From IMG/VR virus record IMGVR_UViG_3300037423_000848, positions 1 to 28,772 of that record: a DNA stretch of 28,772 nt; one strand, written 5' to 3'. The DNA is from a virus (Duplodnaviria; Caudoviricetes). The position numbers and the translations under genes are program-made. Of this stretch, positions 1 through 28,772 are shown piece by piece (position 1 is the stretch's first letter; each line of letters starts with the position of its first letter). The notes under the pieces were generated by a model, which saw only the letters and a list, made by a program, of their open reading frames with translations, made no database searches and was not told the DNA's origin.

Positions 1-511
1 AAGCTTTCTCAAACCAAGACATCATCTGAGAGTGAGTCTTCGCATAGTGGTCCGATCGCTCCTCAAGGAGGATGATCTTTCCGTAGGCTCTCTGCAGCTC
101 ATCTTTGAGAGTTAGAACTCTTCCAAATTTTTCATCAAAGCTGAGTTGAGTGCCATGGACTGATTTGGATAGTTCCTCCATGCTCCGCTCAACGAGCTCA
201 AGTTGAAGCTTCAGGGTATCCGCTCTTTTGATGAGATCTTCTTTGAGGTTCATCATGCGTTTTTGAACGCCGATCATTTCGAGGGAGTGCTTTGAGAGGT
301 CCCCCCTGATTTCGCTCATGCTCCCAGCCATGGCAATCTGCCACTGGGCCATTTTGTTGCCCACACTATGAACGTCTTTTTTGAAATTCTTCTTCAATAC
401 GAAGAGAACCAAGGTGCTGCACAATTGGATCATGCCGTAGAGGATCAGACCAAAGAGTGCAATGATACCAAGCTTTGGATCCTTAATTAAGAACTCCAGA
501 AACTCGCCCAT
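1..511 (-). CDS. Membrane-anchored coiled-coil protein, truncated at window edge (holin/i-spanin-like candidate); absent from the ORF track
   Basis: Manual translation from ATG 511 (TGATG overlap with the upstream stop, GGAG upstream): MGEFLEFLIKDPKLGIIALFGLILYGMIQLCSTLVLFVLKKNFKK..., then a heptad-rich helical region. The frame stays open to position 1. Confidence 0.75.
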   Translation of the reverse strand, partial: MGEFLEFLIKDPKLGIIALFGLILYGMIQLCSTLVLFVLKKNFKKDVHSVGNKMAQWQIAMAGSMSEIRGDLSKHSLEMIGVQKRMMNLKEDLIKRADTLKLQLELVERSMEELSKSVHGTQLSFDEKFGRVLTLKDELQRAYGKIILLEERSDHYAKTHSQMMSWFEKA

Positions 512-804
512 CAGATCTTCTCCCGAACTTTGAGAACGAATCCCATGTCGATGAGCTGCTTTCTCATGACTGGATCGCGCAGATCATATGTTTCCTTTTT
601 CATCTCAGACTTCGTGCAGACCCAAAGGAAATGCTCAGTGCAGACTTCGTATTGATATTCAAAGCCTGGGATATCAGGACTTAGCCGGAGCGTCCTGTTT
701 TCCAACGCTGGTACAGAAAGCAGTTGCGAGGACGCGCAGCCTAAATTCCAGGTTATCAAGGACAGCATCGTTACGAAGAGCAGGATCTTTGTTGTATTCA
801 GCAT
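511..804 (-). CDS. Small lipoprotein, o-spanin (Rz1)-like candidate
   Basis: From ATG 804: MLNTTKILLFVTMLSLITWNLG-C-ASS, a signal peptide with lipobox-like LGC. It has an extra Cys pair (VCTEHFLWVC) and overlaps the upstream ORF in another frame. Confidence 0.6.
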   Translation of the reverse strand: MLNTTKILLFVTMLSLITWNLGCASSQLLSVPALENRTLRLSPDIPGFEYQYEVCTEHFLWVCTKSEMKKETYDLRDPVMRKQLIDMGFVLKVREKI

Positions 805-910
805 ACCAAGCCTTCTGGATCGACATCTTTTCATCGATGTATTTTGTCTTCTCTTCGTTGTTCCAAAGCTCCAACGCAGTAGAGAGCGTGTTGAGAAGAA
901 CAGTAAACAT
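674..910 (-). CDS. Small helical protein (78 aa), possible Rz-like partner of the overlapping lipoprotein
   Basis: ATG 910 lies just after the stop of 913..1119, with GAGG upstream. N-terminus MFTVLLNTLSTALELW is amphipathic; 131-nt overlap with the lipoprotein gene. Confidence 0.5.
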   Translation of the reverse strand: MFTVLLNTLSTALELWNNEEKTKYIDEKMSIQKAWYAEYNKDPALRNDAVLDNLEFRLRVLATAFCTSVGKQDAPAKS

Positions 911-912
911 GG

Positions 913-1119
913 TTATTTCGCCTCGCTGCTTTCGTCGGACTTCTTGCTGACAATTCGGCCTTTGACAAAGTTCCAAATTCTCGTCACGTATTTCGGCATT
1001 GGCAAGTGAAGGCCTGCAAAGAAGCCAGCGAGAGTCGGACCGGCATGGATAAGTGTCTCCGCCCAGGCCCGACCCTCTTTAGACAACGCAAGAATGAATT
1101 GCTTCGTCTCTGGCGACAT
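913..1119 (-). CDS. Small membrane protein, holin-like candidate (68 aa)
   Basis: Central hydrophobic stretch TLIHAGPTLAGFFAGLHLPMP and a charged C-terminus; tightly packed in the operon downstream of the fibre genes. Confidence 0.5.
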   Translation of the reverse strand: MSPETKQFILALSKEGRAWAETLIHAGPTLAGFFAGLHLPMPKYVTRIWNFVKGRIVSKKSDESSEAK

Positions 1120-1122
1120 CGA

Positions 1123-1368
1123 TTAGCCCTTGAGAGCTGCGACAATTTGACCAGCCATGAGTCCGGCAAGAACGACTTCTTCCTTGGATTTCATCTCTTC
1201 AGGAAGTGCGGCGTATCCAGTGACAGCGCGTTGCAAAGCTGGAAACTCTTCGACGACCAGGTCAGTAACCTTAGCGCCACCTTTGAGCTTCACGATGATG
1301 TCGACAACGCAGTCTTTGATTTCTTTGCTTTCTTTTGGAAGCGATACTGTTTCTTGAACGAGTTCCAT
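1123..1368 (-). CDS. Hypothetical helical protein (81 aa)
   Basis: Start MELVQETV at 1368 with a strong SD (AAAGGAG); operon packing. Confidence 0.7.
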   Translation of the reverse strand: MELVQETVSLPKESKEIKDCVVDIIVKLKGGAKVTDLVVEEFPALQRAVTGYAALPEEMKSKEEVVLAGLMAGQIVAALKG

Positions 1369-1421
1369 TTTACTTCTCCTTTGTTGTTGGTGGGCACTTT
1401 TTGAATCAATAAATTTTCTAA

Positions 1422-3356
1422 TCAGCGCGGCCCCCAGCAATGGGCGTGAACGGCGGTATCAGCGGCCGCTCCCCCAGAAGTGAAGGTTTTGATTACAAGA
1501 GCAGATGCTGAAGATGCCGACCTGGATGGCTGGCATTGCGCTCCGATCGACTGATCACCATCGATTGAACAAGTGCAGCTCCCAACCGATGAATAAGCGG
1601 TGCCGAGGTTGATTGAGTAAACTCCGGTCCCAGTTCGAGTGACATTGGTGACGTCCCCTGTGCTGTTTGTTGAGATTGTGCAAGGGGATGCAGTGCAGCC
1701 GCTGGTCAAGCCAGTGTTTGCACCGAAGGACACTTCAGTATCTCTGAGAATGCCGCTTCCAAGTTGAACAACTGAGCCCGTGAGATAAGGCGCGGGCATT
1801 GGGGCGTCGAGCTCAACTATGGACCATTCGATGGAGCTTCGTGCAACGGATGAAGCTTGAATGCCGATGGCGCCGCTGGTTGATGCTCCTTGAAGCTTCA
1901 GACTTACCGACGACGTTGACGTAGCATTATAGATTCCGCACAAAGGTTGGGTCTGATATGTCGTCGTACCGTCTGAGGCGATACGTGTTCCTGCTTCCGC
2001 AATCGTCGTAGTGCCATCCGTGAGTCGAATGTTCAGAACTGCGTAATTTACGGCGCTATAAACTTGCGGATAAGCACAAACGAAATAGCGTCCTGCTCGC
2101 GGAGGAGTAAATGTAACTCCTGGAAGAACACCAGAGACAGCCGTGACCGTGCCGAAATTTCGATTGGTACTCTCAACCAAGTTGCAGGTAGCATCTGCAG
2201 TAAAGTCACCAATCGCCGTACTAGTTCTAGTCCAGTTGCAGGTAGTGTCATTATACCCACTCCAGCTCGCAGGAGTTTGGTCGGCTCTGTAGCCAGTTTG
2301 GGATTGAGTTGGAAAATACTCAACTTGAAAGCCTGCACTTCCTCTAGTGTCCGTACCAGCCAAGGTGATTGCTGCGGAAACAGATCCCCACTTGCACTGG
2401 ACTTTCCACGTCCTGCTTCCGGCTTGTGTGTATGTCCATTTTCCAGTCAACGTCAAAGGCGCTGCCGTTGATGTGTTGGTATCAAATCCTTGCTCAACGA
2501 GTGTATTTCCTAAGTCGTCCACAATCCGACAAGTTGGAGAGCTATCCGCTGATTGATCAACTCGTGAGGTCCAAGTAACTTTGTAACTACCAGGCTGAGC
2601 GTTAAGATAAGTTGCCTGTGGTACCTTGCCCGGAGAAGTGAGCGGACTGCCATTCGATATGGTAGCGGTCGCGCATGACGCATTAGATGCAAAGTCCGCT
2701 GCATAAGTGTTTTGCGTGATCGCCCACGTACATCCTGCTGTGCCGGCAAAGACGAGAGAACCGATATCTTGCGCCTGACTCACCTGACCGAGATTCGTGG
2801 CAAATCCCACGTATCCCTTATCGATGGAGCCAATAGTTGCTCCCGACAAAAAGCCCGCTGTCGAATAGAGCGCAACGCCAACGTTTCCGGAAGATGGGAA
2901 GATAAAGTTTGTCGAAACCTTAGCCCAATTGCCGGTACCAGGAACGCTTACGCACTGATTTAAAAGAGTCGTGCCTTGAACGCGTGGGCAGACCTGAAGC
3001 GTCGAAGCCGTCGTATTTACGTAAAGACTTGCTTCGCCGTTATTAGGACTCAGAGACGATCCAGGAGTCCAGTCTTGATACCAGAGAACCTGAGCGGATC
3101 CGAACGTTGCAGAAGCACTGAGAGTGAGTGACTGCTTCCCGTCTACATAGCTTGAAGTGTTTACTGCAGACGAAACATTTGAGCCTGCGGTCCATCCAGT
3201 TGCAACCGTTGCCGCTTCAAAGCTTGCGTTGACGAGCCCGTTGCCCAAACCCTCGGAAACATCACCTTTAACAATGGTCGCCTTCGAGGCAAAGGCCGGG
3301 CTGCATAAATATGCAATCAGTGCATAAATTTGGACGATAGTGATTAGCTTTTTCAT
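1422..3356 (-). CDS. Multi-domain tail fibre/adhesin-like protein with predicted Sec signal peptide
   Basis: Signal MKKLITIVQIYALIAYLCSPAFA|S. It has a CBM-like N-domain (LVNASFE...GWT), two internally similar beta domains and a C-terminal fibre-tip motif (VTRTGTGVYSINL). S/T/G-rich; SD AGGAG. Confidence 0.8.
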   Translation of the reverse strand: MKKLITIVQIYALIAYLCSPAFASKATIVKGDVSEGLGNGLVNASFEAATVATGWTAGSNVSSAVNTSSYVDGKQSLTLSASATFGSAQVLWYQDWTPGSSLSPNNGEASLYVNTTASTLQVCPRVQGTTLLNQCVSVPGTGNWAKVSTNFIFPSSGNVGVALYSTAGFLSGATIGSIDKGYVGFATNLGQVSQAQDIGSLVFAGTAGCTWAITQNTYAADFASNASCATATISNGSPLTSPGKVPQATYLNAQPGSYKVTWTSRVDQSADSSPTCRIVDDLGNTLVEQGFDTNTSTAAPLTLTGKWTYTQAGSRTWKVQCKWGSVSAAITLAGTDTRGSAGFQVEYFPTQSQTGYRADQTPASWSGYNDTTCNWTRTSTAIGDFTADATCNLVESTNRNFGTVTAVSGVLPGVTFTPPRAGRYFVCAYPQVYSAVNYAVLNIRLTDGTTTIAEAGTRIASDGTTTYQTQPLCGIYNATSTSSVSLKLQGASTSGAIGIQASSVARSSIEWSIVELDAPMPAPYLTGSVVQLGSGILRDTEVSFGANTGLTSGCTASPCTISTNSTGDVTNVTRTGTGVYSINLGTAYSSVGSCTCSIDGDQSIGAQCQPSRSASSASALVIKTFTSGGAAADTAVHAHCWGPR

Positions 3357-4994
3357 TTAAATTCTCCTGAAGAGTTCGTTCCAAAGAGTGCCGTCCCAGA
3401 TCAGAGCAAGAACACTGTGGTTATAGAGAGTGATCGCGCCATTGAGCGAAAGACCACTGCCATCGGAAAGAGTGAGCGTATTTGTATCGCTCGTGCCGAT
3501 GACATAAATGATCTGGCCGACGACGGTACCGGCGCTAATTTGCGATGTAGCCGTAACCGTGACCGCGCCACCTGATCCTTGAACAAACTGCGTTTGAAAT
3601 GGAATCGCAGCCGTTGAAGTGATCCCTCCTGCTGCCGTGATTGCTTGAGGTGAACCAGTTGAACCGCTGATCGTGTGTACTTGCGCAACAGAGGTATTTC
3701 CGGAGAGATTTGAAAACGCAGGTTGCGAACAGTTGGCATTACCGCTTGCTGCAACACCTGTTGACCAGTTATTCGCTCCGCACTGAGTGGGCGTACCAGC
3801 CAATGCGGTGGCCGTTGCTGCGTTACCAGTCGTGTTCTGATTGAGTGTAGGGATATCAGAAGCAGAAATAGCAGACCAAACCGGAGGAGCACTAACGGAC
3901 CCAGTTCCAGTTTGAGAAAGAAACATTTTGGTGCTCGAAGTATTGCCTGCGAGGCGCGTTGGAGCTGGCGTCGAATTCTCGTAAATGATGTCTCCAAGAG
4001 TTGTCATTGGATTGGAGAATCCGCCAGCAGGCGCCGCCCAAGTTCCGTCAGCACGAAGGAAATTCGACGTCCCACCTCCAGAGCCTGGAACCATACCTGG
4101 ATTTGCAGATGTGAATGGCTGGAAGTAAATACTCGAGCCAGAAATTACAGCACCATCTGAAGACGACGTCTGGCTTCCATATGTGCCAACCGTACTTACT
4201 CCGCCGCCGCCGGTCCCGCACGCGGCGCCAGCATCAATGAAGTTTCCGCTCGCGTCGATTTTTACGCAGTTTCCGCTCGTAAGTGAGCCGGTCGTCGTTG
4301 CCAGAGTCGTCGTATTTCCAGAGAACGTAACCCCAGACAAATCAGAAAGCGCAGGTTGAGTACACGCTGGAACTCCGCTTGTGTTGATCTGACTTAACCA
4401 CTGGTGAGTACTGCAAGTCAGAGATTGCACACCGCCCTTAGAGCTTAAGCTTGGATTCGGAAGATCCGCACCAACAAGCGCTCGAAACGTAGGAGAACCA
4501 GCCGATCCGTTGGGCGACGCGAAGACTTGGTTTGCCGATTGGCTAACGAGCGAAGCGGATAAGGTTCCAGAAATAGTAACAGGAGATCCGCTAACTGAGA
4601 AAATGGAAGGAAGCGAAAGTCCAACGCTAGTTACTGTGCCAGATCCTCCACCTCCGCCGCCGCTGCACGCTTGCCATGCTCCATTGCCAGCAGAATCGGT
4701 TGCGGTCCAACAATATCCAGCTGTTGCCCCAGTCGTAATTTTCAAGGACGGAGCCGAGACTGTGCCGGTGAAAACCGGAGATGCCAGTGGAGCGTACTTC
4801 AAGACCATCCCTGGCAAATTAGCCAGATCATCAAGAAGCATTCGCTGCGTCTGATTCCCAGTAGAATTGACGTATGGAAATGAATCGCTTGCTCCTACAG
4901 CCGAAGCTGATCCAAGAGGCAGCTGCGATATCTTCACCTCTGCTTGTGCAGAGATAGACGCAAAAATTAAGAGTAGAGCCAATAATATTTTCAT
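3357..4994 (-). CDS. Tail fibre-like protein with predicted Sec signal peptide
   Basis: Signal MKILLALLLIFASISAQA|EVKISQLP. Fibre shaft motifs: TVTSVGLSLPSIFSVSGSPVT, PTFRALVGADLP, FLRADGTWAAP, PMTTLGDIIY. Gly linkers; SD GAGGTG. Confidence 0.85.
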   Translation of the reverse strand: MKILLALLLIFASISAQAEVKISQLPLGSASAVGASDSFPYVNSTGNQTQRMLLDDLANLPGMVLKYAPLASPVFTGTVSAPSLKITTGATAGYCWTATDSAGNGAWQACSGGGGGGSGTVTSVGLSLPSIFSVSGSPVTISGTLSASLVSQSANQVFASPNGSAGSPTFRALVGADLPNPSLSSKGGVQSLTCSTHQWLSQINTSGVPACTQPALSDLSGVTFSGNTTTLATTTGSLTSGNCVKIDASGNFIDAGAACGTGGGGVSTVGTYGSQTSSSDGAVISGSSIYFQPFTSANPGMVPGSGGGTSNFLRADGTWAAPAGGFSNPMTTLGDIIYENSTPAPTRLAGNTSSTKMFLSQTGTGSVSAPPVWSAISASDIPTLNQNTTGNAATATALAGTPTQCGANNWSTGVAASGNANCSQPAFSNLSGNTSVAQVHTISGSTGSPQAITAAGGITSTAAIPFQTQFVQGSGGAVTVTATSQISAGTVVGQIIYVIGTSDTNTLTLSDGSGLSLNGAITLYNHSVLALIWDGTLWNELFRRI

Positions 4995-5004
4995 ATCTCA
5001 CCTC

Positions 5005-6378
5005 TCAGCAAGCAAACTTCTGAACGTATTTAGAGATCATCACTTGATTCGTTCCAGAAATAGCAACGGATGCGAAAATCCCCTTTTGAGGACTCCAGAT
5101 AATGCCAGACCAACCGTTAGCAGCCGGAGCCGTGGCTGCGGTCCAAGTGATACCGTCAAACGAGTACATAACTTGACCGCTCTGAGCGACAGCTGCGAAG
5201 GCTCCAAGCTGTGGAGACCAAGCAATTGAGTACCAACTATTGCTGGTTCCAATCACGGTGCGCGTGGTCCAATTTATTCCATCGTAGGAACTCATTCCGG
5301 CACCGTCGTAAGAAAGCGCCACAAGCATCTCAAGCTGCGGGCTCCACGTAACGGTCGACCACTGTTTCACTGCAGCAGCGGTTCTGAGCGTCCATGTAGT
5401 GCCATTAGGAGAAGTCGCAACGCGATTGGTTCCAGAACCTGCCACTGCTACGAACAATCCCAATTCACTACTCCAACAGACAGAGCTCCAGTCAGACCCA
5501 GAACCAGCCGACACGCCGGTCCAGTTGATTCCATCTGACGAGTACATGAATTGATTGGTACCTGCGCCGCCAGTTTTCCCACACGCGACAAACTTTCCGA
5601 GATCTGGTGACCAACAAACCGACCACCAAGCCTCGGCGGATGGAGACGTTCTAACGGTCCAATTGATCCCGTCAGGAGAAGTCATAATGCTTCCGCCGGT
5701 ATCCACGGCGACAAAAAGACCTAGCTCCGGACTCCAAGCGATTCCATTACAGCCTGGACCAGCTCCACCACCGCCAATGGTTCTTGTCGTCCATGTAATA
5801 CCGTCCGGGGATGTCATCACGGCCTTCAAACCATGAGCTCCGGAGACAAAGAGTCCAAGTTCTGGACTCCAAGCGACACTTACCCAAGCATTTGCAGCCG
5901 AAGCACTCTCAGCAACCCATTGACTAACCGCCCGCGTTGCTACAGCAGTGTTCGCTTGAGGATTAAGAGCGCCTGGTTTGAAGGGCTTCCAGTAAGCAAA
6001 ACTCGTCAGAGGGTTATTCAGATTGTTGTCGGCCTTGGAAACGTAAACGTTACCATTTCCATCCTGAGCAATAGATCCAGTGTAATAAGTCGTTCCCGCG
6101 TCCCACTGCGGAATCCCGTCTTGAAAACCTTGAGCAAGTTGATATGTCACCAGGTAAAACAGGGCATTCATGTCCTGAATTGTCGGACTGTTTGCTCCAA
6201 GGATGGCTCCAAACCATCCTGTTAGAAAGTTTGGAAGAAACTGCACAAGACTGGGATTTGCTGTTGCCCCAGAATATGTCTGCGGAGATCCAGCTGCAAG
6301 ACTTCCGAATTGTGCGATTTGGTTGTTACTTGCGTTCGATCCAAAAATCAGCTGAGTGTATCGACTTAGTCTTCCCAT
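5005..6378 (-). CDS. Baseplate-anchored tail fibre/receptor-binding protein with beta-propeller
   Basis: Follows the wedge gene. N-terminal anchor ...QDMNALFYLVTYQLAQGFQDGIPQWDAGTTY, then about 7 repeats of WxSVxWSPELGLFVAV...TSPDGINWT (Asp-box/BNR-like). No signal peptide. Confidence 0.85.
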   Translation of the reverse strand: MGRLSRYTQLIFGSNASNNQIAQFGSLAAGSPQTYSGATANPSLVQFLPNFLTGWFGAILGANSPTIQDMNALFYLVTYQLAQGFQDGIPQWDAGTTYYTGSIAQDGNGNVYVSKADNNLNNPLTSFAYWKPFKPGALNPQANTAVATRAVSQWVAESASAANAWVSVAWSPELGLFVSGAHGLKAVMTSPDGITWTTRTIGGGGAGPGCNGIAWSPELGLFVAVDTGGSIMTSPDGINWTVRTSPSAEAWWSVCWSPDLGKFVACGKTGGAGTNQFMYSSDGINWTGVSAGSGSDWSSVCWSSELGLFVAVAGSGTNRVATSPNGTTWTLRTAAAVKQWSTVTWSPQLEMLVALSYDGAGMSSYDGINWTTRTVIGTSNSWYSIAWSPQLGAFAAVAQSGQVMYSFDGITWTAATAPAANGWSGIIWSPQKGIFASVAISGTNQVMISKYVQKFAC

Positions 6379-6382
6379 GGTT

Positions 6383-7129
6383 TCACTCCAGTCCTAGTCC
6401 GATTCCACCTTCGGTGGTCAGAATGTCGCCGGCCTCCGTCGTCAGATCCTGTTGATAGTATTTTCCAACAGCATCCGTGTAACTGAGCCACGGCCAGTTC
6501 ATATGATACGAAATGTAAGAGTTGAACGGAGTCGCATTTGGCTGAATTTGGCCTGTCAGTGAATACAGACTATATTCAGTCATTCCGAAAAAGGCGTTGA
6601 TGGTGGGAACATAAATCACCGATGCAAGCTGCACGCCCATTGGTTTCGGCAAGAAGCCTTCGTTCACAAAAAGCTGAATGAGCTCAAAGCTACCGATCGA
6701 TGAGCTAATTAAATAGCTCATGTGCATGTTCTGATAATCAAATACGAGGATTTGATCTGGAAACGATTGATTTAAAAGCTGAAGAATCGTCGCAAGAGAA
6801 GATCCTGCATTGTTCTTCACGATCGCCATTCGAATCAAAGCGATATAATCGGAATCATCAAGTGTGATGGGTCCGTTAAATCCTGATCCAGATCGGGATG
6901 CTCCGGCGTATTTCCCTAAAATGTCGAGCTGTGCGCCGACAGCAGGATTGGATCCGGTAATATTGAAAGCATCTTGAACGGCGAGAGGGAGTTGCGCATT
7001 TGGATCGGACTGCAATCCCATAAGAACCGGCGTGACAACTGCTTCAACCGTAGCAGCTGACTTCGGCTTACCGAGGTACTGCAGAATCAGCAGACTCACA
7101 TAGTATTTAGCTAGTTCCGCCGTTGTCAT
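6383..7129 (-). CDS. Baseplate wedge protein (DUF2612-like)
   Basis: Motifs YVSLLILQY..KPK, AVGAQLDILGKYAG.SR, LDDSDY..LIR..IVKN, LPKPMGV; synteny after the baseplate J gene. Confidence 0.85.
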   Translation of the reverse strand: MTTAELAKYYVSLLILQYLGKPKSAATVEAVVTPVLMGLQSDPNAQLPLAVQDAFNITGSNPAVGAQLDILGKYAGASRSGSGFNGPITLDDSDYIALIRMAIVKNNAGSSLATILQLLNQSFPDQILVFDYQNMHMSYLISSSIGSFELIQLFVNEGFLPKPMGVQLASVIYVPTINAFFGMTEYSLYSLTGQIQPNATPFNSYISYHMNWPWLSYTDAVGKYYQQDLTTEAGDILTTEGGIGLGLE

Positions 7130-8748
7130 CAGGTCACCGAGATGTTCAATGTTGCCGTGTTACCGTTAGAATCCGTCACCAACAGAACGTCCGTCACTCC
7201 CCCGGTAGATCCGGCCGTATACAATCCAGAGCTTGAATTTACAGACCCTCCACTGTTGTTGGTCTGGAAAGAGTAAGTTAGAGTTCCATATCCACCCAAT
7301 CCCGTAAGCTGAGATGTGAACGTAGGGGCAACGCTCAGATTATTCGCTGTCAGGATCATCGGAAGAATGATGATGTTATTCGGGTCTAGCGTGAACTGCT
7401 TGTTTGCCGAAGATGGCGTCAGGGTATTTGCATACGTTCCGCCTGCCGTTGCACTAAATCCGCCAGTTCCTGGCGTGCCTGATCCGGAAAACGTTACAAG
7501 GGTGTTCGGATCAATCGACTGCACCGCCGTCGCGAGCGCATTGATATTCACCTCTTGGTTAACTCCAGGAACGAAAACAGAAGGAAGCTTCTGTTTAATC
7601 AGATAAATGTTTGGAACAGCTCCACTTGTAAGCGAGGATGCATAAAACGTGATGTAAAGAGGTTGAGAAACAACCTTATCGTAGTTCACTACGAACTGAG
7701 ATCCATCCATCTGTGTAACAGCTACAGGAATGCTTCCATAAGTTCCGCATCCGGCGTTGCGCTTTAAATACATTGCCCAAGCAACCTGATCGAATCTCCA
7801 CCACCAGCTACTGTCTGACACTGGATTTCCAGTGTTGTTGTTTCTCCCCGATGCATAGACGATTCCGCCAGACTGTACGAGGCTGCCAACTTGATACGTC
7901 GTACTAGAGCTGTAAGGACTTACGCTAGAGACAGGATAGGAAGGGCTGTCTTGCACGATCACCCATATGGAGTGACCCGGAATTCCCGCTGGAACTCCAC
8001 CTGTACCTACGCTTGTTACATCGCTATCATTCTCATAAACTTTTACAGACCCGACACCATTGATGTTATTGAGCGAGGCCTCAAGCCCCGAGAGATAGCC
8101 TTGGGATGAAAGAGCTACGGACTGTTGACGGCGAATTTTTAACTCGGAATCAGTCTCTTCATCTACTCCCAGCGTCGTGTAAGTTTGAACGTTGTAGATT
8201 CCGGTGTTAGCTGGACCTCCGCCAATTCCAAGCACGATTGTCACAGGGACCGTGATATCTCCAACCGCAGATTGAATCGCGCCTGGGTTAGCGGCCTGAA
8301 ATAGTAGCACCGTACCGCTAGATCCAGGATTAAAGTTCGGAACACTTGTAATTAGCTGATATTGGTTTCCGGCTCCATCAGCAACGGTATACGGAGGCTC
8401 AATCGTCTGATCCAATCCATAGAGAATCGGGACTGCAGCTGTTGTGAAAATCTTTACTGGCTGGACAGTAAACGTGCCACCTTTTCTCTGAATCCCATTC
8501 ATCGCAACACGTTGATCCAAAATCACTCCAATTGCTTGATCGGGATCAAATGTGCTGTAGATCTGAGCCAGTAAATCTTGGAGGTCTAGAACCGACTGAA
8601 CGAATATATTCATCATCTGCCCGTCAGGAGAGCTAGAAGACAAATCAATATCGTTACCGTAGATGTTCTGAAATGCGGCAGTATACTGAGCTACAAGCTC
8701 ATCGCGAGTCGCAAGAGATAATCCATTTACGCCAATTGAGTTAGGCAT
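7129..8748 (-). CDS. Baseplate J/gp47-family wedge protein with inserted CBM-like and C-terminal Ig-like modules
   Basis: Motifs IYGNDIDL.SSSPDGQM, FDPDQAIG..LD, GVDEETDSELKIRR, VKVYENDSD, IPGHSIWVIV. Confidence 0.9.
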   Translation of the reverse strand: MPNSIGVNGLSLATRDELVAQYTAAFQNIYGNDIDLSSSSPDGQMMNIFVQSVLDLQDLLAQIYSTFDPDQAIGVILDQRVAMNGIQRKGGTFTVQPVKIFTTAAVPILYGLDQTIEPPYTVADGAGNQYQLITSVPNFNPGSSGTVLLFQAANPGAIQSAVGDITVPVTIVLGIGGGPANTGIYNVQTYTTLGVDEETDSELKIRRQQSVALSSQGYLSGLEASLNNINGVGSVKVYENDSDVTSVGTGGVPAGIPGHSIWVIVQDSPSYPVSSVSPYSSSTTYQVGSLVQSGGIVYASGRNNNTGNPVSDSSWWWRFDQVAWAMYLKRNAGCGTYGSIPVAVTQMDGSQFVVNYDKVVSQPLYITFYASSLTSGAVPNIYLIKQKLPSVFVPGVNQEVNINALATAVQSIDPNTLVTFSGSGTPGTGGFSATAGGTYANTLTPSSANKQFTLDPNNIIILPMILTANNLSVAPTFTSQLTGLGGYGTLTYSFQTNNSGGSVNSSSGLYTAGSTGGVTDVLLVTDSNGNTATLNISVT

Positions 8749-8763
8749 CAGTGTGTCTCCTCA

Positions 8764-9144
8764 TTAAGCACCGCCGCCAAGGTCATACTGAAAGGTTTCT
8801 GTAAGAACCGAATAAACAGTCACGACCTGATAACTGACTTGCAGTGATCGGTTTGAATCCAAATTTACGGATAGTTTCTTTACGCCGGTGACAACCTGAT
8901 TTCCGTCTGAATCGGTCGTATTCAAAATGACAGCTGAAACAGCGAGCGAAATGGCTAGTTCATTCTTTCCGCCCAACAGGTTAAACCAGTCGATCCCAGC
9001 GCCGAGATCAAAAAAACAATCTCCAAGGAAGGATGTCACGCGGGATTGAATCGCTTGCGCAACGGCCAGATTCGCGCGCTTATAGTTTGAGCGGCCATGC
9101 CCGAAAGTCCAATCGCCATTTGAATCAAGCGCACGAACAATCAT
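8764..9144 (-). CDS. Baseplate wedge/sheath initiator (gp25/Mu gp46-like)
   Basis: MIVRALDSNGDWTFGHG...AVAQAIQSRV..FLGDCFFD...GIDW; lies between spike and J. Confidence 0.85.
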   Translation of the reverse strand: MIVRALDSNGDWTFGHGRSNYKRANLAVAQAIQSRVTSFLGDCFFDLGAGIDWFNLLGGKNELAISLAVSAVILNTTDSDGNQVVTGVKKLSVNLDSNRSLQVSYQVVTVYSVLTETFQYDLGGGA

Positions 9145-9833
9145 TCGAGAAGCCCTCCTAACTCAGATGCGATCGTTGTCAGCTGTGTGATACTCGTCGA
9201 ATCAACGGTTCCCTGTGATGGGCCAACCCCAGCTACGTCGATCTTCAAGTTTTGAATGGCTGTGACAAGTTGGCTCAACAGGCTGAAAAGAGTTGATGTT
9301 CCATTTCCAATTTTGACTTTCGCTGGTCCCACTCCAACTAAAACATTACCGTTCTGCAAAACCGCGCGACTGGTATCGTAGTTTTGCAGTCTGTTCGCAT
9401 TAGAGCGAATCCCAACAAGGATGATTCCATCGGAAAATGAATGGAGCCTTGGCGTTGCCACCTGAGAACCTGGTCCGCCGTTATACCAATTATCAAGATC
9501 GCGGTCGTTGAACAAAACGACGCACTCGTCTCCTTTTTGAATAGGAAACGTAAGCGACGAGTTTCCTCCGCCGAGACAGATCACAGGACAATCTACCAAT
9601 ACTGGATAGTTCACTGCGACGGGTTTATAAACGGCCAGAGCCTCATCGTAGTTGAAGTATGTTTGTGTATAATTGACCGTGGCCGTGGCCAACTGGTTTT
9701 CAGCGTCGAAGCTTTCAATCGTTCCAATGTGGTGACAATTCAAATTCTGAAGCAGGTCTTTTCTGAATAGATCCAGAAGATCCTTCATCGTTGGTTCGAC
9801 CGGAGTTTGAACCTGTTTGATGGTAGAGCTCAT
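9141..9833 (-). CDS. Baseplate spike (Gp138/gpV-like)
   Basis: Start MSSTIKQ at 9833 (ATGA overlap). Motifs LVDCPV..LGGG...LTFPIQKGDECVVLFNDRDLDNW and RLHSFSDGI. Confidence 0.88.
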   Translation of the reverse strand: MSSTIKQVQTPVEPTMKDLLDLFRKDLLQNLNCHHIGTIESFDAENQLATATVNYTQTYFNYDEALAVYKPVAVNYPVLVDCPVICLGGGNSSLTFPIQKGDECVVLFNDRDLDNWYNGGPGSQVATPRLHSFSDGIILVGIRSNANRLQNYDTSRAVLQNGNVLVGVGPAKVKIGNGTSTLFSLLSQLVTAIQNLKIDVAGVGPSQGTVDSTSITQLTTIASELGGLLE

Positions 9834-10726
9834 GTGAGTGTTACCCCCACGAGCTGGTTGAAGTATGCGAACTCGGCTGTCGTGATAGCTTCGCCGCAAA
9901 CGGCATCTGAGATCATTCCACGGTGATGGACCGCAGTAACTTTTCTCAATCCGTTGAAGTTCTCGCCGGTAATACTCGTGAGCTGAGCTGCGTATCCGAC
10001 CTGAAGCTGAGGCTCAAAAATCATGTCGAAGTGAACAAGGGTTTCTTCAAGGACAGGAGTACCCAAGAGCCCGGAGGCAGAGTTTATGTTCAATACTTGT
10101 CCAGACTGAATATATTCGTTCGGACCTAAGCAGTGGGCCACTTCTCGATCAACGAAAAAAGCTCCATTGGTCAGATCGAGAAGATTTGTAACGGTAGAAC
10201 CAACGTATGATGCCCCGGTAGCATTTCCTGTCTTTGCCGGAGTATTGGTGTCGGTATTTGTATAAACACTAGGTCCAATTGCTCCAGGGGTGCAGTATGG
10301 AAGGTTCTGCATCATTGACTGAATCACTGCTTTTTGCGGAGTTTTTGCAGGCACTTGCTGCGAGACGTATCCATTTCGGAATGCGAAACCACCGTCGAGG
10401 CATTCAATCTGTGTGATGAAATTTACGCCTTCGCGAACAGACCAAGCTTGCGTGATGTTGCCTTGAAACACGATCGGCGTATTGGATCCATACCCAGCCT
10501 TAAGAATTACGCGTCGATAGGTTCCGTAGTTTGAAAAGTTAAACCTAATTGCGTTTCGGTGCGCGAGAGACAAGTTGTAGATACGGAAGGTGGCGTGACT
10601 GTTCGATGAGAGCGTTTTTCTAACAATATCGAACTCCAAAGTCAGAGGTAGCGTAATATCCAGCATATCCCCCGCTGAGTTGATCTGAACGCTCAGCTTA
10701 TAGTTGCGCCCAAACTTATCAGCCAT
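9830..10726 (-). CDS. Baseplate hub protein (gp27/Mu gp44-like)
   Basis: Start MADKFGRNYKL at 10726 (GGAG upstream). Motifs ATFRIYNLS, VILKAGYG...VFQGNI, SGLLGTP, YxVxxVxHxG-like C-terminus. Confidence 0.85.
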   Translation of the reverse strand: MADKFGRNYKLSVQINSAGDMLDITLPLTLEFDIVRKTLSSNSHATFRIYNLSLAHRNAIRFNFSNYGTYRRVILKAGYGSNTPIVFQGNITQAWSVREGVNFITQIECLDGGFAFRNGYVSQQVPAKTPQKAVIQSMMQNLPYCTPGAIGPSVYTNTDTNTPAKTGNATGASYVGSTVTNLLDLTNGAFFVDREVAHCLGPNEYIQSGQVLNINSASGLLGTPVLEETLVHFDMIFEPQLQVGYAAQLTSITGENFNGLRKVTAVHHRGMISDAVCGEAITTAEFAYFNQLVGVTLT

Positions 10727-11105
10727 TGGATAATAGCTCCGCGTATTGAGCGACTTCTTCACTTGTCAAAATGTAGAGAGACGAGGCACCGGACTCGAAG
10801 TCCTCTTGCTGAGTAGGTTCTCGACCACCATTGGTGTAGCAAGCCAATCCGAATGAAATTTGATTTCGATACTGGTGAAGCATGTTTGGGCTATTCGTGA
10901 TTCGCATGCCCTGAATCGTAAACTGCCCTGAGTAGTTACTAGGCGCTCCGTAATTTGCCGTCGCGGCAGCATAAACCAGGCTGTTTATGAACCATCCGTA
11001 TTGCATTGGACGGTAATAGATCTCCATTTGGAGTGCGCTTCCATCCAAAAGAATGAGGTTGAATCGCTGCAAAGGGTCCTTGGTAATTTGGAGAATCTTA
11101 TACAT
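10719..11105 (-). CDS. Small baseplate protein (plug-like)
   Basis: 128 aa between tube-initiator and hub genes; PLQRF..L, GWFINSL, DFESG.SSLYIL. Confidence 0.7.
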   Translation of the reverse strand: MYKILQITKDPLQRFNLILLDGSALQMEIYYRPMQYGWFINSLVYAAATANYGAPSNYSGQFTIQGMRITNSPNMLHQYRNQISFGLACYTNGGREPTQQEDFESGASSLYILTSEEVAQYAELLSNG

Positions 11106-11974
11106 TAGAAGCTCCCCAACCCTGGAAATGTGACGGGACTTTCTTGAGCTAAAGTTTGAGTCCCTTGATTAACCGCTGAAGCAGATTGGGAAGACACTCT
11201 CCCCTGTGCAATAGAATCGGATTGATTCTTCGCGCTGACCGCAGTCCGAATCATTTTAAAAGTGACCTCAAAGTCTGTGATGACATTCGTATCAGCGCTT
11301 TGAATGGCGCGAAGTCTTTGAATGGCCATATTTTGGAATACCGCCCACGGGGTTTGAACGGTGAAGAGCCATCTTGCTGCCCAGTAAGCGTAAAATTGCT
11401 GAAACGCGACCTGCTGCTTATTCTGATTATTGGTAACCTTTCCAGAGCTAAGGTTGACCGCAGTACCAATTCCATTGGATCCGATAACGTTTTCACCGCC
11501 CTGGTTATTCAATGAACTCCAAGCCGAAATCGACGAGTTCACCGCGCTCGCGCCGACTTGATAGAGCTGCAGTGCCTCGTTGTAAGCAATCAATGCAGCC
11601 AACGTAAGCTGTGGCGTATAGGAGCTGATGACCGAAAGCTTCTGGAGTGCGAGCTGAACTGCTGCTGATGCAACAGGAGGTACATCATTGAGCTCACCAA
11701 TAAATCCGTGCGTTGTTACGATCACGGGACGCAATGCCACCTGATCCTGAATCGCCGTATTGTCTTCGATATAGTGATCGGTTATGTCGCTCTCGATTGA
11801 TACCGTCTGTTCACCCTCGTAGTGAAATAAGAGCGACGGAGGATTCTGTGATCCTCCTGCGCTATTCGCAGGATTCATCGGTTGGTAGCCCTGTGTCTTT
11901 TGAGGGCTTACCAAGATGAGATTCGAGAGCGCAGTTGCGGAAGTCGTGATGATTGAAAGCGGATTGCTAGCCAT
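11105..11974 (-). CDS. Tail tube initiator/distal-tail-like baseplate protein
   Basis: ESDITDHYIEDNTAIQDQVALRP..V...G and FTVQTPWAVFQNMAI..L motifs; immediately after the tape measure. Confidence 0.8.
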   Translation of the reverse strand: MASNPLSIITTSATALSNLILVSPQKTQGYQPMNPANSAGGSQNPPSLLFHYEGEQTVSIESDITDHYIEDNTAIQDQVALRPVIVTTHGFIGELNDVPPVASAAVQLALQKLSVISSYTPQLTLAALIAYNEALQLYQVGASAVNSSISAWSSLNNQGGENVIGSNGIGTAVNLSSGKVTNNQNKQQVAFQQFYAYWAARWLFTVQTPWAVFQNMAIQRLRAIQSADTNVITDFEVTFKMIRTAVSAKNQSDSIAQGRVSSQSASAVNQGTQTLAQESPVTFPGLGSF

Positions 11975-13101
11975 TAGCTACCCCTCACAAGCGCAGGAAT
12001 CTGCTGGTACGCATCGCGCACGGCCTTCTTATGCGAATCAGTGACCTTCTTGTGATCCGTGCCATCGTGCTGGAAGTTTAGGCTTTGATTGATGTTGATA
12101 TTGTTCTGTTGAGATGAGCCACCGCTTGGAGCCGTCACAGGAGGCGCAGCCTGCGTGCCAGTATCCATGTGAGCTGGCCTGCCAAAGAACCAATCGGAAA
12201 ATGTACGGGTGCCTTCTTTAGGTTTCCCCGTCTTTGGATCAATCTCATTGCCCCAGAAGTCCTTCTTACCCTGAGAGTAAGCCGTGAGATCGTCCATGGC
12301 TCCTGCTAGCTGCTTTACGGCCCAAGCTAGCTTTTCAAATAGCTTGTATTGCTCTGACACGTGCTGGAGAGATTCAGCCATGCGAAAGAAAGCATCCGTG
12401 ATCGTCTTAATATCTTTGATCAAGGAGTTTCCGTGACGAGCAGTAAACTTTCCAAACTGCATCTCAATCGATTGCCAAAGGTTAGCCCACTGAGCGCGGA
12501 CATGATCGAGCTGCTTAATTTGAGAATCGCTGTAAAGTGGCGCCTTTGCGAAAACATCAGGACGGAAAGCATTGCGCTCCATCGCAGCAATCACGCCTTC
12601 ACTCAGTCCAAATGACGACAACATCTGGCGCTTCCACGCCTCTGGTATGTCCTTGAGCTGCGCGAATTGCTGCAGCTTTCGCATCATGTAATCGAGGTCA
12701 TTCTTACGGTTAAAATCGATCCCTACACGACCACCTACGATCGCAGCCCACTCAGGTGCACCCTTATTCAGATCGATGTTCGCCATCGCCGTTTGCAACG
12801 ATTTGAAGGAGCCTTCCATCTCACCGTTTGAGATACCGACTTGCTGAGCCGCATAGTCGTACTGCTGCAGAGTCTTCGAGGAAATACCAAGAAGCGTCGA
12901 CAGGTTCGTCAGATGGCTTCCCATATCAGCGGAGGAGCTCATCATGCGCTCTAGACCATAGATTGCTGCCAAGATCGCAGCCTTCGCTTCGAGCGACATG
13001 GAGGCAAGACCGCTCATGCCCTTCGTGGTTTGGCCGATGAGGCTGATCGTTTTATCCGCACCCGTTATGCCTAAGTTGACGAACAGCTCGCCTACCTTCA
13101 T
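11974..13101 (-). CDS. Tape measure protein (short, 375 aa)
   Basis: MKVGELFVNLG start, GISSKTLQQYDYAAQQVG motif, helical Ala/Leu-rich; follows the chaperone genes; SD AGGAG. Confidence 0.85.
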   Translation of the reverse strand: MKVGELFVNLGITGADKTISLIGQTTKGMSGLASMSLEAKAAILAAIYGLERMMSSSADMGSHLTNLSTLLGISSKTLQQYDYAAQQVGISNGEMEGSFKSLQTAMANIDLNKGAPEWAAIVGGRVGIDFNRKNDLDYMMRKLQQFAQLKDIPEAWKRQMLSSFGLSEGVIAAMERNAFRPDVFAKAPLYSDSQIKQLDHVRAQWANLWQSIEMQFGKFTARHGNSLIKDIKTITDAFFRMAESLQHVSEQYKLFEKLAWAVKQLAGAMDDLTAYSQGKKDFWGNEIDPKTGKPKEGTRTFSDWFFGRPAHMDTGTQAAPPVTAPSGGSSQQNNININQSLNFQHDGTDHKKVTDSHKKAVRDAYQQIPALVRGS

Positions 13102-13104
13102 TTG

Positions 13105-13329
13105 CTATCTCCTCAGAGCGGCACGCTCATAATCTGCACAGAACTTCTCGTAGTTGAGTGCCTGCAGTACCGTCCTCGCATCCATCTCTTGAACTTCAGC
13201 GAGTGATCCGTATCCAGCCTTGACCAAGCGGAAATGGATCAATAGTGGATCGTCCTCCGCCTCTATTTCCGGTCTTTCTTCAGGCTCGTCAAAATAGGCC
13301 CGAACTCGGATAAGAGGCTCTTCACGAAA
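13105..13329 (-). CDS. Tail assembly chaperone -1 frameshift extension (gpGT-like C-terminal part); absent from the ORF track
   Basis: The -1 frame is open from slippery C CCT TTC (13332-13326) to TAG at 13107-13105: FREEPLIRVRAYFDEPEERPEIEAEDDPLLIHFRLVKAGYGSLAEVQEMDARTVLQALNYEKFCADYERAALRR. Confidence 0.8.
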   Translation of the reverse strand, partial: FREEPLIRVRAYFDEPEERPEIEAEDDPLLIHFRLVKAGYGSLAEVQEMDARTVLQALNYEKFCADYERAALRR

Positions 13330-13661
13330 GGGGAAATGTTCTCCTTTGCGACCTCCAAACAGATGGTCGTGTAATCCTCGCGAGCTTTGACCGGCTCGAA
13401 GACCTCAGGGAGTATTCGATTATCGACTCCGTCCACGCAGTAGAGACACTTTTTCAAGCACTCCCAGACACAGGCTTCGATTTCCTTTGAAGATGCGCCA
13501 GCACAAAATACGTCCTTGTAAAGCGCAGCGACGTCCGTATTGGTGTTCATCGGAATACCGCGCAATTCCTTCAGAACAGCTTGATAAAGCGCCTTTGCAG
13601 CCACGAAAGGAGCAGGCGTGATTTTGAGTACAGCTCCGCTAGGAAGCTTAACTTCTTTCAA
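13263..13661 (-). CDS. Tail assembly chaperone (gpG-like)
   Basis: Between tube and tape measure genes; GTG/TTG-type start with AGGGGG SD; ends near an ENISPF slippery motif. Confidence 0.8.
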   Translation of the reverse strand: MKEVKLPSGAVLKITPAPFVAAKALYQAVLKELRGIPMNTNTDVAALYKDVFCAGASSKEIEACVWECLKKCLYCVDGVDNRILPEVFEPVKAREDYTTICLEVAKENISPFVKSLLSEFGPILTSLKKDRK

Positions 13662-13676
13662 GTGGACCCCCTATCT

Positions 13677-14129
13677 TTAAGTCAGCACGCGAGGCGCATT
13701 GCTGAACTTCATCATGTAGATGGCAACCGATTGTTCGGTATCGCCTGCGACGTTGCTTTTGCCTTCGACCTGCTTTGTAAAAACTCCGCCGCCCAGAATA
13801 TAGGTGTCAGACGTCACGTTGCCCTGACCGTCACCTAGCTTCTTTACGAACTGACCTTGGAGCAGGACCGTGCCAGCGAAATTGGCTTGCTGCTGGTTCA
13901 AAAGGTTCTGCAGAAACTGATCATCAGAGCTTCCGCGAATGAGGCGAATCTTGAACTCGCATTGTTTTCCGGACTCGTTCAGCGCGTAGATGCTGTTCCC
14001 GTTTTTGCCAGTCTTCAACTGGGCGATATCGGTTGGGAACGTAAGCTCTGCCACGGTCTCATCAGCGAAATCGCTGAAGACGCGGTTATTGAGGACTAGG
14101 GTGTCACTTCCTGAGAGAGTAACTGACAT
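13677..14129 (-). CDS. Tail tube protein (DUF3277-like)
   Basis: 150 aa after the sheath; FSDFAD, KTGKNG, G..IRLIRGSSDDQFL motifs; SD AAGGAG. Confidence 0.85.
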   Translation of the reverse strand: MSVTLSGSDTLVLNNRVFSDFADETVAELTFPTDIAQLKTGKNGNSIYALNESGKQCEFKIRLIRGSSDDQFLQNLLNQQQANFAGTVLLQGQFVKKLGDGQGNVTSDTYILGGGVFTKQVEGKSNVAGDTEQSVAIYMMKFSNAPRVLT

Positions 14130-14155
14130 CGTGAATCTCCTTTTTCAAACTCTTA

Positions 14156-15604
14156 TTAAGCGTTGACGTAGACGACCACGGAGCTGGATTGAACCGCTCC
14201 AGCTTCCTTCGCGGCGATCTGGATCAGAGGTGCCTTTCTTGCGACACGATCCGTCTGAAGCTGCTGAGCGATCGGGCCCGAATAGATGTAGTATCCAGCT
14301 TGCGCGATGTTCGCGATGAGCTGAGCCTGGTTTCCAAAGATGGTCGAGCTATTCCATGATCCTGGAGCAAGGTATCCGTTCGCGACAGCTTGCTCGCAAA
14401 CCGCGCGATACGCGGCCTTCAGTCCATCCATACCGCCTTCGGTTTGTGGAATTTTTGTGAAGGACTGAGCCAGGTAGTTGAAGCCAGCAATCTGCAAGGC
14501 TCCCACAAACCATTGTTGGTTATAAACTTGATCAAAGAACTGGTTTGCACCCGTGCAGTAGACACAGGAGACACCCTGCAAGCTGATGTAGGTGTCAGCA
14601 CCTGCGGCCTTAGCCAATCCTAAGATGGTTTGGGTCATCGTAGGATCTGGTTGGCTTCCAACGATCTTCTTTAGGTGCATAGTACTCGTGGTGTTCGAGC
14701 CAGAGAAGTTCGTGGAAAGCGCGCGACCGGCATACCCTGCCGCAAATATGACCGCGTTCAGTCCGCTACTCGAGCTATCGCCATAGTAGAGGCCGCGTGT
14801 CTGAGTGAAGCCTCCAGAACGTAAGAGATCGATCATGCCGCCCACTTGAATGTCGGCTTGATTATACGACACGAAGAAGGCGATTAAGTTTAGGGCCTGA
14901 ACAACCGCTGCGGCTGCCAAAAGGTCCGTCTGACCAATCACTGCCAAGGGCTCATTCACCAGCGCGCCGAAGTACTGAACCAATCCCTGCGTGCGAGTAA
15001 TAGCTGCCTCGATCGTCTCACCCGCTTGAGTGATGGCTGGCGTAACCGTGATTGATGCGGTTCCGCTATCCTCAAGGCTGTTAGCCGAGATAGTGAATGC
15101 CGCAACAGGTCCGTACGTGTTGCCACAGGTAATAACCAGCGATTTAGAAGCAATTGATCCAGAGACCAACCATCCGCTCTGACCCGTCACAGCTTGAAGC
15201 TTCGTTTGAATCGTAGCGACAGGATCATTCCAGTTGATGGCCGCAGTGGTTCCGTTTGCGGACGTAATCTCGAAAGATCCCGACGCTGCAACAGCAGAGA
15301 AAGTAAGAGTCTGCTTCGCGATAAGAAGCGGGATCACGATAAGCTCGCCGTTATTGGCTAAGATGTTTGGCTGCTGCGAGAAGATCGCGTTCGCCATCTG
15401 ATACGTGCGAGAGCTACTGCCAAAATCTACGGCAACGACGGATGGGTCCAAATACTGACCGTATCCAAGAGCGGATCCTGACCAGCTTTGACCTGGCACA
15501 TCGGTGGTAAAGATAGCGAGATTACTCGTATTGTATTCGTTGGCAGCGGTCTGAGAGACGGACGCCGAAATATTGATTACGTTGCTTAAAGGAAGTTGTG
15601 ACAT
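14156..15604 (-). CDS. Contractile tail sheath protein (DUF3383-like)
   Basis: LPLSNVINIS, VAVDFGSSS.TY.MA..IFSQ.P, NFSGSNTT.T.HLK, FFDQV....W, KIPQTEGG, NGYLAPG.W, GYYIY, R.ARKAP.IQ....AGAV; SD GGAGG. Confidence 0.93.
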   Translation of the reverse strand: MSQLPLSNVINISASVSQTAANEYNTSNLAIFTTDVPGQSWSGSALGYGQYLDPSVVAVDFGSSSRTYQMANAIFSQQPNILANNGELIVIPLLIAKQTLTFSAVAASGSFEITSANGTTAAINWNDPVATIQTKLQAVTGQSGWLVSGSIASKSLVITCGNTYGPVAAFTISANSLEDSGTASITVTPAITQAGETIEAAITRTQGLVQYFGALVNEPLAVIGQTDLLAAAAVVQALNLIAFFVSYNQADIQVGGMIDLLRSGGFTQTRGLYYGDSSSSGLNAVIFAAGYAGRALSTNFSGSNTTSTMHLKKIVGSQPDPTMTQTILGLAKAAGADTYISLQGVSCVYCTGANQFFDQVYNQQWFVGALQIAGFNYLAQSFTKIPQTEGGMDGLKAAYRAVCEQAVANGYLAPGSWNSSTIFGNQAQLIANIAQAGYYIYSGPIAQQLQTDRVARKAPLIQIAAKEAGAVQSSSVVVYVNA

Positions 15605-15616
15605 TTTTAATCCTCC

Positions 15617-16375
15617 TTACGGATTCGTCTTCACCGCGACATCTTGAAAAGTGTCGAAATAGTTAATTGGAGCTTTCTTTTTGACCAAGTACTGCATTTG
15701 AACTGAAATCTTGAATCGGTATGGAATCGCTGCTCCATCAATGCTGGAGAGATTCATGAAATGCGATCCGGGCGGTAAATTACCAATATAGAAAGAGTTA
15801 GCTTGCTGCTGTTGCTGCGAGTAGACGCTGGCAAGAGCCATAAGCACTTCTTCTTTGCGAATAAGTGCTTCCGCACTTCGAGAAATCACATCGATATCAA
15901 TTTGGGACATCATGTTGACCGACTGAACTGCGTCTAGTCCAGCGCCAGATCCATCAAATTGAACCGTATTGCCATACGGCTTCGAAGGCCCTACGGATAC
16001 TGCGATATAAATTCCCGTATCGGTTGGCTGGAAGATCTTTTGATCAAACAAATAGACGCGACCAAGCGGAAGATTCAACTCGTGTTGGAGGATATCGCAA
16101 AGCAGATGCAGCGGATAACCAACCATCACTTTTGCCGTTGCAACGAGTGCAGGCACAGACGAGTCCCTTACCTCAATGGTATCGAACATCTTCTCTGGAT
16201 CACTTGGTACCTCAGAGGGCGACGTGTAGACCCCGGTCGCATTGTCGATGGTGCCACCGGCACCATGAGGCCGCAGTGTATAGGAGTAAGGAGCGGTCCC
16301 GCCCGTCGCGAGAAACGAGACCATCAGACCGGGGCCTACAGCTGTCGCGGATTGGGTTAAGAGTAGCGTGCTCAT
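15617..16375 (-). CDS. Tail terminator/neck protein with N-terminal Ig-like extension
   Basis: Start MSTLLLTQ at 16375 (ATGA overlap). The C-terminal ~165 aa precede the sheath gene and end NYFDTFQDV. Confidence 0.75.
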   Translation of the reverse strand: MSTLLLTQSATAVGPGLMVSFLATGGTAPYSYTLRPHGAGGTIDNATGVYTSPSEVPSDPEKMFDTIEVRDSSVPALVATAKVMVGYPLHLLCDILQHELNLPLGRVYLFDQKIFQPTDTGIYIAVSVGPSKPYGNTVQFDGSGAGLDAVQSVNMMSQIDIDVISRSAEALIRKEEVLMALASVYSQQQQQANSFYIGNLPPGSHFMNLSSIDGAAIPYRFKISVQMQYLVKKKAPINYFDTFQDVAVKTNP

Positions 16376-16770
16376 CTTGGTCCACTCCCCGTCCAGTCTT
16401 GGCAAAGCGTATAGTGCACGTACCCATACAGCGAGTAATCCTTGCGCGACATGATACGTGTCTGCTTGCCCTTCCAGATCACGACCGAATCAACGTCGAG
16501 CGTGAGAACTGGATCCGCAAAAAGCTCAAAGAACGTCCAAGCGCGCTCGCCCTCTGGTCGCAGCATAAGTTGGCGATCAGTAAATGGCATCGCAACGCCT
16601 TGAAAATTGATTGGGTCGCCGGTTTCAACGACTTGGAAGGCTGAAACAGTCTTTGTGACCTGATTGAAGGTCATGGGCTGAAACAAATCGCGCAATGCAC
16701 CAGATACGTCAGGAACCGTGCCGGCCTTATCGAACAGTGGTCTGTCGGCAGCGTTCGCAATGCGGGTCAT
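16372..16770 (-). CDS. Head closure/head-tail adaptor
   Basis: FQGVAMP...QL..RPEGERAW, D.V.WKGK..RIM...DYS.YGY motifs; synteny. Confidence 0.8.
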   Translation of the reverse strand: MTRIANAADRPLFDKAGTVPDVSGALRDLFQPMTFNQVTKTVSAFQVVETGDPINFQGVAMPFTDRQLMLRPEGERAWTFFELFADPVLTLDVDSVVIWKGKQTRIMSRKDYSLYGYVHYTLCQDWTGSGPR

Positions 16771-17258
16771 TCGCGAACCTCGCTTGTGATGGAATTGCGA
16801 AGCTGTTGCGTATCAACCAGGATCTGGCCGGTGTTATTCGTGTAGGATGGAGACTTCCACTTTTCCCATTTTCCGAAGCCTGCCGTATCAAAAGCCTCGA
16901 GCACAATGAGCTCGGCCATCTTCGTGACCTTTTGCACCCAAGGAAGCACGGATCCGCTTTTGATCACCTCGTTCAAAACATTTTTGTCGAGCGCCTTAGA
17001 GCGCTGCATATACTTCTGAAGGTTCCAAACAATTGGAGACACTAAAAACGATCTACGAGGCAGGGTCGACGTGCCAAATTCGTGCATGGCTCCGACCTCT
17101 GCATTCCCCATTACTGACGTACCGCTGCCACCCTTATCTTCGATCTGGCGATTGTCGCGTCCACCGATAATGCCAACACGCGCCTGTGGAGGCTTTGCTT
17201 TCAAAGCCTTCAGGAGCTGCTCTAGGCCGGTGATTTGTAGGGTTACGTCTTGAGCCAT
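16767..17258 (-). CDS. Neck/virion morphogenesis protein (Mu gpG/HK97 gp10-like)
   Basis: ARVGI, NAEVGAMHEFGT..LP.RSFL, LVDTQQLRNSITSEV motifs. Confidence 0.85.
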   Translation of the reverse strand: MAQDVTLQITGLEQLLKALKAKPPQARVGIIGGRDNRQIEDKGGSGTSVMGNAEVGAMHEFGTSTLPRRSFLVSPIVWNLQKYMQRSKALDKNVLNEVIKSGSVLPWVQKVTKMAELIVLEAFDTAGFGKWEKWKSPSYTNNTGQILVDTQQLRNSITSEVRE

Positions 17259-17695
17259 TAAATAGCCTGTGTGTGTCCTGGCGCGATACCGAAAGCGCCC
17301 GAAAGCATTGGGAGCACAAGGTCCAAGTACTGCGCTCCATAGTTAGTTTTAGTCAGCATTGAAAAAGTTGGGTTATCTAGAATTCGTTGAGGAATTGTGA
17401 AGCTCTCGTTCACTTGTCCCACGCCACGGCTTGCATTCAGCCAAGAGAACTGACCGTTAAGCCCCTGAGAGCTAGAGCGCAAGTTCATGACCAGGTAGTG
17501 AGCGGTCAACAAAAGGTACGCGAGCGAATAGGTTCCCTGATCAGCAAAAAGGCATGGGTTGATGTTCACGTTCACCTGGATGAAAGCCCGTGTGATGTCC
17601 GAGTCCAAAACAGAAGTGTTGGGATCGGTTCCGAACGGGAAGTCCCGAGTGAACTGAGTTTTAAAGTCTGCCACTGCTGGATTTGTGAACCCCAT
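17258..17695 (-). CDS. Head-tail connector (DUF4054-like)
   Basis: DFKTQF..DF, LLTAHYL, SRGVGQVNESF, TNYGAQYL motifs; first gene after the major capsid gene. Confidence 0.85.
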   Translation of the reverse strand: MGFTNPAVADFKTQFTRDFPFGTDPNTSVLDSDITRAFIQVNVNINPCLFADQGTYSLAYLLLTAHYLVMNLRSSSQGLNGQFSWLNASRGVGQVNESFTIPQRILDNPTFSMLTKTNYGAQYLDLVLPMLSGAFGIAPGHTQAI

Positions 17696-17708
17696 TCAAC
17701 CCTCATAG

Positions 17709-17741
17709 AAAAACGCCCGAGGGTTTTTTGTCCCCCGGGCG
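17709..17741 (-). terminator. Rho-independent terminator after the major capsid gene
   Basis: Minus strand CGCCCGGGGG-ACAAAAAA-CCCTCGGGCG followed by TTTTT. Confidence 0.85.
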
Positions 17742-17763
17742 CATGCACACATCCGCCTCGGGC

Positions 17764-18840
17764 TTAGAAGCCGAAGTAGAGAGTCTCGAGCGGGCGATAC
17801 GCCAAGACACCGGTGAACTGACCATAGGCAGCGTTCTGGAACGAGAAATTGTCCAGAGAGTTTGCCAAGGTGGTCGTGTAATTCAGAGGAATATCCATGC
17901 GGACCGACTCCTCGTCGTAACGGGTAAGGACGTACATTTGGGTCGAAAGACCGCTGTATGCCTTATCGCCGTATGCGAGTGGCAGAATCTTGAAATTAGG
18001 ATTCTGAGTGATGCGCTTGAAGGTATCTTCCAAAACTTCGATGATCGACTTGATCGGGAAGCTTGGAGATGCTTGATTTGCCAATTGGTTGAAATCAGAC
18101 TCTGGCACGATCAAGCGATCTGGATATGCCGTGCGTTGGCAGTTGTTGCGGTAAGCCTCGAGAGCTGCACCAGGGAAAGCCGCCAATGCCGTCACGGAGA
18201 GTTGCGCGATTGGCGTAGTGAGCAACGTAGCATTGAAAGTAATGCCTGCTTGGTTCAAAAGACCCATGCACTTGCCACCTGATGCGTTCAATCCGCGAGC
18301 GCCCAAGAAAGCGATACGTTGAAGACCGAGGTCCCAGTTTTTCTTACGGGCCTTTTCCTTCGCAGTGATCAAATCCCAGTTGCCAGACATTGCAGCATAC
18401 TCGAGATCGAAAATAGACCAGCCGATAGCCTTTGCCCAAGGAAACACTTGGATGTTAAGGGAATCGACAGCAGCGTCAGCAGATGCCATCTTGCTGTTTT
18501 GACCGCCGGTGTTGATGATGCCGGTTTCGAATTCATCGGCTACATCGAACGAACGGAAGGTGGTCAGATTCGTAGAGAACCGGCCCTCACCTACGCGAAC
18601 TGGCAGGTAATCAGCGAATGGGATTTGATAGAGCTTTTGCTCAGAAACCTTCTTCGCAATGGAGGTCAAAGTGGTGATCGCAGCTTCGTAACCGATTGCG
18701 TTCAGCATCGGAGTTTCTTCGTGCTGACCGAATTGGTTTTGAAGCTTTTGAGACATCCACTTCACGTTGTGCTTTTCGCGAGCGTTGAGAGTGATTGGTT
18801 CACCCTTAGAGTTCAAAATAACTGGCTTCTTGAATTTCAT
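17764..18840 (-). CDS. Major capsid protein (HK97 fold, DUF2184/encapsulin-like)
   Basis: WSIFDLEYAA, IAFLG, GLLNQ, PDRLIVP, TGVLAYRP motifs; follows the decoration gene and precedes a terminator. Confidence 0.92.
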   Translation of the reverse strand: MKFKKPVILNSKGEPITLNAREKHNVKWMSQKLQNQFGQHEETPMLNAIGYEAAITTLTSIAKKVSEQKLYQIPFADYLPVRVGEGRFSTNLTTFRSFDVADEFETGIINTGGQNSKMASADAAVDSLNIQVFPWAKAIGWSIFDLEYAAMSGNWDLITAKEKARKKNWDLGLQRIAFLGARGLNASGGKCMGLLNQAGITFNATLLTTPIAQLSVTALAAFPGAALEAYRNNCQRTAYPDRLIVPESDFNQLANQASPSFPIKSIIEVLEDTFKRITQNPNFKILPLAYGDKAYSGLSTQMYVLTRYDEESVRMDIPLNYTTTLANSLDNFSFQNAAYGQFTGVLAYRPLETLYFGF

Positions 18841-18864
18841 GGATTCTGATCCTTTCCCTATAAA

Positions 18865-19626
18865 TTAAGCGAACTGGAAGCTCGGTGCAGAGAGCACCAC
18901 GCGAATCAAAGCGCCTGCAGCAGGAGCCTTGTCGAATGCATAACCAACGATGCTTGCGCCGCTGGAGTTGACCTTCGAAGCCACAGCACCTGGGCTCGAA
19001 ACATCGAGCTGAACTTGAGCGCCGCGAGCGATCGCGCCAGTTGCATAGAGATAGATAGCATTGCCAGCGAGCGAGAGCTCACATGGAGAGCCTGCTACGA
19101 ATGCAACAGTCTTCATATCGAAGTTGATGAAACCAAACACTTGGTCGGAGTTGGCGGTACATGCGACAACCTTTGGAATCCCGTCAGCGCTGTCGACGAT
19201 TTTCACAGCTTGACCAGCGTAGAGGTTACCAGATTGGCTTGCGTCGATTTGCGCGGAAATCGTGTTGTTGCACATGCGCAAATCTACGGTTCCAAGAAGC
19301 GTGGATTGAGCGAATTGATTTTGGCCCAAGGTAGACGCATTCGTGGTCGCCACGGCGAGCTGAGCGCTGGTGCCAGCGACAGAGCCAGAGTCGGTTGCGA
19401 TGACCTTGTAATAGTATTGGGTGTTTGGAATGAGGCCAGAATCGTTCAGAGTGAGCGACGTTGCACCTGCGATAATGTTACCTGCACCTGGAGTAAATCC
19501 AGACGTCGTGGAACGATACCATTGGTATGTGTATGGTGCGGTACCGCCAGTTGCTGCAGCACTTGAGAGCTGAGCGGTCGTCGAACCAACTGAAACCTGA
19601 CTTAATGCGCCTGCCGTAGTAGCCAT
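18865..19626 (-). CDS. Capsid decoration/cement protein with N-terminal FN3-like domain
   Basis: N-terminal YTYQWYRST...LNDSGLIPNTQYYYKVIATDS (FN3 signature); C-terminal AGQAVKI...ATGAIARGAQV...GYAFDKA.AAGALIRV cement-like domain. Confidence 0.82.
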   Translation of the reverse strand: MATTAGALSQVSVGSTTAQLSSAAATGGTAPYTYQWYRSTTSGFTPGAGNIIAGATSLTLNDSGLIPNTQYYYKVIATDSGSVAGTSAQLAVATTNASTLGQNQFAQSTLLGTVDLRMCNNTISAQIDASQSGNLYAGQAVKIVDSADGIPKVVACTANSDQVFGFINFDMKTVAFVAGSPCELSLAGNAIYLYATGAIARGAQVQLDVSSPGAVASKVNSSGASIVGYAFDKAPAAGALIRVVLSAPSFQFA

Positions 19627-19675
19627 TCTCTATTCTCCTTATTTATTTATTCGAACGGATGATCACCTATGAGCC

Positions 19676-20812
19676 TTAAGCTCCGTAGAGAGAACGTCCG
19701 CGGGCGACTTGATCGGTCAACGTTTCAATCACAACGGTTTGTTCAACCGTCGCTGCAATGTGAGCGTTGCGAAGAGCGTCGGCCTTCTTCTTCGCTTCAG
19801 CTTTCTTTTCAGCTGCTACGGAGTTCTTCTTCGCAGCTTCAATTTCTTCCTCTTCATGCTCGACAAGGTCTTCAGCAGCTTCTTTAGCTTCCTTGTCGTC
19901 CATGTTTTCTTTTTCTTCTTTTGGCTCTTTGACTTCTTTTTCTTCAGCCGCGTCTTCGACCTTTTTATCCTTAGGTTCCATTTCGGATTCTTCAGACTGC
20001 TCTTGCTTGCCTTTCAGCTCAGCAAGCTCGTTCATGCACTGAAGGTGCTTTTCAACGAGTTCGTTGACGGACATCTCGTTCTCGCCAACTTTCACGCGGT
20101 GCTCGCCATCGGCATAACCGTTCATGTTCATGACCTTGTCCATTTGAGTGACGAGATCAGTGATAGAGACTTCCTTTTTGCTCTTAGGAAGCTCGACCAT
20201 CATGCCTTCCAGGTCCACAGTGTTCTCGACCTTGGCGCGTTTGAAAAAGTTCAATTTCATTTTGGTTTCTCCTTGTTCTTCTTTCGAATTGGCAATCCGG
20301 AGAAGTTCTACGCGCTTTGATTCGTTGTAAGCTTTGAACTCTTCCGGAGTCATAATGACCGACTCTTCGTAGCGAGGGTTTTTAACGATCGCTAAATGCT
20401 CGTACTCGCCATTCTTGATTTGCTTGGCGTAATCGACACCGTTCCACATGCCGCCCTTGCCATCAGCGGTTGGATAGTACGCGTTAGAGAGGCGCATGCC
20501 GGACTTAATGGCGCGCTCAGCTCGATCGGTCACGGTGATGAATTTCACCCAGTGCTTGCCATCAGCGGAATTGTAAAAGCTCTCGATAACCCAGCCTTCG
20601 GCTTCTTTTCTAAGCTCGTCGAGGTTTTGCTCAACCTCATCGACGTGCTCGATGAAGATAGGCTTACCGGCGAATGTCGGATCCATGGCCCGAAGCGTGT
20701 CTTCGTTCAAAAACACGCGGTATGGATCTTTTCCTGGTTCGCGATATTCAGCGACTCCAGGATAGAAGTGCATGCCGTACCAAATTTTTCCGCCCGAGTT
20801 TAGAAGTTTCAT
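19676..20812 (-). CDS. Prohead protease with C-terminal scaffold (DUF2213-like)
   Basis: GVAEY, TFAGKPIFIEH, LSNAY, G.WNGVDY..QI....EHLAIVKNPR; acidic/Lys-rich scaffold tail. Confidence 0.88.
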   Translation of the reverse strand: MKLLNSGGKIWYGMHFYPGVAEYREPGKDPYRVFLNEDTLRAMDPTFAGKPIFIEHVDEVEQNLDELRKEAEGWVIESFYNSADGKHWVKFITVTDRAERAIKSGMRLSNAYYPTADGKGGMWNGVDYAKQIKNGEYEHLAIVKNPRYEESVIMTPEEFKAYNESKRVELLRIANSKEEQGETKMKLNFFKRAKVENTVDLEGMMVELPKSKKEVSITDLVTQMDKVMNMNGYADGEHRVKVGENEMSVNELVEKHLQCMNELAELKGKQEQSEESEMEPKDKKVEDAAEEKEVKEPKEEKENMDDKEAKEAAEDLVEHEEEEIEAAKKNSVAAEKKAEAKKKADALRNAHIAATVEQTVVIETLTDQVARGRSLYGA

Positions 20813-21030
20813 GTGTCGTTGCTTTTGATCTGCCCGCTGCTAGCGCATCGGCAGATTGGGTGGGAAATTAACGAAACACCTGCAACGAGCGGAGCAACAC
20901 CCGCGCAGGTGCGATTTACTGATTGGTTGTGGTGGGCTTTTGAGAAAGAGACGACAACCGATGCAAAAGCAGCGGACTGACCGACGAAACAGTGAGTTAC
21001 GATCAGAGCGACCCGAAACAAAATGTTCAT
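20809..21030 (-). CDS. Possible small ORF (73 aa) coupled to the protease start; may instead be a structured leader
   Basis: Stop overlaps the protease ATG (ATGA) and the N-terminus is hydrophobic, but there is no SD. Confidence 0.3.
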   Translation of the reverse strand: MNILFRVALIVTHCFVGQSAAFASVVVSFSKAHHNQSVNRTCAGVAPLVAGVSLISHPICRCASSGQIKSNDT

Positions 21031-21088
21031 TCGTAATTCATGCTACGAACAAAGAAGCGGCTTTGCCTTATGAGATATTGCCGGATTT

Positions 21089-21103
21089 CGGCAGATTCTG
21101 CCG
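21089..21103. promoter_or_regulatory. Perfect 15-bp palindrome, candidate operator
   Basis: CGGCAGA-T-TCTGCCG in the gap upstream of the protease/capsid genes; a near-copy lies at 27910-27922. Confidence 0.45.
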
Positions 21104-21108
21104 GAATT

Positions 21109-22104
21109 TCAAAATCTCACGACAGGATGTGCTTTACATCGGCAGTTAAAGTCTTCGCCCGGATTCAAATTGTTGCCTGGTTTTGTGACTCCGCCAGGCT
21201 TCCGACGACCATGATCATCGATCTCGTACGGGCTATCAAAGCGGAATCTCCTTCCGTCGCACTTCTTGTGTTCAGGCCGCACAGGGTGAGCAGAGGTTCC
21301 ATGAACGCACTTCCAGGTAAACTCCTCGATGCCAGACTCTATGTATCTTGCTTCGGTGTACTTACTGAGAAGCAGACTTGTTTCCTGACGAGCCAGGAAC
21401 TTCGCTTTATTGCTACTGACCTGAAATGAGTACTCGATGTGCTTTTGAGCCGACTCAAAGCGATTGCCCGCGAACGTGCTAGATTTGATTTCAGATCTAA
21501 GCTTGACGATTTCCTTCTCTGCAAAGCCCTTAACCCAAAGCTTCATATTGCTTTGCCACTGCTCTGAAATCTTCTGACGCTGCTCTTTGGATAACCTTGG
21601 AGCAATAGTTAGGCGCTGAACTGTTTCTTGAAACTCGCGATCCAGACGAGAGAGATTTCGATTGAAGTCGTCCGTGATCTCCAGCTTCTCCGCTATCTTT
21701 TCTGGATCGACTTTATCAAGGAACTTCGCCACCTTTTCCAGCTTCGATGAAAATCGGCCATTGCCCATTGCAATCGCTTCTCTGAGCTCGGGCGAGAAAT
21801 TATCTTCAGACAGCCTCCAGCCATTCATGCGCGTATCCCAATGAGCACCCATTCGTCTCAACTCACGAGATATAGAGCCATTGAACTTTCCCAAAAATAT
21901 TCCATCACCGTAGACGATGCGCCCAGAGCGCAGGGCTCCAAGCACATCGTCCAGAGAGTTCGTGAGAGTAGCATGGATTGGGTAGGATAACTCACGAACA
22001 ATGGGCAAATAGATCTCACGCTTTAGAAGCGCCAGAATCTTTTTCTCGATCGACTCATAATCCTCGGTCGACTCTGTGATGGGTTTTAGATGAATGGTCT
22101 TCAT
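21109..22104 (-). CDS. Head morphogenesis/minor head protein (SPP1 gp7/Mu gpF family)
   Basis: KAKFLARQET, GIEEFTW, VRPEH...DGRRFRFD.P, PGEDFNCRC.A.PV motifs. Confidence 0.92.
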   Translation of the reverse strand: MKTIHLKPITESTEDYESIEKKILALLKREIYLPIVRELSYPIHATLTNSLDDVLGALRSGRIVYGDGIFLGKFNGSISRELRRMGAHWDTRMNGWRLSEDNFSPELREAIAMGNGRFSSKLEKVAKFLDKVDPEKIAEKLEITDDFNRNLSRLDREFQETVQRLTIAPRLSKEQRQKISEQWQSNMKLWVKGFAEKEIVKLRSEIKSSTFAGNRFESAQKHIEYSFQVSSNKAKFLARQETSLLLSKYTEARYIESGIEEFTWKCVHGTSAHPVRPEHKKCDGRRFRFDSPYEIDDHGRRKPGGVTKPGNNLNPGEDFNCRCKAHPVVRF

Positions 22105-22340
22105 GCGATTGGCGTAAGAGGCGGATCATTGATAAGTGATAGGATTCCGTCTGTTTCTCGAAGTAGTCCGCTGGTCTGACGCTTTAGCCTGTGATTCGTA
22201 ATATCCAAAACAGGTGCTACCTTCTGAGAATCCTTCCTCGGAATAGGAGGAGCGCACTTCGCGTGATAGCGAAAGTTTCCATCCACGACCGCAGGGCCAG
22301 AAATTTCGCGTCCGCATTTTGCGCAATACCTCACGTTCAT
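22101..22340 (-). CDS. Small zinc-finger protein (C-x2-C-x16-H-x2-C)
   Basis: YCAKCGREISGPAVVDGNFRYHAKC; ATGA overlaps at both ends. Confidence 0.7.
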   Translation of the reverse strand: MNVRYCAKCGREISGPAVVDGNFRYHAKCAPPIPRKDSQKVAPVLDITNHRLKRQTSGLLRETDGILSLINDPPLTPIA

Positions 22341-22687
22341 TGCATAGGCTCCGCTGGATATACTGTCAGCATATTGCGACCTCGGAAGTACTGTGGAGAG
22401 CCTCCAATTACGATCTCGGTTACGATCTCTTTGTGCTCACCTTCTCCGCAAGCTGCAGTGTCGGCAGTTCCTAGAGCTAGAGTAAACTGCCCCTCTGTAG
22501 CGTTTACAATCGTATGCTGACCATCTGGAAAGGTCACAGGTCCTACGCCGTTAGGTCCTTGGATCTGCGTGCTAAACGTGGCCAATGAAATATCTACAGG
22601 GTTTCCCCGATCATCTGTCGCCGTAAAGCTTAGGAGCGTTGCATCGCCTTGAGTGAATGTGTACGGACTATCCGCTTTCAGAAGCAT
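22337..22687 (-). CDS. Single Ig-like beta-sandwich protein (BppU N-terminal-like)
   Basis: FTQGD...L.F...D..G.PVDIS.AT...I, IVNATEGQFTL.L...DT pattern; GAGG SD. Confidence 0.7.
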   Translation of the reverse strand: MLLKADSPYTFTQGDATLLSFTATDDRGNPVDISLATFSTQIQGPNGVGPVTFPDGQHTIVNATEGQFTLALGTADTAACGEGEHKEIVTEIVIGGSPQYFRGRNMLTVYPAEPMQ

Positions 22688-23024
22688 TTGCTTTTAACCT
22701 CTCTTCGTTCTCTTTTGTGATGAAGACTAACTGCGGTCTAAGCATCTGCTCACGATACTGGTTGGCTTGCTCGTTGGTTACGATTGCGGGCAGCTTGTTC
22801 AGGCAACACCTTTTGAACTTCTTTCCGCTCTGACACGGGCACGGGTTGTTCCGTGGTAGATCCCTGAGTGGATTCCAATCGTGCCCCTCCAACGGTTTCC
22901 TCGCTCTTGGCTTGTTCTGGTTTCGATGCTGGAGTTGGCGCTGGTGCTGGAGGAACTTGTCCACGCTGTCTGGCGAGGAAGTGTTCGTTTGCTCGTTTAC
23001 GCTCTTCTTCTCTTCGCTTTGCAT
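22668..23024 (-). CDS. SEC-C zinc-binding motif protein (118 aa), overprinted on the Fis-like HTH gene
   Basis: PRNNPCPCQSGKKFKRCC matches the SEC-C consensus; ATG 23024 has GGAGG 6 nt upstream. Confidence 0.8.
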   Translation of the reverse strand: MQSEEKKSVNEQTNTSSPDSVDKFLQHQRQLQHRNQNKPRARKPLEGHDWNPLRDLPRNNPCPCQSGKKFKRCCLNKLPAIVTNEQANQYREQMLRPQLVFITKENEERLKANASESG

Positions 23025-23199
23025 CCTTGTCCTCCATGTCGTACTTTTCAATTCTTGCGTCCAACGTGCGAATAGCAATTCCAAGCGCTTGCGCCGTCGA
23101 CGTCTTGTTGAACTTGAAATAAGTGAGCGCCTTCAAGATCACTTGCTTTTCGACTTGCTCCAGAGTCACTCCTGGACTCCACATGATATAGTCGTTCAT
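22750..23199 (-). CDS. Fis/NtrC-type HTH (HTH_8) protein with disordered C-terminus
   Basis: TLEQVEKQVILKALTYFKFNKTSTAQALGIAIRTLDARIEKY; ATG 23199 with GGAGG SD and ATGA overlap. Confidence 0.85.
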   Translation of the reverse strand: MNDYIMWSPGVTLEQVEKQVILKALTYFKFNKTSTAQALGIAIRTLDARIEKYDMEDKDAKRREEERKRANEHFLARQRGQVPPAPAPTPASKPEQAKSEETVGGARLESTQGSTTEQPVPVSERKEVQKVLPEQAARNRNQRASQPVS

Positions 23200-23426
23200 T
23201 TTTCTCTCCTCCCATAAAGCGACCATTGCATCGTCCCTGACTCGATAGACAATCCGAGTTCGTCTACCGCTTCAGCTCTCTCTTTTTTCAGTACGCAACC
23301 TTGTGCGTGATGGCGCTTGCATAGCGCCTCGATAGTCGTGTGATTCTTTTTCAGAAAGTCTTGGTATCCAGAGAAGTTCTCCGAAGGACCAACCCAAAGC
23401 ACCGCGAGAAGCGATAGCGTTCCCAT
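23196..23426 (-). CDS. Hypothetical protein (76 aa)
   Basis: TAATG overlap with the portal stop and ATGA overlap with the next gene. Confidence 0.6.
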   Translation of the reverse strand: MGTLSLLAVLWVGPSENFSGYQDFLKKNHTTIEALCKRHHAQGCVLKKERAEAVDELGLSIESGTMQWSLYGRREK

Positions 23427-24934
23427 TATTGGTCATCCGTTTCTGGCTTTGCTTCCTTCTTGAGATCCTTCATTTCTGAGCTGTCGCTAGCGTCTGAGGG
23501 CAACTTGTTGCCGTCCGAGGCCACGTCTTGAAGCTCTGGATCGTTTGGATCCAGCATCTCTGCCTTCGTATCGAGCTTAATATCGAAGAGGTCACCCTTG
23601 TTCGCAGCGTCGCGGAATTCCTGTGTGGTAAGTTCCGCACGCTCTTTCGCCTGAATGAGGCGATTGAACTTCTGCGTTTTGACGTTTTCTTCTTCCTCCG
23701 CCGACAAAACGCGAAGGGGCTTGAAGTAAATAGCCAGATCGTCAGGGACAAATCCAAAGAGCTTTTGACACTTCAGCTCTAGCATTCTCAAAATGTCGTA
23801 CTTGAGCTTGTTTCGGACTTGAGCCTCGACCATAGAGTTGTAGTTCTCCATGTCGTTCTGGTCTGTCTTGAATCCAGAGCTCGTGCTAGTACCAAAGAGC
23901 TTCGTGATAGGCATGCGCATATCAGCTGCTACCTGCATACGAATGCCTTGCATCGTCTCAGCAAGACCGGCGAACGTGAGCTGCTTATTGTCCCAATCGT
24001 CTTCTGAGTCGAGAACGATGGCGTTCTGATAGTTCTTCTGCCAGTTGGTCTTTCGAATGCGCTCATAGACCTTCTGATGACCGTTTGCAGACATAAGAGT
24101 CGTGACAAGGTTCTTTACCTTGTAGACGTCGACCTTGAACTCATCGAGCACCTCGAAGGCAAGATCGGTGGCCTTCAAGTATTGGTTCATCGAGCGAATG
24201 AGCGCTTCGACAACCGACATGCCCCATCCGCGAAGACGTGGACGCAGAAAGCTAGGTGCAGGCAGAGCCTTCAAGCGAAGCACACGAGACTTATGAAGTC
24301 TGTGGCCATAGTAATCATAGAACTCGAAGTTCTGATTTAGGACTGCCGGATCGTACTCGTCTGTGTCCTGCTTATCTCCGTACAGTTCCCACAGGTCAAC
24401 AGCGCGGAATTCAAGATCCGTATCTTGTCCAATGGCATCAACATCTAACGGCTCCTCTGGATCTTGATCACCCACCAGAATGAGAATCGCAGCGCCGCCA
24501 TAGAGTCTATTCCACTTCCCTGCTTGTGCGGCCGTATTGAGATCGTCGTCTCGGTCTACAGAGATTTTTAGTTTTTCAATCTGCTGCTCATCAAGCTGCT
24601 TGGACTTGATCTCGATACCGCCTCGGAAAGCGTCGTCAACGGGTACGTCGACGATGGTCTGCACGAGCCCGATCTCGACGTAGAGCTGCGATAGGACTTG
24701 GCGGAAGTTCGAGACAAAGTACCAGCGAAGATTTCCATACGCGGAATCAACATTTGAGATCTGTGGTCCGAACGGAGCGCTTTGTCCGAAACCGAAGCCC
24801 TCAAACCCAAAAGCTCCCAGCTCATAACCAGGAGCACTATTCTCAATCTTAGACGGTGCATTAATTACCTGAACTTCGTTTTGAACTACGGTGTTTTGCA
24901 CACGTGCATTTCTGCGTCGATCTCGTTTGCTCAT
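23426..24934 (-). CDS. Portal protein (DUF1073/HI1409-like)
   Basis: IVDVPVDDAFR.G, W.RLYGGAAILI, LHKSRVL, GWGMSV, MPITKLFG.S..G, D..NY, F.PL motifs; follows TerL. Confidence 0.92.
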   Translation of the reverse strand: MSKRDRRRNARVQNTVVQNEVQVINAPSKIENSAPGYELGAFGFEGFGFGQSAPFGPQISNVDSAYGNLRWYFVSNFRQVLSQLYVEIGLVQTIVDVPVDDAFRGGIEIKSKQLDEQQIEKLKISVDRDDDLNTAAQAGKWNRLYGGAAILILVGDQDPEEPLDVDAIGQDTDLEFRAVDLWELYGDKQDTDEYDPAVLNQNFEFYDYYGHRLHKSRVLRLKALPAPSFLRPRLRGWGMSVVEALIRSMNQYLKATDLAFEVLDEFKVDVYKVKNLVTTLMSANGHQKVYERIRKTNWQKNYQNAIVLDSEDDWDNKQLTFAGLAETMQGIRMQVAADMRMPITKLFGTSTSSGFKTDQNDMENYNSMVEAQVRNKLKYDILRMLELKCQKLFGFVPDDLAIYFKPLRVLSAEEEENVKTQKFNRLIQAKERAELTTQEFRDAANKGDLFDIKLDTKAEMLDPNDPELQDVASDGNKLPSDASDSSEMKDLKKEAKPETDDQ

Positions 24935-24946
24935 TCTCTCTCCCCG

Positions 24947-26311
24947 TCACCAAACGTCAAAGCTTGAAAGTCCCTGACCCGCCAACTCGTTAAAAGCACC
25001 CGACAGTACGTCGACTTGGTCGTCGTGCACGCCATCGGGGAAGTTCTCGAGCTCCGTGAAAAAATCCTCGTTCCACGGCGCTCTGAGCACCAAGATGTTG
25101 CCAGCTTCGCTCTGTGCCGATGCCGGCTTTGCACGCGTCAATTTGTCGCTTGTAGGTTTCCTAATTCTTACATCATAGCCTGCCAGCATACGCACGAAAT
25201 TTTCAGCGTCCGCGACGCCAGCTGATCCTGGATCCTGCTCGCCCACGACAGTTACCGTTTGAGAATCATGGCTTGCAGTGTTTTTCACCAGCTGCTCTAC
25301 CCCGCCCGGGGTATCGCGCGTGGACTTAATATCGGCTACGCAGAAGCGACCGTTCGGGTACTTGAACATAAGAAGTCCACGAGTCCAGTCAGGATCTTTG
25401 TTTCCTTCATGGGGCTTAGTCGCTGCTCTATCCCAATAGCGTACAGCTTGAATCCATCCAGCGGGCACAGCATCGACGATAGGAAACCATTGACGCTGAA
25501 ACACGGTTCCAGCAGAGGCTTTCGCTAACCAGTCGCCGTCTTTCAAGCGTGCTCTATCGACACGGTTCAAAGCGAGAAGGTTTCCAAGGTATCCTGGGTC
25601 CTTCTCCATCAGGATCTTGTTGTCATCCAAGCTCGCGGGAATGAAAGTCACGCTCTTGGGCTGGATCTCTTTTCCGCGTCCGTATTTGGCGTAGATCTCC
25701 TCGGGGCTATTTGCCCAGATGAGGTCATCGTTGATACGAATGAAGTATCTCAGTACGCCTGCGCGATCGCGTCGCGCGTACCGTCCCTCATCGTCTAACC
25801 ACCAACGGATAAACTCCTTCACCCATGAATCTGGATCCGGATTGCATGTAGCTCTCACTCTTGGCTTCACGCCGATCGCAGAGCGATTACGAGAAAGCAT
25901 GTAGAAGAATTGATTCTTTGAGAAGTGGCAGAGCTCGTCCCAACCCATCCAAGGCATCTGAGAGCCCTGATAGTTGTGCACGTCCTTCTCGTACTCGAGG
26001 TTTGCAAACGACATCGTCATCTTTGGGAATCGCCACTCGAGTTGATGCTCGCGAGGCCGCCCATTGAACTGAGAGTAGAGTTTCATGCTCTCATCCCAGA
26101 GGCCGCCTTCGGTGCGTACCTGAACGGTCGTGCGACGAAAGATTGTTCCACCGAACCCCTTCGTGTTGTAGTGCCGAAGCGGATCGAGCAGGAGCGCATA
26201 GGTCTTCCCTCCACCTGCGGCACCACCGTAAATCGCGATATCGGCCGGCGAAGCAAGAAACATCGTTTGAGGTCCGGGTTGAGGCCCGATGCGCACGGGC
26301 TCAAAGCTCAT
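24947..26311 (-). CDS. terL: Terminase large subunit
   Basis: PQPGPQ, Walker A YGGAAGGGKT, Walker B-like GWDELCHF, RATCNP, nuclease-domain RYWDRAAT and HDDQVD. Confidence 0.96.
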   Translation of the reverse strand: MSFEPVRIGPQPGPQTMFLASPADIAIYGGAAGGGKTYALLLDPLRHYNTKGFGGTIFRRTTVQVRTEGGLWDESMKLYSQFNGRPREHQLEWRFPKMTMSFANLEYEKDVHNYQGSQMPWMGWDELCHFSKNQFFYMLSRNRSAIGVKPRVRATCNPDPDSWVKEFIRWWLDDEGRYARRDRAGVLRYFIRINDDLIWANSPEEIYAKYGRGKEIQPKSVTFIPASLDDNKILMEKDPGYLGNLLALNRVDRARLKDGDWLAKASAGTVFQRQWFPIVDAVPAGWIQAVRYWDRAATKPHEGNKDPDWTRGLLMFKYPNGRFCVADIKSTRDTPGGVEQLVKNTASHDSQTVTVVGEQDPGSAGVADAENFVRMLAGYDVRIRKPTSDKLTRAKPASAQSEAGNILVLRAPWNEDFFTELENFPDGVHDDQVDVLSGAFNELAGQGLSSFDVW

Positions 26312-26691
26312 CCCTCATGTCCTTCCCCACCCTTGCGTAACTCGCTGCCATTCGCAGGTAGATTCAAAATGACCTGCGGTCCGCCGTCTGGCCCAGAGTG
26401 CTCAAGCTTCTCCTTCTCGGCCTGACCCAAGTGCTGCTTGCCTAGCCAGATAAGCATGGTCCTATCGCCCTTGAGAGCGAGCTGCCATTGCTGTCGCCTG
26501 AGACTGATTTTGCCGGTATCCGCCTTTTGGGCGTAATACTCCGCAAAACCCATCTTGTACTTCCGCTTTACGGCCCGCTCGATGGTGTCGACCGAGCATT
26601 TGAACCAGGAGGCGATCTCGACCTGCGTGCACTGGATTGCGCAAAGCTTGTCGAAATCCTCCCAGTTGATCTCGATCCTGGGCCTAGCCAT
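26308..26691 (-). CDS. terS: Terminase small subunit
   Basis: N-terminal HTH (CTQVEIASWFKCSVDTIER), SLRR.QW..A..GD.TMLIWLGKQ.LGQ, EHSGPDGGP; directly upstream of TerL. Confidence 0.88.
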   Translation of the reverse strand: MARPRIEINWEDFDKLCAIQCTQVEIASWFKCSVDTIERAVKRKYKMGFAEYYAQKADTGKISLRRQQWQLALKGDRTMLIWLGKQHLGQAEKEKLEHSGPDGGPQVILNLPANGSELRKGGEGHEG

Positions 26692-27889
26692 AGGCTAGCT
26701 CAGCCTTCTGGCCCGTATATTTCTCCCATCGGGCCACGATCACGTCGCAATACCTTGGGTCTAGCTCCATCAGGTTTGCCCTACGTTGCGTTTTCTCGGC
26801 TGCAATGAGGGTTGATCCGCTACCGCCGAATAAATCGAGCACAAGGCCAGCCTCGGGGCAGCTGTTGCCTAAAAAATACTCGATAAGCTCCACTGGCTTC
26901 ATTGTGGGGTGCTCAGCGTTCCGGTTTGGCTTGTCAAAGTTGACCACCGTGCACTGCTTTCGGTCGGAAAACCAATTGTGCGCTGCTCCGGGTGCCCAGC
27001 CATAGAGAATAGGCTCGTGCTTCCAGTGGTAATCCTGGCGACCCATGACGAACGTCTGCTTTACCCAAATGAGGCACTGCTTTAAGAGCCAGCCCGCGTC
27101 CTTCATCGCCTTGCGGAAGTTCACGCCCTCGGAATCAGCGTGCGCCACGTAGATCGCGCAGCCCGGCTTCGTGTGCATGATCATGTTGGAGTAGACGTCA
27201 TAGAGAAACTTATAAAACTGCTCATCGTCCATCGAGTCGTTCTCGATCTTAAGCGCGTCCTTCGTCTTCCCCGTGTAGGACACGTTGTATGGCGGATCCG
27301 TCCAAATGATATCGGCCTTCTCCCCGTCCATGAGCTTTTCGACGTCGGATAGCATTGTGGAGTCGCCGCATAGAAGCTTGTGCCTTCCCAGAATGTAGAG
27401 ATCCCCTGCCTTGGTTCGTGGCGGAACAATCTCGGGTACCTCGTCCTCGTCGCACTGAGGATCAAGCTTCTCCACAGGCTCGAGCACGAAGTTCCTAATT
27501 CCCAACAGGTCCAGATCGAAATCCGGGCCTAGCTCACCCAGGTCTGAGTTGATGCCGGCCAGATCGAGCTCAGCCCAGGATGCGATCGCATTGTCGGCCT
27601 GAACGTCCGCGTACTCCTGCTCCTCGGACTCGTAGTCCTGGAAATTGACCGGGACATCGTTCCAACCGTTAAGGCGGGCGGCTTCAATGCGTCCGTGACC
27701 AGAGGTCACAAACCCAGAACGCTTTGAAACTTTTACAGGGTATCTCCAACCCTGATACTTCAGGATCTCTGCTAACCGCTTGATCTGATCATCGGGATGC
27801 TTGTTGCGGTTCTTGGGATGAGCTTTGAGCTCAGCAGTAGGACGCAGCTCGTCGTAGAGACAGCGAATACTCATTTCAGATTGTTGCAT
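26684..27889 (-). CDS. ParB-N domain/N6-adenine (or N4-cytosine) DNA methyltransferase, beta class
   Basis: ParB-like HPKNRNKH...SGHGR..AA...ADN; motif IV TDPPYNV, HPTMKPVEL, motif I VLDLFGGSGST. Start likely ATG 27889 or 27874 rather than TTG 27931. Confidence 0.93.
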   Translation of the reverse strand: MQQSEMSIRCLYDELRPTAELKAHPKNRNKHPDDQIKRLAEILKYQGWRYPVKVSKRSGFVTSGHGRIEAARLNGWNDVPVNFQDYESEEQEYADVQADNAIASWAELDLAGINSDLGELGPDFDLDLLGIRNFVLEPVEKLDPQCDEDEVPEIVPPRTKAGDLYILGRHKLLCGDSTMLSDVEKLMDGEKADIIWTDPPYNVSYTGKTKDALKIENDSMDDEQFYKFLYDVYSNMIMHTKPGCAIYVAHADSEGVNFRKAMKDAGWLLKQCLIWVKQTFVMGRQDYHWKHEPILYGWAPGAAHNWFSDRKQCTVVNFDKPNRNAEHPTMKPVELIEYFLGNSCPEAGLVLDLFGGSGSTLIAAEKTQRRANLMELDPRYCDVIVARWEKYTGQKAELAYG

Positions 27890-27932
27890 TCCCCCAGCGT
27901 AAAATATGCCGGCAGTTTCTGCAAACGACAAT

Positions 27933-27961
27933 TTGTCGTCCGCACAAAAGCCTGTTAGGGT
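27933..27961 (+). promoter_or_regulatory. Sigma70-type promoter for tmRNA
   Basis: TTGTCG (27933-38), 17 bp spacer, TG-n-TAGGGT (27956-61), ending 8 nt before the tmRNA 5' end. Confidence 0.6.
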
Positions 27962-27969
27962 TACCTCTT

Positions 27970-28305
27970 GGGGCCGACAGGTTTCGACGGAAACATGAGC
28001 GATCCTAGCTGCATGCCCCGGTTGATCGAAGGCCGGGTTAAAAATCGATCACTCATAAATGCAAACGATAAAATCGTCAGCATGGATTCCTTCCGCGCTC
28101 GCAAGGGCGTGGCAGCTCTCCAAATGGTAGCTTAACCGCTGCGGGGCCGCCTAAGCCCGTCAAAGGAAGAAAGGCATAAAGTAGGTTGTCAGATCCTTCT
28201 CAAACTGACTGGTGGATACGCGATCTTCGGATCGTCCCTTTAAGCATGTCGAGGCCAGGTTCAATCGGTTTTCGGACGGGAGTTCAATTCTCCCCGGCTC
28301 CACCA
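27970..28305 (+). ncRNA. ssrA: tmRNA (transfer-messenger RNA), one-piece, 336 nt
   Basis: 5' GGGGCCGACAGGTTTCGAC; 3' T-arm GGGAG-TTCAATT-CTCCC then CGGCTCC-ACCA. Acceptor stem GGGGCCG/CGGCTCC with the G3:U alanine determinant and encoded CCA; internal tag ORF. Confidence 0.97.
28061..28135 (+). other. tmRNA proteolysis tag reading frame ANDKIVSMDSFRARKGVAALQMVA*
   Basis: Resume codon GCA after ATAAAT, a canonical AND start, TAA at 28133-28135. Confidence 0.88.
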
Positions 28306-28317
28306 TTTTTTCCGAGA

Positions 28318-28772
28318 CTAGGCTTCTCTTCGATGGCCCTTTGAGTCCGGCCCTTTTTTCGAAATTGCTTTCACGTATCCAAGCGCTGATCGCTGAATGC
28401 CAGCAAGTTTTTCTGTTTTTTTTACAAGGGCATCAAGCGCGCGCAAGGCATCGTGCTTTGACTCCCCTTCGAAAACGAGTTTCCCATCGATTGCCCGCTG
28501 AACTTGCTCAGTGAGCGCGACAACGGAGCTTACGAGCGATCGCATCGATACACCCGCGACCGCAGGCAGTGCAGGATTGGATAGCGTGGCCCGCGCGCCA
28601 TGTTTCTTTGCCGAATCCACCAATCTTCTGAGCTCAGCAATATCGATCTTCTTTGCCGTTGCTAGAAGCGAGTCTTGGTCTGCGTGTGACAGCGATACAA
28701 GAAGATCTACTTTGCTCGAGGAGATCAGGCCGCTACGGTATGCAGCCATCACCCGATCACTTGCCTTTGATG
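28318..28772 (-). CDS. C-terminal part of a probable ParB/Spo0J-like protein, 5'-truncated by the window
   Basis: The frame is open to the window end. SKASDRVMAAYRSGLISSSKVDLLVSLSHADQ resembles the post-HTH helices of ParB proteins. Confidence 0.55.
   Translation of the reverse strand, partial: SKASDRVMAAYRSGLISSSKVDLLVSLSHADQDSLLATAKKIDIAELRRLVDSAKKHGARATLSNPALPAVAGVSMRSLVSSVVALTEQVQRAIDGKLVFEGESKHDALRALDALVKKTEKLAGIQRSALGYVKAISKKGPDSKGHRREA

Follow-up and report, generated by a model that had tools for sequence, protein, structure and literature searches.

Peptide- or loop-anchored and multi-part fibres are familiar in tailed phages: T4 gp9/gp10, T4 gp37-gp38 and the G7C/CBA120 adaptors are examples, with the distal receptor-binding part carried on an adaptor. 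To our knowledge, the assembly of tailed-phage particles is taken to finish in the cytoplasm, and we know the fibre parts of E217, T4 and G7C/CBA120 only as leaderless proteins assembled there. In filamentous phages the receptor-binding virion protein pIII is exported by Sec and forms its disulfides in the periplasm; inoviruses are put together at the membrane and then extruded. The sections consulted on E217 (PMC10329688) describe a fibre that attaches to a loop in the triplex subunit whose gene lies just upstream (gp45-gp46). The MAT fibre Bd2734 of Bdellovibrio (PDB 8OKW; PMC10769870), which like the proteins discussed here has a Sec leader, tip disulfides and a homologous TNF-like domain, is presented in the corresponding sections as a surface adhesin whose deletion slightly lowers prey entry; the portions of the Bd2734 literature used here show no glycan ligand for it.

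The window, i.e. the whole stretch of 28,772 nucleotides analysed here, belongs to a contractile-tailed phage (a myovirus). An initial annotation had singled out two ORFs, of 545 and 644 aa, located right after a canonical fibre gene, for their signal leaders behind good SDs and for their Cys, counted as 8 in four local pairs and 16 in the mature protein, respectively. Coordinates, position, leaders and Cys counts are all confirmed on the sequence, and SD-like motifs (GAGGT; AGGAG) lie upstream of both starts. The two genes are situated between baseplate genes and probable lysis genes, as follows:

8764-9144, minus strand: small wedge subunit; the tag is absent here and present in many relatives (sequence matches, locus comparison)
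7129-8748, minus strand: baseplate J-like wedge protein, used as lineage marker (profile and sequence matches)
6383-7129, minus strand: Cys-free DUF2612 baseplate protein of 248 aa that bears the acidic tag (Pfam DUF2612, E 7.7e-17)
6386-6445, minus strand: acidic C-terminal tag, residues 229-248 of the DUF2612 protein, consensus LxTExGDxLxTExGxxI (alignment of 28 tags)
5005-6378, minus strand: canonical leaderless 457-aa fibre with propeller-like repeats and an anchor-type N-terminus of low hydrophobicity that matches PHROG tail-fibre families (phrog_20878, phrog_8147; E 7.5e-10)
3357-4994, minus strand: Gly/Ser/Thr-rich mosaic fibre, 545 aa, with leader, N-terminal KISQLP domain, four local Cys pairs and C-terminal beta-sandwich
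4941-4994, minus strand: predicted SPase I leader, residues 1-18 of the 545-aa protein, AQA before E (sequence, homologue alignment)
4809-4940, minus strand: KISQLP domain, residues 19-62, which may act as socket for the baseplate tag (co-occurrence with the tag)
3360-3632, minus strand: C-terminal beta-sandwich, residues 455-545, on which the 644-aa head may be mounted (downstream-gene statistics)
1422-3356, minus strand: 644-aa head with leader, short N-peptide, CBM4/22-like domain, two TNF/C1q-like domains and small C-terminal beta domain; 16 mature Cys
3288-3356, minus strand: predicted SPase I leader, residues 1-23 of the 644-aa protein, AFA before S (sequence, family heuristic)
3249-3287, minus strand: first mature residues (24-36) of the head, of a type that varies with the C-terminal domain encoded by the upstream gene
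2787-3251, minus strand: carbohydrate-binding-module-like domain (about 36-190), Cys123-Cys135 (profile matches to CBM structures, E 2.5e-4 and weaker; Foldseek match to CBM22; Cys co-variation)
2301-2780, minus strand: first TNF/C1q-like domain (about 193-352), homologous to the tip of Bd2734, with Cys209-228 and Cys276-321
1797-2273, minus strand: second TNF/C1q-like domain (about 362-520), paralogous to the preceding one (E 4.8e-22), with Cys373-391 and Cys427-473
1425-1760, minus strand: C-terminal beta domain (about 533-644); Cys594-640

We think it probable that the two gene products form an accessory appendage of the virion for host recognition, exported by Sec, disulfide-bonded in the periplasm, and joined at lysis to the particle built in the cytoplasm. 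The leaderless DUF2612 protein would offer its acidic end tag to the KISQLP domain, which signal cleavage would bare at the start of the 545-aa fibre (a likely trimer); the C-terminal beta-sandwich of this fibre would grip the first mature residues of the lectin-like head; and both exported parts would reach the particle once the envelope is breached, the leaderless 457-aa fibre remaining the ordinary anchor fibre. Such a chain would resemble gp45-gp46 of E217, where the fibre N-terminus is held by a baseplate wedge element. Unlike those of E217, T4 and G7C/CBA120, its docking parts, the tag and the KISQLP domain, gave nothing significant in Pfam, PHROG or PDB sequence searches; and unlike pIII, the rest of the particle is here a cytoplasmic myovirus.

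Leaders were scored by our own hydrophobicity/charge heuristic, not by SignalP. It was passed by 135 of the 150 best-matching relatives of the 644-aa protein, a set that includes the query, and by 53 of the 120 proteins with local matches to the 545-aa query, compared to 1/141 baseplate-J and 2/133 wedge proteins taken as controls. All 12 aligned N-terminal homologues of the 545-aa protein possess a divergent hydrophobic leader that stops just before the conserved domain. Cleavage would leave the 545-aa protein with an N-terminus equal to that of its leaderless homologues. Together with the pairwise co-variation of Cys, the conserved leaders argue well for the export and oxidative folding already suggested in the initial annotation. 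Neither leader carries a twin-arginine (no RR), which speaks against Tat substrates, and Cys18 of the 644-aa protein lies in AYLC, which is no lipobox, and is not conserved, so a lipoprotein was rejected as well. One version of the heuristic also flagged the start of the DUF2612 protein; we read this as a false positive because the flagged start is the conserved N-terminus of the family.

The Cys of the 545-aa protein fall at 95/110, 194/211, 243/259 and 405/422, and the 644-aa protein has 17, one in the leader (C18) and 16 mature. Among the 150 head relatives the members of a pair are gained and lost jointly, with phi 1.0 (123-135), 0.98 (373-391) and 0.94 (427-473), and lower values of 0.88 (276-321), 0.74 (594-640) and 0.61 (209-228); for 554-559 (phi 0.35) and 596-608 no pairing is discernible from co-variation in this set. 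The Cys count past residue 30 is even in 140 of these 150 relatives. Among matches of the 545-aa protein, median Cys content is 1.09% in the 53 leader-bearing and 0.24% in the 67 leaderless proteins (p 6e-10). The Cys pair of the fibre repeat module is optional, being absent from 59 of 67 copies in leader-bearing proteins, and at module level the association of Cys with leader is weak: the first module gave one match, the second p 0.32 (not significant), the third p 0.11, and the fourth p 0.013, this last value coming from an overlapping second query. The leaderless modules with a Cys pair stem from two proteins, both showing an internal signal-like stretch. Cys pairs alone prove little since virions can be disulfide-rich without reported export, as is phage Jabs in the parts of its description used here (PMC13419713).

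The initial annotation had taken both products as fibre-like, which holds for the 545-aa protein and fails for the 644-aa one. The former follows baseplate genes, as canonical myophage fibres do, and its Gly/Ser/Thr-rich mosaic shaft, common to such proteins, matches locally the annotated tail fibres of Cy-LDV1, Cr-LKS3 and MW202898. Its residues 481-538 match Pfam Phage_depo_C weakly (E 0.0056, under the cut-off), and a model of its KISQLP domain (71 aa) has pLDDT 83-91 across the first 40 residues; the nearest named atlas families of the N-domain are T4_gp9_10_N and Mtd_N (0.86; a lead only, with no sequence match). In the PHROG search neither the 545-aa nor the 644-aa protein matched, and both differ from fibres with a known, leaderless N-terminal anchor domain.

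The 644-aa protein is a lectin-like globular head of four beta domains with no shaft. Its first TNF domain is homologous to Bd2734 in sequence and in fold: 8OKW matches it with E 3.8e-29 by profile and E 2.6e-6 by single sequence, with TM 0.88 by target and rmsd 1.8, and the TNF-like domain of Bd2734 includes a Cys pair aligned to 209/228. Stand-alone homologues of its C-terminal domain are leader-bearing chromosomal proteins of ~190-220 aa in Bdellovibrionota genomes. Head domains are also present in exported host proteins, an observation that fits a role at the cell surface and counts against placing the head on the virion. Atlas clusters of the head family are 95-100% viral, and in the loci inspected the family sits in structural gene clusters of phages with differing tail types, as read from gene content; further scans for extra head-family loci found none. 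In the tree of TNF domains the 8 host tips form one clade (0.905) nested in phage sequences; we claim no direction of transfer, given the low support of the backbone and a sampling biased towards phages.

MAT membership was rejected for the window proteins. Both have a signal peptide by heuristic and conservation, as MAT proteins do, but the ~130-aa beta-rich post-signal domain is absent from the window and from all fetched phage proteins (by a profile of 7 chromosomal proteins with a Bd2734-like tip, E 0.01), and they contain no S74 chaperone motif (SDxxxK). Unlike MAT fibres, moreover, they are encoded in a phage tail operon, not on the chromosome, and the TNF domain is duplicated and internal in a shaft-less protein.

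As read from the sequences, tag/domain co-occurrence and the match of head peptide to upstream domain constitute two new putative matching codes. For the first, 73 non-redundant loci had enough flank; by regex 15 had both tag and KISQLP domain, none the tag only, 3 the domain only, and 55 neither. The 3 domain-only loci all carry the tag on inspection and a tag profile found none in the 55 domain-less loci, giving 18 with both and 55 with neither. The tag shifts between carriers (DUF2612, small wedge, once a neck-region protein) and often lies directly upstream of the domain gene. A phylogeny-aware test, for which the lineage query had been built from tag-bearing phages, retained 4 independent contrasts on well-supported branches, all agreeing with the curated tags (p = 0.125). 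On unrelated contigs (L032, L033/L034) leaderless KISQLP proteins are encoded with no tag in the 14-20 kb fetched. Leader-bearing and leaderless versions of one fibre type of ~350 aa share 59-68% identity over ~340 aa, and each is found after a tagged gene (L097, L099).

For the second code, the type of the head N-peptide agrees with the cluster of the upstream C-terminal domain in 17/17 pairs, the third class being a residual one whose 4 peptides are unlike each other, and 4 of 21 rows having been left out; the upstream gene is leaderless in 8 of the 17. As adjacent genes are co-inherited, part of this agreement may be linkage. The two closest bodies to the window head (48%, 45%) bear a different peptide type. 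Where a gene ends in the type of beta-sandwich that closes the 545-aa fibre and a next gene exists, the latter bears a leader in 11 of 12 cases against a background of 127/609.

Among cultured phages, baseplate J is matched best by Bdellovibrio phage phi1422 (NC_019525; 33%, E 1e-69). Its gp66 ends in the tag, as does the DUF2612 protein of the window; gp67 starts with a KISQLP-type domain (E 3e-18), like the 545-aa fibre; and gp68 combines a leader and 8 Cys with the first domain of the head family (E 6e-11). With short N-domain queries, cultured phages yielded phi1422 alone or nothing; tblastn of the 644-aa protein against them gave no match, gp68 being detected by profile only. Since gp67, unlike the window fibre, is leaderless and Cys-free, the export boundary of phi1422 would fall between fibre and head, and at the baseplate in the window. 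The portions of the phi1422 paper used here (PMC3391216) mention neither signal peptides nor virion proteomics.

Earlier, the choice between a virion part and a cell-surface adhesin or decoy had been left open; the tag/domain pairing and the leaderless fibre twins favour the virion. It appears unlikely that the proteins are exported to act on cells and never on the virion, as prey adhesins like MAT fibres, receptor decoys or superinfection blocks. Sec leaders do normally signify a function in the cell envelope, and the kinship of the first TNF domain with the tip of a surface adhesin and of the last head domain with lone chromosomal proteins points the same way. The MAT base domain is missing, however, the N-domain of the fibre goes together with a tag on a baseplate protein that has no leader, the same fibre type is found leaderless and hence unable to reach the surface by Sec, and baseplate and probable lysis genes flank the pair. 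A division in which the 545-aa fibre docks on the baseplate and the head is an independent secreted factor, its peptide match reflecting linkage only, we consider quite improbable. The heterogeneous third peptide class, the adjacency of the paired genes and the movement of the head family among phages with different structural modules would suit it, but no cross-over was seen in the 17 pairs, the peptide follows the upstream gene even where the head body is closest to another type, a leader-bearing gene nearly always follows such C-terminal domains, and some head-family proteins themselves begin with a KISxLP-like domain (P0253, L160).

We find it hardly credible that the leaders go unused, the working form starting internally or staying cytoplasmic and its disulfides arising by air oxidation after lysis. 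The in-frame GTG at Val20 of the window fibre gene, the leaderless twins and the existence of disulfide-rich virions agree with this, yet in 14 of 17 leader-bearing homologues the three codons ahead of the domain offer no in-frame start, whence a dual start for the 545-aa gene was rejected, and an SD at that place occurs in 0/17. Across about 150 clusters below 50% identity, furthermore, charge, hydrophobic core and small-residue end of the leader are kept despite divergence of its sequence, and Cys content tracks the leader.

If the proposed virion appendage is real, a virion component that undergoes export and oxidation and is attached at lysis would represent a second morphogenetic route, and would explain the use by phages of disulfide-rich lectin domains common to secreted host proteins. 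The novelty would lie in this assembly route, which we infer, modular docking being of a known kind. The tag and the peptide code make the reading testable by small binding assays, and phi1422, a cultured phage on a laboratory host that combines the tag with a fibre lacking a leader and a head bearing one, is a direct test system; the 20-residue tag and 44-residue candidate socket might also serve as a display module. The domain common to Bd2734 and the head links receptor-binding parts of phages to prey recognition in predatory bacteria. More tentatively, and short of calling it probable, tailed phages of predatory Bdellovibrionota may generally possess a plug-and-socket receptor-binding chain split by the inner membrane (baseplate tag in the cytoplasm, disulfide-bonded fibres and lectin heads in the periplasm), joined at lysis and with a movable export boundary, whose lectin domains are exchanged with prey adhesins of the predator, so that phage and predator may bind the same glycans on prey, where the phage may await its host.

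The host is probably a Bdellovibrio-type predatory bacterium of the same phylum, and with the homology of one head domain to the Bd2734 tip, the parallel to Bdellovibrio adhesins, proposed at first as conceptual, becomes closer than that. Several of the lineage's genome matches are short contigs that binning assigned to other phyla, to which we gave less weight than to an integrated prophage; the terminase matches, to Rhizobium and Methanoculleus viruses, are uninformative on the host. In phi1422 as in the window, the portal is followed by a sigma-54/Fis-type regulator; gp73 and gp75 were further phi1422 genes compared.

The two proteins, both predicted to be exported, are encoded side by side:

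3357-4994, minus strand: 545-aa protein, the fibre
1422-3356, minus strand: 644-aa protein, the lectin-like head

The coordinates, leaders, SD motifs and cysteines that the initial annotation assigned to both ORFs are all as described, and the leaders are a real, conserved feature. Our own heuristic, used in place of SignalP, scores a leader in 135 of 150 relatives of the 644-aa protein (the best 150 of 1,468 clusters at E 0.001), and many of those failing are, by eye, fragments or mis-called starts. Among the controls it passes 1 of 141 baseplate-J proteins and 2 of 133 wedge proteins. In 12/12 N-terminal homologues of the 545-aa protein, a divergent leader ends directly before the conserved domain. 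Predicted cleavage of the 545-aa protein's leader would yield the same start as in leaderless homologues, which begin M-A-D-V-K. An internal translation start in place of this leader is unlikely, since an in-frame GTG occurs at this point in only 3 of 17 leader-bearing homologues (the window's included), and an SD in none of the 17. The predicted export of these proteins with disulfide folding is very likely. Searches of full-text literature (a body without most subscription papers) listed no paper describing tailed-phage fibres exported by Sec; the excerpts of PMC3391216, the paper on the cultured Bdellovibrio phage phi1422, make no mention of them, and those of PMC8951688 describe a signal for an endolysin only, not for exported fibres.

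The export argument is carried by the leader and not by the cysteines, since disulfide-rich virions exist, phage Jabs being one according to the excerpts of PMC13419713. Across 150 relatives, the cysteines of the 644-aa protein are gained and lost pairwise: phi is 1.0 for 123-135, 0.98 for 373-391, 0.94 for 427-473, 0.88 for 276-321, 0.74 for 594-640, and 0.61 for 209-228; pair 554-559 is weak (0.35), 596-608 is a candidate pair, and three more pairs, missing from the window protein, reach 1.0. The count after residue 30 is even in 140 of the 150. Among 120 matches of the 545-aa protein, median cysteine content is 1.09% with a leader versus 0.24% without (53 versus 67, p 6e-10). A lone cysteine is nearly absent from the fibre modules (a single case in three sets of 105, 19, and 65 aligned copies, two of which come from overlapping queries), and the pair is optional, missing from 59/67 copies in leader-bearing proteins (association p 0.32).

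The 545-aa fibre is a mosaic that matches annotated tail fibres locally; its C-terminus is a beta-sandwich with a weak Pfam match. The model of the 644-aa protein (pLDDT 88, pTM 0.53) has four beta domains, in order: CBM-like; TNF/C1q-like; a paralogous TNF/C1q-like; and finally a small domain. The first of the two TNF domains matches PDB 8OKW (profile E 3.8e-29; single sequence E 2.6e-6; TM 0.88 by target), identified in the excerpts of PMC10769870 as the tip of Bd2734, a MAT fibre (Bdellovibrio prey adhesin). Neither protein is a MAT, since the MAT base domain is absent. Atlas clusters of the head family are 95-100% viral, and in 22 viral loci its members lie, among the genes listed, in structural clusters of phages with different tail types, as judged by reading.

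The DUF2612 baseplate protein ends in an acidic tag of 20 residues, and the fibre begins with the KISQLP domain (residues 19-62), a candidate socket. From 160 loci with baseplate J, found with a lineage query built from tag-bearing phages, 124 were non-redundant, and 73 of these had flanks of 1.5 kb or more upstream and 4.5 kb or more downstream. A regular expression finds tag and domain together in 15 of the 73, the tag only in none, the domain only in 3, and neither in 55 (Fisher 6e-13, uncorrected for kinship); the three domain-only loci bear tags on inspection. With a tag profile, which is circular for the positives, the 55 gave no C-terminal match. Mapped on the tree, the trait shows 10 changes (shuffled data need at least 12, on average 16). 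Well-supported branches offer only 4 independent contrasts, each of which agrees when curated tags are used (p 0.125). Counting against the pairing, leaderless KISQLP domains in the unrelated contigs L032 and L033/L034 (L-numbers denote collected loci) have no tag in the DNA examined. Of the 18 KISQLP domains, 12 sit behind a leader and 6 are leaderless; one fibre type of ~350 aa has both forms at 59-68% identity, each behind a tagged gene. The tag's carrier varies: DUF2612, the small wedge, or once a neck-region protein (L167 1564-2019). A KISQLP-type gene likewise lies in the neck region of L174/L178 (L174 2458-3150), and tag and domain may therefore serve to attach neck appendages too. Several relatives have a glycosyltransferase-like gene inserted between baseplate J and DUF2612 (L028 3076-3828, L029 5843-6589, L069 11425-12153); the tag and a KISQLP gene interrupt DUF2612 in L029.

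At the other end of the fibre, 12 genes end in its C-terminal domain and have a gene after them; in 11 of these cases that next gene bears a leader, against a background of 127/609. From 21 head-family genes with an upstream neighbour, four were dropped (one near-duplicate, two behind another head, one behind a 148-aa gene); in 17/17 remaining pairs, three clusters of upstream C-termini match three types of head N-peptide (8, 5, and 4; uncorrected permutation p 1e-5). The window's own type is the third, a catch-all. The upstream gene is leaderless in 8 of the 17, one possibly cut by the locus edge. Since the closest bodies to the window head bear a different N-peptide type, the peptide follows the upstream gene rather than the head body; linkage of adjacent genes is also possible. 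Short anchor fibres that lack a leader and have a beta-sandwich at the end, with a leader-bearing gene close behind, occur in phi1422 (gp73 and gp75; L259 23437-24811), L031, L069, L097, and L099; several of the genes behind share an IPDGSIT-like start, possibly a third matched pair.

The proposed chain would run from baseplate tag to fibre N-domain, fibre C-domain, head peptide, and lectin domains. Attachment to the virion through the tag, a putative binding, is the best reading and moderately probable. In E217, excerpts of PMC10329688 state, the fibre is attached to a triplex subunit encoded directly before it. In phi1422 the tag protein gp66 and gp67, a fibre without a leader, would stay in the cytoplasm, and only the head gp68 (leader; 8 Cys; head-family match E 6e-11) would be exported. 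In the window, export is proposed for both fibre and head. Partners separated by the inner membrane could meet only after its breach, so the chain, if the bindings are real, would be completed at lysis. One may speculate that lysis inside the prey envelope confines the parts.

The window, the entire record of 28,772 bases, corresponds to a small myophage's late region, which lies on the minus strand and comprises terminase, portal, Fis-type regulator, head, sheath, tape measure, E217-like hub, spike, small wedge, baseplate J, DUF2612, 457-aa fibre, the 545-aa and 644-aa genes, then small genes, among them those of a probable lipoprotein and of a membrane/coiled-coil protein. Further features are as follows (lipoprotein, membrane, spanin-like, Ig-like extension and ParB-like assignments by sequence reading):

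26684-27931: ParB-like and DNA methyltransferase gene, immediately upstream of the small terminase
22750-23226: HTH protein of Fis type, with the portal and head genes on either side; in phi1422 this place is taken by an annotated sigma-54-type regulator
18865-19626 and 15617-16405: head decoration-type protein with Fn3/Ig-like N-domain and Hoc-like PHROG matches; baseplate J and the 262-aa gene have similar Ig-like extensions
5005-6378: canonical fibre, its C-terminus of Trp-rich propeller-like repeats without a shaft; near-identical architecture in L026, L030, and L174
1123-1371: 82-aa gene after the head gene
2-834: probable lipoprotein (lipobox LGC), then a transmembrane and coiled-coil protein; spanin-like

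No endolysin was seen within the window. The 82-aa gene is common to L035 and L044, which have a different structural type, and L044 also has one of the two closest homologues of the head. This suggests that phage types sharing a host group have exchanged a module.

The host is likely a member of the Bdellovibrionota. Among cultured phages, phi1422 matches baseplate J best; in 270 matching records it is the sole phage with 80% query coverage. A relative lies within a 177-kb contig of Bdellovibrio sp. UBA4095, with apparent cellular genes on its flanks, as read from sequence. Most of the lineage's remaining genome matches are short contigs from bins of various phyla, and the terminase matches give no pointer to Bdellovibrio. 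Head-domain matches occur in 22 of 301 genomes of the prophage host's phylum (at most 4 candidates scored per genome). They comprise 8 loci with a Bd2734-like domain, a few multi-domain proteins, some adjoining phage-like genes, and 11 short, chromosomal, leader-bearing, Cys-containing proteins of 170-220 aa with the last domain only (L239, L241, L242, L244, L246-L248, L250, L252, L254, and L255), several of which adjoin putative glycosyltransferase, sugar aminotransferase or methyltransferase genes.
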